From Planctomycetota bacterium (GTDB lineage Bacteria > Planctomycetota > UBA8108 > UBA1146 > JAJFFE01): a stretch of 64,000 nt of DNA. Of the stretch, positions 1-64,000 are shown in pieces (positions within the stretch are counted from its first letter, which is position 1; the number at the start of each line of letters is the position of its first letter). The position numbers were made by a program, and so were the translations under genes. The DNA is taken from NCBI GenBank assembly GCA_046154185.1, contig JBJXGE010000032.1, forward strand, positions 139,163 to 203,162, in the 5' to 3' direction. The notes under the pieces are model-generated. The model was not told the origin of the DNA. It was given only the letters and a program-made list of their open reading frames with translations, and did not search any database.

Positions 1-341
1 GTGGAACATCGCCGTGTTGGTTCTCGTCGATGGCAAGTGGCGCTCGTCTATTGTTCGTTCGGTGTATCTGCCGTAGGGCCCGCGTGCCGCGGGTCCGGCT
101 AGATCGTCTGATTCGTTGACGATGGGTTCGGCGTGGAACGACTCTAGGTTCCCACGTTTTCCTTTTCTTACTCTTCATAGACTGAGGTCTCGACGCGACT
201 TTGCTCACAAGTCCGCCGGCCGCGAGCACGCAGGTCCTGAGTTTGCCTATCTCCTGCGCGTCTCGTTGGACTGTTCATGCCGCTGCGGCGCTGGTTCACC
301 ACACACGATGTTGTGATTCGGTTACACACTGACTGCCGAAT

Positions 342-357
342 GTATCCCGACGGATAC
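342..357. promoter_or_regulatory. Perfect inverted repeat GTATCC-cgac-GGATAC in the 578-nt non-coding leader upstream of rpoD; possible operator
   Basis: Palindrome read directly at 342-357. The half-site gtatccc recurs about 20 nt downstream. No ORF in the region. Confidence 0.2.
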
Positions 358-578
358 ACGCGACTCTCAGTATCCCGCCTCGGTTCATGAGCTTAGCTGT
401 TTCAACAAAGCCGTTTAAGGCGGCACTCACCGGACGAACCCCATTGGCGCTTGGTTTGCACCTCCCGAATGCGTTTCTGTCCCGTCCCCGGACCGCTTTG
501 ATCCGGTCAGGACTTCGGGTTGAGAGTGCAGAGCTACGCGCCGCTTCGAGTTGAGCAACGAGTGCAAAGAAGGCAGGC

Positions 579-2249
579 GTGATGAGCTTTGAGGAGGCAG
601 CCGAAGTGATACCTGAGCTTCGCAACGAGTCGGATCGGCTACGCAGTCACTTGGAACTCGTACGCGCCGTCGTGCGTGGTGCTGCTACGCCCCGTGCAAA
701 CGCGCACGCACGCGGGGCAGGAACCGCCGAGCGCAACGGCGGCTTCGGAGCCCGAACCAAAGAAGGCGCCGACGAACCGAGCGATGAAGGCGCCAGCTTC
801 GAAGAGCGGGAGCCAAAAGACGAGGAACTCGACGCCGTCCACGAAAACACCTACGGGGCACTGACAGCGCGCGAAGCCGATGATCTGGCATTTCGTTCGC
901 TCGACGATCCCGTTCGTATGTACTTCGCGCAAATGGCGGCGATCCCGCTCCTCACGCGCGAAGAAGAGATTCGGTATGCGCGTGAGATCGAAGAATCGCG
1001 GCAGAAACTCAAACGCTTGATTTTTCAGACGGCGCTTGGTCAAGAGCGCGCGGTGCTGCTGCTCGAACAAATCGACGACCATTCGCAGCTCGTCGAGAAA
1101 TCGCTCGACCTGAATCTGTCGCGCAAAGGCGATCGCAGCCAATTTTACGATCGCATCCGACGCGAGATTCCGCTGCTGCGCCGCAGCCTCAGCGAGAATC
1201 GCAAGGACTTCGCCGCACTCCAAGCTCTCGAACCACAGCAGGTGCTCGAGCGCCAAAAAATCGATCGTCGACTTGCCCGCCGCATCAACCGCGTCGTGCG
1301 GCTGTTGGAAGCCTGCGACATCAAGATGAAGTTCCTGACCCGATGGCAATCCGAGATCAACAAGCTCGGTCGCCATTTGGAATCCGAACTGCCGAAGATG
1401 CAGGCAAAGAACCGCATGTCGTCGGCGCCGCAGCACGAAGAGATCAACGGCGCGACGCTCGAGAGCTACGCGGGTTTCATCGAGCGCGCACGCGAGATCG
1501 GTCGTCAGTTTCTGCGGTACGAAGTCGCAAAAGGCAAACTTTCGTCAGGCAACTTGCGGCTGGTTGTCAGCGTCGCAAAGAAGTACCGCGGCCGCGGCTT
1601 GTCGTTCTTGGATTTGATCCAAGAGGGCAACACGGGCCTCATGCGCGCTTGCGAGAAATACGAGCATCGCAAGGGCTACAAATTCAGCACGTACGCGACT
1701 TGGTGGATTCGGCAGGCGATCTCGCGCGCGATTGCGGAGAAATCTCGCATGGTGCGCTTACCGGTTTACATGTCGGAAACAATGGCGCGCCTCAACGCAT
1801 TCACGCGCGATTTCATGCAGCGCACGGGCAACAAACCGGATCTGCACCTCATCGCCGAAGAATTGGAAATGCCGGAGATCGAGATCCACAAGATCATTCG
1901 AATGTCACGGGTGCCGCTCTCGCTCAGCAACCCGATGGGACAAGACGAGGATTCGTCGTTCGGTGACTTCCTCGCCGACCTGGCGGTTGAGTCGCCGGAC
2001 ACGCCGCTCACGAGCGCGGCGCTCCGGGATCGGTTGCGATCGACACTCGAGTCCCTCAGCATGCGCGAACGCGAAGTGATCAAGATGCGCTTCGGGATCG
2101 ACCGCGACTCGACGTACACGCTTGAGGAGCTCGGCAAGAAGTTCAAAGTCACCCGCGAGCGCATTCGTCAGATCGAGATTCGCGCCCTGAAAAAACTGAA
2201 ACATCCGATCCGTGCGCGCAGCCTCGAAGGGTTTCTTGACGAAGTGTAA
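579..2249 (+). CDS. rpoD: RNA polymerase primary sigma factor (sigma-70 family, group 1-like). Start codon uncertain, so the acidic N-terminal extension may be shorter.
   Basis: Region 2 motif [21 protein letters not shown], region 4 motif [29 protein letters not shown], and the long acidic region-1-like N-terminus. Confidence 0.9.
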
Positions 2250-2425
2250 GCGCGCGGAGCAAAGAATGAGTTGAACGAAAGCAAACTACACTCTCCTCCT
2301 TGTGCGTGGCCGGGGTATGCCCCCTTCGCCGGGTGATTCACTGCGACCTGACATCGACAGCTTGGAGTCGAATCACACGTCGAAGAACCTCGGCCACGCA
2401 AGTTTTGATACATGAGTCGTCGTCA

Positions 2426-2467
2426 GGAGCCTCTCTCACCCCCCCCGAGAGGGGCTCCTCTTTTTTT
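2426..2467 (+). terminator. Rho-independent terminator downstream of rpoD
   Basis: ggagcctctctc / gagaggggctcc 12-bp stem with one mismatch and a C-rich loop, followed by TTTTTTT at 2461-2467. Confidence 0.6.
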
Positions 2468-2535
2468 AGGGGATGCGGCGCACGGGCCGTTTTTCTTTGT
2501 GGTGCTGTCCGCAGCACCGCAAGAAACAACGGCCG

Positions 2536-3141
2536 CTAGAAACCAACCGCGCGATGCGAAGTTGGCTCGAATTGAGCGAGCTGCGCCAACTGGAATTGCG
2601 TCGTGACGCAAAGGTGCCCGTTCACGTAGGCCTGACCGGAAACACGGCGTTCAGCCGAGACGTCCCCGGTCGCGACAACGTGCGGGATTGTGTCGAGCAG
2701 TTGCACGCTGAGCACGAGCTGCCCCACTTCCGTGATCTCGCGCGCCACGTCGAAGCTCTCCACACTCGCGAGCAACCACTGCCGTAGTCGAGGGCGCCGA
2801 GCAATCGGCTGCGCCGCGCTTTCATAGTCGAGCACGACCCCAGCGAGTTGCGCCAATGCCTCGAGCGCAAACGTCGACGGAAATACGAAACCGTGGCGGC
2901 GCTTGGCTAGCCCGCTCTCGTTGCCGGTCAGTGACTTAATCCCGACGCCGCTCTGCCCGGGAATCAACGTGAGCACACGATCGAGCAAGAGTTGCGGCTT
3001 GCGATGCGAGAGTATCCCTTGAATTTCTTCGTTCTCGAGTTGCAGCGCACCGCCGTGTAATGCACGCCGCAACGCGTCGACGCCGTTTGTCGACGGCTCC
3101 GACGGATGACCTCCGGTCTCGACGCTTGGCAATGAAATCAA
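2536..3141 (-). CDS. FabZ-like hot-dog fold dehydratase (divergent; the N-terminal ~40 aa may not be translated)
   Basis: HRKPQLLLDRVLTLIPGQSGVGIKSLTGNE ... FALEALAQLAGVVL matches the FabZ pattern (PHRYPFLLVDRV...GIK.VT.NE ... LEA.AQ), but the canonical GHFP motif is replaced. Confidence 0.5.
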   Translation of the reverse strand: MISLPSVETGGHPSEPSTNGVDALRRALHGGALQLENEEIQGILSHRKPQLLLDRVLTLIPGQSGVGIKSLTGNESGLAKRRHGFVFPSTFALEALAQLAGVVLDYESAAQPIARRPRLRQWLLASVESFDVAREITEVGQLVLSVQLLDTIPHVVATGDVSAERRVSGQAYVNGHLCVTTQFQLAQLAQFEPTSHRAVGF

Positions 3142-3150
3142 TGACGCCTC

Positions 3151-4596
3151 TTACTTCTGCGTACGCGCTGGCGGCCAACAAAACTTGGCATCCGCGATCG
3201 GAATGACGAAGCTGATGTCCTGGACGGAGCGCCCGGTCGTCTGATCGACATACACGCCCCGCGCGATGCCGATGATGCGACCCGCTCGATTCAAAACGGG
3301 TCCGCCGCTACCGCCCGGATGAAGTCGAGCGCTCGTCTCGATGAACCCCGTCACTTTGCGACTCACCACGCCCTCGGAAACGGCGGCGCGCACGCGGTCA
3401 TCCTCTTGCGGAACTTCGCGACCGTAGCGAAACCCGATGAGAAAAACCGGGTCGCCGTCGCTCGGTAACGGCTCGTTGAGCTGAAAGTCCACCACATGCG
3501 GCATGCGCGCGAATGGTTTGATTCGCAACAAAGCGAGATCCGGTTCACCCGAAACGCCCTCGCGCACAATCTCAGCGCTATATTCACCGGCCGCGCCGGA
3601 AAATGAAATCACGACTTCGCGTTGTGCTACGGCCTCCACTCCTTCGAGTGCCGGAAGTGCGAGTACGTGTGTATTCGTCAGTATCCAGCCCTCCTCCGAA
3701 ACGCAGAAGCCGGAACCACTATTGGATTGCTCCACGACGCGCCCGCGCTGCTCATAGTTGTAATCCGACGCCCCCTGAACATAGAGCTTGGCACTGTTCT
3801 GGGGATGGCGATACGTTGCGACGCACTCAACGAGCACCACGGCGGCGAGCACCGCTTGCATCGGCGAATCGGCCTGCGGACTCTGTCCAACAGTCGACGG
3901 CGGGATCTTGCCGAGTGGGGGCGCATACTCGGCGAGTCGGCGTTGGTGATCGGTCAGTTCGCGCTTCAACCGGTCTATCTCGGCGACCGACGTGCTACCT
4001 CGCGCTTCAATCGCTGCGAGCTGCGCCGCCAACTTGTCGCATTGCAATTCGAGTCGCCGCCGACTTTCTACGTCTTCGTCGTGTTTTCGCACCCAGTAAT
4101 TGCCGCCGAAAAAGAGTCCGAGCACGAGCGTCGCGACGACTCCGATCACCCACCAAGCCATCGACGGCGAGGCGCGGCGCGGCGCGGCGGCGGGCGAAAC
4201 GGTGAACTCTGGCTCGCGCGGCGCGAGCGTCGCCATCTCCAGGACCGTCGACTTCAGTCGCGCTTCGGCGCCCGCGCTGCGATCGACCACGAGAAAACGC
4301 GGACCAAAGCTGCCCAGTTGAATCAACTGTCCTGGCAACAGGTTGCTCAACGAACTCGCCGGCTTGCCGTTGATCAAAGTGCCGTTTTTTGAGCCAAGGT
4401 CTTCGATAACCAGGCCGCCGTCCGCTAGCCGGACGCGCGCGTGAAACGATGAAACGTGCGGGAACTCGATGCCGGAGATGACCACGCCGTTATCCGGGCT
4501 GCGGCCGATCGTCACACCGAGTTCGGTGACGTCGATCGCTCCCAGGCCGGGAACATTCAGCGGCTGAAGTTGCAGAGCCTTCGTTGCCGATGCCAT
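3151..4596 (-). CDS. FHA-domain / transmembrane / coiled-coil / trypsin-like (S1C, DegP-type) serine protease fusion protein
   Basis: N-terminal FHA signature (TIGRSPDNGVVI...HARV...LVIEDLGSKNGTLINGK). Hydrophobic segment WWVIGVVATLVLGLFFGG. C-terminal protease motifs GSGFCVSEEGWILTNTHV, DLALLRI, GGSGGPVLN. Start placed at the in-frame ATG 4594-4596; TTG/ATG at 4665/4662 are alternatives. Confidence 0.75.
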   Translation of the reverse strand: MASATKALQLQPLNVPGLGAIDVTELGVTIGRSPDNGVVISGIEFPHVSSFHARVRLADGGLVIEDLGSKNGTLINGKPASSLSNLLPGQLIQLGSFGPRFLVVDRSAGAEARLKSTVLEMATLAPREPEFTVSPAAAPRRASPSMAWWVIGVVATLVLGLFFGGNYWVRKHDEDVESRRRLELQCDKLAAQLAAIEARGSTSVAEIDRLKRELTDHQRRLAEYAPPLGKIPPSTVGQSPQADSPMQAVLAAVVLVECVATYRHPQNSAKLYVQGASDYNYEQRGRVVEQSNSGSGFCVSEEGWILTNTHVLALPALEGVEAVAQREVVISFSGAAGEYSAEIVREGVSGEPDLALLRIKPFARMPHVVDFQLNEPLPSDGDPVFLIGFRYGREVPQEDDRVRAAVSEGVVSRKVTGFIETSARLHPGGSGGPVLNRAGRIIGIARGVYVDQTTGRSVQDISFVIPIADAKFCWPPARTQK

Positions 4597-4809
4597 TGAC
4601 CCAAGGATATTCGAGTTACTTAAGTTCGGCCAGCCCCCGGGAAACCTCGCCCCGAGTCGCATCAATCGGTAGAAAGAACTTCGCGCCCGGTGCGTGCGCG
4701 AAAAAACTCAGAATGCCGATTGACAGTCGTCCGCGATCCGACGGATGCTCACTGAGTCGCGACGCCGACCACCGGTTACGTAAGCCGCTCGTACCAATCG
4801 AGGCCATTC

Positions 4810-6453
4810 ATGACCCGCGAAACACTGCCCGTAGACATCCTGTTTGTCGGCGCCGGTCCGGCAAATCTTGCCGCCGCGTATCACCTCGCCCGTTCGCTCA
4901 AAGAGCGCGGTGGCGCGGCGGAAGTTTCGATTGCCGTCATCGAAAAGGGTCAAACGGTTGGCGCGCACATTCTGTCGGGCGCGATCATCGATCCGCGCGC
5001 GCTGAACGAGTTATTTCCGGCGGGCTTCGAGTCGGCGGGCTGTCCCGTGGAAGCGAAGGTCGCCCAAGAAGCGGTTTATCACTTTACCGCGAGCCGCGCA
5101 CTGCGCAGTCCGTTGATTCCACCGCCCCTCAAGAATCACGGCAATTACATCGTGACACTTTCGGAAGTCGTTGCCTGGCTCAAGGCGAAAGTCGAAGAGC
5201 TCGACGTGATGGTGTTCGAAGGATTCCCCGGCAACGAGTTCCTGTGGGAAGACGGCAAAATCTGCGGCGTTCGGACGATGGACAAAGGACTCGATCGCGA
5301 CGGCAAACCGGGGCCGGCCTATGAAGCCGGCGCAGACATCACCGCGCGCTGTGTCGTGCTCGGCGAGGGATGCCGAGGTTCACTCACAAAGCAACTGGTC
5401 GCGAAGCTCGGTCTCGATGGCGAAAACCCGCAGGTCTATGGCACCGGCTGCAAGGAAGTCTGGCGTTTGCCGCCTGGACGGTTTCCGGCCGGCAAAGTCG
5501 TGCACACGGCCGGTTGGCCGCTGCGCAATTCGCAGTACGGCGGCTCGTGGATCTACGGACTCGCGGGCGATCGCGTGTCGATCGGCTTCGTCACGGCACT
5601 CGACGGCGGCGATCCGTGGCTCGATCCCTGGGAGACGTTTCAACGTTGGAAGAGTCATCGCTTCGTGCGCGAACTCCTCGCGGGCGGCGAACTCCTCAAG
5701 GCCGGTGCGAAGACCGTGCCCGAGGGCGGCTATTGGTCACGCCCCAAAAGCTACGGCGATCACTTTCTCATCGTGGGCGACGGCGCGTCGCTCCTCAACA
5801 TCAGCCGACTCAAGGGCGTGCACACCGCGATGAAGAGCGGCCTACTCGCCGCCGAGACTTTGCTCGATGCGATCGCGGCGGACGATTTTTCGGCGGCAAA
5901 ACTCGCCGACTACGAGCGCCGATTTCAGGAGAGTTGGCTGCGCACCGAGCTCTACAAAGTGCGGAATTTTCGCCAAGAGTTTAAGTCGGGATTCTTCCTC
6001 GGCGCCGCGAAGGCCGGCATCAAGTACTTGTTCGGCGGCGCCGGCAAGGCGCGCATCCCCATCGAAGCCGACTACCATGAAATGAAGAAGCGCGACCGTG
6101 CTGCGCCGCGTCCCGCGCCGCTCAACTTCGACGGCAAGTATCTGCTCGACAAAGTCACGCACGTCTTTCACGCCGGGGCCATGCACGGTGAGCACCAGCC
6201 GTCGCACTTAAAAGTCGCGGACCTCGATATCTGCCGGACCCGCTGCGCGGAAGAATACGGCAATCCCTGCCAAAACTTTTGCCCAGCGAACGTGTACGAG
6301 ATGGTCGACGACGCGGAGCGCGGCGGCAAGCGCCTCCACATCAATCACTCGAATTGCGTGCACTGTAAGACCTGCGACATCTTAGATCCTTACGCGATCA
6401 TCACATGGACCGTGCCGAGCGACGCGGGCGGACCGAAGTATCAGGGGCTGTAA
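4810..6453 (+). CDS. Electron-transfer flavoprotein:ubiquinone oxidoreductase (ETF-QO / FixC-like)
   Basis: FAD dinucleotide fold VDILFVGAGPANLAAAY and a C-terminal 4Fe-4S ferredoxin-like CPANVYE...HINHSNCVHCKTCD, typical of ETF-QO. Confidence 0.9.
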   Translation: MTRETLPVDILFVGAGPANLAAAYHLARSLKERGGAAEVSIAVIEKGQTVGAHILSGAIIDPRALNELFPAGFESAGCPVEAKVAQEAVYHFTASRALRSPLIPPPLKNHGNYIVTLSEVVAWLKAKVEELDVMVFEGFPGNEFLWEDGKICGVRTMDKGLDRDGKPGPAYEAGADITARCVVLGEGCRGSLTKQLVAKLGLDGENPQVYGTGCKEVWRLPPGRFPAGKVVHTAGWPLRNSQYGGSWIYGLAGDRVSIGFVTALDGGDPWLDPWETFQRWKSHRFVRELLAGGELLKAGAKTVPEGGYWSRPKSYGDHFLIVGDGASLLNISRLKGVHTAMKSGLLAAETLLDAIAADDFSAAKLADYERRFQESWLRTELYKVRNFRQEFKSGFFLGAAKAGIKYLFGGAGKARIPIEADYHEMKKRDRAAPRPAPLNFDGKYLLDKVTHVFHAGAMHGEHQPSHLKVADLDICRTRCAEEYGNPCQNFCPANVYEMVDDAERGGKRLHINHSNCVHCKTCDILDPYAIITWTVPSDAGGPKYQGL

Positions 6454-6477
6454 TCCCGTCGTCGCCAGAGACGCGCA

Positions 6478-7806
6478 TTAACGCTCGAAGTAAAAGCGAT
6501 GCAGCGCCGTGACGACCGGAACGACGCGCTCTTCCGGCATCAGCAGCGAGAGGTTCGTGCCCGTGGCGCCGTAGCTGATCATCTCGATGGCGCCGCCGAT
6601 TTCCGCGATCGTGTGCAAGACTTCGCCGAAGACCTTTTGGTTTTCGGCGAGTCGCCCGCCGACGATGCTCACTTGTCCGCGACGATCGTTGACCTCGACC
6701 GACAAGAACGTCCGCAACTCTTCGATCGAGGGCTGGAGTCGCGCCATGCTTTCCTCCGTTGTCAACGACACGGAGACTTCGCTCGTCGAAATCATGTCGA
6801 TCGAAACGGCGTGGCGATCGAACACACTCGCAATGCGCGCGATGAAACCGTGCCGCGCCACCATGCGCGGACTGATGATCGTGACGACGCGCACGCCGAG
6901 CTTGTGAGCGATCGCGCGGATGCGATGCGGCGGTGTCTCGTCGCCCGGAACATCGCCCAGAATATATGTCCCGGGTCGGTCAGGCGCTTTGCTGTTGAGG
7001 ACGCGCACCGGGATGTTGCCTTCGAGTGCCGGCGTGATCGTTTGCGGATGCAAAACCTTGGCGCCGGAAAATGCCAGCTCGCTCGCTTCGCGAAACGACA
7101 TGCGCTCGATGAGCCGCGCGCGCGGAATGATCCGCGGATCGGCGGTCAGAATTCCATCGACGTCGGTCCATATCTGCAACTCTTCGGCATTCACGGCGCG
7201 CGCAAAGATGCTCGCCGAGTAGTCGCTGCCGCCGCGCCCGAGCGTCGTGGCCTCGCCCGTCGCCGTGCGCCCGGCGAAACCCGTGACCACCGCCAAGTGC
7301 TCGTCCGTCTCGGCGAGCGTCGCGGGAATGCGTTGATAGGTTTCCGCGACCGGTCGCGCGCGACCGAAGCGATCGTCGGTCACGAGCCCGAGATCGCCAG
7401 CATGCCACGCGCGCGCGACGACACCGTTGCCGCTCAAATGCGCGGCGAAGATCGGCGCGAGCAACAGCTCACCAGACGCGACAAACAAATCCGAAATGCG
7501 CGGCGTGACTTCCCGCAGCAATTCGATGCCGTGACAGAGATCGTGCAGCTCTTGAAAGCGCGCATCGAGCAAGTTCGTGGCGAGACCGAGGTCCGCCAAG
7601 ATCGCACGGTGCCGAGCGACGAGGAGCTTGAGACCCGCGTGCCACTCGCCGCGCGGCGCGGCTTCGAGGAGGCGCAGCAGCGCATCCGTGACACCGGACG
7701 CCGCCGAAACGACGACGAGCGGTCGACGCGGCAGCACGCGCAACACAATGGCGGCAGCCGCGCGGATCGCCGCCGCGCTCTCGACCGACGTTCCGCCGAA
7801 CTTCAT
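6478..7806 (-). CDS. lysC: Aspartate kinase (monofunctional, with C-terminal ACT domains)
   Basis: MKFGGTSV N-terminus, kinase core, and paired ACT regulatory region. Start set at the MKFGG Met; the ORF extends further upstream. Confidence 0.9.
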   Translation of the reverse strand: MKFGGTSVESAAAIRAAAAIVLRVLPRRPLVVVSAASGVTDALLRLLEAAPRGEWHAGLKLLVARHRAILADLGLATNLLDARFQELHDLCHGIELLREVTPRISDLFVASGELLLAPIFAAHLSGNGVVARAWHAGDLGLVTDDRFGRARPVAETYQRIPATLAETDEHLAVVTGFAGRTATGEATTLGRGGSDYSASIFARAVNAEELQIWTDVDGILTADPRIIPRARLIERMSFREASELAFSGAKVLHPQTITPALEGNIPVRVLNSKAPDRPGTYILGDVPGDETPPHRIRAIAHKLGVRVVTIISPRMVARHGFIARIASVFDRHAVSIDMISTSEVSVSLTTEESMARLQPSIEELRTFLSVEVNDRRGQVSIVGGRLAENQKVFGEVLHTIAEIGGAIEMISYGATGTNLSLLMPEERVVPVVTALHRFYFER

Positions 7807-7984
7807 CACAATCCCGGGCAGTTGCATGCGCAGCGTCCTTACGTCATGACGAGGGTCGCGAATACGTCTTTCGACGCGTAAAGCGGGCCCCTCTATACCG
7901 TGCATGCGGCGCCTTGACCAGTGTCATTCGTGTTCCTATCATCGCCACGGCTTTGCATGACCACCACTTAGCTGCCGGAGTTTC

Positions 7985-9244
7985 ATGTCCAACGTCCCGC
8001 CGAAAGCCGACTCGCCGCAGACCGCCGATCTGCGGCACGCGGATCTGATCTACGATTGGAACGTGGTCCGCGATTTCGAGCCGCCGGCGCGCGGGATCGA
8101 ATTCGATGACGAGACGCTGCGCGACGGATTGCAGTCGCCCTCGGTCACTGACCCGCCGATCGAGCGCAAAATCGAAATCCTCCATTTGATGGCGGCGGTC
8201 GGCATTCAATCCGTGAACGTCGGCCTTCCGGGCGCGGGACCGCGCGCGGTGCGCGACGTGACGCGGCTCGTCGAGGAGATTCGCGACCAACGGCTCCCGC
8301 TGCAACCCAACTGCGCGGCTCGCACCCACGATAACGATATTCTGCCGGTCGCGGAGATCTCGCAGCGGACGGGCGTCGCGATCGAAACGGCGACCTTCAT
8401 CGGCTCGAGCCCGATCCGCCAATACGCGGAAGACTGGACGCTCGAGCGCATGCTCGAGCACACGATCCATGCGAGTAAGCTCTGTCAGAAACACCAGCTG
8501 CCGCAGATGTATGTGACCGAAGACACGACGCGCGCGCATCCGAACACGTTGCGGCAGTTGTATCTGGCCGCGATCGAGCACGGCGCGCGCCGCATCGTCG
8601 TGTGCGACACCGTCGGTCACGCGACGCCGCTCGGCGTCCGCAATCTCATCCGCTTTATTCGCGAGCTCGTCGCCGAGAGTGGTGAAGACGTCAAGATCGA
8701 CTGGCATGGGCACCGCGACCGTGGCCTCGACTTGAGTAATGCGCTCGCGGCGATCGACGCGGGGGCGCATCGAATTCATGGCACGGCGCTCGGCGTCGGC
8801 GAACGCTGCGGCAACGCCGCGCTCGATCTTCTCCTCGTCAACTTGAAGCTGCTCGGCGCGATCACCAATGACCTGACGCGCTTACCCGATTACGTGCGCG
8901 CCGTGAGCGAATCCTTGCGCGTGCCCATTCCGCGCAACTATCCGGTGTTCGGCACCGACGCATTCGAGACCGCGACCGGCGTGCACGCCGCCGCCGTCAT
9001 CAAAGCTTTCAAGAAGAAAGACGTGTGGCTCGCCAATCGCGTTTATTCCGGCGTGCCCGCCGATGAATTCGGCCTCGAACAAAAAATCAGCATCGGGCCC
9101 ATGAGCGGCCGCTCCAATGTGATCTTCTGGCTCGAAAAGCGCGGACTCCGCGCGGACGAAGCCCTCGTGACGAAGATTTTCGACCGCGCCAAGCAGAGTG
9201 ACCGACTGCTCACGGATGCGGAGCTAAACGCGCTCGTGAAGTGA
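7985..9244 (+). CDS. 2-isopropylmalate/homocitrate/citramalate synthase family enzyme (HMGL-like DRE-TIM metallolyase; short form lacking the LeuA C-terminal regulatory domain)
   Basis: ETLRDGLQSP substrate-binding motif and a TIM-barrel metallolyase core of 419 aa. Lies in a leuB-containing neighbourhood. Confidence 0.7.
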   Translation: MSNVPPKADSPQTADLRHADLIYDWNVVRDFEPPARGIEFDDETLRDGLQSPSVTDPPIERKIEILHLMAAVGIQSVNVGLPGAGPRAVRDVTRLVEEIRDQRLPLQPNCAARTHDNDILPVAEISQRTGVAIETATFIGSSPIRQYAEDWTLERMLEHTIHASKLCQKHQLPQMYVTEDTTRAHPNTLRQLYLAAIEHGARRIVVCDTVGHATPLGVRNLIRFIRELVAESGEDVKIDWHGHRDRGLDLSNALAAIDAGAHRIHGTALGVGERCGNAALDLLLVNLKLLGAITNDLTRLPDYVRAVSESLRVPIPRNYPVFGTDAFETATGVHAAAVIKAFKKKDVWLANRVYSGVPADEFGLEQKISIGPMSGRSNVIFWLEKRGLRADEALVTKIFDRAKQSDRLLTDAELNALVK

Positions 9245-9267
9245 CAAACCTGCACGCGGTACTCACT

Positions 9268-9319
9268 GTGCGCCGCATGATATTGTCAGTTCGCGTGCAA
9301 GGCGCGCGCACTCTTTTTT
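9268..9319 (+). terminator. Hairpin plus T-run terminator between the convergent LeuA-family gene and ygfZ-like gene (possibly bidirectional)
   Basis: gcgtgc-aag-gcgcgc hairpin nested within a gtgcgc...gcgcac outer pairing, followed by ctctttttt (9312-9319). Confidence 0.45.
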
Positions 9320-9322
9320 GAG

Positions 9323-10318
9323 CTACATCGTGACCAGCGCCTCCAGCACACCGAGTTCTTCGGCCGCGACGACTCGCGCTCCTGGCGCGGCCTGCTTGTA
9401 TCGCACGTAGCCGAGTGCGACCGGTCTGCCATCCACAGGTGAGATTGCGGAGGAGGTGATGTGGCCGATCTCCGACGCGTCGTCGCCGGTCGCGCGGATG
9501 ACGGTCCCTGGCACGGGCGGCGCGCCGGTCTCAAAGCGGATGCGGCAGAGGATGCGGTTCACGTGACCATAGGTCTTGAGACGCGCGACAATTTCTTGTC
9601 CGACGTAGCACTTGTGATAGGTGAGAGTCCCCTCGTAGCCGGCTTCAGGGGGCAGGTTTTGATCCGTCGCATCGACACCGAAGCGCGGGAGGCCGGCTTC
9701 AATGCGGAGCGCGTCTGCCGCGTGGTCATCGATCGCAACAATGCCGGCGGCGGTGAGGCGAGCGCGGAGCGCCGCGATTTGCGCGCGCGCGACGAGCAGA
9801 TCGAAACCACCGCGCGGGCCGCGCGTGGTTCGCACGATCAGTAGCACCGAGGAATTCGCCGCGGGTTGCACGCACTGTCGCTCGAGGGCCGGCAACTCGT
9901 CGACTGCGACCGCATCGCCAAGCGCCGACGCGAGGGCGCGCGGCGCATCCGCACCTTGCACCGAAAGCCACGCAAGCTCGCCGCGCACGGATTCGATTGC
10001 CACATCTTCTCTTATCACGCGGCTCGCGAGCGCGTCGATAAGGACGGCTTCGGACGCGGACTCGACCGCGATCAGCAGCGTGCCGGCGCCGCACTTCGGC
10101 CACGCGGGATCGGACTCGAAGAGTGTGTAGACCGCGCGGAGCTTGCCCTTACTCGAAAGGAGCGCGCTCCACAGGCCGCGGTGCGGATTGAGTTGCTTGA
10201 GATCCGCGGATGCCATGCGCTCGAGATAACTGCGCGCATCCGCGCCGCTCACGAGCACCGTACCGATGGATTGATCGAGATCGATGAGCGCCGCGCTCTC
10301 GACGCCGACTGTTGTCAT
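9323..10318 (-). CDS. ygfZ: GcvT-like folate-binding protein YgfZ family (Fe-S cluster repair / tRNA modification associated)
   Basis: HKCYVGQE matches the conserved K-G-C-Y-x-G-QE YgfZ motif on an aminomethyltransferase-like fold. Confidence 0.7.
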   Translation of the reverse strand: MTTVGVESAALIDLDQSIGTVLVSGADARSYLERMASADLKQLNPHRGLWSALLSSKGKLRAVYTLFESDPAWPKCGAGTLLIAVESASEAVLIDALASRVIREDVAIESVRGELAWLSVQGADAPRALASALGDAVAVDELPALERQCVQPAANSSVLLIVRTTRGPRGGFDLLVARAQIAALRARLTAAGIVAIDDHAADALRIEAGLPRFGVDATDQNLPPEAGYEGTLTYHKCYVGQEIVARLKTYGHVNRILCRIRFETGAPPVPGTVIRATGDDASEIGHITSSAISPVDGRPVALGYVRYKQAAPGARVVAAEELGVLEALVTM

Positions 10319-10354
10319 ACTCGCTTCGCCGTGCTCTCGCGCATCGACGGACGC

Positions 10355-11419
10355 TTACTGAGACTTGAGCTGCGACGCGATCATGTCGCCAAACACATCG
10401 CACGGGATGCCGTTGCGCGCGTCGAACGAGCTGATGCGATCTTGCTCGAGCAGGCTGCGCACGGCGGATTCGATCGCGAGCGCCGCCTTGGGCTCGCCCA
10501 AGTATTCGAGCATCATTTGTACCGCGCAAATCGCCGCCACCGGACACGCCGTGTTCTGTCCCTTGTACTTCGGCGCCGAACCATGAATCGGCTCGAACAA
10601 CGAAACGCGTCCGGGATGTATGTTGCCGCTCGCCGCGACGCCCATGCCGCCCTGCAGCATGGCGCCGAGATCCGTGATGATGTCGCCGAACAAATTCGTG
10701 GTGACAATCGTGTCGAATGCCTCCGGGCTCTTCACCATCCACATACACGCCGCATCGACGTAGGCGTGATCCTGCTGCACGTCGGGATACTCGCGCCCGA
10801 CTTCCGCGAACGTGCGCGTCCAAATGTCTTGCGCCCGAATCGCGTTCGCCTTATCGACGAGCGTGAGCTTCTTGCGTTGGTTCCGCAGTCGACACTGATC
10901 GTACGCATAACGGATCACGCGCTCGACGCCCTTCCGCGTGTAGATCATCTCTTGCAGCGCGACCTCGTCGGGCGTGCCCTTCTTGAACTGTCCGCCGATG
11001 CCGGCGTAAGCGTCTTCGGTGTTCTCACGAATCACCAACATGTCGATGTCTTGCGGGCTTTTGTTCTTGAGCGGACACACGCGCTCGGCGAGTAACTTGA
11101 TCGGCCGCAAATTGACGTAGAGATCGAGCTTGAAACGCAGGCCCGAGATCACGGCGCGCTCCACCAATCCCACTTCGACGCGCGGGTCGCCGATCGCGCC
11201 GAGCAGAATCGCGTCGAAGCTCTTCATTTCTTCGATCACGCTTTCCGGCATGAGCTCGCCGGTCGCTAAATAGTGCTCGGATCCGTGCGGAAAATCCTTC
11301 GTTTGATAACGAAAGCCGTACTTGCTCGCGGCCACCGCCAGGATCTTGAGCGCCTCGCGCATTACTTCCGGCCCGATGCCATCGCCCGCGAAAACCGCGA
11401 TGCGAAAACTCTTCGTCAT
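10355..11419 (-). CDS. leuB: 3-isopropylmalate dehydrogenase
   Basis: IAVFAGDGIGPEVM N-terminus and isocitrate/isopropylmalate dehydrogenase family core (NLFGDIITDLGAMLQGGMGVAASGNI). Confidence 0.9.
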   Translation of the reverse strand: MTKSFRIAVFAGDGIGPEVMREALKILAVAASKYGFRYQTKDFPHGSEHYLATGELMPESVIEEMKSFDAILLGAIGDPRVEVGLVERAVISGLRFKLDLYVNLRPIKLLAERVCPLKNKSPQDIDMLVIRENTEDAYAGIGGQFKKGTPDEVALQEMIYTRKGVERVIRYAYDQCRLRNQRKKLTLVDKANAIRAQDIWTRTFAEVGREYPDVQQDHAYVDAACMWMVKSPEAFDTIVTTNLFGDIITDLGAMLQGGMGVAASGNIHPGRVSLFEPIHGSAPKYKGQNTACPVAAICAVQMMLEYLGEPKAALAIESAVRSLLEQDRISSFDARNGIPCDVFGDMIASQLKSQ

Positions 11420-11459
11420 TTTGATTCCTCAGTGGATGGAGAACGAGCGTCGAGCGCTT

Positions 11460-12647
11460 TCATGCGGATTCAATCAGGATCGCAATGCCTTGGCCGCCGC
11501 CGATGCACGCGGACGCGATGCCGCGGCGCGCGCGCCGCCGCTTGAGTTCGAGTGCTAGCGTGAGAACGAGTCGCGCGCCTGTTGCGCCGAGCGGATGACC
11601 GAGTGCAATCGCGCCGCCGTTCACGTTGACGCGATCGCGTGCAAGTCCGAGCTCTTTTTCGACTGCGAGGTACTGCGCCGCGAACGCCTCGTTCACTTCG
11701 AACAAATCGATGTCTGTGAGTTTGAGGCCTGCCTTCGCGATTAGGCCGCGGATTGCGGGCGCAGGGCCGATTCCCATGATCGAGGGATCGACGCCGACGA
11801 CTTCCCACGCAATCACGCGTGCCAACGGGTTCGCGACGCTTGCGCTGGTGAGCACCATCGCCGCCGCGCCGTCGACGATCCCGCTCGCGTTGCCAGCCGT
11901 AACGGTGCCGTCTTCGCCAAACGCGGGTCGCAGCTTGGTGAGCGCTGCAATGCTGTTTTCGGCGCGCAAGTGATCATCGCGCGAGACGTCGACCGCCTGG
12001 CCGCGCTGCTTGACTGCAACCGGGGCAATCTCCTCGGCGAGTCGGCCAGCGTCGATCGCGGCCTTCGCGCGTTGCGTCGACAACAACGCGAACTCGTCCT
12101 GTTCGGCGCGCCCGATCTTGTATTCGCGCGCCAGTTTCTCGGCGGTCTGCGCCATGTAGAGCGAGCAATAGGGATCGAGCAGCGCACTCATCAGGCTGTC
12201 TTCTAACTTGCCCTGGCCGAGTGCGAATCCTTCGCGTGCACCGCGAATCACGTGCGGCGCCTGGCTCATATTCTCCATGCCGCCAGCGACGACGGTCTCC
12301 GCCTCACCGAGCAGCAACAACTGCGCGGCGCTGATGATCGACTGAATGCCGGAGCCGCAGAGTCGGTTCACCGTCAACGCGGGCTTCCCGATCGGAATCC
12401 CGGCGTAGAGCGCGGCGTGGCGCGCGCCGTAGATCGCATCGGCGGAACTCTGAAGCACGTTCCCCATGACGACCTGATCAACCGCCTCCGGCTTTACACC
12501 GCTCCGCTGGAGCGCAGCAGCGATCGCGTGCGCGCCGAGTTTGACTGCGGACAGGTCTTTGAGTTTTCCGGCGCCAGCCGTGCCGACATACTCCGCCATC
12601 GGAGTCCGAGCACCGGCGATGATCGAGAGAGTTTTCGCCATTATCAT
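11460..12647 (-). CDS. Acetyl-CoA C-acetyltransferase (thiolase II)
   Basis: Thiolase N- and C-terminal signatures (VNRLCGSGIQSI, NVNGGAIALGHPLGATGARL, ACIGGGQGIA). Confidence 0.9.
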   Translation of the reverse strand: MIMAKTLSIIAGARTPMAEYVGTAGAGKLKDLSAVKLGAHAIAAALQRSGVKPEAVDQVVMGNVLQSSADAIYGARHAALYAGIPIGKPALTVNRLCGSGIQSIISAAQLLLLGEAETVVAGGMENMSQAPHVIRGAREGFALGQGKLEDSLMSALLDPYCSLYMAQTAEKLAREYKIGRAEQDEFALLSTQRAKAAIDAGRLAEEIAPVAVKQRGQAVDVSRDDHLRAENSIAALTKLRPAFGEDGTVTAGNASGIVDGAAAMVLTSASVANPLARVIAWEVVGVDPSIMGIGPAPAIRGLIAKAGLKLTDIDLFEVNEAFAAQYLAVEKELGLARDRVNVNGGAIALGHPLGATGARLVLTLALELKRRRARRGIASACIGGGQGIAILIESA

Positions 12648-12716
12648 CTTTCCGCAAAGCGACGCACACGCGGCGAGCCAAGAGTCTCGATCCGCCTTAA
12701 ACCGTCTGCCGGTAAA

Positions 12717-13514
12717 CTAACTGCCAGTAAAGCGGCTCGGCCGTTTCTCGAGAAACGCCGCCATACCTTCCTTCATGTCCGCGCTCGTGCTGACGAGACC
12801 AAAGAGATCCGCTTCGATCGCCAGGCCCGTCTCGAGCGACGCGCCGAAACCGCGACGAACCGCATCCAACACGGCGCGCAACGCCAGCGGACCGCGGCTC
12901 AGAAGTTTGCGCGCAATCTCCTCGACTCCCGACTGCAGCAACTCGGGCTCGAACACGCGGTTCACCAGACCGATGCGGTGAGCTTCGTCCGCCGCTATCG
13001 GATCGCCGAGGAGCAGCAACTCGAGCGCGGGCCCCTCGCCGACGAGACGCGGCAAGCGCTGCGTGCCGCCGAAACCCGGCAGAATTCCGAGCGTGACTTC
13101 CGGCAGTCCCAGTTTGGCCTTCGCCGACGCGAACCGCAGATGACAGGCGAGCGCCAACTCGAGTCCCCCGCCGAGCGCGAAGCCATTGATTGCCGCGAGC
13201 ACCGGTTTGCCGAGCTGATCGATGCGACCGAACGCGCGCTGACCGGCGCGCGACCGGTACTTCGCCGCCGCGGCGTCTTGACTCGCCAGCTCCTTGATGT
13301 CGGCGCCCGCGACAAAGGCCTTCTCGCCGGCGCCCGTCAACACGATGACGCGCGCGTCGTCGTGACACTCTAGCCACGCAAAACATCGCTCGATCTCCCG
13401 GAGCGTGGCGTCGTCCAACGCGTTGAGCACTTTGGGACGATTCACCGTCACTCGCACAAGCCCGGCCCCGCGATCTTCGATCAGCAGGTTTTGGTAGTCA
13501 CCTGCCGGGATCAC
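12717..13514 (-). CDS. Enoyl-CoA hydratase/isomerase (crotonase family)
   Basis: VLTGAGEKAFVAGADIKEL and AAINGFALGGGLELALACH crotonase motifs. Confidence 0.85.
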   Translation of the reverse strand: MIPAGDYQNLLIEDRGAGLVRVTVNRPKVLNALDDATLREIERCFAWLECHDDARVIVLTGAGEKAFVAGADIKELASQDAAAAKYRSRAGQRAFGRIDQLGKPVLAAINGFALGGGLELALACHLRFASAKAKLGLPEVTLGILPGFGGTQRLPRLVGEGPALELLLLGDPIAADEAHRIGLVNRVFEPELLQSGVEEIARKLLSRGPLALRAVLDAVRRGFGASLETGLAIEADLFGLVSTSADMKEGMAAFLEKRPSRFTGS

Positions 13515-15661
13515 TGCTTCTGCGGCTCCTTTTTGCCCTGCTTCGAATCCCCGCTGGGATCGATCGGTAGTTTCTTCGACTCGTACGCGTGATCGCGCTT
13601 GGAAAGCACTTTGACTTCCATGATCGGATCGCCCTTGGCGAGCTTGTCGACCACTTCGATCCCGCTCACGACTTGCCCGAAGACCGTGTACTGACCGTCG
13701 TAGTAGGGTTGAGCGTCCCGACAGATGTAAAACTGGCTGCTACCGGTATTAGGCTGCGGTCCGCGCGCGAGTCCAACCGAACCGCGCACGTGCTCCCGCG
13801 CGTTGGGCTCATCGGGAATCCAATAGCCAGCGTTGCCGGCCGGCGTGCCGTCACTGCTGCCGCATTGAATGATTCCTCGATTCTCGCCTTGCATCCAGTC
13901 GCGGTGAATCTTCTTCATGTTGTAGAAGCCGCTCTCCGCCAACTGGATGAAGTTAGAGACTGTGTTCAGCGCATCATCTTCAAACAGCTCGATGACAAAC
14001 ACGCCCTTGTCGGTCTTTACTTCGACGCGCGGCAGCGGCACGGCGCTCGGGCGCTGCGAGTTCGACGGCGGCGGTTTCGTCGCGTCGGGTTTGGTGGTCG
14101 TGGGCTTCTCGCTACTCTCCGCAATCGTGCCGTTGCGCACGTCCTCCGGCACGAGATCGGCCGGGTAAGGCACCACCAGGCGAGTGGTTGGCTCTTTACC
14201 TCTCACCACGTACTCGGACGAGATTCGAGTCAGGACATCCTTTCCCGCCACAACTTTGCCGATGACCACCGCCTCGCCTTCGAGCGACGCTGGATCTTCC
14301 AGCGTCAAGTAGAAGCCGGTGCCGATAGAGTATTGCGAGCCGACTTTCCCAACTTCGAGCGCGAGTTGAAATGGTTCGAGCGTGGGATTGAACTCGTTCG
14401 AAAATCGAAACGCCGCAACCGGTGCCGACATCGCGTCGCGCACGACACCCCCGGCGCGCAGAAACGCACCGGGCCGATTGGCGTTATAGGGTTGATCTTC
14501 ATACACGAGTCGACGCGTCAGGCCGATCCAATGTTCTAGCAACCCGGGAATGCCCGGATCCACGAGTTCGATCCAGATATTCTCGCGCGTATGAAGCAGC
14601 ACAAACCAACGATCGCCCGGTTGGTAAGCGCGCAAGACATTCATCCGCGATTCATCCGACGCGTAGTACTTCCAATTGTTCCGCATCTCCGCGTACTCAG
14701 GCGCTGACTTGAGGTCAGGAAACGTTTTCTCGGCGCGACCGAAAAACACGTTCGCGCGCCAGTTCATGCGGATGAGCGGCCATTCCTCGATCGTGCCGCC
14801 TTCTAGGAAATCTTGCAGCACAAATTCTTGCGCCATCGTCGCGCGGGGCGCGATCCGTTGGATGAGCTGGGTCGGCGCCGCGCGTCCGACCGGCCATGCC
14901 AAACTGAGATTGAGCCGTCCGCGCTCAAAGCGCACGGTCGAACCGAGCGGCCACAAGGCAGGATCGAAAATCGGCAACTCGCGATCGGTCGTGTTAGTGA
15001 TTTCGACGCGCACGATGCACGGCTCGCCAATTCCGTAGTCGGGCTTGAGCGGCTTGAACGTGACGGTCAAGTCGGTATTGGGTTTGACCGGTTCGGGACG
15101 CGGTTTTTGTTCGACCGGTGGCTTCGGTGGTGGTGGCGTCGCAATCGGAACGAGCTGCGTCGCGATCAGTTGCATGGCGTGCCAGCCATACTTGGTTTCG
15201 CACTTCCCGACATCGCCGACCTTTTGCAACGCGAAGGCGACCTTGTCGAATTCGAGTTCCATCATTCTCGGCGCGATGAAACCGAGATCGCCGCCGAGCG
15301 GCTTCGTTGTGACGTCGAGACTATGGACGCGCGCCAACGCGGAAAAATCGGCGCCACTCTTATGTTTCGCAAGCAACGCATCGACCTCCGCCTCGGTCCT
15401 CATCAAAATGTGGCGGACGTGGCGCTGCTCTTGCATCTGCGGCTTCGCCGACGGCGCATTCGGAGAGGGCAGCGGTTGCATCGGAGTCGGGGACGGCGCC
15501 TGTTGCGCGACGAGGGCACTGATGCCGCCGCACACGAGCACGGCGACGATTGCCAACATCGCGGGTGACCGACGCCCGCTCGACGCGGTACTTCTCAATG
15601 CCGATCGACGAGTCAGGTCGATCGCGACCGCACGGGTTTCTAGCGCGTTCATTCCATTCAC
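13511..15661 (-). CDS. Secreted multi-domain peptidyl-prolyl isomerase: N-terminal parvulin (PpiC) domain, ~400-aa middle region, C-terminal cyclophilin domain
   Basis: N-terminal hydrophobic segment. Parvulin block HILMRTEAEV...LGGDLGFI...EFDKVAFALQKVGDVG...YGWHAMQL. C-terminal cyclophilin block VFVIELFEDDALNTVSNFIQLAESGFY...GSSQFYI...FGQVVSGIEVVDKL. Confidence 0.75.
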   Translation of the reverse strand: MNGMNALETRAVAIDLTRRSALRSTASSGRRSPAMLAIVAVLVCGGISALVAQQAPSPTPMQPLPSPNAPSAKPQMQEQRHVRHILMRTEAEVDALLAKHKSGADFSALARVHSLDVTTKPLGGDLGFIAPRMMELEFDKVAFALQKVGDVGKCETKYGWHAMQLIATQLVPIATPPPPKPPVEQKPRPEPVKPNTDLTVTFKPLKPDYGIGEPCIVRVEITNTTDRELPIFDPALWPLGSTVRFERGRLNLSLAWPVGRAAPTQLIQRIAPRATMAQEFVLQDFLEGGTIEEWPLIRMNWRANVFFGRAEKTFPDLKSAPEYAEMRNNWKYYASDESRMNVLRAYQPGDRWFVLLHTRENIWIELVDPGIPGLLEHWIGLTRRLVYEDQPYNANRPGAFLRAGGVVRDAMSAPVAAFRFSNEFNPTLEPFQLALEVGKVGSQYSIGTGFYLTLEDPASLEGEAVVIGKVVAGKDVLTRISSEYVVRGKEPTTRLVVPYPADLVPEDVRNGTIAESSEKPTTTKPDATKPPPSNSQRPSAVPLPRVEVKTDKGVFVIELFEDDALNTVSNFIQLAESGFYNMKKIHRDWMQGENRGIIQCGSSDGTPAGNAGYWIPDEPNAREHVRGSVGLARGPQPNTGSSQFYICRDAQPYYDGQYTVFGQVVSGIEVVDKLAKGDPIMEVKVLSKRDHAYESKKLPIDPSGDSKQGKKEPQKQ

Positions 15662-16121
15662 CTCTTCACAACGTGGGTCTCAACTCACGGGCCCGGGCCA
15701 GCGGTTCTGACAAACGGCAACGACGAGCCACTCGCCGTCGATTGCTCAGCCTGAAGTCCGATTAAGAACAGCAGTTGGCGGGGCTTGCGCGACAAATCCA
15801 AAGTCCGGGATTATAGGCACACTTTAACGCGTGGCCAAGCCCCAGCGCAGAATTCAAACGGCCGCGCGCGCGCGGCGCCAACCGAGGAAGGTTGCGACCC
15901 AGCTGCAGAGTTCGGAATCGAACCCATCGGCGACGAACGGCATGAGATCGAAACTTCCGACTTCGCGGAGTGCGCAGATACTCCTTGGCACCCGACAACT
16001 CTTCGGTAGAGTCGCGCATCGGCTGTCGGCGACACGCGATTCGCGGGCCGAAGAAACCTCCCCTGGGCCACCCGCCCAAGGGCCTCGACATTCCAATTGC
16101 CTTGCCACGAGGACCATCGTC

Positions 16122-17228
16122 ATGACTCACTCGAGACACGTGTTGTATTTCTTGTGGATCGTCGCCGGATTGTGCGCGGCGCCGTCGATCGGCTGGGTCG
16201 TGGCCCTGGCGCAAGAGCCAGTGCCGGCGCCCGAGCCGACGCCGGTGCCGGCGACCGGCCAACCCAAAATCCGCCTCAGCGCGGATCAATTCGATTTCGG
16301 CGCCATGCTGCAAGGCGAAAAGTGGCACACGAACATCACGGTCTACAACGACGGCGACGCAGCGCTGGAACTTTCGCCGCCGTTACCGTCATGTGGTTGC
16401 ATGGAAATTCTGAGCTATCCGCAAACGGTCGCCGCCGGCTCGAGCGGAGAAATTCAGCTCGAGGTCGACTCGAAGAAAATCGTCGCCGGCAATACCCGTA
16501 AGAACCTGAAAATTCGCAGCAACGATACGGCGGCGCCGGAATTGATCATATGGTTCACGGGCGACGTCCGCGTCATGGTGGTCAGCGAGCCGGCGAATAT
16601 CTCGATGACGGGCCTGGTCAACGAGTCCAAAGAGACCACGATCGACTTGATCGCGGGCACGGAGCTCGGCCTCACGATCACGGAGCTGCGCTCACGCGAG
16701 GGGCTGTTTGAGATCGTCGAAAGCAAGGAAGTCAGTCCTGGCAAACGTTACCGCGTGAAACTGCGCGCCAAGCCGGCCGCCCAGAGCGGCAAGACTCGCG
16801 ACCCGCTCGACATCACGGTCAAGTTCAGCGAGGAACGCGTCGTGACGGTCGGCATGTGGGTCAATATCGAGCACATCAACTATGTGACTTCGCAACCAGC
16901 CGATGGTGTGCAGTTCGGCAACAAGGACACGGACAAGTTGCTCAAGGAGGGAGCTCCACCGCTGGTGAAGGCAGTCACCGTGATCGGCAATGCGCCCGAC
17001 TCAAAGTTCGAGATCAGCGGCGTCGAGTTCGAAGGCGTCGCGCCCGGCGTCTTCGAAGTGAAGGTCGAACCGCAGGTCGCGGGGAAGCGCTATACGGTGA
17101 GTGTCTCACTCGCCGCTTATCAGTCGCAAAGCTACCTGCGAGGAAAATTGATCGTCCGCACGACGGATGCTCGCTGCCCGGTCATCGAGGTGCCACTCCT
17201 CGCGCGCTTCGGAAAACGCGCCGGATGA
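16122..17228 (+). CDS. DUF1573 domain secreted protein
   Basis: Signal-peptide-like N-terminus (LYFLWIVAGLCAAPSIGWVVALA). The LSPPLPSCGCMEI motif is characteristic of DUF1573. Start set at the ATG 16122; the ORF extends upstream to 15831. Confidence 0.7.
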   Translation: MTHSRHVLYFLWIVAGLCAAPSIGWVVALAQEPVPAPEPTPVPATGQPKIRLSADQFDFGAMLQGEKWHTNITVYNDGDAALELSPPLPSCGCMEILSYPQTVAAGSSGEIQLEVDSKKIVAGNTRKNLKIRSNDTAAPELIIWFTGDVRVMVVSEPANISMTGLVNESKETTIDLIAGTELGLTITELRSREGLFEIVESKEVSPGKRYRVKLRAKPAAQSGKTRDPLDITVKFSEERVVTVGMWVNIEHINYVTSQPADGVQFGNKDTDKLLKEGAPPLVKAVTVIGNAPDSKFEISGVEFEGVAPGVFEVKVEPQVAGKRYTVSVSLAAYQSQSYLRGKLIVRTTDARCPVIEVPLLARFGKRAG

Positions 17229-17241
17229 ACTGTGTGCGCCA

Positions 17242-18870
17242 GTGAACAAATCCGCACCGCGTTGGTCGAACGAATTGTGGCGCGTCGCTGTCATACTCGG
17301 ATTGAGTCTTTGGACGGGGCAGATTACGGGGAAATTATTGGCGGTCTCGGAAGAAGTATTGGAATTGTCGATCGGGACCGGCGGCGCGAAACTTCGCTAC
17401 GTCGTACTGAAACCGAGTGAAATCGACAACAGCCCAGTCACTGCCGGAAAACTCGACGAGCTTCCGATCTTGCTGGCGCTGCCGCCGGGCGCGCAAGATC
17501 AGTCGATGGTCGAAGCCGGATTGAGTCGATACTGGGCGCACGCGGCGGAACACGGTTGGCTCGTCGTTTCGCCTATTGCGCCCGCCGGCGAGTCATGGAC
17601 CCATCCATCCGCGACGGCGACGCTGTCTGCCTTGCTCGATCACATCGAGACTCAGTTCCGACCGGAAGGCGGTCGAGTACACCTCGCCGGTGTTTCGAAC
17701 GGCGGACGCAGCGCGTTCGGGCTGGCCATCGAACTGCCGGCGCGTTTCGCTTCGCTGACCGCGCTGCCCGGATACCCCACCACTTTGCGGGACGCCTCGC
17801 GTGTTTACAGGTTGCGCGCGATCCCCGTTGCGATGTTCGCCGGGGAACTCGACATACCTTGGGTCGAAAAGATGCGCGCAACCGAGCAAGCGATTCTCGC
17901 CGCCGGCGGCTCCGCGAGTCTTGAACTGATTCCGCAGGAAGGCCATGTCCCAGAGAGTTTGACGGCACCACGCGTCCTGTTGGCGCTCGAATCTCATCGT
18001 CAGCGCGTCCGCGCGCAAGCGCCCGACACGATCGCCATCCACCGCATGCTCGACGACTTTCATCACGCCGCCGCGCACGCGGACGCGAAACGCTACTTCG
18101 ACCATTTCGCGCCCAATGGAGTTTTTCTCGGCACCGACGCCGCCGAGCACTGGACCGTCGACCAATTTCGCAACTGGAGCGCGCCGTACTTCGCTCGACC
18201 ATCGGCTTGGACGTACGTGCCCGCAAGCCGCAGCGTCACGATCGACGAAGCCGCCGCCTGCGCGTGGTTCGATGAACTGCTCGATCATGCCAGCTACGGT
18301 GAGTGTCGCGGGAGCGGCACGCTCGTGCGCGCGGAAGGTCGCTGGCGCATCGGTTTGTACCACCTGTCTATTCCCGTGCCGAACGACCTGGCACGGGCGG
18401 TCGCCGACATCATTCGTGACGGTCGCAAGCTCGACGCGACACGCGTGTTCGTCGTGCGACATGCCGAGAAAGCGACCGGCGCGGGCGAGGATCCACCGCT
18501 CACCAACGTCGGCGTTGCGCAGGCCGCGGACTTGACGCGACTGCTGGCGTCGGTCCCGCTCCGCGCGATTTACACGACGCCCTTCACGCGCACACGATCG
18601 ACCGCGGCCGCCGTAGCGGCGACTCACGCCCTCACGCCGATCGAAATGGCTGCGGCGAAGACCGTGGAACTCGTCGCGCAAATACGCGCGACGCATCGCG
18701 GCCAAGACGTGCTCGTGGTAGGTCACTCAAACACGGTACCCGCGATCTTGCGCGCGCTCGGTCACGCCGAACCGCCCGTTATCGACGAACAGCAATACGG
18801 ACAGCTCTTTCTCTCGATGTCGTTTCAAGATCGCCCACCCGAACTGATCGAGTTGCGCTTCGGCGAATAG
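17242..18870 (+). CDS. Three-domain fusion: secreted alpha/beta-hydrolase esterase + NTF2/SnoaL-like domain + histidine phosphatase (phosphoglycerate-mutase family)
   Basis: Esterase GxSxG motif in HLAGVSNGGRSAF. NTF2-like block IHRMLDDFHHAAAHADAKRYFDHFAPNGVFLGTD...WTVDQF. RHAEK...VVGHSNT histidine-phosphatase motifs. Start set at the in-frame GTG 17242, just after the upstream stop, and followed by a signal-like WRVAVILGLSLW. Confidence 0.6.
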   Translation: MNKSAPRWSNELWRVAVILGLSLWTGQITGKLLAVSEEVLELSIGTGGAKLRYVVLKPSEIDNSPVTAGKLDELPILLALPPGAQDQSMVEAGLSRYWAHAAEHGWLVVSPIAPAGESWTHPSATATLSALLDHIETQFRPEGGRVHLAGVSNGGRSAFGLAIELPARFASLTALPGYPTTLRDASRVYRLRAIPVAMFAGELDIPWVEKMRATEQAILAAGGSASLELIPQEGHVPESLTAPRVLLALESHRQRVRAQAPDTIAIHRMLDDFHHAAAHADAKRYFDHFAPNGVFLGTDAAEHWTVDQFRNWSAPYFARPSAWTYVPASRSVTIDEAAACAWFDELLDHASYGECRGSGTLVRAEGRWRIGLYHLSIPVPNDLARAVADIIRDGRKLDATRVFVVRHAEKATGAGEDPPLTNVGVAQAADLTRLLASVPLRAIYTTPFTRTRSTAAAVAATHALTPIEMAAAKTVELVAQIRATHRGQDVLVVGHSNTVPAILRALGHAEPPVIDEQQYGQLFLSMSFQDRPPELIELRFGE

Positions 18871-18975
18871 CCGTGCTATTCGCAGCGAGCGCAGAAATCC
18901 GTGTGATAGGCAACCGTGTGATTGGGCGCTGAGAACTAGACCGAAGCGCAGCGCTAGTTCTGGGACCAGATCGAT

Positions 18976-20496
18976 TTACCGCAAACAGTCGAGCCCGTCG
19001 AGCGTCGGATCCGGTCCGAAGGAATCATCGCCCGGTAGCGGGAGCGGCGGTGCCGACTGAAAGAGCCGCGCGAGCACACTCACGGCATCGGCGAGATTGA
19101 GCGCGCCGTCATCGTTCGAGTCCGCGGCATCCGCGCACGCGACGGCAGCTCCGGCGAGAAACAAATAATCCAGCAGGCGGATCGCGTCGCTGATATCGAC
19201 CGTCCCGTCGAAATTCGCGTCGCCGCGGCGAAAATACGCACGCAAGCACGGCTGGTCAAATGGCGGGGCTAAAGCCGCAACGCGCGGATCCGTGAGGCCG
19301 AAGGTGAGAAAGTCCACGAGTCGGACTTTGTCCTCGTCGAGCAGGTCGAGCACAAACATCTCGGGATCCAAATGATCGTCGAACTCGCCGCCGATGTCGT
19401 AGAACTCCACCACCTCCATGAGCGTGGACTTGCCGCCGTTATGAAAATACGGCGCCGTCAAACCCACGTTACGCAAGCTTGGTGTCTTGAACTTGCCGCG
19501 GTCGTCGAACTGCAATGTCACTTCCATGCGACCCACATCATCAAAGCTCGGTCGCACGCCAATGTTGTGGTAGTCCCCATCGTTGAGCGTCGCCCCGCCA
19601 TGACACCCTGCACACAGATCGATGAAGAACAACATGCCGACGACCTGTTCATCACTCAATGCGTCGGATTGGCCGCCGAGAAAGAGATCGAAAGGCGTTT
19701 GGTCGGGAACCAACGTCCGCTCGTAGCTCGCGATCGCGAACGCGATCCGAGCTGGTGTAATCTCGCTATCACCGAATGCGAGCGCAAACATATCCGGGTA
19801 GTCGAGCCCGGCGGCGCGCGCGGCCGCGAGGTCGACGGGCAAGTCCGAACCAAGTGCGAGAGGTGTGACGGTTGCGAGTTTTTGCTCGACATCGCTCCAC
19901 GTGCGACCGACACAGCTCATTTCGGCAGCCGACAGTATTGGCGTGAGCGCTTGGTTCTCGAGCGCGCCGCCAGCGGGAATCAGGGTTTGACCCGTGATAG
20001 GGTTGATGAAAACCTCTCCGGCTGCGCCGTTCCAAAAAACCTCTGGATCGTACGCGGAGGCGATCACCGAAGACGCGTTGCGGCGCGTCACTTGACGATC
20101 GGGATGGAACACGCCGTCGTCGATCGTCGCCCCGCCGCAATCATGACGCACGATGCCGATGGAGCCGAGCGCATCGTCACCGGTGCCGAACAGCAAGTCC
20201 GCCCCGGGATGGCGCGACAGCGGCGAAAACGCCCGCGCGTCGGCGCCGCCCGCCGTCATCGCGTGGCAGCTTCCGCACGCGACCGTGTCATCCGCGCTCA
20301 ATTGTTCGTCCCAAAACAGGAACTTGCCGAGCAGAGCCTTTTCAGCCGTGAGCGGATTTTCGGGCGGCACGGGCGGCGGCCCGAGCGGAATCGGTGTCAC
20401 TTGCGCAATGAGTCCCGCCGCGCCAAGCGCGAGAAACCCGCAAACCCAAGCCAAGCGCCCGCAGCGAGCCGCTGCGTTGAGTTTTACGCTCTGCAT
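18976..20496 (-). CDS. Di-haem cytochrome c peroxidase (CCP/MauG family) with C-terminal dockerin-type repeat
   Basis: Two haem-binding motifs CGSCH and CAGCHGG. C-terminal GDANFDGTVDISDAIRLLDYLF ... ADSNDDGALNLADAVSVLARLF dockerin type-I-like repeats. N-terminal signal peptide. Confidence 0.8.
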   Translation of the reverse strand: MQSVKLNAAARCGRLAWVCGFLALGAAGLIAQVTPIPLGPPPVPPENPLTAEKALLGKFLFWDEQLSADDTVACGSCHAMTAGGADARAFSPLSRHPGADLLFGTGDDALGSIGIVRHDCGGATIDDGVFHPDRQVTRRNASSVIASAYDPEVFWNGAAGEVFINPITGQTLIPAGGALENQALTPILSAAEMSCVGRTWSDVEQKLATVTPLALGSDLPVDLAAARAAGLDYPDMFALAFGDSEITPARIAFAIASYERTLVPDQTPFDLFLGGQSDALSDEQVVGMLFFIDLCAGCHGGATLNDGDYHNIGVRPSFDDVGRMEVTLQFDDRGKFKTPSLRNVGLTAPYFHNGGKSTLMEVVEFYDIGGEFDDHLDPEMFVLDLLDEDKVRLVDFLTFGLTDPRVAALAPPFDQPCLRAYFRRGDANFDGTVDISDAIRLLDYLFLAGAAVACADAADSNDDGALNLADAVSVLARLFQSAPPLPLPGDDSFGPDPTLDGLDCLR

Positions 20497-20791
20497 TTTT
20501 TTCCTGGCGAGTCAAGTTGAGTGTCGAGTAGTTCGCCCGTCAAACCGAGGAACAAGATATAGGTAGCGAACGCGCGTGGCTAGCGTCGTTGCACGCAGCG
20601 CGCGTAGCTCCGCGTCCGGTGGCGGGCTGCGGAGATTCTTTTTCGCCAGGACCGAGTCTTGCGGCGCGGCGGCATTGAGAAACGACAGCGGCGCCGAAGC
20701 CACTGTTTCGGCGCCGCTGTCGTATTCCGTGCGAACTTCTAGGCCTCAGACCAGCCCGATGCTAAGCATTCGCGTCACGCAGTTGGCGTTG

Positions 20792-21595
20792 CTAAAAGTT
20801 GGAGACACCCATGTCGCGGAGCGCCGTGCGAACCTCCGCGGCGCACCGGCGCGCATCGCGCGCGAGGTCATCGATACGGGCGAACTCCCGTTCGATTTCT
20901 TTGAACAGTTCGAGTGCGGTCAACAACTGCTTTTGCGCCCGGAGGCTGGCGGCTTCGAGCAAGAGTTCGCGGCCGATACTCACCAGATCCGCCTGATCCG
21001 CCTCGACCTTCGCCAACACTTGGCCGGTGAGTTTGTCCTTCTGCTTGGACAAGCGCTCCAGCAGCAGCAACGCTTTCGCGTACTGCTTGTCGTCGATGTG
21101 TTGACGCGCCTCGCGCTGCATCCCGAGGTGCTTTTCCTTGAGTTCGACGCGCTTCTCGTTCAGCGCGAGCGCCGAGCTGATCACTTTCTGATATTTCTTC
21201 GGATCCGTGCAAGTCTGCACTTTGCTCAGGAGTCCGCCCTCGACGTCGAGCAAGAGCAACGCCGGCTTGCTTCGATCGAGTTCGAATCGCTTGACCATGA
21301 GATCACCGGCTTGGGCGAAAGTCGTCTTCACGCATTTGAAATTCAGCGCGACGTCAACCACCGGCTTGTAACGAAAGATCGAGCGCTCGAAGTTGGCGGC
21401 GCAACAATCTTCGTTCATATTCTCGGCATAAACGTAAACGAGAATCGGCCGCAGCGAGCCTTCTTCTTGGTTGATCGCCCGCTCGAGCGTCAATTGAACC
21501 CAGGGCAGCCGATTGTTTTCACCGGGCACAAACGGTTCTTGTCCGGCAGCGCCACCACCGCGAGGGCCGCTACTTGTTCCACCGCCACCGCCCAT
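20792..21595 (-). CDS. Thioredoxin-fold (Thioredoxin_7/DUF255-like) domain followed by a coiled-coil region. The ORF may extend upstream through an in-frame TGA to 21721 (see findings).
   Basis: LRPILVYVYAENMNEDCCAANFERSIF...KPVVDVALNFKCVK resembles the thioredoxin-like fold around the redox-motif position. C-terminal half is helical and K/E/L-rich. Preceded in the same frame by a TGA, and before that a 25-aa signal-peptide-like ORF with a good SD. Confidence 0.55.
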   Translation of the reverse strand: MGGGGGTSSGPRGGGAAGQEPFVPGENNRLPWVQLTLERAINQEEGSLRPILVYVYAENMNEDCCAANFERSIFRYKPVVDVALNFKCVKTTFAQAGDLMVKRFELDRSKPALLLLDVEGGLLSKVQTCTDPKKYQKVISSALALNEKRVELKEKHLGMQREARQHIDDKQYAKALLLLERLSKQKDKLTGQVLAKVEADQADLVSIGRELLLEAASLRAQKQLLTALELFKEIEREFARIDDLARDARRCAAEVRTALRDMGVSNF

Positions 21596-22216
21596 GCGCC
21601 CGCCACCGCCTGCAGCTCCACCGGAGCCGCAACCGCCCGCGCCTCACTGACCATAAAGTGGATCAGTCGCGAGCGCACAAAGCACCAAGCTGATCCCCAA
21701 GAACTCCCGAATCCGAACCATGCTGATCCCCTTCCGCTGGAAGTCGCAAGGCGTCGAGGGCGCCGCCACATTGAGCAGTTTTTTCATCGCCTCAATCGGT
21801 ATCGGTCGCCGAGGCACGAAATCGTTGTTCGAACAGTACGGCCGATCGCTGCCGACTGTGAGAATTATTTCCCGGGCGAACGGCGGCGCGACGATAGGGC
21901 AAAGATTAGCACCGCGCAAGCTTGCGGCACCGCGCCGCGCTGGCGCCAGGACTATTGATCTCGTCACTAATCCACTCAGCACCCGCGAGTTAGAGCGGAT
22001 AAACGTCGGGTCTGGCGGACCACGTGGCAACCGGAACGATTGCCCCGAAACGTGGTCCAAGAGGGCTTCTAAACGGCCGTTTCTCGACGGGCGCGAACCT
22101 TGCCATGTAAGGAGCGAGAGTCTTTATCGGACCGGTCGCTACGCCGAACAGATTGAGTTCGGTTTCGAGAAGCAAGGAATGCGATGATCCCTCGAACAGT
22201 CAAACCACTCGGCTCC

Positions 22217-22603
22217 ATGCCGCAACACTCACAGAAATCGACACCTGGTTTCACGCTGCTCGAGGTCACGATCGGGATGTCCATCCTGTCGGTGCTCACC
22301 TTGTCGACGTTGCTAACTTTGATTCCGTTGAGTCAACAGAACCGCCTCAGTCGCGAAGCGGAGACGGCGGTTGCCGAAGTGCGTAACGTCCTGGAGAAAA
22401 TCCAATCCGTGCCATTCTCCGATGTCGTCGCGCTTTATCCGGATGGCACGACGATCGCAATTCCCGGCGTCTCAAATGGACAAATCACCATCAACTATGC
22501 GAACCCGGCTGCCGACCCGCTCGAGATCCAGCTCAATCTCAGTTGGGACAGCCAGGATCACGGGCTCATCGGTCGGTCGTTTTTCGCCGTGCGCACGGAG
22601 TAA
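22217..22603 (+). CDS. Prepilin-type N-terminal cleavage/methylation domain protein (pseudopilin)
   Basis: GFTLLEVTIGMSILSVL class-III signal peptide motif. Confidence 0.75.
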   Translation: MPQHSQKSTPGFTLLEVTIGMSILSVLTLSTLLTLIPLSQQNRLSREAETAVAEVRNVLEKIQSVPFSDVVALYPDGTTIAIPGVSNGQITINYANPAADPLEIQLNLSWDSQDHGLIGRSFFAVRTE

Positions 22604-22612
22604 CAAGGAACC

Positions 22613-23191
22613 ATGAACAAGCAACAACCTGGCGGATTCACGCTCATAGAGCTCACCATTTCCGCCGCGCTCATGTCGCTGCTCGCCGCGGTCGCGCTCA
22701 ACATCGGTATGGAGTCGACTCGCATGGTCGCATTCGCCGATGCGGACACGCAGGTGCAAGCAGAAGCGAATCGCGGCTTCCGCCGCATTTCGGAAGTGTT
22801 GCGCAAAACCGGGTGGAACACCGAGCCGTTGACGGCAACGACCTATCCGGAGATTCCGGCCGGCAACACGGAACTGCGCATGCGAATGTTGGCTGATCTC
22901 GATGGCAACGGCTTTCCGTTCGACGAAGACACGGGCGACCTTGAATGGGACAACACAGTGTTCAGCGTGCGCTTCGACGCCGTGAACCAGACGGTGGCCA
23001 TTTACGATCCATTCGGCAACCAAGTCATGCTGATCGCGCGCCACGTCACAGCGTTCAGCGCGTCGACGTACCTGCAAGACCCGACTCTCAACTTCAACGA
23101 GATACGCTTACTAGTACAGGTTCAGCAAAACGGACCGCGAGGCGAATTGCTGAGCTACACGGCCAGTGGCAGCGTGCACATGCGCAACTGA
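22613..23191 (+). CDS. Prepilin-type N-terminal cleavage/methylation domain protein (pseudopilin)
   Basis: GGFTLIELTISAALMSLLAAVA class-III signal peptide motif. Lies 9 nt after the previous gene. Confidence 0.75.
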   Translation: MNKQQPGGFTLIELTISAALMSLLAAVALNIGMESTRMVAFADADTQVQAEANRGFRRISEVLRKTGWNTEPLTATTYPEIPAGNTELRMRMLADLDGNGFPFDEDTGDLEWDNTVFSVRFDAVNQTVAIYDPFGNQVMLIARHVTAFSASTYLQDPTLNFNEIRLLVQVQQNGPRGELLSYTASGSVHMRN

Positions 23192-23230
23192 GCAAGTTGC
23201 GCTGCCCGCTACGCGCCACTGCGTCGAGTC

Positions 23231-24829
23231 ATGGAAAGGTCGGTCAACATGCTCACGGCCAATCGCCGCGGGAGCTCTGAACGCGGCACGATTCTCATCT
23301 TGGTCATCGTGCTGGTGCTGACAATCAGTCTGATTGTCGCTGGCGCGGTTTCGACATCGTTCCATCAAGGCCGCAATACGCAGTACTCGCTCGCCCAAAC
23401 GAGCGCGCTATCGCTCGCCGAGAGCGTGACGGAAACTGCGCAGAAAAACATGCTGACCCAAGTGGCGAACTACGAGACGCCCACGCTCTCTGGCTCGCTC
23501 ACGATGGGAGGCACGCCCTATGACTACACGATTGAGCCGGTCGGCGTGCAGATTCAGCGCGCCGATGTCGACGGTGTGACTATGACGATCCAGCCGTACC
23601 GCATTCGCTCGTCGGTCGAAGTCGATCGCGGCGGCGCCACCGTGCATCGCATCGTCGAGCTCACGATGACACCCATCTTCCAATACATGATCTTCTATCG
23701 CGACGACCTCGAGATCCTGCCCGGCCCGAGCATGACGCTCGGTGGACGCGTGCACTCTAACGGCAGTATCTACGTCGGCTGCGGCAACACGCTCACCGTC
23801 AACAGCGACTACTTTCGCTGTACGGGCAAGATCCTGCGAGAGCGTAAGAATGACGGCAGCGCCACGGGCGGCACCGTCAACATCAAGGAATATCAAGACA
23901 CGAGCTACACCAACATGACGGCGTCGATGGACGCCGACAACCCGGATTGGACGAATCTCGCGCTCAATACTTGGCACGGCACCGTGATGGACGGCAGTCA
24001 TGCCGTCAATGAGGTCGCGGCCCCGTCGATCGCCAGCATCAAGGCGTTTCCTTCGCCCGGTGTGAAGGGCTACTTCCACGAGCACGCGGACCTCGTGGTG
24101 GTGGACGGCGTCGCATACGACCGCACTGGCACGGTTCTCACGCTGCCGGCGGGAACCGTGACCCAGCGCACCATGTACGATGGTCGCGAAAATCGCAACG
24201 TGACCGTCAGCGAGATCAACGTCGGTCTGCTCAACAGCTCCGGCGCGTTTCCGGCGAATGGATTGATCTACGCCTATCGCACGGACGCGTCGGCTGCGCA
24301 GCCGAACGGCATTCGGTTGACGAACGCGACCGAAATCCTCGCGCCGATGACGGTCGTGAGCGAAGACCCGGTCTACGTGCACGGAAACTTCAACACGGTG
24401 AACAAGAAGGGCGCTGCTGTCATCGCGGATGCCGTCAACTTGTTGTCACAAAACTGGAATGACACCAAGACGGCGACGAGCGGTCTGCCGAGCGCCGCGC
24501 CGACGACTTACAACCTCGCGATGGTGACCGGAATTGTCCCGACTCCGGATGGCGGCGGCTCGTACTCCGGCGGCTTCGAAAACCTGCCGCGTTTCCATGA
24601 GAACTGGTCGGGAGTCTCCTCGACCATCAATGGCGCGTTCATCAACTTGTTCGACAGCGAGATCGGCCGCGCACCGTGGATGTACGGCGGCCGCGCCTAC
24701 ACCGCGCCCATCCGCAACTGGGCCTTCGACCCCATGCTGCAAGACATCGACAATATGCCGCCTTTCACACCGAACGCGGTTTACTTCCGCCGCGTGGTGT
24801 GGGACGACGCCGTGCCGCTGCCGTTCTAA
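23231..24829 (+). CDS. Large PilX-N-like / minor pseudopilin-like protein with a beta-rich C-terminal domain
   Basis: RRGSSERGTILILVIVLVLTISLIVAGAV N-terminus resembles the PilX/GspK N-terminal domain. Third gene of the pseudopilin cluster. Confidence 0.6.
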   Translation: MERSVNMLTANRRGSSERGTILILVIVLVLTISLIVAGAVSTSFHQGRNTQYSLAQTSALSLAESVTETAQKNMLTQVANYETPTLSGSLTMGGTPYDYTIEPVGVQIQRADVDGVTMTIQPYRIRSSVEVDRGGATVHRIVELTMTPIFQYMIFYRDDLEILPGPSMTLGGRVHSNGSIYVGCGNTLTVNSDYFRCTGKILRERKNDGSATGGTVNIKEYQDTSYTNMTASMDADNPDWTNLALNTWHGTVMDGSHAVNEVAAPSIASIKAFPSPGVKGYFHEHADLVVVDGVAYDRTGTVLTLPAGTVTQRTMYDGRENRNVTVSEINVGLLNSSGAFPANGLIYAYRTDASAAQPNGIRLTNATEILAPMTVVSEDPVYVHGNFNTVNKKGAAVIADAVNLLSQNWNDTKTATSGLPSAAPTTYNLAMVTGIVPTPDGGGSYSGGFENLPRFHENWSGVSSTINGAFINLFDSEIGRAPWMYGGRAYTAPIRNWAFDPMLQDIDNMPPFTPNAVYFRRVVWDDAVPLPF

Positions 24830-24867
24830 TCGCGCTCGGCACGCCAGCGATCGAGTCGACATGAAAA

Positions 24868-24911
24868 GCCCCTGCGATCCGAGTCTTGAGATCGCAGGGG
24901 CAGCTTTGTTT
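24868..24911 (+). terminator. Strong hairpin terminator after the pseudopilin operon. Probably bidirectional, also serving the minus-strand small gene ending at 24953.
   Basis: Perfect 12-bp stem gcccctgcgatc / gatcgcaggggc with a 10-nt loop, followed by agctttgttt. On the minus strand the hairpin is followed by ttttcat. Confidence 0.6.
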
Positions 24912-24952
24912 GAGTGAGCTTGCGGCCTGCGTCGGCGGCGCGAGCACCGCGG

Positions 24953-25177
24953 CTATTTCGCGTTGTCGGTCGACGCATCATCGACAAAAGTCCAGCCGCA
25001 GGCTTTGCACTCGATCGCGTCCGTGGGTATCTCACCGCCGCAACCCAAGCACTGTTGCTCGGTCGCGTCGAGGCGAGCCTCGAGGATTTTTTTCCGCGCC
25101 CGTAACGTCTCGGGCGCCGCACCAAGACCCAGCAATTCGCAAATTGATTCCACGACAAAGTCAATGCCGTGCCACAT
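24953..25177 (-). CDS. Small zinc-ribbon-like protein (hypothetical)
   Basis: 74-aa ORF with CLGCGG...CKACG Cys pairs. No further support. Confidence 0.3.
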   Translation of the reverse strand: MWHGIDFVVESICELLGLGAAPETLRARKKILEARLDATEQQCLGCGGEIPTDAIECKACGWTFVDDASTDNAK

Positions 25178-25269
25178 TGTGATTGCCTCAATTACCGAGT
25201 TGGGCGTCAGGTATCTGAACTCGAAAATTCGCTCTCACCGTCGTAGGAACTGACAACCGCGCGTCGTTC

Positions 25270-26640
25270 TCACAGCACGCCGCGCCGCCAGTCGCCCCAC
25301 ATCGCGACCGTCATGCCGGGCGTCTGCAGGTTAAAGAAGAGCGTCTCACCGTCGGGACTGAAGTTGACGCCGCAAAACTCGGTGTTGAATTTCAGATTGC
25401 GCACCAAGTCGAAAATTTCACCGGTGGCGGTGAGACCGCGCATGTACTGAACATTTAGGCAGTCCTCGCACAACACTAACGCGCGGCGCGGACTCACGCA
25501 CAAGTTGTCGGGGTTCTGGAGCACCGCGGCCGAACGCGATTCGAAGACCAGCGTGAGTTCACCGTGATCGGCGCCTCGTGGCGTGTAGCGCCAAACCTGA
25601 CCGAGTTTCGCGTCGCCGCCGTCGGTAGCGGTCACGAAGATCGATCCATCGCCGTACCAACAGCCTTCGAGACGCGAAAAGGTTGCGGCGCCGAGCGCCT
25701 TGCCCTGTTCATAGACGGCCTGCGGTCGAAGTTCCGCCGGGACTGGATCAGGATCCGCGATCGGCACCCAATGACAATTTCTCACGACTCCCGCGACTTG
25801 GCCGGTACGCGCGTCGAATCCCGGATGATCCGTCACCGCCAACATCTCTAGTTGACCACCCGCGTGGAGATCTTGCGGTTGCCGCGGAATGAATCGATAG
25901 AGTCCCGCGGTCGGCCAATCCTCTGTCTCGTAGACGATGCCCGTCGCTGGATCGATCGCAATCGCCTCATGAACGAAGCGGCCCATCGCGCGGATGGGCT
26001 CAGCGCGGCGCACGTCATCAGCCCGCGCCGGCACCTCGAAACAGTAACCGTGTTCGCGTTCGAACCCGCCGTGTTCAGCCCCCGTCGCATCCGTGAAGCG
26101 CGCGACACCGTCGGTGCTCTCTTCGCAACTGATCCAAGCCCCCCACGGCGTCGGACCGCCCGCGCAGTTTTTCGTGGTGCCGCTCAAACTGATCCATGCG
26201 CGTTCGAGTCGGCGCAAGGTCGGGTCGATCACCAAGGTCGTCGTGCCACCGGCCGCGCTCGGGTCAAAAGAGTGCGCAGGCGCTGCCACGCAAACTCCTC
26301 GCGGCGAGACCTCGTGATTGCGAACAATGCGAATCTTGCCGTCGACGAGGAACGACGCCATTCCGTCGTGCGCCGGCGGAGTCAGCCGGCCGTCCGCGAG
26401 CGGGTCACCCACGCGCCCGAAAATGCGATACTTGAAACCGGTCGGCATGGCGAAGGCCAGCTCGCCGGTATCCTCTTCGGGCGTCGGAACGAGCGGGCCG
26501 TACCCGCCGATACAGCGCGCGGCGGGCACGTCACTCCCGATTGCAAATGCGCGACCGGCGGATCGACGGCCAAGTTGGCCGAGTCCGTACGCGCTGGCCA
26601 AGATTCCGAGCTTGAGGAACTCCCGGCGTCCGATCGTCAT
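25270..26640 (-). CDS. Tat-secreted PhoX/DUF839 family protein (putative phosphatase)
   Basis: Twin-arginine signal MTIGRREFLKLGILASAYG. NCAGGPTPWGAWISCEE and FSPDGETLFFNLQ motifs typical of the PhoX/DUF839 beta-propeller family. The ORF-track extension up to 27105 is a translation of the tandem DNA repeats and is not counted. Confidence 0.75.
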   Translation of the reverse strand: MTIGRREFLKLGILASAYGLGQLGRRSAGRAFAIGSDVPAARCIGGYGPLVPTPEEDTGELAFAMPTGFKYRIFGRVGDPLADGRLTPPAHDGMASFLVDGKIRIVRNHEVSPRGVCVAAPAHSFDPSAAGGTTTLVIDPTLRRLERAWISLSGTTKNCAGGPTPWGAWISCEESTDGVARFTDATGAEHGGFEREHGYCFEVPARADDVRRAEPIRAMGRFVHEAIAIDPATGIVYETEDWPTAGLYRFIPRQPQDLHAGGQLEMLAVTDHPGFDARTGQVAGVVRNCHWVPIADPDPVPAELRPQAVYEQGKALGAATFSRLEGCWYGDGSIFVTATDGGDAKLGQVWRYTPRGADHGELTLVFESRSAAVLQNPDNLCVSPRRALVLCEDCLNVQYMRGLTATGEIFDLVRNLKFNTEFCGVNFSPDGETLFFNLQTPGMTVAMWGDWRRGVL

Positions 26641-26780
26641 CGTGAGGCGCCTCTCGCGTCTGAAGTCACATTTACGACTAGAGCTTACTTCGGCAGGGAG
26701 TCGCGCATCGACGAATAATTTCGGGCGCATTTTGTGTGAAGAAACGGCGTGAAGCGAGCGAAGGCAACGAACGGGCGGCG

Positions 26781-26941
26781 TGAGCCGTTTCGGGTCCCTC
26801 CGAAACGATAGGGAAGTTCCGCTGAAGCCACTCGTACGCCACTCACCTCCGGAGCGGGCGGGACGCCCGCGCTCGCATCGGAGCACGCATCGCCGGAGGC
26901 GCGATCGTGTGGGGTGAGCCGTTTCGGGTCCTCCCGAAACG
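26781..26941. repeat. Two copies (26781-26807 and 26914-26941) of a ~30-nt element gtgagccgtttcgggtcc(c)tcccgaaacg, each forming an 8-9 bp hairpin
   Basis: Direct reading: cgtttcgg(g)/(c)ccgaaacg stems with tccct/tcct loops. Copies are ~138 nt apart within a 717-nt intergenic region. Confidence 0.6.
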
Positions 26942-26945
26942 GCAT

Positions 26946-27062
26946 GGGGTGCTGAGGACAGCACCCCAAAAAAAACGGTGCTGAGGACAGCACCCCAAAA
27001 AAAACGGTGCTGCGGACTGCACCCAAAAAAAAACGGTACTGCGGACAGCACCCCAAAAAAAG
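26946..27062 (-). terminator. Tandem array of four ~29-nt units (ggtgctgaggacagcacccc + A8-9 on the plus strand). On the minus strand each is a GC hairpin followed by T8-9, i.e. three to four consecutive rho-independent terminators.
   Basis: Units at 26946-26976, 26977-27005, 27006-27034 and 27035-27062. Stem GGTGCTG/CAGCACC, loop AGGA; copies 3 and 4 carry point differences. Lies downstream of the 27358 gene end and upstream of the PhoX-like gene, both on the minus strand. Confidence 0.6.
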
Positions 27063-27357
27063 ATGGACCGGGAGTGTAGGCTCGAAAACTCGCCGGTCCA
27101 TCCAACCAAATGAAAGCCGCTCAGCACATGGCAATGCACGTGCCATCGGCAAAAGACGGGTAGGCATGGACCCTCGGCGATTCGATACGTCGCGCGGCAA
27201 ACAGCACTTCAGCATTCACTTAGCGACGGTGCGCGGCGACAGAACTATTTTCATGTCGGACGAATTCTCTGCGCGACGAAGGAAAGCCGGGCAATTCGCA
27301 GCCGCCACGTCGCTCAAGCTGTCGGAAAGTCCATCGCGGTCGGCGCCGCGGTCCGGC

Positions 27358-27846
27358 TCATTCCTCTTCGCGAGCGACCGCATCGCGACTCGAGCGGGGC
27401 GCGCGACCCTGCAAATACGATCGCGCCGGATTCACGAGAAATCGGCGCCGCACGGACTCGCGACCCAGCAGCATGCGAAATCCCATCGCATGCCGACTCG
27501 TCAGAGACAACTCGATCGGAAATCGTTCGTCGTTCAATTCCAACAATGTCGAGATCACCCAGCGCAGCTCTTGCTGGCCGCTCGAGTTTCGCACGTGCCG
27601 GCGATCGATCACCGGCGCGCGCGCGAGAATCGGCCGCGCATCGTCCTGTTGGTGGGGAAAAACTTTGAACCGCAAATAAAGCGTGCCGGCGCGCCGGTAC
27701 TCATTGACGTCGACGGCATGCAAGACGGACGTGCGCGCCCCGGTGTCGACTTTTGCTTCGAGCGACTTGATCGCGAGCTCCGGCAGACACACCCATTCAC
27801 GCCAGCCGATCACCGGGAGACTGCGCCGCCGGGGTGCATTCTTCAT
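27358..27846 (-). CDS. Retropepsin-like putative ATP-dependent zinc protease family protein (RimK-associated type)
   Basis: IGWREWVCLPELAIKSLEAKVDTGARTSVLHAVDV matches the conserved core of this family. Start set at MKNAPRRR. Confidence 0.6.
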   Translation of the reverse strand: MKNAPRRRSLPVIGWREWVCLPELAIKSLEAKVDTGARTSVLHAVDVNEYRRAGTLYLRFKVFPHQQDDARPILARAPVIDRRHVRNSSGQQELRWVISTLLELNDERFPIELSLTSRHAMGFRMLLGRESVRRRFLVNPARSYLQGRAPRSSRDAVAREEE

Positions 27847-27927
27847 TCGCGAATTCCACCTTGCGTTCGCGCGTACTGTCGCAACTCCGGACACGACCCG
27901 TCCGCACCGACGGTGCGACCGCGGCCA

Positions 27928-28785
27928 TCATGGGCAATTCGCCGCGCCACCGCAATCGAGCGTATCGCCGGAGGGGTCGATACCGCATAGCGGATACGGT
28001 GCCGGAAAGGCCGGCCCGCTCTCAAATAGGAAATTCAGGTGATAAACGGCATCGGCGAGATTGACTTGCCCGTCGTCGTTGCAATCGAGCGCATCCACGC
28101 ACGACGCACTCACGCCCTCGAAGAGCACCAGCAAAACTAACACGCTATCCGCGATGTTCAGGTTGCCGTTGCCGTTCGTGTCGCCACGGACAAAGGGTAA
28201 ACCAAGGTCCGGGACGAGCGAGACGAGACCACTGTCACCGGTTGCGAACCGCTCGGTCAAACCGATCACGACGACGTTTGCAACCGCCGGCGCGCCGAGC
28301 GTCGCGTCGTAATCGAGCGAGCTATCGACGCCGGTGAGATCGCCGATGAGCGCTGCGGCCTGCGTCGAGTAATCGAGCGAGAGCACGGGCTGGGCCGTAG
28401 GAAAGCTGATGGGCGTCGACATGTTGAACGTGTAGACGCAACCCACGGTGAACCCATCGATATAGGTATTCACGGCGAAAAATTCCGGGCCCGTGCCGCC
28501 GCTGAGCGCGGCGAGAACGCCAGTTGGCGCAACGCCATCGATGAGCAAATAAGTCTCGTCGTGCCGTACGCCGAGCGAGAGGGCCAGCGTGGCATTTGGA
28601 AAGCCGGCGCTCGATCCAAGTTCCGTGACGCTCGCGGAAATCGTGAAGCTCGCGACGCCATCCGCGGGTTCATATTCCACGGTGACATCCGGCAGCGAGA
28701 ACACAAAACCCTGCGCTTCTACCTGCGCCGTCGTCGCAACAATCAGCAACGCGAACCCAATGCAAACCGCTCTCGCCAGCCGCAT
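27928..28785 (-). CDS. Secreted hypothetical protein with C-terminal dockerin-type repeat
   Basis: Signal peptide MRLARAVCIGFALLIVATTAQVEA. GDTNGNGNLNIADSVLVLLVLF ... DCNDDGQVNLADAVYHLNFLF dockerin type-I-like repeats. Confidence 0.65.
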   Translation of the reverse strand: MRLARAVCIGFALLIVATTAQVEAQGFVFSLPDVTVEYEPADGVASFTISASVTELGSSAGFPNATLALSLGVRHDETYLLIDGVAPTGVLAALSGGTGPEFFAVNTYIDGFTVGCVYTFNMSTPISFPTAQPVLSLDYSTQAAALIGDLTGVDSSLDYDATLGAPAVANVVVIGLTERFATGDSGLVSLVPDLGLPFVRGDTNGNGNLNIADSVLVLLVLFEGVSASCVDALDCNDDGQVNLADAVYHLNFLFESGPAFPAPYPLCGIDPSGDTLDCGGAANCP

Positions 28786-29002
28786 GCCATCCTCGATTCA
28801 ATGGAGTATTCTTCGCCGCGCTCAACTTCACTGCTAAGTTGTCCGTCCGCGTGGTCGAGGTGCGTATCATATCCTGCGCGCGAAGTCGGTCGAGACGCTT
28901 TGGCGAGGCGCTCGCCGGGTCGAAAACTCGTCCGCCGTGCCCCGGCGACCGGCGCTGCGCGGAAAATTTGGACCGGATCTCGAAGGAGCAAGGCCGGCGC
29001 GT

Positions 29003-30103
29003 CTATACCGAAAATCTAAAGAACAGTACGTCGCCATCCTTCAACACGTAGTTCTTGCCTTCGACGCGCAAGAGCCCGGCGCTCTTGATCTGCGCTTCGC
29101 TGTGATGCCGCATCAAATCGTCGAAGTGGTAAACCTCGGCGCGAATAAAACCGCGCTCGAAATCACTGTGAATGACACCGGCTGCTTGCGGCGCCGTGGC
29201 GCCGACCGGAACGGTCCACGCCCGCACTTCCTTTTCACCGGCGGTAAAGAAAGTCTGCAAGCGCAACAGCTCATGACCGGCGCGGATGACGCGATCGAGT
29301 CCCGATTCGGCAAGGCCGAGCGCCGCCAGAAATTGCTGTTTGTCGGCGCCGCCGAGTTCGGCGACCTCCGCCTCGATCTTGCCGCATATCGCGATGACGC
29401 GCGCCCCATCGCGCTCCGCGTAATCCGCGACGCGCTGATAGAGCGGATTCGCCTCCACCGCGCCAAGATCGCTCTCATCGATGTTGGCAATGTAAAGCAC
29501 GGGCTTCGCGGTAATGAGATGCAAATCGCGGACGTCCGCGAGTTCTTCCTCTGAAAGTGAGAGCTGACGCACCGGCTTCCCAGCTTCGAGACCGGTCCGC
29601 ACCGTGCGGGCGACCGCTAACGCGCGCAGCGCGTCCGCGTCCGCGCCGCGCGTGCGCTTTTCGAGCGTCGACACCCGGCGGCTCACCGAGTCGAGGTCGG
29701 CCAGCATCAACTCCGTTTCGATCACCTCGATATCGCGAATCGGATCGACGCCGCCATCGACGTGCACGACGTTTGGATCGGCGAAGCAGCGCACGACGTG
29801 CGCGATGGCCTGCGTGTCGCGAATGTGGCCGAGGAACTGGTTGCCAAGCCCTTCGCCCTTCGAAGCCCCGCGCACGAGTCCGGCGATATCAACGAAAGTC
29901 ATCGAGGTCGGAATGATCTTCTGCGTCGGGATATATCGCGCGATGGCTTCGAGCCGCGGATCCGGCACTTGCACGATGCCCTTGTTCGGCTCGATCGTGC
30001 AGAACGGAAAATTGGCGGCCGCCGCGCCGGCGGACGTCAGCGCGTTGAAGATAGTCGACTTGCCGACGTTCGGCAGCCCAACGATTCCGCACTGAAATCC
30101 CAT
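29003..30103 (-). CDS. ychF: Ribosome-binding ATPase YchF (Obg-family GTPase)
   Basis: [19 protein letters not shown]-loop, TGS-like C-terminus. Confidence 0.9.
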
Positions 30104-30124
30104 TCGCCCTCTTCGTCTCTTTGA

Positions 30125-31648
30125 CTACAACGGAAGTGATTCTTCGGCGAGCTGAACCAAAGTGCGAACCGCGAAGCCCGAAGCGCCGCGCGGTCCGAGA
30201 TCGTGATCGCGCTCGATCCAGGCGCACGATGCGATGTCGAGATGCACCCATGGTACGTCGCCGGCAAAGCGCGACAGGAACGCCGCGGCAGTACAAGCAC
30301 CGCCAAAACGCCCGCCCGAGTTCTTGAGATCGGCGTGGTCGCTCTTCACGGCATCGAGATGCTCATCGTCGATCGGCATCGTCCACATTTTTTCGCCCAG
30401 GCGAGTGCCGAGCTCGGCGACGCGGCGCGCGAGTCGTTCGTCGCGACTGAAAACCCCCGCGCGCGAAGGTCCCAGAGCAACCGCGATCGAACCGGTCAGC
30501 GTCGCGACATCCACCAGCAAACTCGGTTCGTACTGCTGCGCGTAGTGGAGGGCGTCCGCCAAAGCCAAACGACCTTCGGCGTCCGTATTGATGATCTCGA
30601 TCGTGAGGCCGTTGGCGCTGCGCAGGATGTCGCCCGGTCGATAGGCGCCACCGTCCGGCATGTTCTCGGCCGTCGGCACGAGACCGATGACGCGGCGACG
30701 TGGCGCAATGCGTCCGATCGCCGCCATGGCGCCGATGACAGCGCCACCGCCGCACATGTCGTACTTCATGTCTTCCATGCCCTGCGCGGACTTGATGCTG
30801 ATGCCACCGCTATCGAAAGTCACCGCTTTGCCGACAAGCACCAGCGGCGGACGCCCGTCGCCGCGACGCGGCGCATGCTCGAGAATGATCAATCGCGGCG
30901 GTCGCCGACTCCCCTGCCCAACCGCCAGTAATGCTCGCATGCCCGCGCGCGCGAGTTGGCGCTCATCGAGCACTCGCGACTTGAGTCCGGCCTTGCGCGC
31001 CTCGACCCGCGCGCGCGCCGCGAGTTGCTCGGGACCTAAGTCGTTCGGCGGCAAATTGCCAAGCTCGCGACAAAGATTGATTCCGTACGCGAGCGCGTTT
31101 GCGCGCACGCTTCCATCACGTCGTTCGCTCGGAGTACTCGACTCCGAACTCTCGCAGAGAAGCAGCTCGCGGATCAGCGGACGCGCACTCGCATCACCGC
31201 TCTGCGACTTGTAGGTGAGAAATTTGTACGCGCCGAGCGCCGCGCCTTCCTCGACCAACGCGCGCAGTTCCGCGTGCGGAAGGGCGCGCGTGCGGGCAGT
31301 CGGAATGAGTAGCGCGGCCGTCTGCCCGGCCGTACGCGCGGCGGCGGCGGCGGCGATACCGGCGTAACGCCGAACGCGATCGGCCGTGAGGCTCTTCTTC
31401 TCGCCGAGGCCGATGAGCAACACGCGTTGCGCGCCCCGCTTACTCGGCGTGTGTAACAGAAGTCGCGTGCCTGCCGCTCCCGACAGATCGCCGCTGGCGA
31501 GGGCCGCGCGGGCGTCCGCCGGCACCCACTTCGCGGCGCCGGCATCGAGTTCCGCAGTCGCCGACGTTTGATAGACGGGCGCCATCAAGAGTGAAAGTCG
31601 GCGCGGGAGTCGCGTCGCCGGTTTATGAGTGATACGCATGTGGTTCAA
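30125..31648 (-). CDS. pepA: Leucyl aminopeptidase (M17 family)
   Basis: NTDAEGRLALADAL M17 signature and the binuclear-metal-site region. Confidence 0.9.
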   Translation of the reverse strand: MNHMRITHKPATRLPRRLSLLMAPVYQTSATAELDAGAAKWVPADARAALASGDLSGAAGTRLLLHTPSKRGAQRVLLIGLGEKKSLTADRVRRYAGIAAAAAARTAGQTAALLIPTARTRALPHAELRALVEEGAALGAYKFLTYKSQSGDASARPLIRELLLCESSESSTPSERRDGSVRANALAYGINLCRELGNLPPNDLGPEQLAARARVEARKAGLKSRVLDERQLARAGMRALLAVGQGSRRPPRLIILEHAPRRGDGRPPLVLVGKAVTFDSGGISIKSAQGMEDMKYDMCGGGAVIGAMAAIGRIAPRRRVIGLVPTAENMPDGGAYRPGDILRSANGLTIEIINTDAEGRLALADALHYAQQYEPSLLVDVATLTGSIAVALGPSRAGVFSRDERLARRVAELGTRLGEKMWTMPIDDEHLDAVKSDHADLKNSGGRFGGACTAAAFLSRFAGDVPWVHLDIASCAWIERDHDLGPRGASGFAVRTLVQLAEESLPL

Positions 31649-31666
31649 TTCTGGTGGACGAGTTGA

Positions 31667-32854
31667 TCAATCGCGGCCCGCACGCGAAACCTCGAGCGCG
31701 AGTCCCATGCCGCCCGAGATGCACAAGGTTGCGAGGCCGCGCTCGACACCGCGGCGACGCATTTCATGGAGCAACGTGACGACGATGCGCGCGCCGGTGG
31801 CGCCAATCGGATGCCCGAGTGCAATGGCGCCACCGCTCACATTGAGACGCGCGCGATCCAGTCTGAGCTCGCGATCGCACGCGATCACCTGCGCCGCGAA
31901 TGCTTCGTTCAACTCCACGAGTGGATAGTCGTCGAGTCGGCGGCCGTTCGCCGCCAACAACTTTCGCAGCGCCGGCACGGGTCCCATGCCCATGCGCCGC
32001 GGCTCGACGCCGGCGCGCGCGGAGTGGCCGATCTCTCCGATCGGACTCACGCCCAAGCGCCGCGCCGCGTCTTCCGAGGCGAGCAACACCGCGGCGGCGC
32101 CATCGGTGATGCCGGACGAATTGCCGGGATGCACCGTACCGTTGTCGCGAAACACTGGCTTCAGTTTCGCCAACGACGCGAGCGTCGCGCCATCGCGCGG
32201 ATGCTCGTCGGTGTCGATGCGAACCAGGTTCTTCCCGCCCGCGATTTCGACCGCCTCGATCTCGTCGCGAAACGCACCGCGCTGGCGCGCCGCTTCACAG
32301 CGAAGCTGCGACTCGAGGGCGTACTGATCCTGCTCCTCGCGCGAGATGTGAAACTCATCCGCAAGATTCTCGGCGGTCGCCCCCATGAGCTGATCGGCGA
32401 GCGGACAATGAAATCCATCGCGGTACATACCATCGACAAGTTGTCCGTGGCCGAGCCGATAACCGGTGCGCGCGTCCTCCAGATAAAACGGCATGCGCGA
32501 CATGCTCTCAGCGCCGCCCGCCACGACGACCTGCGCGTCGCCGCGGCGGATCGCGTCGGCGCCGTGGATGATCGACAACAACCCCGAGCCGCACGCCATA
32601 TTCACCGTATACGCCGTCGTCGCCACCGGGAGGCCGGCGCCGATGGCCACCTGGCGCGCGGGGTTCGGTCCCGAACCGGCTTGGCGTCCAACGCCGAAAA
32701 TCAACTCATCGATTTGATCGGCGCGAACGCCGATGCGTGCGAGCAGCGGCTTCACGACCCGCACGCCGAGCTGCGGCGCGCTGAGGGATGACAGTCCGCC
32801 GAGAAACTTGCCGATGGGCGTTCGCAAGGCGCCCAACACCACGACGCGAATCAT
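31667..32854 (-). CDS. Acetyl-CoA acetyltransferase / 3-ketoacyl-CoA thiolase
   Basis: Thiolase signatures (MACGSGLLSI, NVSGGAIALGHPIGATGARI, CISGGMGLA). Confidence 0.9.
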   Translation of the reverse strand: MIRVVVLGALRTPIGKFLGGLSSLSAPQLGVRVVKPLLARIGVRADQIDELIFGVGRQAGSGPNPARQVAIGAGLPVATTAYTVNMACGSGLLSIIHGADAIRRGDAQVVVAGGAESMSRMPFYLEDARTGYRLGHGQLVDGMYRDGFHCPLADQLMGATAENLADEFHISREEQDQYALESQLRCEAARQRGAFRDEIEAVEIAGGKNLVRIDTDEHPRDGATLASLAKLKPVFRDNGTVHPGNSSGITDGAAAVLLASEDAARRLGVSPIGEIGHSARAGVEPRRMGMGPVPALRKLLAANGRRLDDYPLVELNEAFAAQVIACDRELRLDRARLNVSGGAIALGHPIGATGARIVVTLLHEMRRRGVERGLATLCISGGMGLALEVSRAGRD

Positions 32855-33990
32855 GTCGTCGCTCCGATCCAGGTGTCCGCTACGATCAGTCGTTGTGCGT
32901 GATTCACGCCGCCCATGACCTCCAGCATCTTCGCATCGCGATACATGCGCTCGACCGGGTATTCGCGGGAGAAGCCGTTGCCGCCCAAAATCTGCACGGC
33001 GTCTTTCGCGATCTGGTAGGCGGTCTCGCTCGCGAAGTACTTCGCTTGCGCCGCTTCCGCGATCGCCGGCTCGTTGCGATCGAGCACGGCGGCGGCGCGA
33101 TAGGTCAAGAGTCGCGCGGCCTCGGCCGTCGCCACTGCGGCGCCAAACTTGAGTCGCAGCGCCTCGAAGCGATCGATCGTGACGCCGAAAGCGCGCCGCT
33201 GCGCCGCGTAGCCGCGCGCGTAGACGATCGCGGTGCGGCTCAGGCCGTTCGCCAGCGCGGCGAGTGCGACGCTCGCAGTGGCGCCGACGCGCGCGAGTTG
33301 CGCCGGCGTCAACGGTCCGCTCCCGAGCCGCGCGCTGGCGTCGACGCGCACGGCAGCGAGATTCACGTCCGCCAATTCGCCGCCGCGCAACCCGAGTAGA
33401 TCGGCGTCCTCGGCGACTGTGAGGCCGGCGGCGTGCGCGCGTTCAACGATGAAGAGTTCCGGCTCACCGGTCGACGCACCCGTGCCGACGACGACTACGA
33501 ACACGTCGGCGCGGCGCGCGGCGGCGACGAGGCGCTTGCGACCATGCAACAGGATCGCGTCCGATTCCGCGTCGCGCTCGGCGCGCGCGGTCAAGACTCC
33601 GGGCGTCGCGAGTTTCTCCAGATGTGCCCACGCCGCGGCGCGGCGACCGCTCGCGAGTTCCGGAAGCCAACGCGCCTTTTGCTCGGCGCTACCGTGCGCC
33701 GCTATCGCCAAGCTCGCGCACGCATGACTCGCGACCGCGACGGCGGTTCCCGCGCAGCCGCGCGCGAGCTCCTCCAGAATGATGATCTGCATCAACAGGT
33801 CGCCACCAGTGCCGCCATACGCTTCCGGCAACGCGGCGCCGAGGAGGCCCAACGCGCCCAATCGCGCGAGTTGATCCTCGGCGCTCCGACCGCTTTGATC
33901 GACATGCTCGGCGTTTGGTGAGAGTTCGTGGTCGGCGAAGTCCGCAACCATGTCACGGATGGCTTGATGCTCGTCGCTGAAACGGATCAA
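32851..33990 (-). CDS. Acyl-CoA dehydrogenase family protein
   Basis: ACAD C-terminal motif YQIAKDAVQILGGNGFSREYPVERMYRDAK. 4-bp overlap with the downstream thiolase. Confidence 0.85.
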   Translation of the reverse strand: MIRFSDEHQAIRDMVADFADHELSPNAEHVDQSGRSAEDQLARLGALGLLGAALPEAYGGTGGDLLMQIIILEELARGCAGTAVAVASHACASLAIAAHGSAEQKARWLPELASGRRAAAWAHLEKLATPGVLTARAERDAESDAILLHGRKRLVAAARRADVFVVVVGTGASTGEPELFIVERAHAAGLTVAEDADLLGLRGGELADVNLAAVRVDASARLGSGPLTPAQLARVGATASVALAALANGLSRTAIVYARGYAAQRRAFGVTIDRFEALRLKFGAAVATAEAARLLTYRAAAVLDRNEPAIAEAAQAKYFASETAYQIAKDAVQILGGNGFSREYPVERMYRDAKMLEVMGGVNHAQRLIVADTWIGATT

Positions 33991-34964
33991 TGTTCCGTCC
34001 TATCTCGGCCCCCGCTTTGGTCGCCACGCACGAGCTCCGCGATCACGTCCGCAAAATCGCGGCGCCCGGTTGCAATTTCGCGCGCCAACGCGCTCGCGCG
34101 CACCCGTCCCCCGCCGCGTGACCAACCGCTCTCGATCCACTGTGCTTCTGCTCGCTCGATCAAGCGGCGCTCAAGGCGCGCCGTCAGGCGGTCGGAAGCT
34201 GACGCCTGCCGCACAGTAGCTGCGGTCTCGCCCATCGCTTGCACGAGTGCTTCGATGCCGGCACCGGTGTTCGCGCTCACTGCGAGCGGCTCGGGCGCTC
34301 CGCGCTCGTGCGCCAACTCGCGCAAGAGGCCAACGGTCTCGTCCGCACCGGGTCGATCGCACTTGTTCACAACAATTCGGTGCACCAGTTCCAAGAGCCC
34401 GGCTTTCAAGTACTGCACGACATCTCCTGAATCCGGCGCCACCAACAGATGTATCTCGTCGGCAACCGCGACAATTCCCAGCTCCAACTGACCGACACCG
34501 ACGGTCTCGATCAACACGAGTGTGAAACCGGCGCAAGCGAGTAACTCCGCCGCTTCGTCGCAAGCGACGGCGACACCCCCGACCGCACCACGACTCGCAA
34601 AGCTGCGGATGTACACACCGTCGTCGTTGGCGTGACCGCCCATGCGCACGCGGTCGCCTAGCACCGCACCCCCCGTGATCGGACTTGTCGGGTCGACGGC
34701 CAGTACCGCGACGCGTTCACCGCGCGCGCGCAACTCGACGATCAACCGCGCCGTCACCGAGCTCTTGCCGACCCCGGGAGCACCCGTGATGCCGAATCGC
34801 ACACACTTCGCCAGCCGCGGTTCATTGCCGGCCCGCAGCGCGGTCAGCAACGCATCCGTTTGCGGATGGCGATTCTCGATCCACGTCAGCGCACGCCCCA
34901 GCTCGCGCCGGGCGCCGCTTCGCACTCCCGCCACCACCGCGCTCAGCTCGAGCTCGACGGTCAC
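33987..34964 (-). CDS. meaB: Methylmalonyl-CoA mutase-associated G-protein MeaB/ArgK family
   Basis: GITGAPGVGKSSVTARL P-loop and TSPITGGAVLGDRVRM switch region typical of MeaB. 4-bp overlaps with both flanking ACAD genes. Confidence 0.85.
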   Translation of the reverse strand: MTVELELSAVVAGVRSGARRELGRALTWIENRHPQTDALLTALRAGNEPRLAKCVRFGITGAPGVGKSSVTARLIVELRARGERVAVLAVDPTSPITGGAVLGDRVRMGGHANDDGVYIRSFASRGAVGGVAVACDEAAELLACAGFTLVLIETVGVGQLELGIVAVADEIHLLVAPDSGDVVQYLKAGLLELVHRIVVNKCDRPGADETVGLLRELAHERGAPEPLAVSANTGAGIEALVQAMGETAATVRQASASDRLTARLERRLIERAEAQWIESGWSRGGGRVRASALAREIATGRRDFADVIAELVRGDQSGGRDRTEH

Positions 34965-36103
34965 GCTGGTCGCGCATTCTTCAGAGTCTGCCGCGCGATC
35001 ACGAGTCTCTGAATCTCGCTCGTGCCCTCGTAGATCTCCGTGATGCGCGCGTCGCGAAACAAGCGATCAACGCTCGCGCCGCGACAAATCCCTTCACCGC
35101 CGTGAATCTGCACAGCTTCGCGCGCCGCGCGATTCGACGTTTCGGAGGCGTAGAGTTTCGCTTTTGACGCCTCGACCGAGTGCGGCCGGCCGCGGTCCTT
35201 GAGACTCGCGGCACGGTAAGTCAGCAGGCGGGCGGCATCGATTTCCATCGCCATGTCCGCCAGCTTGTGCTGCAGCGCTTGTGAATGCTGGAGCGATTCG
35301 TTGCGCTCGAGGTAGCGAAGCGAAGCCTCGAGGCACGCTTGCGCAATGCCGACCGCCTGGGTCGCAATACCAATGCGACCTCCATCCAACGTATGCATCG
35401 CGATCTTGAAACCCTGTCCCTCCTCACCGAGCAAGTTCTCGACCGGGACTTCGAGATCCTCGAACACGAGCTGTACGGTGTCCGAGCCGCGAATGCCGAG
35501 TTTCAGCTCCTTCTTGCCAACTTGAAAACCGCTGAACTCGCGCTCGACGATAAACGCGCAGATGCCCTTCGGCCCTTTCGCGGCATCGAGAGTCGCAAAA
35601 GTGATCACGACGTCGGCCTTCGAGCCGTTGGTGATCCACGCTTTGGTGCCATTCAAAATGTATTTGTTGCCGGCGCGCCGGCAGGTCGTTTCGATCGCCG
35701 CCGCATCGGAGCCGTGATTCGGCTCAGTGATGGCGTACGCGCCAAGGCTTTTTCCGGACGCCAGGCGCGGCAAGTACCGCGCGCATTGGGCCGGGTTCCC
35801 GAAGGTGATGAGCGGATGCGTGAGCAGCGAATTGTGCACCGAGACCGTGACACCGGTCGATGCGCAACCGCGATGAATTTCTTCGAGCGCGCAAGTCAAG
35901 CCGACCGTGTCGAGTCCGAGTCCGCCCATCTGCTCGGAGACTAAGATGCCGAGAAACCCGAGTCCGGCGAGTTTCTCGATCTGCTCGGCGGGAAACTCCT
36001 CGTTGCGATCGTAGCGATCAGCACTCGGCATCAAGATCTTGTCGGCAAACTCCCGGGCCATGTCCTGTAGCTGAAGGTGTTTTTGACTCAGCTCGAAGTT
36101 CAT
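34961..36103 (-). CDS. Short/branched-chain acyl-CoA dehydrogenase
   Basis: ACAD N-, middle- and C-domain motifs (GYAITEPNHGSDAA, QIHGGEGICRGASVDRLFRDARITEIYEGTSEIQ). Confidence 0.9.
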   Translation of the reverse strand: MNFELSQKHLQLQDMAREFADKILMPSADRYDRNEEFPAEQIEKLAGLGFLGILVSEQMGGLGLDTVGLTCALEEIHRGCASTGVTVSVHNSLLTHPLITFGNPAQCARYLPRLASGKSLGAYAITEPNHGSDAAAIETTCRRAGNKYILNGTKAWITNGSKADVVITFATLDAAKGPKGICAFIVEREFSGFQVGKKELKLGIRGSDTVQLVFEDLEVPVENLLGEEGQGFKIAMHTLDGGRIGIATQAVGIAQACLEASLRYLERNESLQHSQALQHKLADMAMEIDAARLLTYRAASLKDRGRPHSVEASKAKLYASETSNRAAREAVQIHGGEGICRGASVDRLFRDARITEIYEGTSEIQRLVIARQTLKNARPA

Positions 36104-36137
36104 GGCGATCCTCTGTTCTCGACTTTCGCTCGATGCT

Positions 36138-37013
36138 TTACGCGCGTACCGCTGAGTATTCGAAGAAACCGCGTCCTGACTTCCGTCCTAGATGCCCGGC
36201 CGCCACCATGCGACGCAATAACGGGCAAGCGCGATACTTCGGGTCCCCAAGTCCGGTATGAAGTACTTCTAGAATGTGCAGGCAAACATCGAGGCCGATG
36301 AAGTCGGCTAACGTGAGCGGACCCATCGGATGGTTCATGCCAAGCTTCATGACGTCGTCGATCGCTTGCGGAGTCGCGACGCCTTCCATGACACAGAACA
36401 TCGCCTCGTTCAGCATCGGCATCAACACGCGATTCGAGACGAAGCCGGGGTAGTCGGTGGACTCGACCGGCGTTTTGCCGAGTGCGAGCGCCACTTCGCG
36501 AATCGCCTTCGCCGTGGCATCGCTCGTTGAATGACCGCGAATCACTTCGATTAACTTCATGAGCGGCACCGGATTCATGAAGTGCATCCCAATGAACTGC
36601 GCTGGTCGGCCGGTCGCCGTGGCGAGGCTCGTGATGGAGATTGAAGATGTGTTTGAAGCGATGATCGCCGCCGGCGCAAGTAACTCGTCGAGCTGATGAT
36701 GAATGTCGAGTTTCAGCGTGCGCTGCTCCGGAACCGCCTCGATCGCGAGCTGCGCGTCGACTGCGGAATCGAGTGTCGGCGCGAAGTGGAGCCGCGCGAG
36801 CGCCGCCGTCGTCTGCTCGAGCGTGAGCTTGCCCTTTTGGACCAGCTTCTCGAGGCTCTTCTCGATGCCGACCTTGGCGCGCGTTAGCGCCGTCTCGAAC
36901 GGATCGATCAGCGTCACCGTGTAACCGCCCGTCGCGAACACCTGGGCGATACCATTGCCCATGGTGCCGGCGCCGACCACCGCCACGTTGCGCAAGCTCT
37001 CGAGAAAACTCAT
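36138..37013 (-). CDS. hbd: 3-hydroxybutyryl-CoA / 3-hydroxyacyl-CoA dehydrogenase
   Basis: [18 protein letters not shown] Rossmann motif and the 3HCDH C-terminal domain. Start set at MSFLESL; the ORF begins 7 codons earlier. Confidence 0.9.
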
Positions 37014-37214
37014 CTTGTCTCCCACCAAATTCATGGTGTCACTGACCCGCCGACGCCAACTCGCTCGGGCTCATCTTTCCCAGCTCGAGCGGAAGTCAAA
37101 AAATGGCTTGGGATTGTAAGAATCGCCTCGCGCTGTTTCAAGCCGACTGGATTGCCGCGAAGCAACCGAGTATGCAGGTCAACTCGTCGAATGTTCGCGA
37201 GAGGATGCCACTTC

Positions 37215-38201
37215 ATGATCGAAGCGGAGCAGCTTAGCAAGACCTTTAGGGTGCCAAAAAAACTTCCCGGGCTCAAAGGCTCGCTGCGCGCACTCTTTCG
37301 CCGCGAGTCGGTCGAGCGCGAGGCCGTCAAGTCCGCAACGTTTCACGTCGGCGAAGGCGAGATCGTCGGACTCGTCGGCGCCAACGGCGCCGGCAAGACC
37401 ACGCTCGTAAAAATGCTGGCCGGGATCATCCATCCGACGGCAGGCACGGCGCGAGTGCTCGGCCACGTGCCGTGGCGGCGCGAGAACGGGTTGCGGCGAC
37501 AGATGGCGCTCATTATGGGCCAGAAGGCGCAACTTTGGTGGGATCTCCCGGCGGCCGATTGCTTCTTGCTGCTCAAAGAGATCTATCAACTGGCGGAGCC
37601 GGTTTTTCGCGCGAATCTCGACTATTTGACGGAAGTGCTCGGCGTTCGCGATCAGCTCCATGTGCAAATCCGGCGACTCTCGCTCGGCGAGCGCATGAAA
37701 ATGGAATTGATCGCCGCGCTCCTACACGGCCCGCGCGTCGTTTACCTCGACGAACCGACGATTGGGCTCGACCTCACGGCGCAACGCGCGATTCGCGATT
37801 TTCTGCTGCGCTATCGAGAAGAGCATCGGCCGGCGATGCTCCTCACGAGTCACTACATGGAGGACATTGAGCGACTCTGCCAGCGCATCATCATTCTGCG
37901 CGCCGGCGAAATCGTCTACGACGGATCGCTGAGCGGCGTCGCGGAGGTTTACTCGGCGCACAAGATCGTCTGCGCGCATCTGCGCAAGTCGGACGGCGAG
38001 CTGCCGCGCCCGGACTCCTGGAGCGCCTACGGCGAGATCGTGCGCTGCGAGCCACACGAAGTGAGGCTGCGCGTGCCGCGCCAACAAGTCGCCGCCGCCG
38101 CCGCCGCGCTGCTCGCCGCGTTGCCGGTCGCCGATCTCAGCATCGAAGAAGTCGATATCGCCACCGTCATCGAAGAACTCATTCGCGAGCGACAGAAGTA
38201 G
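37215..38201 (+). CDS. ABC transporter ATP-binding protein
   Basis: Walker A GANGAGKTT, ABC signature LSLGERMKM, Walker B VVYLDEPT. Confidence 0.85.
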   Translation: MIEAEQLSKTFRVPKKLPGLKGSLRALFRRESVEREAVKSATFHVGEGEIVGLVGANGAGKTTLVKMLAGIIHPTAGTARVLGHVPWRRENGLRRQMALIMGQKAQLWWDLPAADCFLLLKEIYQLAEPVFRANLDYLTEVLGVRDQLHVQIRRLSLGERMKMELIAALLHGPRVVYLDEPTIGLDLTAQRAIRDFLLRYREEHRPAMLLTSHYMEDIERLCQRIIILRAGEIVYDGSLSGVAEVYSAHKIVCAHLRKSDGELPRPDSWSAYGEIVRCEPHEVRLRVPRQQVAAAAAALLAALPVADLSIEEVDIATVIEELIRERQK

Positions 38202-38207
38202 CCGATC

Positions 38208-39020
38208 ATGCCGCTCCGCCTCTTCCTGCAAATTCTTGCGATCGAGACCAAGAAGGCGGTGAGTTACCGCATGGACTTCTGGCTCGGCGCCGTGGGCAGC
38301 CTACTCGCCGGCATTGGCGTGCCGTATTTCACTTGGCAAGCGATCTACGCGGCACGCGGCACGCCGCTGCTCGGCGGTTACACCTTCGCCGGTATGGTCG
38401 CGTACGCAATCGCCTGCACGCTCATCATCAAAGTCGTGCGCGGCTCCGACCTGACGCTCGGCATCGCCAACGACATCTACGACGGCACCCTCAACCGTTA
38501 CTTGGTGTATCCCGCCGGCTACCTGCGCTTCAAATTTGCGCAACAGTGCGGAGTCCTGACACCGTCGCTGCTGCAACTCGCGCTCGTGGGCGGAGCGTTT
38601 CTCCTCGTGCTGCCGCAGCCGGCCGATCTCGCCATCACGCCGACCAGCGTCGCCCAGGCGCTCTTGTCGATGGCAGCCGCCAACGTGCTCCACTTTCTCA
38701 TCTGCTATCCCGTGCAACTCGTGGCTTTTTGGGCCGACAACGTTTGGAGTCTCATCGTCATGTTGAGATTCATCTCGTCGCTGCTCGGAGGCGGCCTGAT
38801 TCCGCTCGAACTCTTCGGCGCCGAAGCGCGGGAATGGCTGGGCTACTTACCCTTTGCCCACTTGTACTGGACGCCGGTCAGCGCACTACTCGGCAAGCTG
38901 ACGATGGCGGAATGGCTCGCCAGTCTGGCGACGACCGGACTGTGGTGCCTCGCTTGCGCACTCGTGGGCCGAGTGCTCTGGCGACGCGGACAGCTTCAGT
39001 ACAGCGGAATAGGCATGTGA
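38208..39020 (+). CDS. ABC-2 family transporter permease (PF06182-like)
   Basis: Six predicted hydrophobic segments. Lies immediately after the ATPase. Confidence 0.7.
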   Translation: MPLRLFLQILAIETKKAVSYRMDFWLGAVGSLLAGIGVPYFTWQAIYAARGTPLLGGYTFAGMVAYAIACTLIIKVVRGSDLTLGIANDIYDGTLNRYLVYPAGYLRFKFAQQCGVLTPSLLQLALVGGAFLLVLPQPADLAITPTSVAQALLSMAAANVLHFLICYPVQLVAFWADNVWSLIVMLRFISSLLGGGLIPLELFGAEAREWLGYLPFAHLYWTPVSALLGKLTMAEWLASLATTGLWCLACALVGRVLWRRGQLQYSGIGM

Positions 39021-39808
39021 TGCTGAGGTATCTGCGCCTCTACGGTTGCTTCGTGCGATTCTCGTTCAGTCGCGCGCTGCAGTTTCGGCTCGACTTCTTC
39101 TTTCGCGTCGTCATGGACTGCATGTTCTACGCGATGCATCTCGGGTTCTTCGCAATTCTCTACGGCCATGTCGCGGAACTCGGTGGTTTCGATCGCCACC
39201 AAACGATGATTTTCTGCGCCGGCTTCTTCTTCGTCGATGCCCTGCACATGACGATTTTCTCGAACAACATGTGGCATCTGCCGTCACTGATCAATCAGGG
39301 CGATCTCGATTACTACCTCGTGCGACCAGCGGCGACATTGTTCTTCGTGTCGCTGCAAGAGTTCGCTGCCAACTCGTTCTTGAATTTGTTGATCACGGCG
39401 GGAATTCTGGTCTGGGCCATCGCCACCTATCCGAGTCCGCTGACGACGATCGAGATCGCCGGCTTCGTCGTGTTGCTCGTGCTCGGCACGCTGCTCTATT
39501 GGAGTTTGTACATGCTCTGCATCTTGCCGGTGTTTTGGTTGCACAGCGCGCAAGGAATCAAGAACTTCTTTTTCAGCATCGAGCAATTCACGCAGCGACC
39601 GCATCGCATCTACACGGGCTGGGCCGGTCGCCTGTTGCGCAGCGTCTTGCCCTTCGCCATGGTCGCGTCTTATCAGTCGTATTTGCTGCTACGCGGGTGG
39701 GACTGGCGCGCGCTGGCGGAACTCATCGGCGTCGTCGCGATCTTCTTTGCGCTGGTATTAGGCGTCTGGTCGCGGGGCTTACGGGTCTACGCATCAGCGT
39801 CTTCTTAA
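39020..39808 (+). CDS. ABC-2 family transporter permease (second subunit)
   Basis: ATG at 39020 overlaps the previous stop (TGATG). Hydrophobic multi-pass protein; this is the in-frame 3' part of the 38333-39808 ORF-track entry. Confidence 0.65.
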   Translation: MLRYLRLYGCFVRFSFSRALQFRLDFFFRVVMDCMFYAMHLGFFAILYGHVAELGGFDRHQTMIFCAGFFFVDALHMTIFSNNMWHLPSLINQGDLDYYLVRPAATLFFVSLQEFAANSFLNLLITAGILVWAIATYPSPLTTIEIAGFVVLLVLGTLLYWSLYMLCILPVFWLHSAQGIKNFFFSIEQFTQRPHRIYTGWAGRLLRSVLPFAMVASYQSYLLLRGWDWRALAELIGVVAIFFALVLGVWSRGLRVYASASS

Positions 39809-39977
39809 AGACAGGATATTTAAGGCTTTGGAACGCGACGCGCGGCCGGCGCTGGGGGCCGGCGATGCGCCCACCGTGGTCGGCGTCCCGCCGTCGATTG
39901 ACCGCACCTCGGTGCGGCGACACGACCTTCCGCGCTCGGACGCCGAGCGCATCCACACGCGATCATCGTTGCCTCCC

Positions 39978-40005
39978 TTGCATAAACTACTCCGCCGAAT
40001 ATTGT
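39978..40005 (+). promoter_or_regulatory. Candidate sigma-70-type promoter for the Bcp gene (TTGCAT - 16 nt - TATTGT)
   Basis: Hexamers read at 39978-39983 and 40000-40005, about 90 nt upstream of the ATG at 40094, which has GAGGAAGG as its SD. Confidence 0.35.
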
Positions 40006-40093
40006 GGCGGCCAGCGTGGGTCTTGGACGGTCTTCGACACGCAGTTGGCCGACAGGATTGACTCGGGAAGTTCAGCGCGAGAGGAAGGCCGAA

Positions 40094-41014
40094 ATGGCCA
40101 AGGCGAAGAAAAAAACCGCGAAATCCAATGCCGGCAAAGCCGCCAAAAAGCAGGCTCCCAGCAAGAAAAAGCCGACCGCCAAAAAGAGCGCGACCAAAAA
40201 GTCAGCGGCGTCCTCGGCGAAGACCTCGAAGAAAGCCGGCAAGAAACCGACCGGTACTAAGAAGAAAGTCGCCCCGAAGAAGCTCACCACCAAAAAAGTC
40301 GCCGCCAAAAAAACGGCGAAGAAACCGGCCAAGCCGAAAGCCAACTTGAAGGCGAAGACGACACGGCAGACAGGTCGTAGCGCGCCGGTGACGACGTCGG
40401 ACAGCCTACTCATCGCCGCGAGCTCGAGGCAGCCGGCTGCCGTCGCGCTCGCGCCGGAGCTGCACTCCGCGGTCGGCCGCCAACTCCCGGCGCTGACGCT
40501 CAACAATCAACGCGGCGAGGCAGTGCACTTGCACGACCTCGCACAGCGCGCGGGCCGACTCGTCCTCTACTTCTATCCAAAAGATGACACCCCAGGATGT
40601 ACGACCGAAGCTTGCGACTTTCGCGATCAGCACAGTCGCGTGCTCGCGACGGGTGCGATGATCGTTGGCGTGAGTCCGGACGATACCGAGAGCCACGCGA
40701 GCTTCGCTGGCAAATATCAGTTGCGTTTCGATTTGCTTGCGGACACCCAACATGAGCTCGCCGACGCGCTGGGAGTCTGGAAATTGAAGGAATTTAGCGG
40801 TCGACAATTTCATGGCGTGGAGCGAGCGACGTTTATCGTCGATCAGGACGCTCGCGTTCTCAGAGGCTGGCAACCGGTCAAGGTGGACGGCCATGTGCAG
40901 CAAATCGTCGACGAGTTGGAGCGTCTGCCAATGACCTCGGGCGAAACAGCACTCGCGACAGCGAGCGCCGGCGGCGGAAACGGCGACGCGTTGAACGATT
41001 TCTTCAAGACGTAA
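40094..41014 (+). CDS. bcp: Peroxiredoxin Bcp (thioredoxin-dependent thiol peroxidase) with ~100-aa N-terminal histone-H1-like Lys/Ala-rich tail
   Basis: FYPKDDTPGCTTEACDFRD peroxidatic/resolving Cys motif. N-terminus MAKAKKKTAKSNAGKAAKKQAPSKKKPTAKKSATKK...KKPAKPKANLKAK. Confidence 0.85.
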   Translation: MAKAKKKTAKSNAGKAAKKQAPSKKKPTAKKSATKKSAASSAKTSKKAGKKPTGTKKKVAPKKLTTKKVAAKKTAKKPAKPKANLKAKTTRQTGRSAPVTTSDSLLIAASSRQPAAVALAPELHSAVGRQLPALTLNNQRGEAVHLHDLAQRAGRLVLYFYPKDDTPGCTTEACDFRDQHSRVLATGAMIVGVSPDDTESHASFAGKYQLRFDLLADTQHELADALGVWKLKEFSGRQFHGVERATFIVDQDARVLRGWQPVKVDGHVQQIVDELERLPMTSGETALATASAGGGNGDALNDFFKT

Positions 41015-41056
41015 CTCCCTGCGCACGTTCGGGAGCTGGACCAGCCGGAGTATGGT

Positions 41057-41314
41057 TTGCGGTCCAGCTCGCTATTGAGAGAGCGACCCCCCGTGCTCGG
41101 CATCGTGACGCGGATCCTCGTTGTCGTCCTCATCGTGGCGACGATTGCCTATTGCCTGCAAAGGGCAAACCGGTCGCGCTTCAAGTGTCGCACGTGTCGC
41201 CACCGCCGCGTTCTCTATGACAACGGCGTCCGCTGCGGTTTCGGCGCCAAAGAAGTTTTCAAGAACGCCGTCCACATTGAAAACTGTCCGGATCACTCAC
41301 GAGGAAAACCCTAG
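41057..41314 (+). CDS. Small membrane protein with Cys cluster (hypothetical)
   Basis: TM-like ILVVVLIVATIAYCL followed by FKCRTCRHRR...RCGF. No other support. Confidence 0.3.
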   Translation: MRSSSLLRERPPVLGIVTRILVVVLIVATIAYCLQRANRSRFKCRTCRHRRVLYDNGVRCGFGAKEVFKNAVHIENCPDHSRGKP

Positions 41315-41325
41315 GAGTTCCCGCG

Positions 41326-41692
41326 ATGCTCAGTCTTTTCTCGCGCGGCAGTTTTCCCTGTCGCATCGTGCCATGTCTCATGGTGACGATCGTCATCGCG
41401 TGCAACGCTCGGTGCAGCGGGCCGCATGGGAGCCGTTTGATCGAAAGTCAGGAACGAGCTGAAGCGCCCGGACCGCAGCGCGTGACTCTGGCTACGCTGA
41501 TCGAAGAGCTCGTCGATCTCGCTGGGCCCGGCGCCGTCGTGCGGTTTCGCCCCCAGCGAAGAGATCGAACTCGGACGCGCCGATCTCGAGCGCGGCGAGA
41601 ATCGACTCACGATTGAGATCGTCGGTGCGAATCCATCGGCGCTCGATGGCTTCATGTTTGGAATCGACTATCTGCGGGTTGCCACGGATTGA
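41326..41692 (+). pseudogene. Small secreted/lipoprotein-like ORF apparently frameshifted at a C5 run (~41548-41552). The protein-like C-terminus continues in the +1 frame to the stop at 41690-41692.
   Basis: Frame A encodes a lipobox-like MVTIVIAC and then an Arg-rich tail. The +1 frame encodes SEEIELGRADLERGENRLTIEIVGANPSALDGFMFGIDYLRVATD. Confidence 0.3.
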
Positions 41693-41702
41693 AGGAAAAC
41701 AA

Positions 41703-41781
41703 AAAACTGCTGGGCCTGCAAGGCCCACAGATTAAAGCCCAGGGTTGGCCGGTCTGCCGGCCTACCCTGGGTCTATCGCAT
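41703..41781 (-). terminator. Compound hairpin terminator downstream of the minus-strand thioredoxin-fold gene
   Basis: cccagggt...accctggg 8-bp stem with inner ggccgg/ccggcc. Then gggcc-tgcaa-ggccc, followed on the minus strand by agcagttttttgttttcc. Confidence 0.5.
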
Positions 41782-41793
41782 GCGAGAAATTAC

Positions 41794-43413
41794 TTATTGC
41801 GGCGCGAGCATTTTCTCGAGGGTCGCCTTGAGTTCTTTTTGACCGCCTTCGCCAAACCCGACGTCGAACGAGACGACTTTGCCTTCGCGGTCGAGCCAGA
41901 AGCTGGTCGGGTAACCGCGCACGCCGTAGCTTTCGCTCGCGGTCTTGCCGCCCATGAGCACGATCGGATGCGTGAGCTTCTTCTTGTCGACGAACCGTTT
42001 CACTTGCTCGGCCGATTCGTCGTAGCCGTTGACGGCGAGCACCGAAAAACCACGCGTCTTGAACTCTTCATGCAGTGCCGTTAAGTGCGGAGCCTCCGCA
42101 CGACAAGGCCCTCAGCCAACCCCCCAAAACGTCAGGAGCACGACCTTGCCTTTGAAACTCGCCAGGCTGACCGGTTGGCCATCGAGTCCGTTGAGCGTGA
42201 AATCGGGCGCCGGCTGGCCGACGAGTTTCTGCAATTTCTCATCGCCGCCCGCATCACCCTTCATCCAAGCGGCGAACTCTTCGGCTTGCGCGACGAGCGC
42301 CTGCGCGACATCGTCGAGACCGGCGCGCGGAAAACGCTTCGCAAAGTCCGCAGCGACTGCCTGCATTTTCGCGACGTCTTGCATGTTTTCGTTCGCGTAG
42401 TGGAGCACATTGAGCGCGCCGTCGAGCTCCGCCAGGTAGTCGTCTGGCAGCTTGTTGCAGGCGACCTCCCGCAGCTCGACTTCGCGTTCCATACGGTATT
42501 GCGCGCCGACACCAATCTGAGTCATCGAGCGAAACGCGACGACGCGTCCCTGGTCGAGATTGATTTCAAAACGCTCGTTAAATTGAAGGAGCTGCGGGTT
42601 CTCGGGTTCGAATTCGTCGCCGTCCACCTCGCTAGCGGCGGGCGCAGCTTGGCCGTCGGCGGGTTTCTCCGCCGGCTGCGGCGGTTCCGCTTGGAGGTCT
42701 TTCTTGGCCTCGCCCTGCTCACCGGCGCCGGACTCTGGGTTTTCCGGCGCCGCTTCGGCCGGTTCCGGCCCACCCATTTTGAGCTCGATCGGCAACGGTC
42801 CAACCGCCTCGATGGTCACCTCGGCGACGCGCTCACCCGCCGCGTTCTTCGCGTGCGCAACAGTGATGCGCTGCTCGATGTCATTCCGGATGCCGAAGAA
42901 CTCGAACGCCCGCTTCACTTGCGTCGTCCCAGGCGTACCCATCATCGTTGTGTCGAGTTCCGGAAACGGCGGTACTACCTCGCCGGGCCCGCCAATCATC
43001 ATCGCCGGCTGTGCACCGGCCGGCAGCGCTTTGGTCTCGGGTTGAAATCGATTCCGCGCCAGCTCCTTGACCAAGATCGCGGCGCTCGGGCGCACGCGAA
43101 ACATGTCGTTCGAACCGCTCTTGAGCTGATGCCGCACGACCCACCCGAGGCGCAGTTTTCCGTCGGCCGCTTGCGAGAGCACTTGCAGCTTCGCCGCGAC
43201 GTCGCTCTCCATGACCTGTGGCTCTGACTGCGGCTCGCCTATGCCGCTGAACGCCATGCGGCTCTTGCCTTGATACTCGATCTCCGTACCAACCGGGAGT
43301 CGCACCCAGTCCTTCACGCCATCGGCTGTTGCGTTGCGAGCGAGGGCTGCAAGACCTAGCGGCAGCACGACGACGCCAAGAACAATCAGCCAAGCTCGCC
43401 AAGTCCTCTGCAT
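41794..43413 (-). CDS. Large secreted protein with C-terminal TlpA/ResA-like thiol:disulfide oxidoreductase domain. In-frame TGA at 42112-42114 occupies the first Cys of the CxxC motif (candidate selenocysteine, U-G-P-C).
   Basis: The two ORF-track pieces (42112-43470 and 41794-42042) are in the same frame. The joint reads ...[67 protein letters not shown]...[14 protein letters not shown]. Start set at ATG 43411-43413 with GGAG upstream, followed by a hydrophobic segment. Confidence 0.6.
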
Positions 43414-43444
43414 TCCATCTCCATTCTTGCGAAGGCGTCGGCCC

Positions 43445-46400
43445 TCACATGTTGCGCCGGTACTGACCACCCACTTCGTAGAGCGCGTGCGTCATCTGGC
43501 CGAGACTTGCGACGCGCACGGTATTCATGAGTTCGGCGAAAATGTTGCCGCCGTGGGCCGCGACTTCCTGCAAGCGCTTGAGCGCCGCAGGCGCCGCCGC
43601 CGCGTGGCGCGCTTGAAATGCGCGCAGCTCCGCAATGCGTTGAGTTTTGATCTCTGGCGCACAACGGCGCAATTCGACCTCCCGCGGCTCGCTCGCGCCC
43701 GCGTCATCGCGCGTGAAGGTGTTCACGCCGATGACCGGCAGCTCGCCTGAGTGTTTCTTCGTTTCGTAGAGCAGCGACTCGTCTTGAATCTTGCCGCGTT
43801 GATATTGCCGCTCCATCGCGCCGATCACGCCGCCGCGATCATTCAGCCGCAAGAACTCCTCGAGCACGGCTTCTTCCACGAGCTCCGTCAGCTCCTCGAC
43901 GATGTAGGCGCCTTGCAGCGGATTGTCATTCCTCGCGATCCCAAACTCGCGCGCAATGATGAGCTGAATCGCCATTGCGCGACGTACGGATCCCTCCGTC
44001 GGCGTCGTGATCGCTTCGTCGTAAGCGTTCGTGTGCAGCGAATTGCAGCTATCGTAGTAGGCAGTGAGCGCCTGTAACGTCGTGCGAATGTCATTGAAGT
44101 CGATCTCCATGGCGTGCAACGAGCGGCCGGAGGTTTGAATATGGTATTTGAGCTTCTGCGAGCGCGCGTTGGCGTGATAGACGTCGCGCATCGCCACGGC
44201 CCAGATGCGGCGCGCGACGCGGCCCATAACTGAGTACTCCGCATCGAGCCCGTTCGAAAAAAAGAACGACAGATTCGGCGCGAAGTCGTCGATGTGCATG
44301 CCGCGGGCGAGATAGTACTCGACATACGTGAGCCCGTTCGCCAGCGTGAATGCGAGCTGCGTGATGGGATTTGCGCCCGCCTCCGCTATGTGGTACCCGC
44401 TGATCGAGACCGAGTAATAATTGCGGATCTGTTGCTCAATGAAAACCTGCTGCATATCGCCCATCATGCGGAGCGCAAACTCCGTGGAGAATATGCAGGT
44501 GTTTTGCGCCTGATCCTCCTTCAGGATGTCGGCCTGCACGGTCCCACGCACCGTCGCAACCGTTTGGGCGCGGATCGCCGCCAGCTCGTCGGTGTTCGGT
44601 GCGCGGTGCGTGCGCCGCGTGAAGACTTCGACTTGCTGATCAATGGCGGCGTTGAAAAACATGGCAAGGATGATCGGCGCCGGTCCGTTGATGGTCATCG
44701 ACACCGAGGTGCTCGGGTGGCACAGGTCGAAACCTTGATACAACTTCTTCATGTCGTCGAGCGTGCAGATGCTGACGCCGCTCTCGCCGACTTTGCCATA
44801 AATATCCGGGCGTTCGGCCGGGTCTTCACCGTAGAGCGTCACGCTATCGAAGGCGGTCGAGAGCCGCTTCGAAGGCTCACCGCGACACAAATAATGAAAA
44901 CGCGCGTTGGTCTGCTCCGGTGGGCCTTCGCCCGCGAACATGCGCTTCGGATCCTCATCACGCCGCCGGAACGGAAAGACGCCGCCCGTGAAGGGAAAGT
45001 CCCCCGGGAGATTCTCGAGCATGAGAAACCGCAGCAGCTCCGCCTTCGATTCAAAGCGAGGTAGCGCTATGCGCGAGAGTTTGCTGCCGGCGAGCGTGAC
45101 GGTCTTGAGTGGCTCGCGCCTTTCCTCGTCGCGGATCTTATAGACCAGCTCATCGGCGCAGTACGCGTTGCGCCGCGCCGGCCATGATTCGAGCAACTGG
45201 CGCGCGTCGGGCGCGAGCTCGATGTTCTGGGCGCGCGCGCGGAGGCGCGCCGCCGCGTCTGCGCCGCCCGGCTCGGCGCCGACCAGTTCGGCGCTGCGTT
45301 CGAGCGCTTCGAGGTCGCGCGCGCGCTCAACTTCCAGCGTGACGCGCTGTTTGTAGCCACGCACTGCGCGCACGATCTCGAGCAAATAATTGCTGCGCTG
45401 CGCCGGAATGATGCTCGCTCGCTCGACGACTTGATGGGTTGCGACCGCCGCGGGCATTTGCCAACCTGGGACATCGCGCGCTCGTGCCCACGTCTCGAGC
45501 TCCTGCAACAGTCGCTGATAAAACCGTTCTACACCCGGATCATTGAAGTGGCTCGCAACGGTCCCGTAAACCGGTAGGTCGTCGTCGCGCACCGAGCCGT
45601 CGAACAGTTTCCGGCTGCGTCGATACTGTTTGCGTACGTCGCGCAGCGCATCTTCGCTACCGCGCTTGTCGAACTTGTTGAGTGCGATGAGATGCGCATA
45701 GTCGATCATGTCGATTTTCTCGAGCTGGGTGCTTGCACCGTAGTCGCCCGTCATCACGTAAATCGCTACGTCGGAGATATCGGCGATCTGAGAATCGCCT
45801 TGGCCAATACCGGAAGTCTCAACGAGCACCAAATCGAAACCATCGTTTTTCAGAACTTGTAGCGCACTGCGAATTGCGGCCGGCAACGCCGCACCGCTCT
45901 GACGCGTTGCGAGCGAGCGCATAAAAACGCGCGGGTGATGCACCGAGTTCATGCGAATGCGATCGCCGAGCAGCGCGCCGCCGGTGCGCCGCTTGGTGGG
46001 ATCGGCGGAGATGATGGCGAACCGACGGTTCGGAAAATCGGCGAGGAGTCGCCGTAAAATCTCGTCGGTGAGTGACGACTTGCCGGCACCGCCGGTGCCG
46101 GTGATGCCGACGACCGGGATTGGCGCGCCGGGCGTCGCGGTCGCAGGCGCCGTGGTGGCTTGTTCTTCGACTTCGGTGATGCGACACGGCAGCGAGCCGT
46201 TCCGTTGCGCGCGGAGTTCGCCACCGCGCTGGCGCTTCACCCGCTCGAGCATGTCCTGAATCATCCCGTGCAAGCCGAGTCGCCGCCCATCCTCCGGTGA
46301 ATAGATGCGATCGATCCCATATTGCTCCAACGCGCGAATCTCAACCGGCACGATCACGCCGCCGCCGCCGCCGAAGATGCGAATCCACGGCGCGCGCTTC

Positions 46401-46723
46401 TCTCGCAGCAAATCGTGCATGTAACGAAAAAACTCGTTATGGCCGCCTTGATACGACGACACCGCTATCGCGTCGGCGTCTTCTTGCACGGCGGTATCGA
46501 CGATCTCTTCGGCGGATCGATTGTGTCCAAGGTGGATCACTTCGGCGCCGGCGTCGAGTAAGACGCGGCGCATCACATTGATCGAGGCATCGTGACCGTC
46601 GTAGAGTGATGCAGCCGTGACAAATCGTGAGGGGCGTACCATGAGAGTTTCATTCCCGGAGAACCCGCGGAGCGGCGGCCCAAGTCGTGAACCGAACGCA
46701 GAATATCCGCTGGTGGCGGACAA
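43445..46723 (-). CDS. icmF: Fused isobutyryl-CoA mutase (B12-binding domain + MeaB-like G-domain + mutase catalytic domain)
   Basis: N-terminal cobalamin-binding region ([25 protein letters not shown]). P-loop [18 protein letters not shown]. Large C-terminal methylmalonyl-CoA-mutase-like barrel. 1092 aa. Confidence 0.9.
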
Positions 46724-46879
46724 AACTCAAGTCGATTGATGTGTCGTGCGACGCAAATGACGAATCCATGACGCAAACCGGCATAATGGGCAACGTCTCG
46801 CGCGCCGAACCGTTCGCGCACTCCCTCGTTGCGCCGCTGGTTCGCGACCGCTGCTTGAGGATGAAATGAAGGGAGCTTT

Positions 46880-47854
46880 GTGATGCGTTCATACCGACGA
46901 CCGATTCGAAGCGCGGCCGCTTTCTTTTGCACAGCGACGGGGCTGCTCGTCTGCTGTGGTCTCGGGCTCGCGATCGCGCCGAACGCGAGCTGGGCGGATG
47001 ACAAGCTCTATCTCGAGATCTACGACGTATCCGATCTCCTCATCAAGCGGCCGGACTTTCCAGCGCCGAAGCTCGGGCTGAGTGGGCTCGAGCCGGAATC
47101 GACGCCGACGACCACCGAGGAGACGGAAGCATCCCTGACCGGCGAGCAGCTCATCGAACTCATCCGGAAGGCTCTCAGGCTCGACGATTCGAAGACGGGT
47201 GAAACCGTGCGACTCGTGAATGGCAGTTTGGTCGTGCTCGCCAAACCGGAGGAGCACGCCGCCATCGGCGCCAAACTGGTCGGCTTGCGCGCGCCAAAGC
47301 ATTTCTATCGCATTGACGCTCGCATCGTGGAACTGTCGATCGCAGATATGGCCGAGCTCAAGCGTCTGCACACGGGCAAACGTAAGTGCACCGTGGTCGC
47401 CAAGGCGAAGCTCGAGGAATTCATCGCGACGCGCAAAATGGCAATCCTCTCGACGCCATCCGTGACCGTTCAAGAGCGTCAAGTGGCGAGCATCGCGGTC
47501 GTCGATCAGAAAGCGTATCTGAAAGATTTCGAAGTCGACGAATCCAAGCAGATCGCCGATCCGGTGATCGATACGTTGAATCTCGGACTCACACTCGAGA
47601 CCTGGGTGAAACCGCTCAGCGCCTCGCGCCGGCTCCTACGATGGAAGGTCGAGATCGCCAGCGCGGAATTGCCATTCGATGAGGAGCCACTCGAGCGCGG
47701 CGGCACGATTGAGCTGCCGCAGGTGGAGATCTTCGCGCGCCAAGGCCACAGCGCTCTCAATGCCGACCAAGTGCTCGTCGTGACTGACATCCCCGCGCGC
47801 ACGGAAGGCGCCGTGGCCGTGCTCCTACTTACAGTCGACGTGGCGCCCGAATAG
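46880..47854 (+). CDS. Secreted hypothetical protein
   Basis: Signal-like AAAFFCTATGLLVCCGLGLAIAPNASWA. No confident family assignment. Confidence 0.5.
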   Translation: MMRSYRRPIRSAAAFFCTATGLLVCCGLGLAIAPNASWADDKLYLEIYDVSDLLIKRPDFPAPKLGLSGLEPESTPTTTEETEASLTGEQLIELIRKALRLDDSKTGETVRLVNGSLVVLAKPEEHAAIGAKLVGLRAPKHFYRIDARIVELSIADMAELKRLHTGKRKCTVVAKAKLEEFIATRKMAILSTPSVTVQERQVASIAVVDQKAYLKDFEVDESKQIADPVIDTLNLGLTLETWVKPLSASRRLLRWKVEIASAELPFDEEPLERGGTIELPQVEIFARQGHSALNADQVLVVTDIPARTEGAVAVLLLTVDVAPE

Positions 47855-47978
47855 CCGGCGTCGACGACGTCGCGCCCGACCCCCGCGAAGCCTGTCCGAC
47901 TCCACGATCCACGGCTACAATCCCGCGCCTTCATTGCCAGGGTGATTGGGAGCGAGTCGTGAATAGCGGGGATCCATC

Positions 47979-49796
47979 ATGAAGCTCAAGCGCACACACA
48001 TGTGCGGCGAACTACGTGCGGCGCACCAAGGCCAAGTTGTCACCGTCGCAGGTTGGGTCGATCGCATTCGCGAAATCGGCGGCGTCGTCTTCATCGATCT
48101 GCGCGACCGCGAAGGTGTCGTGCAGTTGAGTTTCACCAAAGAGCATAGCGCGGCGCTTCTCGATAGCGCTCGCGAACTTGGCCGCGAATATGTCATCGCC
48201 GCGCGAGCGAAAGTCATCGGTCGCGGGCAGGAGAATACGAACGCCAAGCTCGCGACCGGTGAAGTCGAGCTGCTCGTCGACGAGCTCGAAGTGCTCAACA
48301 GCTCCAAGACCCCGCCCCTCGACGTGCGCGACCACCTCGAGACGAATCCCGAGCTGCGCATGAAGTACCGCTACATCGATCTGCGGCGGCCGAAAATGCA
48401 CGCGATCATCAAGTTGCGTCATCGGCTCATCAAATCGGTGCGCGACTACCTCGATGGCCGTGGCTTCTATGAGATCGAAACTCCGCTCCTCACCAAGCCG
48501 ACGCCCGAGGGCGCGCGCGACTTCTTGGTGCCGGCGCGACTCATGCCCGGCAACTTCTACGCGTTGCCGCAATCCCCGCAGATTTTCAAACAGATCCTGA
48601 TGATCGCCGGCTTCGATCGTTATTTTCAGTTTGCGCGCTGCATGCGCGATGAAGACAAACGCGGCGATCGACAACCTGAGCACACGCAGCTGGACTTTGA
48701 GATGAGTTTCGTCCGACCGGCCGATGTGCAAGCCGTCATCGAAGGCGTGCTGTCGCACGTCATGAAGAGTGTGCTTGGCGTCGAGATCAAGACGCCGCTC
48801 CCCCACCTGCAATATCGCGAGGCGATGCGGCGCTTCGGTAGCGACAAACCCGACACGCGCTTCGGTATGGAGCTCGTGACGCTCACCGACGAACTGCGCG
48901 AATGTGGATTCGGCGTGTTCGCGAACACCATCAAGGCCGGCAATGTCGTCAAGGCACTCCGGCTCCCCGGCGGCAATGCGTTGGTTTCCAAGGGACAATT
49001 CAAAGCGCTCGAGACCGACGCGCGCGGCCGCGGCGCGAAGGGGCTCGCGTTCATCCGCTACACGGATGAGGGGCTCGATTCATCGTTCACGAAATTCTTG
49101 AACGAGCAAGATCTCGCGAAGATTCAACGTGCGACGGGCGCGGAGCGCGGCGACTTGCTGTTGTTCGTCGCCGACAAGCAGGATCTTGCCGACCAGGTGT
49201 TGTCGTCGCTGCGACTCCAGTTCGGCGAAAAGCTCGGGCTGCGTGACGCGAAGCATTTCAATTATCTCTGGGTCGACAATTTTCCCCAGTTCGAATACGA
49301 CGCCGAGAAGAACTTGATCAACGCGGCGCACCATCCTTTCGTGATGCCAGAAAACCCGGAGCAATTGCTCGCGCTCGCCGACGAGCTGCGCCACTCGGGC
49401 GGCAAGGCGACGCCCAAGGCTGTCGACCACGCGCTGGCAATCACGGCAAGCCAATACGATCTCGTCGTGAATGGCGTTGAACTCGGCAGCGGTTCGCTAC
49501 GCATCACCGACCCAAATATCCAATCGGCGATGTTCACTTGCCTTGGCATTTCGCCCGAGCAAGCGCAACAAAAGTTCGGATTCCTCCTCAACGCGCTGAG
49601 CTTTGGCGCCCCGCCGATGGCCGGTATCGGTATCGGCGTCGACCGCTGGCTCATGGTGCTGCTCGGCCTCGACACCATTACGGAAGTGATCGCTTTTCCA
49701 AAGACTTCCGCCGGCAAGGGCTTGATGGACGAGAGCCCCGCCCCGGCCGATCCCGAGCTACTCAAAGAGCTGCGAATTCAAGCCGTTCCCGAGTAA
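47979..49796 (+). CDS. aspS: Aspartate--tRNA ligase
   Basis: OB-fold anticodon-binding N-terminus and class-II aaRS motifs (FYALPQSPQ, GSGSLRI, GIGVDRW). Confidence 0.95.
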   Translation: MKLKRTHMCGELRAAHQGQVVTVAGWVDRIREIGGVVFIDLRDREGVVQLSFTKEHSAALLDSARELGREYVIAARAKVIGRGQENTNAKLATGEVELLVDELEVLNSSKTPPLDVRDHLETNPELRMKYRYIDLRRPKMHAIIKLRHRLIKSVRDYLDGRGFYEIETPLLTKPTPEGARDFLVPARLMPGNFYALPQSPQIFKQILMIAGFDRYFQFARCMRDEDKRGDRQPEHTQLDFEMSFVRPADVQAVIEGVLSHVMKSVLGVEIKTPLPHLQYREAMRRFGSDKPDTRFGMELVTLTDELRECGFGVFANTIKAGNVVKALRLPGGNALVSKGQFKALETDARGRGAKGLAFIRYTDEGLDSSFTKFLNEQDLAKIQRATGAERGDLLLFVADKQDLADQVLSSLRLQFGEKLGLRDAKHFNYLWVDNFPQFEYDAEKNLINAAHHPFVMPENPEQLLALADELRHSGGKATPKAVDHALAITASQYDLVVNGVELGSGSLRITDPNIQSAMFTCLGISPEQAQQKFGFLLNALSFGAPPMAGIGIGVDRWLMVLLGLDTITEVIAFPKTSAGKGLMDESPAPADPELLKELRIQAVPE

Positions 49797-49907
49797 CCGA
49801 CGAGAATCGCAAACTAAAAAGTTTCTTCGCAAGCCCACAGCACTCTTGCCGGATATATCCGGCGCCGATATATTCACGACCAACCGATACGGCAAAGGAG
49901 CTTCGAC

Positions 49908-50312
49908 GTGTTTGGAAAAGATGGCCGTCGCGAGGCGACCGAGCTTGTTGTGCTTTCGATTCTCAACGCTGGGCCGCGCTACGGCTACGCGATCAGCAAA
50001 GAGATCAGCGTTCGTTCGAGTGGCGCGTTGCGTGTGACGCCCGGAATCCTTTACCCGCTCCTGCACGAGTTGGAGGCGAAGGGGCTGTTGCGCAGCTACT
50101 GGGACAGCGTCACGGCCAACGCCGGCGACGACAGCCGCGTCCGCCGCGTGAGCAACGAATCGGAAGAGCACGACGGCGGTCGGCGTCGCAAGTGGTACGC
50201 GCTTTCGGTGCGCGGCCGCAAACTCTTGGCGCGGCGAGTCGACGCCCACCGCGAGATGCATGCGCTCCTCGATTCATTCTTGCCGCAGCTCGAAGGTGAG
50301 GGTGGACGGTGA
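49908..50312 (+). CDS. PadR family transcriptional regulator
   Basis: GPRYGYAISKEI...GILYPLLHELEAKGLL winged-helix PadR signature. Confidence 0.85.
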   Translation: MFGKDGRREATELVVLSILNAGPRYGYAISKEISVRSSGALRVTPGILYPLLHELEAKGLLRSYWDSVTANAGDDSRVRRVSNESEEHDGGRRRKWYALSVRGRKLLARRVDAHREMHALLDSFLPQLEGEGGR

Positions 50313-51259
50313 CGATGCGGCGACCGAAACGACTGCAAGTCGCTCGCGCCGATCACAGCGCCGCTGCCGTCGCCGTATGGCTCGCGACACTCGCACGCGG
50401 CCTGCGCGTGACGCCGGCGCGGCGCGACGACATCGTTTGCGAAGTCGACGAACACGTCCACGAGCGAATTCGGGAATTACTCATCAACGGTCTGTCTCGA
50501 ACCGAAGCCGAACGCGTCACCCTCGACGAGTTGGGCGACGCCGCGCTGGTGGCGCGGCGCTTTACCGTGGTTCACACTTGGAGAAGGAGACTCGTCATGC
50601 GTTTTGCGTTCATCGCCATGGGAGCCGGTTTGTTGTTATGCGCGGCAAGCGTCGTCAAGAGTCCGGCGCCAGTCGGCGTGCGCTACTTCCAATCGGCCCC
50701 GGCGACCGCCGCCGAGAAACTCGCGGACACTCGCATTTCGGTGCCCAGCTCGACGACGCTTGGCACCTTCATCGACGCGTTTGCGCACGCCGCGCAGCGA
50801 CCCGTCTATGTGCATTGGAACAGACTTGCCGAACGAGAGCGGGATCGCGAGACCACCATCGAAAACCCGATCACCAACGTGTCGCTTACGACTGCACTCG
50901 GTCTCGTCGGCGCCGAACTCTTCGAAGGCGACGGCCTGGCCTGCAAAGTCACCGACGAATTGATCGAGATCTCCACGCGCAGCCACTTCGATAGACAATC
51001 GCGCACGCTCGCGAGTTACGACCTGAGGGATGTCCGTGAAGAGGGCATGGACTACGACGACGCGCTCTTAGAACTCGTCAATACGATGATGGAAGACGCG
51101 ATCAAGAGTAACGATGCAATCCATATGTATATCCTCGGCCACAAACTCTTCCTGCACGCCCCCGAGCGCGCCCACGACTTAGTGCGGTGGATCCTCACGG
51201 AGCTGCGCGCGACGTCGGCGGAGATCGATACCAGCGCCGGCGAGGCCCTACCGCGCTGA
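50309..51259 (+). CDS. PadR-associated membrane protein (DUF1700-like N-terminus, one TM segment, extracytoplasmic C-terminal domain)
   Basis: 4-bp overlap with padR. N-terminal HERIRELLINGLSRTEAERVTLDELGD, then hydrophobic FAFIAMGAGLLLCAASVV. Confidence 0.55.
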   Translation: MTMRRPKRLQVARADHSAAAVAVWLATLARGLRVTPARRDDIVCEVDEHVHERIRELLINGLSRTEAERVTLDELGDAALVARRFTVVHTWRRRLVMRFAFIAMGAGLLLCAASVVKSPAPVGVRYFQSAPATAAEKLADTRISVPSSTTLGTFIDAFAHAAQRPVYVHWNRLAERERDRETTIENPITNVSLTTALGLVGAELFEGDGLACKVTDELIEISTRSHFDRQSRTLASYDLRDVREEGMDYDDALLELVNTMMEDAIKSNDAIHMYILGHKLFLHAPERAHDLVRWILTELRATSAEIDTSAGEALPR

Positions 51260-51355
51260 GTTCGTTTTACTTGCGCAAAGACTCGGCACTCACGGGTGGT
51301 TCTCTTACCAGAACCACTCGTGCGCGGGTCGTAAGAAAAGTCGGCGGACGGGCAT

Positions 51356-52930
51356 TCACCCGCCCAGCGTCGAGAACATCCCCGCCCCGCCGCGCGGGGT
51401 GCGGTATTCGAGCGCCTCGTGCAAGTGCCGATCGGCGATAGAGCGCTCTGCTTCGGTATCGGCGATGGTCCGCGCGAGGCGCAGCACGCGCGTGAGACCG
51501 CGCGTCGAGAGATCGAGTTCCGTCGCGCTTCGCGCGAGCAGGCGCTCGGCGGTCGTCGCCATCGGCGCCCACTCGCGCCGCGTCGTCCATTCGAGAAAAC
51601 GGTTCGGCTGCGGCCGCCCTTCGCGGCGGCGAAACTCGACGGCTCGGTCGACAATCGCGCGCAAGGCGGCGCTTCCGATGGGATCGCGGGCACCCGCGGC
51701 CGCGAGCATCTCGCCGCTCGAGGGCGCCGCCACTTCGATGCGCAAATCGATGCGATCGAGAAGCGGCCCCGAGACCTTTTCCAGGTAACGTCGAATGCGT
51801 TCGCCAAGACATCCGCAACGCCGTCGAGGGTGCATGTAGTATCCGCACGGACATGGATTCATCGCCGCGACCAACAGGAATGACGCGGGAAACCGCAAGC
51901 TTCCGGCGGCACGCGAAATCGTGATCTGCCCTTCTTCGAGGGGCTCGCGCAATGCTTCGAGCGACCGCCGTTGAAACTCCGGCAACTCATCGAGAAATAA
52001 CACGCCGCGATGCGCCGCAGTGATCTCGCCAGGTCGCGGAATGATCCCACCACCAACGAGGCCCGCCCACGAAACCGTGTGATGCGGCGCACGAAACGGC
52101 CGCTCTGTGATGAGACCCGGCACTTGCTTCAATCCCGCGGCCGAGTGGATGCGCGTGATCTCGAGTCGTTCTTCGTCAGTCGGCGGCGGCAACAGGCCGG
52201 ATATGCGCCGGGCCATCAGACTCTTGCCCGCGCCGGGCGGACCTACGAACAGCACGTTGTGTTCACCCGCGACGGCGATCGCGAGCGCGCGCTTGATCGC
52301 GCGATGCCCCACGACTTCGTGAAAGTCGAGCGCTGGCAATAGTGTGTTCTGATGCATCGAATCGCTCGTCGCGACCGGGGCCGCCGCGCAGCCAGGATCC
52401 GTTCCGCGCAAAATATCCGCGGCTTGCCGAAGACTTACCGCCCCGCGCGTGACTACGCCCGGAACCGCGGCCGCCTCGTCGAGATTCTCAACCGGCACCA
52501 CAATTCGTGCGCGTCCGACATCACGCAGCGCCGCAACCATGGCGAGCGTTCCGACCGCAGGTCGCAGCCGGCCGTCGAGCGAAAGCTCGCCGAGCACGCC
52601 CCAAGCCGCCAGACTGTCGTGCGCGATCTCGAGTTCCTTCGACGCGAGCAAAATGCCGAGCGCGATCGGCAGATCGAAAACGGCGCCATCTTTTTCCCAA
52701 GCCGCCGGGGCCAGATTGACGATGACCTTCTTGTCACCCGGGAAAAAATAGCGCGAGTTTTGAATCGCCGAGCGAATCCGTTCGCGGCTTTCGCGAATCC
52801 CTTTTCCGGGTAAGCCGCTGATGACGATCGTCGGCTGAGTCGTCGGAAAAAGCGCGACTTCGATTTCGACGATGCGACCGTCGATACCAAACACATCCGC
52901 GGAGCAAAGGCGTGCCACCACAACACCCAT
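51356..52930 (-). CDS. yifB: YifB/ComM family Mg-chelatase-like AAA+ ATPase
   Basis: N-terminal Lon-like region, AAA+ Walker A GPPGAGKS, C-terminal ChlI-type region. Confidence 0.85.
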   Translation of the reverse strand: MGVVVARLCSADVFGIDGRIVEIEVALFPTTQPTIVISGLPGKGIRESRERIRSAIQNSRYFFPGDKKVIVNLAPAAWEKDGAVFDLPIALGILLASKELEIAHDSLAAWGVLGELSLDGRLRPAVGTLAMVAALRDVGRARIVVPVENLDEAAAVPGVVTRGAVSLRQAADILRGTDPGCAAAPVATSDSMHQNTLLPALDFHEVVGHRAIKRALAIAVAGEHNVLFVGPPGAGKSLMARRISGLLPPPTDEERLEITRIHSAAGLKQVPGLITERPFRAPHHTVSWAGLVGGGIIPRPGEITAAHRGVLFLDELPEFQRRSLEALREPLEEGQITISRAAGSLRFPASFLLVAAMNPCPCGYYMHPRRRCGCLGERIRRYLEKVSGPLLDRIDLRIEVAAPSSGEMLAAAGARDPIGSAALRAIVDRAVEFRRREGRPQPNRFLEWTTRREWAPMATTAERLLARSATELDLSTRGLTRVLRLARTIADTEAERSIADRHLHEALEYRTPRGGAGMFSTLGG

Positions 52931-53094
52931 CCCATCGTGGGATGCGAGCGCCAGGTGGCGAGAGAGTAACGCCTCCACACGCGCCGCTCAACGGCGCCGG
53001 GGCGCCAGTCGGCGGCCTGCAGCGGGTGGTCCGAGCGGCTGTCGACTGTTATGATGCCCCACCAGACCCTGACCTCCAGGAGGAAAGACACCGC

Positions 53095-55428
53095 ATGACG
53101 CACTCGCTGCGCTTCCGCTTCGCGACCGTTCTGGTTCTTGTCATTTGTGTGCTAGCGCCACTTGCAAAAGCGCGGGGCCAGGAAGACCCAACCGCCGACC
53201 CAAAAGCGAACGTCACCGCGGAGATCGAACGCATCACCAAGCGCTACGGCGCTGGCGATCTCGCGCGCGCTTGGCAAGGCGCCGCGCAACTCGAAGAGCT
53301 GGGTCCGGCGATTTTGCCGTGGGCAACGGAGCAATTGGCCACGGCGCCGGAGGCGCAAAGCGACGCCGCCGCGATCCCGCTCCTCATGGTGGCAAAGTCG
53401 TTACTCGCGCTCGGCGAAACGGAGCCCGTCGAGAAAGCGCTGCTTGCGCTGGGCGCAGCTTTTTCGTTAAGCGTCCCGGTGCGTTCGGCGGCGCTCGAGC
53501 TCCTCGGCGAGTTCCCCGGTGAGCGCGCCGAAAAACTGCTCACGGAAATCTTGGCCGGCGATGAACAATTCGACGCATCGCTGCGCATCGCGGCGGCGCG
53601 CAGTTTGTTTCAGGTATCGGGCGAATACAAAGCCGTGCGCACGTTTTTGCGTCCGCTGTTAGAGGTCGACGACGCAGCCGTGCGCAACGCCGCGGCCCTC
53701 GCGCTCGGCGAAATGGACAATCTCGACGGGCCGGTCAAGCGCATCTTGCTCAGCCTCGAGAAAGAACCGACCTCCGCCGGAGCGCAGGCGCGCCTCATCC
53801 TTGCGCACGAACGACGCTTGCGCAGTCTCGAACGTCGGCTCGAGGCAAAAGAACCGGACTTGCCGACCGGCGGCGAGGGAGTGCGGCTCGAGCGCGAACT
53901 CGAGCAGACGACGCGCCAACTCGAGGAAAAACGGCAGCAGCTCGAAGACATCCGTCAGCAACTCGCGCAGGGACGTCTCAACCATCCGCTCGTCAACGAT
54001 TTGCTTCAGCTCGTGCTCGATAACTACGTCGATCCGGCACTCGCCGATCCGAAGGCGCTCGTCGTCGAGGCCGCGAAGGGCATGATCGCAAGCCTTGATC
54101 CATTCTCGATGTTCATGGATGTCAAGGAGACCAAGGAGTTCTACGAAAGTATCGCGGGCGAATACGCCGGCATCGGCGCGCAAGTCGGAAAAGATAAGGA
54201 GACCGATTTCCTCATCATCTTGCGGCCGATCTATGGAGGCCCTGCCTACCAAGCCGGACTTCTCACGGACGACAAGATCATCTCCATCGGCGGAGTCTCT
54301 ACCAAGGGACTCAATCTCGAAGAGATTCTCAAGAAATTGAAGGGCGACGCTGGCGCCACAGCTCAGCTCGAAGTGCATCGACGCGGCTGGAAGGAACCGC
54401 GCAAATTCGACATTCAACGCAAAATGATTCGTCTCGAGTCGGTGGCCACGACGGTGCTGCCCGGAAAGATCGGCTATCTAAGTCTCTCGCAGTTCGGCGA
54501 TGACGCGGTCACGGAATTCGAAAACGGCATACAGTCACTGCTCAACGACGGTGTCAACGCGGTAGTGCTCGATCTTCGCAACAATGGGGGTGGCTACATG
54601 GAGGCCGCGGTCTCGATTGTCGACATGTTTGTCGGCGATCAGAAGGACCCGATCGTCTCGCAGCGTGACATTGGCCGCCGCATGAGTCCCAAGCAGCACT
54701 TTGCAAAGCCGCCGCATTTGGGCGACTTTCCGCTGATCGTACTCATCAACGAAGGCAGCGCGAGCGCCGCGGAAATTGTCTCGGGCGCGCTCCAAGATTT
54801 CGGCCGTGCGACGCTTGTCGGCGAACGAAGCTTCGGCAAGGGAAGCGTTCAACAACTTCTCAATTTGCCGGAAGGCACCAATGCTCTCCTCGGCGGTCCG
54901 ACAAAGCTGCGGCTCACCGTCCAATACTACTTTTTGCCATCGGGGCGTTCGATTCACACGCAGCGGGACGCCGAGGGACGTGTCATCGAAGAAGGCGGAG
55001 TCAAGCCCGACATCGAGGTCGTGCAGGACGCGCCGCCTTTGTGGCGCCTCGAAGCGCTCAATCGCCTCGTCGACAAGAACGCGTTTCGCGACTACTTGGA
55101 GAAACACCCGCTGAAAGATAATGGCGAACTCTACCGTGTCGTCGCCGAGCTGGGCGACGGCGGCAGCACATCGACCTATCCCGGGTTCGACGAGCACTTC
55201 TCTCCACTCAATACGGATCGCGCGGAAGTCGACGACATCCGCCGCTACTTGCGCCGTGAAATCCGCCGCCTCGTCATGGATGAGCGCGGCAAGGAGTTCG
55301 CGTGCGACTATTCGGATGACATCCAACTTCAGCGCGCGATCCTCGAGCTGCTCAAGAAGCTCGGCACCGCACCGGAATCCATCGTCGAGTACAAGACCTT
55401 CGCCAAAGTCGCGGACAAGGGCGGTTAG
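53095..55428 (+). CDS. C-terminal processing (tail-specific, S41) peptidase with ~330-aa N-terminal HEAT-like repeat region and coiled coil
   Basis: Signal peptide after ATG 53095, with SD GGAGGAAAG. HEAT-like repeats (VRSAALELLGEFPG, VRNAAALALGEMDN). PDZ region. S41 catalytic blocks NNGGGYMEAAVSIVDMF and EGSASAAEIVSGALQD...GKGSVQ. Confidence 0.8.
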   Translation: MTHSLRFRFATVLVLVICVLAPLAKARGQEDPTADPKANVTAEIERITKRYGAGDLARAWQGAAQLEELGPAILPWATEQLATAPEAQSDAAAIPLLMVAKSLLALGETEPVEKALLALGAAFSLSVPVRSAALELLGEFPGERAEKLLTEILAGDEQFDASLRIAAARSLFQVSGEYKAVRTFLRPLLEVDDAAVRNAAALALGEMDNLDGPVKRILLSLEKEPTSAGAQARLILAHERRLRSLERRLEAKEPDLPTGGEGVRLERELEQTTRQLEEKRQQLEDIRQQLAQGRLNHPLVNDLLQLVLDNYVDPALADPKALVVEAAKGMIASLDPFSMFMDVKETKEFYESIAGEYAGIGAQVGKDKETDFLIILRPIYGGPAYQAGLLTDDKIISIGGVSTKGLNLEEILKKLKGDAGATAQLEVHRRGWKEPRKFDIQRKMIRLESVATTVLPGKIGYLSLSQFGDDAVTEFENGIQSLLNDGVNAVVLDLRNNGGGYMEAAVSIVDMFVGDQKDPIVSQRDIGRRMSPKQHFAKPPHLGDFPLIVLINEGSASAAEIVSGALQDFGRATLVGERSFGKGSVQQLLNLPEGTNALLGGPTKLRLTVQYYFLPSGRSIHTQRDAEGRVIEEGGVKPDIEVVQDAPPLWRLEALNRLVDKNAFRDYLEKHPLKDNGELYRVVAELGDGGSTSTYPGFDEHFSPLNTDRAEVDDIRRYLRREIRRLVMDERGKEFACDYSDDIQLQRAILELLKKLGTAPESIVEYKTFAKVADKGG

Positions 55429-55530
55429 GCGAACTAGCCCCAGAACAAGCGCTGCGCGCGTGTTCTGGGGCTAGCTTTTTCCTGTCGGTGTTGCTCCAAC
55501 ACCCCTGTACGAGTCGCGCTTGTTTTCGGA

Positions 55531-58500
55531 CTAGACGTATTCAGACCAGGTCTTGATTTGCAGATCGCGATCGACGTCGAGGCTGAAAATGGCTTCGACA
55601 AACATGTTCGCGGCTTGAATATTTGTGAACAAACTGATCTCGTAATCGACGGTCTTGCGGCGAATCGCGTAATCATTGTCGAGTTCCTGCGGCTCGAAGC
55701 TCTTCGGCACATTGATGACGAGATCGATGTCGCCACGGTCGATGAGCTCGAGCGCCGACGGACTTCCGGAGCCCGGGAACGGCACGGATTGCGAAACGAT
55801 TTGGTGCTGCGTCAAAAACGCGTGCGTGCCGGGCGTGGCGTAGAGCGGGAGTCCGAGCTTCGCAAGCTTGCGCGTGCTGTCGAGGAATGCGACTTTCCCC
55901 TCGATGGTTCCGGTCGAAAGCAGCACGCCCTTGCGCGGAATCTTGTAACCGACCGCGAGCACTGCCTTGAGAAACGCCTCGTAGACGTTGTCACCCAAGC
56001 ACGCGACCTCGCCGGTCGAAGCCATTTCCACGCCCAACAACGGGTCGGCGCCCTTGAGGCGCGAGAAGCTGAACTGCGGCGCCTTTACGCCGACGAAGTC
56101 GAGTTCGAACGCCGAGTTGGCGGGTGACTCGACCGCCTCGCCGAGCATCGCGCGCACCGCGTAATCGATGAAGTTCACCTTCAGAATCTTCGACACAAAC
56201 GGAAAACTTCGCGAAGCGCGCAGGTTGCACTCGATCACTTTGATTTTGTTGTCGCGGGCGAGGAACTGAATATTGAATGGGCCGGTGATGCGCAACGCTT
56301 GCGCGATACTCTTGGAGATTTTTTTTATGCGCCGCACCGTTTCGTGGTAGAGGCGCTGCGCCGGAAAGACCATGGTCGCATCGCCCGAATGCACACCTGC
56401 GTTCTCGACGTGCTCACTAATCGCGTAGCAAATGACGCGTCCGTTTTGCGCAACGCCGTCCAGCTCGATCTCTTTGGCGTTCAGGATGAACTTCGATATC
56501 ACCACGGGGTGCTCGCGCGACACTTCAGCCGCGAGCGCGAGATAGGCCTCCAATTCGCGATCGGAATGCGCAACGCTCATCGCCGCGCCGCTCAACACGT
56601 ACGACGGTCGAATCAGCACGGGGTACTCGGACTCGCGCGCGAATTTTTTCGCCTCTTCAAGGCTCGTTGCTTGCACCCACTCCGGCTGATCGATCTCGAG
56701 CTGGTCGAGTAGTGAAGAGAACTTTTCGCGATTCTCCGCGCGATCGATGTCACTGACCGCAGTCCCCAAGACCGGCACACCGCGCTCGCCGAGCGCGACC
56801 GCCAAGTTGTTCGGAATCTGCCCGCCGACGCTAATGATGACACCCACCGGCTGCTCGCGATCGCATATATCGAGCACCCGTTCCAGCGACAACTCCTCGA
56901 AGTAGAGCCGGTCGCAGGAGTCGTAGTCGGTGGAGACGGTCTCGGGATTGTAGTTGATCATGATCGTCGGTCGACCGCACCCCTGCAGCGCTTGCGCGGC
57001 GTTGACGCAGCACCAATCGAACTCGACCGAACTGCCAATGCGATACGCGCCGCCGCCGAGCACGATGTAAGGTGGCGTCGACGACGGTTCGACATCGTCG
57101 CAGTCGGAGTTGTAAGTGAGATACAAGTAGTTGGTCTGCGCCGGATACTCCGCCGCCAACGTGTCAATCTGCCGCGTGCGCGGCAACACGCCCAGCGCCT
57201 GGCGCCGTCGGCGAACCGCAAACATCGACGCAAAGCGCCGGCCAGGGTCCGCATCGCGCACCAACCGCGCGATCTGATTGTCGGAAAAACCGGTTTGCTT
57301 CGCGAGACGAAGCAACTCCACCGGCATGTCGTCCAAGCTATGCTCCTCGACCGCGCGCGCGATATCGACAATCGTGCGAATCCGCTTCAAGAACCACGGC
57401 GTTACTTTCGTCAGCCGGTGAATCTCCTCGAGCGCCACGCCGCGCCGGAACGCCTCCGCAATCACAAACAGCCGCTGCTCGGTCGCGTGCTCCAGCTGTT
57501 CTTCGATGTTCTCGAGCTTGAAGGAGTTCGCGACGACTCCGTGCGCACCGACGCCGAGCATTCGACAGGCCTTTTGCAGCGCTTCCTCGAAACGGCGGCC
57601 GATCGCCATGACTTCGCCGACGCTTTTCATCTCGCTGCCGAGTTCGCGCGTCACGTGGCGAAACTTCTTGAGGTCCCAACGCGGAATCTTGATGACGACA
57701 TAGTCGAGCGCGGGCTCGAAGCAACTTGTTGTTACTTTGGTTATCGAGTTCGGAATCTCCGCGAGCGAGTAGCCCAATGCGAGCTTCGCCGCGACAAACG
57801 CCAGCGGATAACCGGTCGCTTTCGAAGCCAACGCCGAACTGCGCGATAAGCGCGCGTTCACTTCGATGATCCGGTACTTCTGACTGCGCGGATCGAGCGC
57901 GTACTGCACGTTGCACTCGCCGACGATTCCGATGTGACGGATCAATTGGATCGCGATCGAGCGCAGCCGGTGATATTCGTCATCGCTCAAAGTCTGCGAC
58001 GGCGCGACCACGATACTCTCGCCGGTGTGAATGCCGAGCGCGTCGAAGTTCTCCATATTGCAAACCGTGATGCAATTGTCGAACGCGTCTCGCACGACCT
58101 CGTATTCGATTTCCTTCCAGCCCTCGAGGTACTCCTCAATCAACACCTGCGGCGCCGTCGAGAGTGCTTTGCGCACCATTTCGGCGAGTGTCTTCGCGTC
58201 GCGCGCCATGCCCGAGCCTTTGCCGCCCAGCGCAAACGCCGCTCGCACCATCACTGGATAGCCGATGCGCTCGGCCGCCGCGAGTGCCTCATCAAGACGC
58301 GCCGCGGAACTCGACCGCGGCGTATCAAGCCCGATGCTGCGCAGCATGTCAGCGAAAAGCTGGCGATCTTCCGTCACACGAATCGCCTCAAGCGGAGTCC
58401 CCAGCACGCGGACGTTAAACTGATCGAGCACGCCGCGCCGGTGGAGTTCGATGCCGCAATTGAGCGCGGTCTGGCCGCCGAACGACAAGAACAAACCGTC

Positions 58501-58737
58501 TGGCCGTTCGCGTTCGATCACCTTGGTGACGAAGTCGGCGTTGACCGGCAGGAAATAGACTTCGTCGGCAAGATTCTCGCTGGTTTGAATCGTGGCGATA
58601 TTCGGATTCACGAGAACGGTGCGAATGCCTTCTTCCTTAAGCGCCTTGATCGCTTGCGAGCCGGAATAGTCAAACTCGCCGGCTTCCCCGATCTTGAGCG
58701 CGCCGCTGCCTAGGATCAGCACCTTTCGAGGTTTCAT
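55531..58737 (-). CDS. carB: Carbamoyl-phosphate synthase large subunit
   Basis: 1068 aa with duplicated ATP-grasp domains and MGS-like C-terminus. Begins MKPRKVLILGSGALKIGEAGEFDYSG. Confidence 0.95.
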   Translation of the reverse strand: MKPRKVLILGSGALKIGEAGEFDYSGSQAIKALKEEGIRTVLVNPNIATIQTSENLADEVYFLPVNADFVTKVIERERPDGLFLSFGGQTALNCGIELHRRGVLDQFNVRVLGTPLEAIRVTEDRQLFADMLRSIGLDTPRSSSAARLDEALAAAERIGYPVMVRAAFALGGKGSGMARDAKTLAEMVRKALSTAPQVLIEEYLEGWKEIEYEVVRDAFDNCITVCNMENFDALGIHTGESIVVAPSQTLSDDEYHRLRSIAIQLIRHIGIVGECNVQYALDPRSQKYRIIEVNARLSRSSALASKATGYPLAFVAAKLALGYSLAEIPNSITKVTTSCFEPALDYVVIKIPRWDLKKFRHVTRELGSEMKSVGEVMAIGRRFEEALQKACRMLGVGAHGVVANSFKLENIEEQLEHATEQRLFVIAEAFRRGVALEEIHRLTKVTPWFLKRIRTIVDIARAVEEHSLDDMPVELLRLAKQTGFSDNQIARLVRDADPGRRFASMFAVRRRRQALGVLPRTRQIDTLAAEYPAQTNYLYLTYNSDCDDVEPSSTPPYIVLGGGAYRIGSSVEFDWCCVNAAQALQGCGRPTIMINYNPETVSTDYDSCDRLYFEELSLERVLDICDREQPVGVIISVGGQIPNNLAVALGERGVPVLGTAVSDIDRAENREKFSSLLDQLEIDQPEWVQATSLEEAKKFARESEYPVLIRPSYVLSGAAMSVAHSDRELEAYLALAAEVSREHPVVISKFILNAKEIELDGVAQNGRVICYAISEHVENAGVHSGDATMVFPAQRLYHETVRRIKKISKSIAQALRITGPFNIQFLARDNKIKVIECNLRASRSFPFVSKILKVNFIDYAVRAMLGEAVESPANSAFELDFVGVKAPQFSFSRLKGADPLLGVEMASTGEVACLGDNVYEAFLKAVLAVGYKIPRKGVLLSTGTIEGKVAFLDSTRKLAKLGLPLYATPGTHAFLTQHQIVSQSVPFPGSGSPSALELIDRGDIDLVINVPKSFEPQELDNDYAIRRKTVDYEISLFTNIQAANMFVEAIFSLDVDRDLQIKTWSEYV

Positions 58738-59906
58738 CGCACACTCTCCAAAAACCGGTCGAATAGGAATGCCGTGTCGCGCGGTCCCGGTGTCGCTTCC
58801 GGATGAAACTGCACCGTGTAGATTTGGCGCGACCGGTGTCGAATTCCCTCGTTCGTGCCGTCATTGGCGTTGACGAACCACTCCTGCCAGTCTTCCGGAA
58901 GCGTGCGAACATCGAGCGCATAGCCATGATTCTGGCTCGTTATGTAACAGCGTTGCGTGCCGACCTCGCGACACGGCTGGTTCTGACTGCGATGGCCAAA
59001 CGCGAGTTTATAGGTCTCGCAACCGAGCGCGCGACCGACGAGCTGATTGCCGAGACAGATACCGAAGATCGGCCGATCGCCGTTCAGTGCGCGACGCAAT
59101 TCGGCGATCGTCGCGTCCGCACGACGCGGATCGCCGGGACCGTTCGACACCAAGATCGCGTCGCCGTCGGCGCGCGCAAGATCGTAATCCCACGGCACGC
59201 GCAACACACTCGCGCCGCGCGCGAGCAAACTGCGGATGATGTTCTGCTTGGCGCCGCAGTCGACGAGCACGATTCGGGTCGCGCCATCTCCGTAGAGAAT
59301 GGGCTCGCGAATACTCACCTCGGCGACCAAGTTGCGCAGCGAGATGTCCTCGAACGGGCCGACGTCGGGGTCATCCGACGGCGCTCGATCGGGCGCGTCG
59401 ATCACGATCTTGCCGGCCTGACAGCCACCGTGTCGCAACTTTTGGGTCAACGCGCGCGTATCGATATCGCAGATTCCGAGGACGCCCTCCTCGGCCAGCC
59501 ACTGACTGAGCGAATTCGTCGCTTGCCAGTGACTATAGTCGTGCGACAGCGTCGAGACGACGAGACCGCTCACTTGGATGCGCTCGGACTCAAAACCTTC
59601 CATCAACGTCTCGGCGCGCCGACTTGTACTTGTCGTGCGCGGTCGGACTCCATAATTGCCGACCAACGGATACGTCATGACAAGGATCTGACCGCGATAG
59701 GACGGGTCGGTCATCGATTCCGGATACCCGACCATGCCCGTCGTGAATACGACTTCACCGGCCGCAGGAGTCTTTATCGTCGTCGATGAAACTGCACCGA
59801 AAGCGTGCCCGCGAAACTGCGTGCCATCGGAAAACACCAACCGAGCTTTGGGTCCGACCGCCTTGGGATCGACACAGTGGTTGGGGGATTCGCTACTTGC
59901 CGCCAT
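58734..59906 (-). CDS. carA: Carbamoyl-phosphate synthase small subunit (glutamine amidotransferase). The true start is probably a few codons inside the ORF.
   Basis: CarA N-domain plus class-I GATase (IFGICLGNQL, HGYAL). 4-bp overlap with carB. Confidence 0.9.
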   Translation of the reverse strand: MAASSESPNHCVDPKAVGPKARLVFSDGTQFRGHAFGAVSSTTIKTPAAGEVVFTTGMVGYPESMTDPSYRGQILVMTYPLVGNYGVRPRTTSTSRRAETLMEGFESERIQVSGLVVSTLSHDYSHWQATNSLSQWLAEEGVLGICDIDTRALTQKLRHGGCQAGKIVIDAPDRAPSDDPDVGPFEDISLRNLVAEVSIREPILYGDGATRIVLVDCGAKQNIIRSLLARGASVLRVPWDYDLARADGDAILVSNGPGDPRRADATIAELRRALNGDRPIFGICLGNQLVGRALGCETYKLAFGHRSQNQPCREVGTQRCYITSQNHGYALDVRTLPEDWQEWFVNANDGTNEGIRHRSRQIYTVQFHPEATPGPRDTAFLFDRFLESVR

Positions 59907-60029
59907 GCTCGGGAGTCTCCACGGCCTCGATGAACGACGCTTACCACCGCACTCACGGCCGTGGGAGCACAGTCTAGCGAGTGGCGCGTTCTGCGTCAGG
60001 GCTTGTTGTCGGGAAATGGCGCGGAAAAT

Positions 60030-60827
60030 TCAGCGCCAACCGACGACCGCGCCGTTGCGACCGGTGCGACCCGCGTCCCGGCGATGACTGAAATACCGAT
60101 CCGGTTGACAACAATTGCAGTCGGTGTGCACTTGGATCGCGGACGCATCGATGCCCGCAGCGCGCAAGATCGCGCGCTGCGCCATGCGCAGGTCGAGGCG
60201 GCGTCCGCGCCGCGCGGGCTCGACTTCCGTGCGTTGGGCGAGCGCACTAAAGACCTCCTCGCCCACTTCATAACAACACCCGCCGATGCCGGGCGAGATC
60301 GACGCCGCGAGCGCCGACGGCCGCGAACCCTCACGCTCCATCGCCGCGACGAGCGCTTCGATGACACCGAGCGCCGTGCCGCGCCAACCAGCGTGGGCGA
60401 CGCCCGCGCGCCGCGCAGGGACGTCGGCCAGCACGACCAGCGGGCAATCGGCGCTCAACGCCAGCGCAAAAACACCAGGCTCGGCGAGGAGGACGGCATC
60501 GTGACCACGTAGTCGCTGGGAAGTGGCGCGGCTGCCCTCGCCACAGTCCGCGGTCGTGACGCGTGCGACTTCGGCGCCGTGCACTTGGCCCGCAACGACC
60601 CATCGTTCGAGTGGCGCGTCGAGCGCGCGCGCAAGTCGCAATCGATTTTCGACAACCAGCGCCGCGTCGTCGGTCGTCGAAAAGCCGAGATTCAGGGAAG
60701 CAAACGGCGCCGCGCTCGCCCCACCCGTGCGACACGCGTAGTGCGCGACGAGTTCGGCGACCGCCGGAAAGAGCGGTAACGTCTCGACGACATTCATCTC
60801 GTGCAAATCTTTCGACGAGTCGCGCAC
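60030..60827 (-). CDS. pgeF: YfiH/PgeF family (DUF152, laccase-domain) protein
   Basis: Conserved HAGWRG and C-terminal CT...FSHRRD motifs of the family. Confidence 0.8.
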   Translation of the reverse strand: MRDSSKDLHEMNVVETLPLFPAVAELVAHYACRTGGASAAPFASLNLGFSTTDDAALVVENRLRLARALDAPLERWVVAGQVHGAEVARVTTADCGEGSRATSQRLRGHDAVLLAEPGVFALALSADCPLVVLADVPARRAGVAHAGWRGTALGVIEALVAAMEREGSRPSALAASISPGIGGCCYEVGEEVFSALAQRTEVEPARRGRRLDLRMAQRAILRAAGIDASAIQVHTDCNCCQPDRYFSHRRDAGRTGRNGAVVGWR

Positions 60828-60841
60828 AGACCACTGAAAAC

Positions 60842-62134
60842 CTACGCCGGTTTTGGCGGTCGCCGCAGTTCCTCGAGTAACGGCAGGATGAACTCAACGG
60901 CGAGTATCTTCGTGATCGCCGCCAACGGCACCGACAACAGGACGCCGACGAAGCCGAGCAGTTTGCCGAAGACGAGGAGAGTGACGATGATCGTGAGCGG
61001 ATGCAGCCCGACTTCCTTCCCGAGGAAGCGCGGAATCAGCACGAAACCTTCGGCTGCCTCCATCGCGCCGAACACCGCCGCTACGCCGACGAGCTGCAAT
61101 AGATTGTGGTGCTCAAACCAGGAAAGCCCCAGCGCGGGAACGACTGCCAGGAAGATGCCGATGTACGGGATTAGACTGACAAAGCCGGCCGCCAGTCCAA
61201 TCGGCAACCAAAACGGCACGCCCAACATCAAGAGCAGCAGCGCGGTGATCGCGCCCTTGAGTAAGCAAACGATCAAACGGCCACGAAAGAATGCCGCCAA
61301 CGTCGCGTCGATCTGACGAAAGATACGCATCACGCGTTCCCGTTGTTCGGACGGCAAGTAGCGCTCAATTGCCCCGATGATGCTGTCGAACTCGAGCAGA
61401 AAGAAAAACACGTACAAAGGGCACAGCACGAGATACGACAACAGTCGCAGAAAACCGACCGACTCGCTTGCGTCGTCGTCGACGGCCGCGAGCTGCGGGT
61501 CGCCCCCAGCACGCCGCTCCGCGAATTGCTCGACCATGAATTTCCAGGCTTGCTCGAGCCGCTGTTTGATCGTCTCGGTGTCGGACATCGCCGAGTCCGT
61601 CTCTCGCAGGATCGATTCGCGCTTTTCGTCGATCCACTCACGCGCCGCGTCGCGCCACTGCTCCGGGATGCCGAGCTGCGCCGGCAACTCGAACACCCAG
61701 TTTTTTAGCTGGATCAAATAGCCGGGGTCATACTTGTCGTTCTTGACGCGATCCACATAGTGGACGCCGGCACGCAGCTCGACCGGACCACCGGACTCCG
61801 ACAAGCCAGCCTTCGGAAACGCCGGCAGCCTGCGATCTCCGGCGAGCTTGAGATAGCCACTATGCACTCCTCGCATCATCAAGAAGCTGCCGCCGACTAT
61901 TCCGATCAACGCAAGCAGGTTCGCGACGATGAATATCACCAACACGGCATTGAACCGCGATAATCGCAGTCGCTGCAGCCGGTCGGCGATGGGATCGAGG
62001 ACGTATGCGATGAGGAACCCGAGCAAGAGCGGCGCGAAGATATCACTCAGCCAATAAATACCCGTGAGTGCTGCCACTGAGACAAGGAGCAGCAGGCCTA
62101 GCCGTACACCGCGCTTTCGTACGAAGCCTTCCAT
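60842..62134 (-). CDS. AI-2E family transporter (UPF0118/PerM-like permease)
   Basis: Multi-pass membrane protein with the characteristic C-terminal block SLIPYIGIFLAVVPALG. Confidence 0.8.
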   Translation of the reverse strand: MEGFVRKRGVRLGLLLLVSVAALTGIYWLSDIFAPLLLGFLIAYVLDPIADRLQRLRLSRFNAVLVIFIVANLLALIGIVGGSFLMMRGVHSGYLKLAGDRRLPAFPKAGLSESGGPVELRAGVHYVDRVKNDKYDPGYLIQLKNWVFELPAQLGIPEQWRDAAREWIDEKRESILRETDSAMSDTETIKQRLEQAWKFMVEQFAERRAGGDPQLAAVDDDASESVGFLRLLSYLVLCPLYVFFFLLEFDSIIGAIERYLPSEQRERVMRIFRQIDATLAAFFRGRLIVCLLKGAITALLLLMLGVPFWLPIGLAAGFVSLIPYIGIFLAVVPALGLSWFEHHNLLQLVGVAAVFGAMEAAEGFVLIPRFLGKEVGLHPLTIIVTLLVFGKLLGFVGVLLSVPLAAITKILAVEFILPLLEELRRPPKPA

Positions 62135-62559
62135 TCATCCTTTTCCGGGCTGTATTCAAGCACTGGCTTGACGCTGAACACGGCATGGAAGGGCAAGCCG
62201 TCATAACCCTTCGCGAAGTCCGCCTTGCTATCTGACTCCTGGCTGCCCATCAAGCCGTATTCGATCAGATTGAAAACGATGTCACCAAAGTCTTCGCTCT
62301 GACCGACCCCCCAACAATCGAGCACTGTCGGGGCGAGACAGCCAAAGCTGGCGATCGCGTGCTGGCGGATTCCCTCGAGCAGATCCTGTCCCGTCACGTG
62401 CTGGCTGGTCATGCCGCTGTCGGTCGATTTCGGTTTGTGCTTGAGCCGCACTGTGTAATCGAGCGCCTCGAAAACGAAGTTGTAGGCTTCGGGCATGAAG
62501 CGCCGATCTTGGCGCAATAGGGTTTGAAACCGTTCCTGAGGAGTGCCGTGCGTCATCGC
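62098..62559 (-). CDS. Conserved hypothetical cytoplasmic protein
   Basis: ORF with protein-like composition (MPEAYNFVFEALDYTV...). Start set at MTHGTPQ. No family assignment. Confidence 0.45.
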   Translation of the reverse strand, partial: AMTHGTPQERFQTLLRQDRRFMPEAYNFVFEALDYTVRLKHKPKSTDSGMTSQHVTGQDLLEGIRQHAIASFGCLAPTVLDCWGVGQSEDFGDIVFNLIEYGLMGSQESDSKADFAKGYDGLPFHAVFSVKPVLEYSPEKDEWKASYESAVYG

Positions 62560-62696
62560 TTTTCCCCGACTTAAGATTCCGAACGCGCCACGCGTCACTG
62601 CGACCTCGCGCCGATTTTTCTTATCGGCACGAGAACGCATGAGCCTTCGGGGGAATCTTCACATCCGCGAATTGAGCTCGGCGCAAGCTGAACGCG

Positions 62697-63650
62697 CTAA
62701 CCGCGCAGCAGCACCGCTAACCGCTCGACCACGAGCTCGGAATTGACGTTGATATCGAGATCACGATCGAGTTCGAGGACCGCAAGTGCGCGGCGTGCGG
62801 CGCGAATTCGCGCGAGCGGTTCGGTCACTCGATGGCCGGCATAGGCATCGGCCAAGAGGCCGAGGAGTGCGCGAAGTTTCTGCTTCTTCGACTCGCCAGG
62901 CAGCGCGTTGAGCGCGTCCGAGAGTCGCTCCGGGCTTTCCGCCAGCTCGTGGCCGTCCATCAGGGCGAGGAGCCGGTCGCGGCCAGCGCCCGTGTCCTCG
63001 CCGAGCGCGGCGATTCCGTTGATAAACCGCAATGCGCGACCGGGTGAGCCGGTTGCGGTCGAATAAAGCTCCGGCCAACCACCGACCGCGGCGCCGAGAC
63101 GCGCGAGCACCCGCTCAAACTCATCGGGTTCGAGCCCCGCGAACGGCACGCGTTGGCAACGCGATGCGATCGTCGGGAGCAATTGCGCGGGCCGACTCGT
63201 GATGAGGAGGAACACGACGCCCGGCGGCGGCTCCTCGAGAATCTTGAGGAGCGCATTCGCCGCTTCGTCCGCAAGCCGATCCGCGTCATCGAGAATCACA
63301 ACGCGGCGATCGCTCGTGCGAATCTGGAGCGTCGGATTGAGTTCGCGCACGGCGCCGATCTCGAGGCGCTTGCCTTCCTCCGCCTTGAGAATGGTCAGCG
63401 CCGTATGCGTGCCACCCGCGACGGCCCGACAAGCGGGGCAATGGCCGCAGCCGATCTCCGGCAGTCGCGGGCAGAACAGCGCCTGCGCGACGCCTTCCGC
63501 GCAAGCGCGCTTGCCGATGCCGTCGATTCCGACCAAGAGATACGCATGCGAAAGTTGGTCGCGGGCGATCACTGCCGCAAAGAACCGTTTGGCGAGCGCG
63601 TGGCCTTCGACATCCGCACAGATTGTCCGCACCGGTGAGATCGAAATCAC
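62697..63650 (-). CDS. holB: DNA polymerase III delta-prime subunit
   Basis: AAA+ clamp-loader motifs LLVGIDGIGKRACAEGVAQALFC and Zn-module CGHCPACR. GTG start at 63648-63650 with GAGGAG SD. tmk lies directly upstream (conserved tmk-holB order). Confidence 0.8.
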   Translation of the reverse strand: MISISPVRTICADVEGHALAKRFFAAVIARDQLSHAYLLVGIDGIGKRACAEGVAQALFCPRLPEIGCGHCPACRAVAGGTHTALTILKAEEGKRLEIGAVRELNPTLQIRTSDRRVVILDDADRLADEAANALLKILEEPPPGVVFLLITSRPAQLLPTIASRCQRVPFAGLEPDEFERVLARLGAAVGGWPELYSTATGSPGRALRFINGIAALGEDTGAGRDRLLALMDGHELAESPERLSDALNALPGESKKQKLRALLGLLADAYAGHRVTEPLARIRAARRALAVLELDRDLDINVNSELVVERLAVLLRG

Positions 63651-63660
63651 GTGCGGCTCC

Positions 63661-64000
63661 TCAGACAACTCTTGGCCAGGAGACTGGCCAGATGTCGGGC
63701 CAAATGTGATGGAGCGCGCCATCGACGCGCGCCGCAACCTCCGCCGGCGCGCCGCGGCCGTCGACGTGCACGATTCGGTCACGGTCGAGCCCCTGGATGC
63801 GCGCAAACGCCTCGTGCACACGCGGCAAGAACCCCGGCCGCCCCTCGATGCGGTCCGTTTGACTGCCGACGCGCGCGAGACAATCGGCGAGCGGCAGGTC
63901 CAGGACGACGTTCACGTCCGGGCGGCGCGCGCCAAGCACGACTCCACACAGTTCCTGCGCGCGCTCGAGGCCGAGTTCGCCGGCCAGGCCTTGATAGACG
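63661..64000 (-). CDS. tmk: Thymidylate kinase (partial; 5' end lies beyond the window)
   Basis: In-frame translation to the window edge reads VYQGLAGELGLERAQEL...PDVNVVLDLP...DRIE, matching the Tmk LID/C-terminal region. Confidence 0.75.
   Translation of the reverse strand, partial: VYQGLAGELGLERAQELCGVVLGARRPDVNVVLDLPLADCLARVGSQTDRIEGRPGFLPRVHEAFARIQGLDRDRIVHVDGRGAPAEVAARVDGALHHIWPDIWPVSWPRVV

Follow-up and report, generated by a model that had tools for sequence, protein, structure and literature searches.

A probable exported selenoprotein family of Planctomycetota with selenocysteine placed directly after the signal peptide

Organization of the locus

The window, i.e. the whole 64,000-nt stretch of DNA analysed here, carries on its minus strand a signal-peptide coding sequence that is separated by a single TGA from an in-frame Gly-rich linker, a thioredoxin-like domain and a helical domain (Table 1). 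The sequence elements listed in the preliminary description were all found again on rereading, namely the ATG at 21719-21721 with GGAAGGGGA 5 nt upstream, the encoded MVRIREFLGISLVLCALATDPLYGQ followed by TGA at 21646-21644, and GAGGCGSGGAAGGGGR together with a 267-aa ORF (20792-21595), both of which continue in the frame of the TGA.

Table 1. Features of the gene at 20792-21721 and of its flanking sequences
Feature	Position	Strand	Basis or remark
Putative Shine-Dalgarno GGAAGGGGA	21727..21735	-	5 nt before start codon; sequence read directly
Start codon (21721-21719) and 25-codon signal peptide MVRIREFLGISLVLCALATDPLYGQ	21647..21721	-	Sequence; orthologues equivalent
In-frame UGA, proposed Sec codon, mature residue 2	21644..21646	-	TGA/TGC interchange in orthologues
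SECIS-like hairpin UUGCGGCUCC-GGU-GGAGCUGCAG, 10 bp	21610..21632	-	Folding; positional conservation in orthologues
Gly-rich linker, 36 codons, GAGGCGSGGAAGGGGRMGGGGGTSSGPRGGGAAGQE	21536..21643	-	Includes Cys at mature residue 7; same codons encode hairpin
Thioredoxin-like domain	21203..21535	-	Opens with conserved PFVPGENNRLPW motif; AlphaFold, Foldseek, profiles
CC (C64, C65) at CxxC position	21406-21401	-	Within thioredoxin-like domain
Third conserved Cys, C129	21211-21209	-	Within thioredoxin-like domain
C-terminal all-helical TPR-like domain	20813..21202	-	AlphaFold helices, Foldseek, some Pfam matches
Stop codon TAG	20792..20794	-	Read in sequence
Perfect 19-bp hairpin, then TTTCTC	20682..20723	-	ca. 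70 nt past stop codon; -38.5 kcal/mol

In the window protein, signal peptidase I likely cuts after LYG, which would make Q the first mature residue; the site was placed from the -3/-1 pattern. The signal peptides of the orthologues are equivalent and end in (A/G)-Q or A-G. Two other types of export signal were dropped by eye: a lipoprotein signal, since one residue stands between the A/G of the lipobox and the dyad described below, and a Tat signal, since the twin-arginine motif is absent. The hairpin located past the stop codon is, from its sequence, a probable transcription terminator, at which a consensus terminator scan made no call because the T run is short.

Conservation of the interrupted frame among relatives

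The same layout was found in all 22 distinct relatives for which upstream DNA was available (mostly Planctomycetota MAGs). Behind the signal peptide come a single residue, either Q or G, then a dyad of Cys and/or Sec (CU, UC or UU) and an in-frame linker, and this arrangement holds in 3/3 metagenomic homologues and in 16/16 species-representative genomes, as well as in a subfamily (L022 and L023) that is only ca. 27% identical. Wherever upstream DNA of an orthologue was available, the frame was continuous and the site was occupied by TGA or TGC. Across the 22 unique N-termini, the linkers occur in nine lengths ranging from 24 to 35 codons and are never out of frame nor interrupted by a stop, while TGA and TGC (Cys) replace each other at both codons of the dyad. 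The mature starts inferred for the relatives read Q-C-U-G (12 of the 22 members), Q-U-C-G, Q-U-U-G or G-U-C-P, so that residues 2-3 of a disordered tether of 25-35 residues would form a dyad that includes Sec. In two lineages, L003 and L005, this dyad is encoded by TGATGA and would be Sec-Sec. The window protein has U-G instead of a vicinal pair, with a Cys five residues further on, and could represent a drifting member of the family. It had been remarked for this gene that the Sec would sit directly after the signal peptide and away from any CxxC; this position is conserved across the orthologues, and the Sec predicted at this point is what defines the family.

Relatives having only Cys also occur (P0037, with AQ-DC-GGG, P0023 and P0072). 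In distant Sec-free homologues, an ordinary signal peptide stands directly before the conserved PG..L.W motif; since these proteins are exported, the domain is an exported one and needs the upstream signal peptide. A second, word-indexed protein search yielded few additional sequences.

A conserved hairpin downstream of the UGA

A 10-bp stem begins after a spacer of 12 nt and is closed by a GGU loop at 21622-21620, i.e. +22 to +24 after the UGA. The hairpin announced in the preliminary description is thus real, as are its spacer and the position of its loop, whereas the coordinates given for it (21607-21627) were about 4 nt off, the true ones being 21632-21610. The 81-nt fold around this hairpin has a z-score of -3.0, and the hairpin itself surpasses 97% of dinucleotide shuffles and 96% of synonymous-codon shuffles. 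When TGA triplets were counted in any frame on both strands of the window, 8 out of 1733 (0.46%, target included) were followed at this distance by a hairpin of -14 kcal/mol or lower.

MAFFT alignments of the hairpin region left the stems out of register, and covariance-model and pair-counting analyses were therefore abandoned for energy and position statistics relative to three controls. The mean energy of the family hairpins is -13.0 kcal/mol versus -6.0 +/- 0.9 for dinucleotide shuffles, none of which reaches the family value (0/300), and versus -4.5 for a downstream control. In the 22-sequence set, the mean is -12.6 versus -6.2 +/- 0.8 when synonymous codons are shuffled with the protein left unchanged (0/500 reach it). 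The hairpin is under selection beyond the needs of the protein sequence.

Comparison of the orthologues further indicates that the position of the hairpin is kept while its stem sequences are different, with at least six unrelated stems that differ between clades. In 21 of the 22 sequences the first loop base lies between +14 and +25, and in 19 of those between +19 and +25. Loops read GGU, GGUC (L003, L005, L022 and L023), GGC, GGA or GUN, with a G among the first two loop bases in 19/22. In the fdhF SECIS of E. coli, the loop GGUC lies ca. 20 nt after the UGA, and both the geometry of the family hairpins and their G-U loops match bacterial SECIS elements, in which a G of the apical loop is expected roughly 16-37 nt past the UGA. 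Only weak simple hairpins were seen in L011 and L023, and that of L004 is marginal. Rfam, for which no bacterial SECIS model was applicable, gave no match with the gathering threshold on the whole window or with E <= 10 on the site.

G+C-rich sequences coding for Gly readily form hairpins, a point that speaks against the SECIS reading.

Decoding of the UGA

The region 20792-21721 is very probably a single gene that encodes a genuine exported selenoprotein. This was the main reading of the preliminary description, in which a UGA decoded as Sec with a SECIS-like hairpin joins a signal peptide, a Gly-rich linker and a thioredoxin-like domain, and the orthologue comparison supports it. Translation would begin at ATG 21721 with a 25-residue Sec-type signal peptide, the UGA (21646-21644) would be decoded as selenocysteine with the aid of the bacterial SECIS-type hairpin located 12 nt downstream, and translation would then run through the Gly-rich linker into the thioredoxin fold and next into the TPR-like helical domain. 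Once its signal peptide is cleaved, the window protein would start with Q-U-G-A-G-G-C.

NCBI and the gene callers annotate all members without UGA read-through, P0001 being for instance a product of 245 aa. Such calls amount to taking the UGA as a true stop, the 25-codon upstream ORF as an unrelated sequence or a leader, and the product as a cytoplasmic protein starting at ATG 21595 or at the NCBI start. An ATG is indeed present at 21595, and no Sec machinery was seen in the window or the loci (see below), but in many orthologues the linker offers no ATG, and the frame that runs from the signal-peptide ORF across the UGA into the linker is conserved in 22/22, through nine linker lengths. Moreover, the Sec-free homologues are exported by a signal peptide that sits directly on the same domain, and selection on the hairpin exceeds what the protein requires. 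The called starts are also inconsistent from member to member and, in P0003 and P0004, cut into the PGEN..LPW motif or even into the thioredoxin domain. A true stop is thus very unlikely, and the same linker and homologue data count against the reinitiation or gene disruption that had been put forward as alternatives. The public gene calls examined for this family are wrong: truncated products without a signal peptide, listed as hypothetical proteins.

None of selA, selB, selC and selD was seen in the window (64 kb) or the fetched loci; tRNA scans of the window and of 21 loci did not find tRNA-Sec, and tblastn with E. coli SelD gave no match in the window or the loci. Full sets of Sec-insertion genes are known in some Planctomycetes (PMC4807772). 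The machinery not being seen in the window or the loci would also fit a UGA that is read through without Sec, either by a near-cognate Trp, Cys or Arg tRNA or under a reassigned code, with a hairpin that merely stimulates the process. In some systems, hairpins 3' of stop codons can promote read-through. We regard this mechanism as highly improbable here, because TGA ends many ordinary genes of the window, so that the codon is not reassigned, because it is specifically exchanged with TGC (Cys) in orthologues, and because the hairpins have the geometry and G-U loops of bacterial SECIS. The complete Sec-insertion gene sets of some Planctomycetes and a canonical UxxC Redoxin in the same window also argue against it.

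The latter gene corresponds to the second thioredoxin-fold UGA gene that had already been noticed in the window. It encodes a Redoxin/AhpC-TSA protein with UGPC; the UGA (TGA 42114-42112) takes precisely the place of the first Cys in CGPC, and the hairpin that follows resembles the one described above and has a GGC loop at +18. Together with the gene sets known from some Planctomycetes, this gene is indirect support for Sec machinery in the genome. Another ORF pair (27358-28785) was considered as a UGA fusion and rejected, as it corresponds to two adjacent genes. A generic scan for TGA amid coding-like composition was too noisy at 62% G+C and even missed the target.

Finally, a 1-nt frameshift lies further downstream in the homologous contig L004, as might be found if the gene were a pseudogene or the UGA an assembly error. 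Either event is extremely unlikely, since TGA is shared at this site by over 20 independent assemblies that stem from different projects, and two lineages have TGATGA.

Fold and domain relationships

The thioredoxin-like fold that had been recognized in the sequence agrees with the AlphaFold model and with Foldseek. The model (pLDDT 82) displays the expected beta-alpha-beta-alpha-beta-beta-alpha order with KPA before beta3, in the place of the cis-Pro loop; pLDDT is below 50 for the modelled part of the linker (disordered) and 84-96 for helices 132-261, which form the C-terminal domain. Foldseek retrieved DsbD-gamma and thioredoxins with TM-scores (target-normalised) of 0.6-0.65, the best match being E. 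coli YbbN/CnoX (PDB 3qou, E = 1.9e-5), and profile matches to DsbD-gamma and 2kuc align the CC with the CxxC site. No Pfam or NCBIfam match was obtained with the read-through window protein; among 30 members, sub-threshold Pfam matches comprise Thioredoxin_7 in 8 and DsbH in 5, and TPR matches occur in some members. A true CxxC is absent from the N-terminus of helix 1, where D-C-C-A-A-N, with a vicinal CC, is found instead. This motif is invariant in close members; throughout the wider family, only its first Cys is kept.

What YbbN/CnoX shares with the family is the architecture, a TPR-like helical domain placed after a thioredoxin fold whose CxxC is degenerate, but YbbN is cytoplasmic, has no Sec arm and shows ca. 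16% identity with a whole-chain TM-score of only 0.27. DsbD-gamma and Pfam Thioredoxin_7 share sequence signals around the active-site helix, but in DsbD-gamma the CxxC is a true one and the helical domain is absent.

Comparison with known selenoproteins

The named comparison set is formed by thioredoxin-fold selenoproteins with UxxC or CxxU (Prx-like thiol:disulfide oxidoreductase, Redoxin, DsbA-, DsbG- and TlpA-like; PMC13188914, Table 1). Like the present family, these have an in-frame UGA, a coding-region hairpin within ca. 20 nt with a G in the apical loop, a thioredoxin-like fold, export and Cys homologues. In contrast, the Sec of the family would stand at mature residue 2-3 on a disordered tether, and the CxxC site is CC. 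The family is absent from the 2026 list of 119 prokaryotic selenoprotein families (PMC13188914) and is a small marine Planctomycetota selenoprotein family present in no annotation or catalogue among those searchable. Sec searches that consider only CxxC-like motifs, or only positions inside known domains, overlook N-terminal sites of this kind.

A second point of comparison is provided by the CU-motif selenoproteins of Haft and Gwadz, which include an N-terminal extension of HgcA, SaoL, SaoC and SaoB (bioRxiv 10.1101/2022.07.06.499078). With these and with KCU-star/MbdU, the family shares CU dipeptides, co-occurring CC motifs and truncation by gene callers at the UGA, the conserved truncation being what allows recognition. 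It has no sequence relationship to them (no NCBIfam match). Its hosts are aerobic or marine Planctomycetota and not anaerobes, its dyad would lie at the mature N-terminus of a secreted protein, and the organometallic gene neighbourhood is absent.

Mammalian thioredoxin reductase carries a C-terminal Gly-Cys-Sec-Gly redox arm. The family has likewise a Gly-flanked vicinal Cys-Sec on a flexible terminal extension, which could plausibly form a mobile selenenylsulfide shuttling electrons to or from a dithiol of the protein body. The likeness is a functional analogy only, since the dyad is N-terminal, the window protein has Q-U-G and no flavoprotein domain is found, so that the GCUG tail of the reductase has no true equivalent here. 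The family further differs from this flavoenzyme in being an exported bacterial thioredoxin-fold/TPR protein, in having its SECIS within the coding region and in displaying UC, UU and (in the window) U-x4-C variants. By this analogy we infer a redox "swinging arm" role for the dyad, in which case the family would offer a natural bacterial counterpart of the arm of thioredoxin reductase.

Possible function of the arm and gene neighbourhood

Whether the family stands for a new class of exported bacterial selenoproteins is about an even call. In such a class, the catalytic or ligand selenium would lie outside the folded domain, in a dyad at mature residues 2-3 (Sec-Sec in L003 and L005) at the tip of a Gly-rich tether of 25-35 residues whose own codons form the SECIS. 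The Sec-free thioredoxin/TPR domain seems to be older, and the module to have been introduced between it and its signal peptide. The probable selenoprotein adds an unusual design to the prokaryotic selenoproteome, in that its selenium is carried by a tethered arm at the N-terminus of a periplasmic protein, and it is a clean example of one sequence constrained simultaneously as flexible linker and as RNA signal. The UGAUGA of L003 and L005, if truly decoded, would mean that one SECIS serves two consecutive UGA codons and that a vicinal diselenide can form, which makes these two lineages a test case for decoding two UGA in a row.

Tentatively, and with odds somewhat short of even, the tethered Sec/Cys dyad may be a mobile redox centre. 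In this scheme, the dyad would alternate between a selenol/thiol and a selenenylsulfide (or diselenide) state and undergo exchange with the two vicinal Cys that occupy the CxxC site as well as with the nearby conserved C129; binding of a periplasmic client or partner would fall to the helical domain. Nearly all linker-bearing (CCAAN) members have both C129 and the second Cys of the CC pair, which the distant Sec-free homologues lack, and this fits a functional coupling of arm and domain. In the Cys form P0037, the CC pair and C129 are both lost, which argues against an obligatory coupling.

It is less likely, with perhaps one chance in a few, that the dyad of this genuine exported selenoprotein binds, together with the CC pair and C129, a soft metal or a metalloid, namely Hg, Cu(I), As(III) or Ni, and is no redox relay. 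The arm would then be a tethered capture-and-handover device, comparable to the Cys pairs of MerA, MerP and ArsD and to the CU/CC motifs of HgcA and SAO. A vicinal CC is unusual as a redox motif and common as a soft-metal site (C-terminus of MerA; Cys12-Cys13-Cys18 of ArsD, in a thioredoxin fold), and Q1-U2...C7 of the window protein recalls the N-terminal Ni hook of NiSOD. The three conserved Cys of the domain together with the two chalcogens of the arm would give a high-affinity site. CU and CC motifs also co-occur in the HgcA/HgcB and SAO selenoprotein systems (bioRxiv 10.1101/2022.07.06.499078). Against metal binding, the relatives by fold are thiol-disulfide proteins, and no metal-resistance or transporter genes adjoin the gene in the window or in the examined loci.

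Gene neighbourhoods are heterogeneous across the family loci. Neighbours comprising a cytochrome c peroxidase as well as an ECF sigma factor accompanied by a zf-HC2 anti-sigma factor would point, if anywhere, to peroxide or envelope stress, which again does not favour a metal ligand. Neighbouring proteins with a dockerin-like domain and four Cys also occur. In L010, the gene is adjoined by one for a plastocyanin/azurin-type copper protein, a neighbour that is in line with metal binding.

A single gene very probably read through an in-frame UGA

The region 20792-21721 is strongly supported as one gene whose UGA is decoded as selenocysteine (Sec, U) via a SECIS-type hairpin that lies within the codons of the linker. 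Its start, signal peptide, TGA, linker, ORF and hairpin were correctly read from the sequence in the preliminary description, in which the hairpin was placed at 21607-21627, ca. 4 nt off. The NCBI call for this gene (P0001, "hypothetical protein ACKVX7_07200", from a Planctomycetota MAG) starts 22 codons inside the ORF. A second hairpin, located past the stop codon, is probably a terminator between this gene and the cytochrome c peroxidase gene, with no call at that place in a consensus terminator scan.

Features of the window gene and of other genes in the window
Feature	Position	Strand	Remarks
Start codon ATG	21721-21719	minus	GGAAGGGGA five bases upstream
Signal peptide MVRIREFLGISLVLCALATDPLYGQ	begins at 21721-21719	minus	two Arg, hydrophobic core, small-residue end
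In-frame TGA	21646-21644	minus	directly after signal-peptide codons
Linker GAGGCGSGGAAGGGGR	after the TGA, same frame	minus	runs into 267-aa ORF 20792-21595
Hairpin UUGCGGCUCC-GGU-GGAGCUGCAG, 10 bp	21632-21610	minus	12 bases past the TGA; loop +22 to +24
Perfect 19-bp G+C-rich hairpin, -38.5 kcal/mol	20682-20723		~70 nt past stop codon of window gene; then TTTCTC
Second UGA gene (AhpC-TSA/Redoxin)	41794-43470	minus	452-codon ORF ends at TGA 42114-42112; frame continues beyond
Bcp/peroxiredoxin-like gene	40004-41014	plus	contains …YFYPKDDTPGCTTEACDF…
Dockerin-like gene	18976-20496		domain in C-terminal ~100 aa
Dockerin-like gene	27928-28785		domain in C-terminal ~90 aa

Relatives share the N-terminal layout

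The family is small: a search of 5.8 billion proteins recovered only P0001 and three relatives, and an exhaustive profile search yielded 76 cluster representatives (E <= 1e-3). In the DNA of each of the three relatives, a signal peptide followed by TGA/TGC codons lies in frame upstream of the called start (L001, ...ALHAQ-TGC-TGA-GGG; L003, ...FVHGQ-TGA-TGA-GG; L004, ...PLYGQ-TGA-TGC-GGG). A scan of GTDB, with each species represented by one genome, yielded 17 loci, almost all of them from marine Planctomycetota MAGs, and the same layout occurred in 16/16 of those with upstream DNA. The preliminary description had looked to orthologues for one continuous ORF with Cys or Sec at this site, which is what these 16 loci and the three relatives display. 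L022 and L023 came from a metagenome scan for which a distant 300-residue subfamily served as seed; they have ca. 27% identity to the window protein and an N-terminus reading ...KAAAG-U-C-PPSSS.

The comparative sequences are MAG or metagenome assemblies throughout, and the 22 unique N-termini obtained in total include many related ones, so that counts do not equal independent events, yet at least five clades, differing in stem and dyad, are still represented. All 22 consist of a signal peptide, Q or G, a dyad and a Gly/Pro/Ser-rich linker of 24-35 codons, which has nine different lengths, no stops and is in frame every time; the conserved motif P-[YF]-x-P-[GF]-E-x-x-x-L-x-W and then the domain follow. 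The dyad is CU in 12 cases, UC in 5, UU in 2 and UG in the window, a tally whose motif missed the UC member L006; metagenome contigs supply two further CU members. The window protein is the odd one out (Q-U-G-A-G-G-C): it has one Sec only, followed five residues on by a Cys. Cys-only variants of the arm (dyad plus linker) also exist in P0037 (AQ-DC-GGG), P0023 (AQ-GC-PP) and P0072.

Two lineages, L003 (1307-1312) and L005 (3180-3185), carry two consecutive in-frame TGA codons (Q-U-U-G-G) and then a single hairpin, GCCGGCG-GGUC-CGCCGG(U/C); the prokaryotic selenoprotein motifs that PMC13188914 lists do not include adjacent Sec-Sec. In L004, a JGI contig, a 1-nt frameshift, probably a sequencing error, is located at ~250-265 near a TTCC run, after the PGENDRLPWIQ motif but ahead of the thioredoxin-like domain, and the public gene call begins after it. 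Finally, L009 (JAFMMO010000080.1) and L012 (QNYK01000038.1) are titled 'Proteobacteria bacterium' and 'Bacillota bacterium', respectively; their family genes are near-identical to those of Planctomycetota MAGs (L012 vs L013) and both MAGs are probably mis-binned or mislabelled.

A hairpin selected at the RNA level

The preliminary reading depended on conservation of the hairpin, which was found past the UGA in every orthologue, with clade-specific stems and energies beyond those of two kinds of shuffles. In an 81-nt fold, the window hairpin has z = -3.0 against dinucleotide shuffles, and one this good at this distance occurs at only 8/1733 TGA triplets window-wide. Scoring was based on the best simple hairpin with a loop start at +12 to +36 after the first UGA, using our own perfect-stem model. 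For a first set of 20 sequences the mean was -13.0 kcal/mol vs -6.0 +/- 0.86 in dinucleotide shuffles (0/300 reached the observed value), and -4.5 in a control scan 45 nt further downstream. For the 22-sequence set it was -12.6 vs -6.2 +/- 0.8 in synonymous-codon shuffles, which leave the protein unchanged and sample codons according to the usage of each gene; none of the 500 reached the observed value. Selection thus acts on the structure as RNA, over and above the effect of Gly-rich coding.

In 21/22 sequences the top-scoring loop begins between +14 and +25 (between +19 and +25 in 19/22); in L006 it lies at +36, with a second hairpin at +17. Loops are GGU (3), GGUC (4), GGC (2), GGA, GGGU, GUUA, GUN (6) and CGUGC (2), with others in L006 and L011, and stems are unrelated across clades (GGCUCC/GGAGCU, GGCCCCC/GGGGGUC, GCCGGCG/CGCCGGC, GCUGCC/GGCAGC, CCCCGGG/CCCGGGG and GCUCGGCC/GGUCGAGC). 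Simple hairpins are weak in L011 and L023 and marginal in L004. Rfam holds no applicable model, and the geometry is that of the E. coli fdhF SECIS, which has a GGUC loop with G and U ca. 20-21 nt past the UGA.

Sec decoding and the second UGA gene

Many genes within the window use TGA as their ordinary stop, which means that the code has not been reassigned. Two thioredoxin-fold genes with UGA plus hairpin had been proposed for the window, and the second proves to be an AhpC-TSA/Redoxin gene (matches at 4.9e-27 and 1.3e-26, respectively) in which Sec falls exactly at the first Cys of CGPC (FWGVG-U-GPC), with the hairpin GUGCGGA-GGC-UCCGCAC at loop position +18. Proteins of this UGPC type are well-known selenoproteins (PMC13188914, Table 1) and the gene acts as an internal positive control within the window; its public call is presumably split or truncated. 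Complete Sec-insertion gene sets are known from some Planctomycetes (PMC4807772); neither tRNA-Sec nor selD was found in the 64-kb window or in the relatives' loci. Near the UGPC gene, the Bcp/peroxiredoxin-like protein carries a long Lys/Ala-rich, histone-H1-like N-terminal extension.

Protein fold and proposed mechanism

The AlphaFold model of the window protein (11-sequence alignment; pLDDT 82, pTM 0.63) comprises a disordered linker part, a thioredoxin fold (residues ~33-131) and a helical repeat domain (132-261). The best Foldseek match in the PDB is E. coli YbbN/CnoX (E = 1.9e-5), which likewise combines a thioredoxin fold with a TPR domain, followed by DsbD-gamma and thioredoxins; weak signals for DsbD-gamma, Thioredoxin_7 and DsbH, plus TPR, came from the profile search and from Pfam scans of individual members. 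An invariant D-C-C-A-A-N-F-E-R occupies the CxxC position (CC pair), and nearly all close members retain a third Cys, C129 (in Q-x-C-x-D-P).

Distant relatives such as P0044, P0047, P0049, P0055, P0062 and P0068 have an ordinary signal peptide directly before F-x-P-G-x-D-x-x-L-x-W and one Cys in the active-site region, and have no C129, linker or Sec. The domain is therefore an exported one, and by this comparison export of the window protein via its own signal peptide is strongly supported. The Sec dyad and linker look like a module inserted between signal peptide and domain; C129 and the second Cys of the CC pair were apparently acquired along with it. In two fusion proteins (P0058 and P0074) an N-terminal esterase-like domain precedes a Cys-free version of the PG..L.W-plus-thioredoxin-like domain, indicating that this domain is used as a module.

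Signal peptidase I would cleave after L-Y-G, where relatives show L/V-x-A/G, and the mature window protein would start with Q-U. Carried at the end of a disordered tether, the dyad may then form a mobile selenol/thiol centre that exchanges with the CC/C129 cluster, the helical domain possibly binding a client. Mammalian thioredoxin reductase has a Gly-Cys-Sec-Gly tail, an analogue of the proposed arm, for which Q-C-U-G is the commonest form in the family. As the main rival to such redox exchange, the arm and the CC/C129 site might bind a soft metal or metalloid; CU and CC motifs occur together in HgcA and SAO proteins (Haft and Gwadz, bioRxiv 10.1101/2022.07.06.499078).

Recoding here follows the bacterial mechanism already known. 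The family itself appears new: the window protein has no match in Pfam or NCBIfam, all family matches are named "hypothetical protein" at source, nothing resembling the family occurs among the 119 prokaryotic selenoprotein families or subfamilies of a May 2026 review, and the GOS paper, the Haft and Gwadz preprint and the BSepDB paper make no mention of it. A tethered Sec at the N-terminus of the mature protein, CC replacing CxxC, UC/CU/UU variability (including tandem UGAUGA) and a linker doubling as SECIS also appear to be new.

Gene neighbourhood

Immediately downstream of the window gene is a gene for a di-haem cytochrome c peroxidase, and CCP-like genes adjoin the family gene in ten other loci. 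In one clade (L001 190-5175; L007, L008, L010 and L011) the order Transglut_core, family gene, Aminopep (PF10023), ECF sigma factor and zf-HC2 anti-sigma factor is conserved, an arrangement suggestive of regulation by envelope or oxidative stress; beside a planctomycete Sec-insertion operon, too, a transglut_core gene was reported (PMC4807772). This neighbourhood gives weak hints of a role in periplasmic redox or peroxide stress.

Genes whose products end in a dockerin-like domain (D-x-N-x-DG repeats, four Cys) lie no more than ~3 kb from the family gene in at least 17/22 loci, being found in L005, L007, L008, L010-L021, L024 and L026-L028 besides the window, where their density is only ~1 per 32 kb. 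They show four different arrangements, with N-terminal parts corresponding to cytochrome c peroxidase, cupredoxin plus PKD or large proteins of >1100 aa. Their proximity may reflect a functional link, for instance as clients of the Trx/TPR protein, or could be inherited synteny.

Follow-up and report, generated by a model that had tools for sequence, protein, structure and literature searches.

Why should the spacer between two co-directional genes contain four near-identical palindromes in a row, each accompanied by a homopolymeric run that makes the series look, on one strand, like a battery of transcription terminators? The question is posed by a locus in the DNA of a Planctomycetota bacterium, of which we analysed a stretch of 64 kb (hereafter, the window). 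A sequence-only reading of the window had described four tandem units of ~29 nt, with variants in copies 3 and 4, and its description is borne out both by Tandem Repeats Finder and by direct reading. The array, read on the minus strand, occupies positions 26948–27061 and comprises 3.9 copies with a period of 29 (92% matches, no indels); its score of 193 is the highest of any repeat in the window and three times that of any other. A search with the 29-mer allowing ≤3 mismatches returned three matches versus 0.00 expected from 100 shuffles, and runs of seven or more A or T residues are otherwise rare in the window, the GC content of which is 62%. For genome scanning, the unit can be written as the search pattern GGTGCTGNGGACAGCACC, with ≤3 mismatches. 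The tandem repeat is real, highly non-random and non-coding.

All four units are oriented head-to-tail and abut each other. On the plus strand, each consists of an 18-nt core hairpin, GGTGCTG-(A/C)GGA-CAGCACC, followed by CC, a run of seven to nine A and a C, and on the minus strand the order is, accordingly, U-run, GG, hairpin with a UCC(U/G) loop, and G. Unit 1 (u1, 26948–26976) and unit 2 (u2, 26977–27005) are identical (GGTGCTGAGGACAGCACCCCAAAAAAAAC). Unit 3 (u3, 27006–27034) departs from them by three differences, namely, an A>C change in the loop, an A>T change in the stem and a change from CCCC/A8 to CCC/A9, whereas unit 4 (u4, 27035–27061) has a G>A change in the stem, an A>C change in the loop and a run shortened to A7. 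Several trivial explanations could be discarded. ORFs with the translation FFGVLSSAP cross the array in three minus-strand frames, and the earlier view of them as artefacts holds: a coding array was rejected given that a period of 29 nt is not divisible by 3, that the ORFs are products of frame shifting and that the homology to PhoX begins at the ATG at 26640. A CRISPR array was likewise rejected, the units being abutting and the A/T run being the sole material between the hairpins, with no unique spacers. No tRNA or tmRNA was found within the window, a scan of the whole window at the Rfam gathering thresholds gave 0 hits, and a permissive E-value scan of positions 26600–27400 retrieved only unrelated sub-threshold matches (scaRNA, Burkholderia ncS25/54 and Guanidine-II at 14 bits).

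The genes on both sides of the array are transcribed from the minus strand and, in agreement with the sequence-only reading, encode a zinc protease-like and a PhoX-like protein. Upstream lies a gene for a putative ATP-dependent zinc protease (Zn_protease, 27358–27894; Pfam PF05618) and downstream lies phoX (25270–26640; PF05787), the gene for a PhoX alkaline phosphatase with a Tat signal. They belong to a minus-strand run of genes for leucyl aminopeptidase (M17), YchF, a dockerin-like secreted protein, Zn_protease and PhoX. In the annotated MAG, the Zn_protease and PhoX of the window have counterparts with 100% identity, P0121 and P0001, respectively, and these are encoded, together with an RpoD that likewise matches that of the window at 100%, on a single NCBI contig of 292,372 bp; the annotated MAG Zn_protease starts at M17, which corresponds to position 27846. 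The spacer between the two genes is 717 bp long, and the array begins 296 nt past the Zn_protease stop (27358) and ends 306 nt ahead of the phoX start. The same spacer holds a separate 40-nt local repeat in two copies that are 85% identical and 134 nt apart. The first copy, D2a (26768–26807), carries an 8–9-bp hairpin, and the second, D2b (26902–26943), an 11-bp perfect hairpin, GCCGTTTCGGG-TCCT-CCCGAAACGGC (26918–26943), which adjoins unit 1.

An RNA polymerase that leaves Zn_protease on the minus strand would transcribe, in this order, an imperfect hairpin (hpB), a canonical terminator-like hairpin followed by U7 (hpA), u4-G-U9, u3-G-U8, u2-G-U8, u1 and the D2b hairpin. The consensus terminator scan called u2, u3 and u4 as stem + G + T8–9 on the minus strand. 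The hairpin of u2 has 7 bp (−11.2 kcal/mol) and is followed by G and U8 (26968–26975); that of u3 is reduced by an A.A mismatch to a 5-bp stem with a CGGA/UCCG loop (−7.0 kcal/mol), followed by G and U8 (26997–27004); and that of u4 forms seven pairs, including a G.U (−8.7 kcal/mol), followed by G and U9 (27025–27033). The hairpin of u1, the last of the array on this strand, can be extended into its flank to form a 10-bp perfect stem, TGGGGTGCTG-AGGA-CAGCACCCCA (26945–26968, −20.2 kcal/mol), with no U-run behind it. The count of three complete hairpin + U modules and one hairpin lacking the U-run, as given by the sequence-only reading, is hence correct according to both the terminator scan and folding; the accompanying statement that the U-tract follows the stem immediately has to be amended, because a single G intervenes between each stem and the U-run behind it.

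The hairpin that comes first on the transcribed strand had escaped the sequence-only reading. hpA (27055–27102, minus strand; GAUGGACCGG...CCGGUCCAUC) has a stem of 10 + 4 bp (14–15 pairs, positions 27102–27062) with a folding energy of −22 to −24 kcal/mol, and leads directly into U7 (27061–27055), which is the fourth A/T run of the array. Just upstream of it, hpB (27117–27151, minus strand; tail UUUCAUUU) forms 13 pairs, including three G.U, on the minus strand (−17.0 kcal/mol) versus 10 pairs on the plus strand (−13.3 kcal/mol). With a score of the d'Aubenton-Carafa type, which is indicative only, hpA reaches +22, compared to −0.4 for u2, −9.3 for u4 and −22.9 for u3; the modules of the array score as borderline terminators due to the G spacer and the short stems. 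Hairpin + U-run terminators at further gene ends of the window (2427–2467, 24868–24901 and 55434–55481) have stems of 11–15 bp, and hpA belongs to this class, whereas the 7-bp units do not. hpA probably serves the Zn_protease transcription unit as its main terminator, at which most transcripts would end.

These observations bear directly on the proposal that the array is a dedicated insulator, in which four units were selected as serial terminators so that hardly any transcription of the Zn_protease unit would reach phoX, a phosphate-starvation gene. The geometry is in line with it, in that, on the strand that encodes both neighbours, three hairpin + U8–9 modules follow one another behind hpA + U7, and phoX genes are typically under tight Pho control; furthermore, the substitution in the stem of u4 preserves pairing through a minus-strand G.U. 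However, the stem of u3 is broken, the units score as borderline or negative, hpA looks strong on its own, and the identity of two units points to recent slippage rather than to a design maintained over a long time. The same unit is, moreover, found elsewhere as a solitary copy that is not a terminator (see below). We therefore regard a dedicated insulator as unlikely, and the description of the array as a set of serial identical terminators made for that purpose is not supported.

A search with the 18-nt core allowing ≤3 mismatches uncovered this solitary, fifth copy 24 kb from the array, as a match at 2501–2518 with a single mismatch, which produces a CGGA loop (0.01 expected). The similarity extends over 33 nt on the plus strand (2487–2519; 30/33 identical positions including the A/T run, and 17/18 in the core) and was recovered by BLAST with 91% identity and E-values of 2e-4 to 2e-3 within the window, the A/T run and CGG being part of the alignment. 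On the plus strand, this copy reads CCGUUUUUCUUUGU-GGUGCUG-UCCG-CAGCACC. It resides in the convergent spacer between rpoD (579–2249, plus strand) and a FabA-like gene (2536–3141, minus strand), 19 nt behind the rpoD terminator, a canonical hairpin + U7 (2427–2467, plus strand). The core palindrome is thus extragenic and present in two intergenic regions. No further diverged copies were detected in the window (≤9/31 or ≤4/18 mismatches, or short-word BLAST).

The fifth copy is the centre of a 22-bp extended hairpin (2485–2535), the 5' arm of which is rich in U and the 3' arm rich in A on either strand, and which folds with −34.4 kcal/mol on the plus strand versus −29.5 kcal/mol on the minus strand. 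Being 5' of the hairpin, the U-run leaves a single unit without terminator function; downstream of the hairpin, both strands lack a U-run (nT = 0), and the solitary copy is a terminator on neither of them. When both loci are read in the UCCN orientation, their layout is the same, with a canonical hairpin + U7 terminator followed by a U-rich run and then by the core hairpin. It follows from this shared layout that the U-run is to be counted as the 5' part of the unit, and, consequently, that the terminator geometry of the array is a by-product of tandem repetition: it emerges when one unit is placed behind another and is not a property of the unit itself.

Does the unit, then, represent a repeat dispersed through the genome, the finding that, according to the sequence-only reading, would speak for a MITE- or REP-like origin rather than for dedicated terminators? 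The fifth, intergenic copy 24 kb away supports dispersal, although the known loci are only two and both fall within the window. With respect to a MITE, the U-rich and A-rich arms of the solitary copy pair with each other, and a target-site duplication is not recognizable in this one solitary copy. Among the alternatives that had been listed for the array, a MITE/REP-like expansion and a slippage hotspot fit best. We interpret the array as a VNTR-like local tandem amplification of a short dispersed REP-like palindrome, for which two loci are known, both within 64 kb.

Comparison with other genomes is consistent with a recent origin of the element. The nearest RpoD homologues are 69%–75% identical, and in three relatives the sequence 3' of rpoD can be aligned with the window as far as the end of the terminator, which is retained, but lacks the hairpin element. 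Across the five loci fetched from relatives (~56 kb, two of the loci being duplicates), there was no core with ≤4 mismatches and no A/T run of ≥7. The solitary copy is therefore an addition specific to the lineage of the window, which is what a dispersed or mobile repeat of young age would be expected to show. For PhoX and Zn_protease, the next-best homologues show only ~60% protein identity. In the public collections, a degenerate 26-mer fitting all four units had 0 matches in GTDB representative genomes and 0 in JGI metagenomes, and a 23-mer consisting of the core plus flank had 0 in metagenomes and 0 in IMG/VR. With the core by itself, there were at least 103 singleton matches in unrelated taxa, a count of the order expected by chance, and none among the matches listed was flanked by an A-run.

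The substitutions within the array allow its history to be tentatively reconstructed. Read on the transcribed strand, the element of ~33 nt comprises CCG, a U-rich run, GG and a 7-bp GC hairpin with a UCCG loop. The CGGA loop is probably ancestral, given that it is common to u3, u4 and the solitary copy, and these three copies look older, whereas u1 and u2, which are identical and both carry AGGA, look recently duplicated. The A/T runs and the CGG present at both ends of the unit could provide the microhomology for replication slippage, and the element has presumably been duplicated at 26948–27061 by slippage between A/T runs, in what we infer to be at least two rounds. The uncompensated stem changes in u3 and u4 suggest that the individual hairpins are under weak or no selection.

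The array might also have no role whatsoever at the RNA or DNA level, that is, transcripts would already end at hpA and the repeat behind it would be an inert, slippage-prone VNTR drifting neutrally. The strength of hpA and its position upstream of the units on the transcribed strand are compatible with such neutrality, as are the uncompensated stem mutations of u3 and u4 alongside the identity of u1 and u2, and the absence of the solitary copy from relatives. Yet a polymerase that reads through hpA still meets the hairpin + U8–9 modules, some effect of which is expected from the established mechanism of intrinsic termination, and the G.U asymmetry discussed below hints at a constraint on the RNA. 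We consider complete inertness to be rather improbable.

The strand on which the structure matters can be judged from the non-Watson–Crick pairs. The stem variant of u4 pairs as G.U on the minus strand (−8.7 kcal/mol), but the plus strand has A.C, a mismatch, at this place (−4.0 to −4.8 kcal/mol), whereas the stem of u3 is mismatched on both strands and, hence, uninformative in this regard. Because of this G.U, the three G.U pairs that hpB forms on the minus strand only, and the long stem of the solitary copy, which is 5 kcal/mol better in the UCCG orientation, the evidence favours RNA-level structure on the minus strand, in the UCCN orientation, at the array.

The opposite strand nonetheless deserves consideration. 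Hairpins with an NGGA tetraloop are a known target shape of RsmE/CsrA, and on the plus strand every unit displays a GGA tetraloop (AGGA, AGGA, CGGA and CGGA) in spite of the other substitutions, as does the solitary copy on its own minus strand. Positions 26945–27062 of the plus strand could, accordingly, be imagined as a small RNA that exposes four (A/C)GGA tetraloops, 29 nt apart and separated by A8 linkers, and titrates a protein of the CsrA/RsmA type, in the manner of CsrB and RsmX-Y-Z, with which it would share repeated GGA-loop hairpins at a spacing that fits CsrA dimers. Unlike those RNAs, the plus strand of the array possesses neither a promoter nor a terminator of its own: no hairpin + U-run follows the array, and the sole promoter-like site on this strand is weak (9/12, 26690–26719) and far off. 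Neither did the Rfam scans described above yield a match, the pair closing the loop is G-C as opposed to the A-U of the ANGGA consensus, and the G.U/A.C asymmetry points the other way. CsrA has been reported in Planctomycetes, which is in favour of such a sponge, but its control there is reported to proceed through FliW and not through sRNAs (PMC4682653). A titrating RNA at this locus would be the first CsrB-like one in Planctomycetota, where FliW is regarded as the only route of CsrA control; we deem it extremely unlikely.

The palindrome might also act as DNA. In this case, the 18-bp sequence GGTGCTG-N4-CAGCACC would serve a dimeric regulator (of phoX, for instance) as operator or, as described for REPs, bind a protein of the nucleoid or gyrase type. 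In favour of this, the palindrome is perfect (7-N4-7) and occurs four times in a row upstream of phoX, and IHF, gyrase and Pol I are known to bind REPs (PMC2817692). However, the array lies 306–420 bp upstream of the phoX start with a 29-bp spacing that is out of helical phase, a second copy occurs at an unrelated locus, there is no Pho box of the Escherichia coli type, and the G.U asymmetry argues for structure at the level of RNA. We accordingly consider an array of binding sites very unlikely. The search for a Pho box (E. coli type, ≤5 mismatches) yielded as its sole match the unit itself, against a background of 129 matches in the window, and the candidate was rejected, as this single weak match within the background has no 11-bp direct-repeat partner. 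DNA bending by phased A-tracts was rejected as well: 29 bp would correspond to 2.76 helical turns, placing the tracts out of phase.

Taken together, these considerations lead us to favour, as on balance probable, an explanation whereby a REP-like element that had settled behind a terminator was amplified by slippage and now acts as a set of redundant back-up terminators. Tandem repetition would place a U8–9 run one base behind each preceding hairpin. RNA polymerase leaving Zn_protease would first meet hpA + U7, where most transcripts may end, and, given the established way in which intrinsic termination works, the three weaker hairpin-G-U8/9 modules could then catch a part of the read-through. 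Redundant termination of this kind would, in sum, shield phoX, which is regulated separately, from upstream transcription. Such shielding is more probably a side effect of the amplification, tolerated or of slight benefit, than the purpose of a designed insulator. Whether both loci exemplify a rule, by which an untagged REP-like mini-element comes to lie immediately behind intrinsic terminators and gives rise to further terminator modules through tandem duplication, is a more tentative proposition, which we consider possible rather than probable. If the element is abundant genome-wide, it would provide a concrete example of terminator modules arising by tandem duplication and add an untagged, A/T-run-bearing family to the few REP-like families described in Planctomycetota. 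For annotation, the locus is a caution that a row of 'identical terminators' can be a side product of the amplification of a small palindromic repeat that, as a single copy, does not form a terminator. The array is also a candidate VNTR marker for an uncultured lineage and, as a compact natural multi-terminator, a candidate part for genetic insulation.

How does the array compare with systems described in other prokaryotes? In its serial arrangement, with hairpin + U-run modules lined up on the transcribed strand and the strong one coming first, it resembles tandem back-up terminators such as T1-T2 of E. coli rrnB. Natural tandem terminators are normally unrelated in sequence, whereas the three modules of the array are copies of one 29-nt unit; unlike those of the rrnB T1-T2 type, they also share their U-runs with the neighbouring unit and carry a G spacer. 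Sequence conservation is a feature of TRIT, a dispersed terminator hairpin of Mycobacterium that is present in 147 copies, overlaps stop codons and lacks a U-run (PMC3152330). The unit is likewise a sequence-conserved, lineage-restricted palindromic hairpin located at gene ends in a high-GC genome but, in contrast to TRIT, it includes a homopolymer run of 8–9 nt, sits behind existing terminators and has been tandemly amplified.

The closest parallels are with the REP/BIME elements, which share with the unit the format of short (about 20–40 nt), GC-rich imperfect palindromes that are extragenic, located at the 3' ends of genes and present at more than one locus, as well as tandem reiteration, including head-to-tail. 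REPs occur in Planctomycetes, often tandemly reiterated, with head-to-tail arrangements known (PMC3733652), and REP/BIME elements have been described as affecting termination and mRNA stability (PMC3733652; PMC2817692). The array would also act much as those REP/BIME clusters do that dampen transcription at the ends of genes. The unit cannot, however, be assigned to the classical tagged REPs, as defined by their GTAG or CGTC tag (PMC3733652), since neither GTAG/CTAC nor CGTC/GACG lies beside any of the five cores. No Y1 transposase/RAYT was found among the 26 window proteins scanned with Pfam (of ~47 called genes). The unit further differs from REP/BIME in that it includes an A/T homopolymer run, and from BIMEs in that the array is strictly head-to-tail with a 29-nt period as opposed to alternating in orientation. 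The copy number of REPs is typically high (>100); for the unit, two loci are known within 64 kb. In its format, finally, the array recalls the mycobacterial MIRU VNTRs; although MIRUs are 40–100 nt long and often involve small ORF overlaps, they too consist of head-to-tail copies of tens of nucleotides, with point variants, in the intergenic regions between co-directional genes.

Roughly 215 nt 3' of rpoD are kept in relatives, despite an RpoD identity of just 69-75%. The conserved region lies on the plus strand (2285-2470) and has its counterparts in three fetched loci, L104 (9725-9930), L107 (11625-11805) and L106 (9747-9967). Within it, a 15-bp stem (GCGTGGCCGGGG...CCTCGGCCACGC), in which three positions carry compensatory changes in three sequences, surrounds the invariant block ATGCCCCCT and is followed on its 3' side by a conserved terminator. 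The Rfam gathering scan returned no matches for this region, where rpoD of this Planctomycetota clade may have a structured 3'UTR or give rise to a 3'-derived sRNA.

Besides the array of 29-nt hairpin units, the spacer upstream of phoX holds a second, unrelated direct repeat, the two 40-nt copies of which (26768-26807 and 26902-26941) are 85% identical and 134 nt apart. Each copy contains a strong hairpin, GCCGTTTCGGG-TCCT-CCCGAAACGGC, of 11 bp and approximately -21 kcal/mol, the loops reading AGGA and AGGGAC on the minus strand; no further copies were present in the window at up to three mismatches. Outside the source MAG, the closest homologues of PhoX itself (gene 25270-26640) reach no more than 60% identity, and those with a named source belong to Acidobacteriota, Armatimonadota and Chloroflexota rather than to Planctomycetota. 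Because the named homologues come from outside the phylum, the sequence comparison hints at horizontal acquisition of phoX, although its GC3 of 0.73 is typical of the window. On the other side of the gene, a 440-nt gap (24830-25269) separates the phoX stop (25270) from the convergent plus-strand gene 23231-24829 and includes a hairpin with a 12-bp stem and U-rich tails on both strands (24868-24901), which has the appearance of a bidirectional terminator, as well as a second hairpin followed by T7 on the plus strand (25068-25093). A small gene or sRNA could lie between the two.

The longest perfect hairpin of the window, with a 17-bp stem (ACGACAGCGGCGCCGAA-N8-TTCGGCGCCGCTGTCGT; 20682-20723) and no U-run after it, occupies the spacer between the di-haem peroxidase gene (18976-20496, minus strand) and gene 20792-21595. 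The secreted protein encoded at 18976-20496 has a dockerin/EF-hand-like motif at its end (…DSNDDGALNLADAVSVLARLF…), and so, in similar form, does another, also on the minus strand (27928-28785; …DCNDDGQVNLADAVYHLNFLF…). Neither motif was called by Pfam, which gave no match of any kind for the protein at 27928-28785. Finally, the plus-strand gene 40004-41014 is the source of most other A runs in the window, with several runs of A6-7, and contains 15-nt tandem repeats rich in Lys, Ala and Pro codons (TRF 40265-40312); its product resembles basic proteins of the histone-H1-like or AKP-repeat type.

Follow-up and report, generated by a model that had tools for sequence, protein, structure and literature searches.

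The region described here lies on the minus strand of a 64-kb stretch of DNA (the window, with a GC content of 62%), where a single reading frame runs from an ATG at 43413 to a TAA at 41796-41794 and is interrupted solely by a TGA at 42114-42112. The frame opens 31 nt after the stop codon of icmF (TGA, 43447-43445), and its local translation across the joint reads FWGVG-[UGA]-GPC. The initial annotation of this DNA had described a single in-frame TGA that joins two open reading frames (ORFs) of the same frame, 31 nt after icmF; both points hold, the first by frame and translation and the second by a re-reading of the coordinates. GC3 amounts to 0.73 upstream of the TGA and 0.74 downstream of it. 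No terminator-like site was found between the TGA and the TAA, and one is present past the TAA. A frameshift in the G6 run was considered as an explanation for the interruption and rejected, as one G more or one G fewer restores no CxxC motif; the earlier statement that an indel in this run rescues no CxxC was thereby reproduced for both the +G and the -G reading. When the window was scanned for TGA-joined ORF pairs with coding-like GC3 on both sides, no second selenoprotein candidate was detected, the other pairs being just shadow frames and adjacent genes. The features of the locus are collected in Table 1.

Table 1. Features of the predicted selenoprotein gene and its surroundings, in window coordinates.
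Feature	Position	Strand	Remarks
Predicted selenoprotein CDS, complete	41794..43413	minus	539 codons + TAA; predicted Sec = codon 434
GGAG, Shine-Dalgarno-like motif	43419..43422	minus	5 nt before the ATG; read from the sequence, putative function
Putative signal peptide or membrane anchor	43339..43413	minus	hydrophobic, AxA-type end
N-terminal region, uncharacterised	42223..43338	minus	residues ~26-397; no Pfam family
Acidic, Pro-rich low-complexity linker	~42598-42774	minus	inside the N-terminal region
TlpA-like (AhpC-TSA / Redoxin) thioredoxin-fold domain	41848..42222	minus	residues 398-522, Pfam
In-frame UGA, predicted to be read as Sec434	42112..42114	minus	nucleophilic first position of UxxC (U-G-P-C)
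TGT, Cys437	42103..42105	minus	resolving second position of UxxC; column invariant in alignment A2
Predicted bacterial SECIS hairpin within the CDS	42085..42101	minus	GUGCGGA-GGC-UCCGCAC, 7-bp stem, 3-nt loop
Pro502 of the YPT motif	41908..41910	minus	where the thioredoxin fold has its cis-Pro loop
Hairpin UGGGCCUUGCAGGCCCA plus T run, terminator-like	41701..41727	minus	~67 nt past the TAA; consensus match only

Homologues of the encoded protein carry either Cys or a TGA at the column of the UGA. The Cys-bearing homologues are P0001 to P0005 together with L010 to L016; among the nearest full-length ones, the active site reads FWGVGCGPCRQEAPHL in P0001 and FWGVACGPC in P0002 and L011 to L015. 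A TGA stands at the same column in L017, L018, L090 to L209 and L210 to L212. L017 and L018, planctomycete MAG contigs from GenBank among the matches listed, read AFWGYS-TGA-GACRAESPHL, continue past the TGA into a TlpA-like domain and were retrieved with a PDF...G peptide pattern, which excludes the UGA site. A pattern scan of metagenomes (F-W-[GA]-x-x-TGA-G-[PA]-C-R-x-E) returned at least 120 stretches with the TGA, and the TlpA-like continuation is in frame in 120 of the 120 listed; because the pattern itself requires the TGA, this count is uninformative on how common Sec forms are. L210 to L212 were found via the N-terminal region alone, so that their ascertainment is independent of the UGA site. 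They represent the DNA of P0122 and P0123, predicted proteins that stop at ...FWGVA and ...FWGYG; the DNA has a TGA at that point and then the full domain, with at most 70% identity to the window. The proposal that the UGA takes the place of the first Cys of a CxxC motif, for which an inspection of this column in homologues had been suggested, is thus supported by the Cys homologues as well as by the independent TGA homologues.

Over residues 398-522, the protein matches PF00578 with 92.4 bits (cut-off 26) and PF08534 with 91 bits (cut-off 26.6), and in this domain it shares 48-57% identity with planctomycete TlpA-like proteins. The motif Y501-P502-T503 is conserved in alignments A1 and A2; Pro502, which P0001 shares with the window protein and which is conserved in A2, presumably adopts the cis conformation that is generally associated with the thioredoxin fold. 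The residue before the active site is Gly where Trp is usual, and the closest Cys relatives likewise have Gly. Against the equivalog models of ResA (NF002854) and TlpA (NF047696), the protein scores 102.8 bits for a cut-off of 170 and 61.4 bits for a cut-off of 230, and against DsbE/CcmG (TIGR00385) 40.7 bits for a cut-off of 123. Judged by sequence, it is kin of the ResA, TlpA and DsbE/CcmG families and a member of none of them. NF041054 (ResA-like WAxxUGC) is its second-best NCBIfam match, at 65.4 bits for a cut-off of 300, and the corresponding motif in the window is GVGUGPC. A peroxiredoxin (TxxU or PxxxTxxC) was rejected on the basis of the motif F-W-G-V-G-U, which has no Thr, Ser or Pro at the motif positions, and an identity as PrxU was rejected at 17.7 bits for a cut-off of 270. 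Neither Sco genes nor genes of cytochrome c maturation were found nearby.

The UGA is followed by 10 unpaired nucleotides and then by a perfect hairpin, of which the stem starts at the 11th nucleotide and the loop at the 18th, corresponding to a UGA-to-loop spacing of 17 nt. Folded alone, the hairpin has a dG of -9.9 kcal/mol (z = -3.7 versus shuffles), and the surrounding 71 nt show no unusual stability (z = +1.27). The expected number of perfect 7-bp hairpins at SECIS distance after any given TGA is approximately 0.03 in the window. A published model of bacterial SECIS elements comprises a loop of 3-9 nt, a stem of 4-16 bp, a UGA-to-loop distance of 16-37 nt, a G in the first two loop positions and an MFE of ≤ -7.5 kcal/mol (PMC13188914). 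The hairpin falls within these bounds on every point, with its GGC loop, its 7 bp, its spacing and its folding energy.

In the same register, the UGA forms have on average 6.0 of 7 pairs and a perfect stem in 55 of 109 cases; Cys homologues with the C..CR.E.P peptide, a control set of broader taxonomic range than the Sec set, average 3.6 of 7 pairs with none perfect (Mann-Whitney p = 4e-15). The stems of the UGA forms vary in a compensatory manner (GUGCGGA/UCCGCAC, GUAAGGA/UCCUUAC, GUAGGGA/UCCCUAC, GUGAGGA/UCCUCAC, GUGUGGA/UCCACAC and GCGAGGA/CCUCGC), and four Watson-Crick pair types occur at pair 26-36. The covariation score is 0.331, while shuffles give 0.109 (0 of 500 as high) and slid controls do not exceed 0.132, although the Sec sequences are mutually related and the shuffle statistics are therefore inflated. 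RNAalifold recovers the same helix. Changes at the third position of the Pro codon go along with changes at the second position of the R-x-E codon, a covariation for which selection at the protein level cannot account. Taken at the level of the nucleotide sequences, an RNA structure that is under selection and specific to the UGA forms is strongly supported. The sequence, coordinates and distance of the hairpin are as first reported, and its reading as a SECIS element gains support from the published model and from covariation that is confined to UGA forms. An Rfam search gave nothing relevant, either for the whole window at gathering thresholds or for 41950-42250 with E-values up to 10; to our knowledge, Rfam holds no general model for a SECIS of the present type.

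The TlpA-like domain is preceded by an N-terminal extent of approximately 395 residues including the putative signal peptide or anchor, or approximately 370 without it. After the signal peptide, it is composed of a beta-rich segment bearing the motif W-x-x-L/F-P-V-G-x-x-I-x-Y-x-G, the acidic linker and a helical segment. AlphaFold, run on the N-terminal fragment as a single sequence, places a helix at residues 3-29, but with a mean pLDDT of 39 the model is unusable. For the N-terminal region, a word-index homology search returned no matches, and an exhaustive phmmer search against 1.84 billion representatives returned three, of which P0122 and P0123 are the sole ones colinear with the region (25-26% identity). 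A hidden Markov model built from three N-terminal regions and run against 122 read-through Sec proteins gave a single match, in L192, which is marginal and indicates that the region is not general to Sec-TlpA proteins. The architecture had initially been called undescribed. It is indeed uncharacterised and rare, but not unique, as the N-terminal region and its fusion to a Sec-TlpA domain recur in at least three further loci. All colinear members identified to date, namely the window, L210/L211 and L212, have the TGA and would use Sec.

The codons past the UGA appear, from sequence comparison, to be under purifying selection: dN/dS after the UGA ranges from 0.21 to 0.48 versus five UGA-bearing relatives (pS 0.54-0.68), and for L212, with 70% identity to the window over this part, it is 0.23. 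These values bear on the possibility that the gene is a relic with true Sec ancestry, of which the SECIS was kept while the machinery of the host was lost, such that the UGA now acts as a stop and yields a 433-residue product without the active site. Such a scenario would be compatible with the outcome of a tRNA scan and of tblastn searches with E. coli SelA, SelB and SelD, in which no selA, selB, selD or tRNA-Sec was found in the window. Loss of the Sec trait is also frequent in bacterial evolution (PMC1794560). The same types of search found no Sec machinery in 207 retrieved loci either, one weak GTPase-domain match in L161 being the only hit. However, all 105 codons past the UGA are intact with a GC3 like that of the upstream part, the identity and the dN/dS versus L212 are those of a maintained sequence, and the hairpin is perfect. 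As no decay is visible, the loss of the Sec trait would need to be very recent, and we consider a relic unlikely.

The hairpin argues in turn against a nonsense mutation or a sequencing error (TGY to TGA) in a Cys-form TlpA gene, which would make the locus a pseudogene or an artefact. The TGA is one base away from TGC or TGT, and the nearest Cys homologue, P0001, has 54% identity within the domain. Yet the Cys forms do not have the hairpin, even with the identical peptide CRAEAPH (L012, 3 of 7 pairs), whereas the exact 17-nt hairpin of the window also occurs in the UGA-bearing L115, L127, L184, L210 and L212. In addition, the TGA is present in all other colinear members of the N-terminal architecture, and a mutation or error of this kind is very improbable.

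ORF callers divide the locus into two parts, and public predictions of the homologues end at the same place, as would be expected if the N-terminal protein ended at the UGA and the domain had a start of its own, such as GTG 42042. A start at this position would omit the first strand and the entire UxxC site, however, the sequence just past the UGA offers neither a start codon nor a ribosome-binding site, and homology to single-chain Cys proteins is unbroken across it, so two separate products are hardly conceivable. Decoding of the UGA as a residue other than Sec, through a reassigned code or read-through by a near-cognate Trp or Cys tRNA, is equally hard to credit: low-level read-through of UGA is generally known from bacteria, but UGA is the ordinary stop for icmF and other long ORFs of this 62% GC window, and the selected SECIS-type hairpin together with the Cys alignment points specifically to Sec.

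We therefore consider it very probable that the gene encodes a 539-residue exported selenoprotein with a U-G-P-C site in a TlpA/ResA-like domain, produced via a SECIS element. The initial reading as a TlpA-like selenoprotein is thereby sustained by Sec/Cys pairs, TGA homologues, covariation of the hairpin and purifying selection. In the proposed mechanism, the UGA at 42112-42114 would be bypassed as a stop during translation. By analogy to the E. coli paradigm, SelB with Sec-tRNA(Sec) would bind the hairpin, with a G in its apical loop, and deliver Sec to the UGA. Once exported, Sec434 may attack a substrate disulfide outside the cytoplasm to form a selenenylsulfide, which Cys437 would resolve, and the oxidised U-C pair could be re-reduced by a membrane electron carrier of the CcdA/DsbD type, as suggested by TlpA and ResA. 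Sec insertion in the source organism, export, the substrate and the redox partner are all envisaged here on the model of these known systems.

Kryukov and Gladyshev, like Zhang and Gladyshev, reportedly predicted selenoproteins of the UxxC TlpA-like and Prx-like type. UxxC TlpA-like, thiol-disulfide isomerase-like and Prx-like selenoproteins (cd02966, PF00578, PF08534) are listed in several surveys (PMC1794560, PMC2398784, PMC13188914). The window protein resembles the known UxxC TlpA-like selenoproteins in its fold and Pfam families, in Sec at the nucleophilic position, in abundant Cys homologues and in an intragenic SECIS directly after the UGA. It differs from them in the motif FWGVG-U-GPC, with Gly for the usual Trp of W-C/U-x-P-C, and in the added N-terminal region that is almost without detectable relatives. 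NF041054, a curated selenoprotein equivalog, has a ResA-like fold and an active-site Sec as well, but within W-A-x-x-U-G-C instead of U-G-P-C. Bradyrhizobium TlpA, Bacillus ResA and CcmG/DsbE, which are extracytoplasmic disulfide reductases of the Cys type, have in common with the window protein a domain of the AhpC-TSA/Redoxin type, an N-terminus for export or anchoring (putative in the window protein), a CxxC-type site behind the first strand and the YPT loop, and lack both its Sec in place of the first Cys and its long N-terminal extension. Like the SECIS of E. coli fdhF, the hairpin is an intragenic stem-loop just 3' of the UGA at a similar distance, and its apical loop contains a G that precedes G or U, as in the criteria of PMC13188914; unlike the fdhF element, the hairpin is minimal (17 nt, 3-nt loop, no bulged U), and its binding by SelB is putative.

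Within the Planctomycetes, selA, selB, selC and selD as well as thiol-disulfide-isomerase-like Sec candidates are present in some members (PMC4807772, tables S8, S9). The selenoprotein candidates of the Planctomycetes P1 and P2 from Porphyra, which were compared by description only, are of the thiol-disulfide isomerase-like thioredoxin and AhpC/TSA types; their annotation divides them into two split genes, and selA, selB, selC and selD are documented in the phylum (PMC4807772, S9). bSECISearch found no SECIS in the two thiol-disulfide isomerase-like candidates (PMC4807772), whereas the hairpin in the window is clear. UxxC TlpA-like and Prx-like selenoproteins are already established, Planctomycetes included, and the window adds another. 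Existing knowledge of selenoprotein biology is unchanged by this finding.

The locus nevertheless calls for a correction of annotation, since gene callers split or truncate the selenoprotein gene, as they do for P0122 and P0123 and probably for L017 and L018, and the predicted proteome consequently lacks the active redox domain of what is probably an exported oxidoreductase. The hairpin is an unusually clean minimal bacterial SECIS, of 17 nt within the codons for R-x-E-x-P-H/Y; amino acid choices covary with RNA pairing, a pattern that could be used to search specifically for the Sec-TlpA subfamily. The finding would also imply Sec decoding in the source organism, which is probably a planctomycete. 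Whether the N-terminal region and the Sec-TlpA domain together define a distinct family of exported, planctomycete-type selenoproteins is a tentative suggestion that we hold to be possible but rather doubtful. If it is true, the N-terminal region may be a specialised substrate-recruiting module, the redox partner domain of which needs selenium.

The minus-strand gene with a TlpA-like domain and an in-frame UGA at codon 434 (Sec434, in a U-G-P-C motif ending in Cys437) is very probably a functional selenoprotein gene. What the initial annotation had stated as fact on the frame, the UGA junction and the hairpin was confirmed throughout; indels in the G6 run indeed restore no CxxC. The features are listed below. 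The gap between the icmF TGA stop and the ATG is 31 nt and holds no terminator; both genes may therefore be co-transcribed. No functional link between the two is evident.

Features of the probable selenoprotein gene, its surroundings and two related loci
Feature	Position	Strand	Remarks
Candidate selenoprotein ORF	ATG 43413 to TAA 41796-41794	minus	interrupted by TGA 42114-42112 alone
GGAG motif	5 nt upstream of ATG 43413	minus	read in sequence
SECIS-like hairpin GUGCGGA-GGC-UCCGCAC	42101-42085	minus	perfect; ten nt separate UGA and stem
Fused icmF (IcmF-type isobutyryl-CoA mutase; B12-binding, MeaB GTPase and mutase domains; 1092 aa)	43445-46723	minus	directly upstream
AhpC/TSA peroxiredoxin domain, Bcp-like, Cys-type	40004-41014	plus	contains YFYPKDDTPGCTTEA; convergent, 0.8 kb from selenoprotein gene; would make a second nearby gene for a thiol peroxidase or redoxin; if the GTG start is real, ~150 Lys/Ala-rich, histone-H1-like low-complexity residues precede the domain
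Region between the convergent redox genes (~780 nt)	41015-41793		short overlapping ORFs only, both strands; no assignable gene
Hairpins just 3' of the selenoprotein stop	41745-41775; 41711-41727
Same-frame ORFs (192 aa + 532 aa) around TGA 23189-23191	22613-24829	plus	junction SVHMRN * ASCAARYAPL without redox motif; looks like two adjacent genes more than a recoding site
L017 (CAVOEM010000009.1), Planctomycetes bacterium UBA1146	~3124 of locus		AFWGYS-TGA-GACRAESPHL
L018 (JAAZXB010000005.1), Planctomycetota bin110s	~3124 of locus		AFWGYS-TGA-GACRAESPHL

The least biased evidence comes from the N-terminal region, as it was obtained without any site constraint. With this region (~395 residues) as query, a word-index search returned no matches, and exhaustive phmmer against 1.84 billion representatives gave only three, all weak. 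Two of the three, the predicted proteins P0122 (433 aa) and P0123 (334 aa), align colinearly with the window fragment at 25-26% identity from a W-x-x-L/F-P-V-G motif onwards and stop at LLSFWGVA and LLAFWGYG, respectively, exactly at the UGA column. Their DNA (L210/L211 and L212) carries TGA at that column, followed by a hairpin identical over its 17 nt and by a complete domain. The combination of N-terminal region and TlpA domain, initially regarded as an undescribed architecture, is thus rare but not unique.

In 185,579 species genomes, a pattern matching peptide sequence upstream of the site picked up the MAG loci L017 and L018, which have the same hairpin as the window at equal offset. Both genes carry an N-terminal extension of roughly 360-400 residues, and the deposited annotations probably truncate or split them, as happens with P0122 and P0123 in protein collections. 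Metagenomes were scanned at the amino-acid level with F-W-[GA]-x-x-TGA-G-[PA]-C-R-x-E, leaving the third codon positions of the hairpin and the A-x-P-H codons unconstrained. At least 120 stretches match, far more than the handful expected by chance from the information content of the pattern; this count is no frequency of Sec forms, since the pattern requires TGA. In all 120 listed stretches a TlpA-like domain follows in the same frame. They include several close relatives of the window gene: L127 (57% identity, with VNGYDE; the window protein has AVNGYDE downstream of the junction), L131, L134, L192 and L208 (sharing FWGVG-U-GPC), and L115, L121, L183 and L184.

A search of 5.8 billion proteins with the window protein gave matches confined to the C-terminal domain. 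In the homologue alignment suggested earlier, the closest homologues have Cys at the UGA column (P0001 FWGVGCGPCRQEAPHL, P0002 FWGVACGPC, P0003 FWGVACGAC) and others TGA. Among the matches listed from the 185,579 species genomes, planctomycete relatives with 48-54% identity (Roseiconus, Stieleria, Rhodopirellula, Pirellulaceae and Planctomycetia MAGs) all have FWGVAC. Tandem TlpA-like Cys-type genes or domains lie within ~650 nt of each other in L016, L023, L040, L042 and L080.

In all four of its constraints, the bacterial SECIS consensus of PMC13188914 is satisfied by the window hairpin, with a GGC loop, a 7-bp stem, 17 nt between UGA and loop, and -9.9 kcal/mol (z = -3.7 for the hairpin alone). 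The stability of the 71 nt around it is not unusual, and ~0.03 perfect 7-bp hairpins are expected in the window at SECIS distance after a given TGA. By itself, the hairpin is no more than suggestive. Stems were scored in the register +14..+20 pairing with +24..+30. The distinct UGA-bearing sequences (n = 109) have on average 6.0/7 pairs and a perfect stem in 55 cases, versus 3.6/7 pairs and no perfect stem in 43 Cys homologues encoding the same C-x-x-C-R-x-E-x-P peptide (Mann-Whitney p = 4e-15), the Cys controls being taxonomically broader. Per-pair pairing is 96/84/87/91/84/100/56% in Sec forms and 84/26/40/44/49/100/14% in Cys forms; the Cys form L012, with identical CRAEAPH, has only 3/7 pairs. 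Loop base 1 is G in 99/109 UGA forms and base 2 is G or U in 77/109.

Compensatory stems among UGA forms are GUGCGGA/UCCGCAC, GUAAGGA/UCCUUAC, GUACGGA/UCCGUAC, GUAGGGA/UCCCUAC, GUCGGGA/UCCCGAC, GUGAGGA/UCCUCAC, GUGGGGA/UCCCCAC, GUGUGGA/UCCACAC and GCGAGGA/CCUCGC. The choice of residue x in R-x-E thus varies together with the synonymous third base of Pro and with the H/Y/D/R codon, which protein-level selection cannot produce. The covariation score is 0.331 for 92 distinct sequences, compared to 0.109 in shuffles (0/500 reach 0.331; these statistics are inflated by kinship among the Sec sequences) and at most 0.132 in slid controls. Pair 26-36 occurs as CG (33), AU (18), GC (16), UA (10) and GU (8), and RNAalifold independently finds the same helix. 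A marine subfamily (GFW/GYW-U-GPCRGEIPH; L165, L171, L174, L189, L203) scores 3-4/7 because its hairpin, GUGAG-AUCC-CUCAC with a 5-bp stem and 4-nt loop, is shifted in register, a drift of the SECIS inside the same codons.

Neither the 64-kb window nor the 207 fetched relative loci contain tRNA-Sec, selA, selB or selD. According to PMC4807772 (tables S8 and S9), a full sel gene set is present in Gemmata obscuriglobus, Isosphaera pallida and the Porphyra-associated planctomycetes P1 and P2; P1 also encodes candidate selenoproteins of the thiol-disulfide-isomerase-like and AhpC/TSA types, whose genes are annotated as split. From these gene sets and the intact, selected SECIS and ORF, we infer that the source organism decodes Sec; a relic gene in a lineage that has lost the machinery is unlikely. 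That a Cys form, the form of the closest homologues, acquired the TGA by nonsense mutation or sequencing error is very unlikely and is contradicted by the specificity of the hairpin to Sec forms. Over the 102-105 codons after the UGA, dN/dS is 0.21-0.48 against five UGA-bearing relatives, with synonymous differences near saturation (pS 0.54-0.68), and the 17 hairpin bases are unchanged between the window, L212 and L210. GC3 is equal on both sides of the UGA, and a terminator-like hairpin with a T run is present after the TAA but not after the TGA. Read-through inserting another residue than Sec is scarcely credible, and two separate products, split at the UGA, are equally improbable. A reassigned code is ruled out, as UGA is an ordinary stop elsewhere in the window (e.g. 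the end of icmF).

Pfam assigns residues 398-522 to AhpC-TSA (92 bits) and Redoxin (91 bits), with both scores exceeding the cut-offs. The best NCBIfam matches, to ResA (102.8 bits, cut-off 170), the curated selenoprotein family 'ResA-like WAxxUGC' (65 bits, cut-off 300) and TlpA (61 bits, cut-off 230), stay below theirs. This makes the domain a generic TlpA-like thioredoxin fold outside these equivalogs; unlike peroxiredoxins, it lacks a T/S-x-x-C signature. No Pfam family covers the N-terminal region, which contains just one Cys and whose structure model is unusable (pLDDT 39). The N-terminus resembles a signal peptide or anchor, and the protein would be exported. By analogy with E. coli, SelB with Sec-tRNA(Sec) would bind the hairpin and direct Sec to codon 434. 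Sec434 would then attack substrate disulfides and Cys437 resolve the selenenylsulfide, with a CcdA/DsbD-type carrier re-reducing the active site as for TlpA/ResA; no such carrier gene or obvious substrate gene adjoins the selenoprotein gene. The N-terminal region might, at a guess, recruit the substrate.

Catalogues have included UxxC selenoproteins (TlpA-like, thiol-disulfide-isomerase-like and Prx-like thiol:disulfide oxidoreductase) since 2004-2008, and these are among the abundant selenoprotein families of marine metagenomes (PMC1794560, PMC2398784, PMC13188914); NCBI also curates a ResA-like selenoprotein model. The identification is correct and, because gene callers truncate the gene, useful, though unsurprising to a specialist. 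The window gene adds one member to this catalogued type; its subfamily carries the motif FWG-x-G/A-U-G-P-C, along with an N-terminal extension that is rare.
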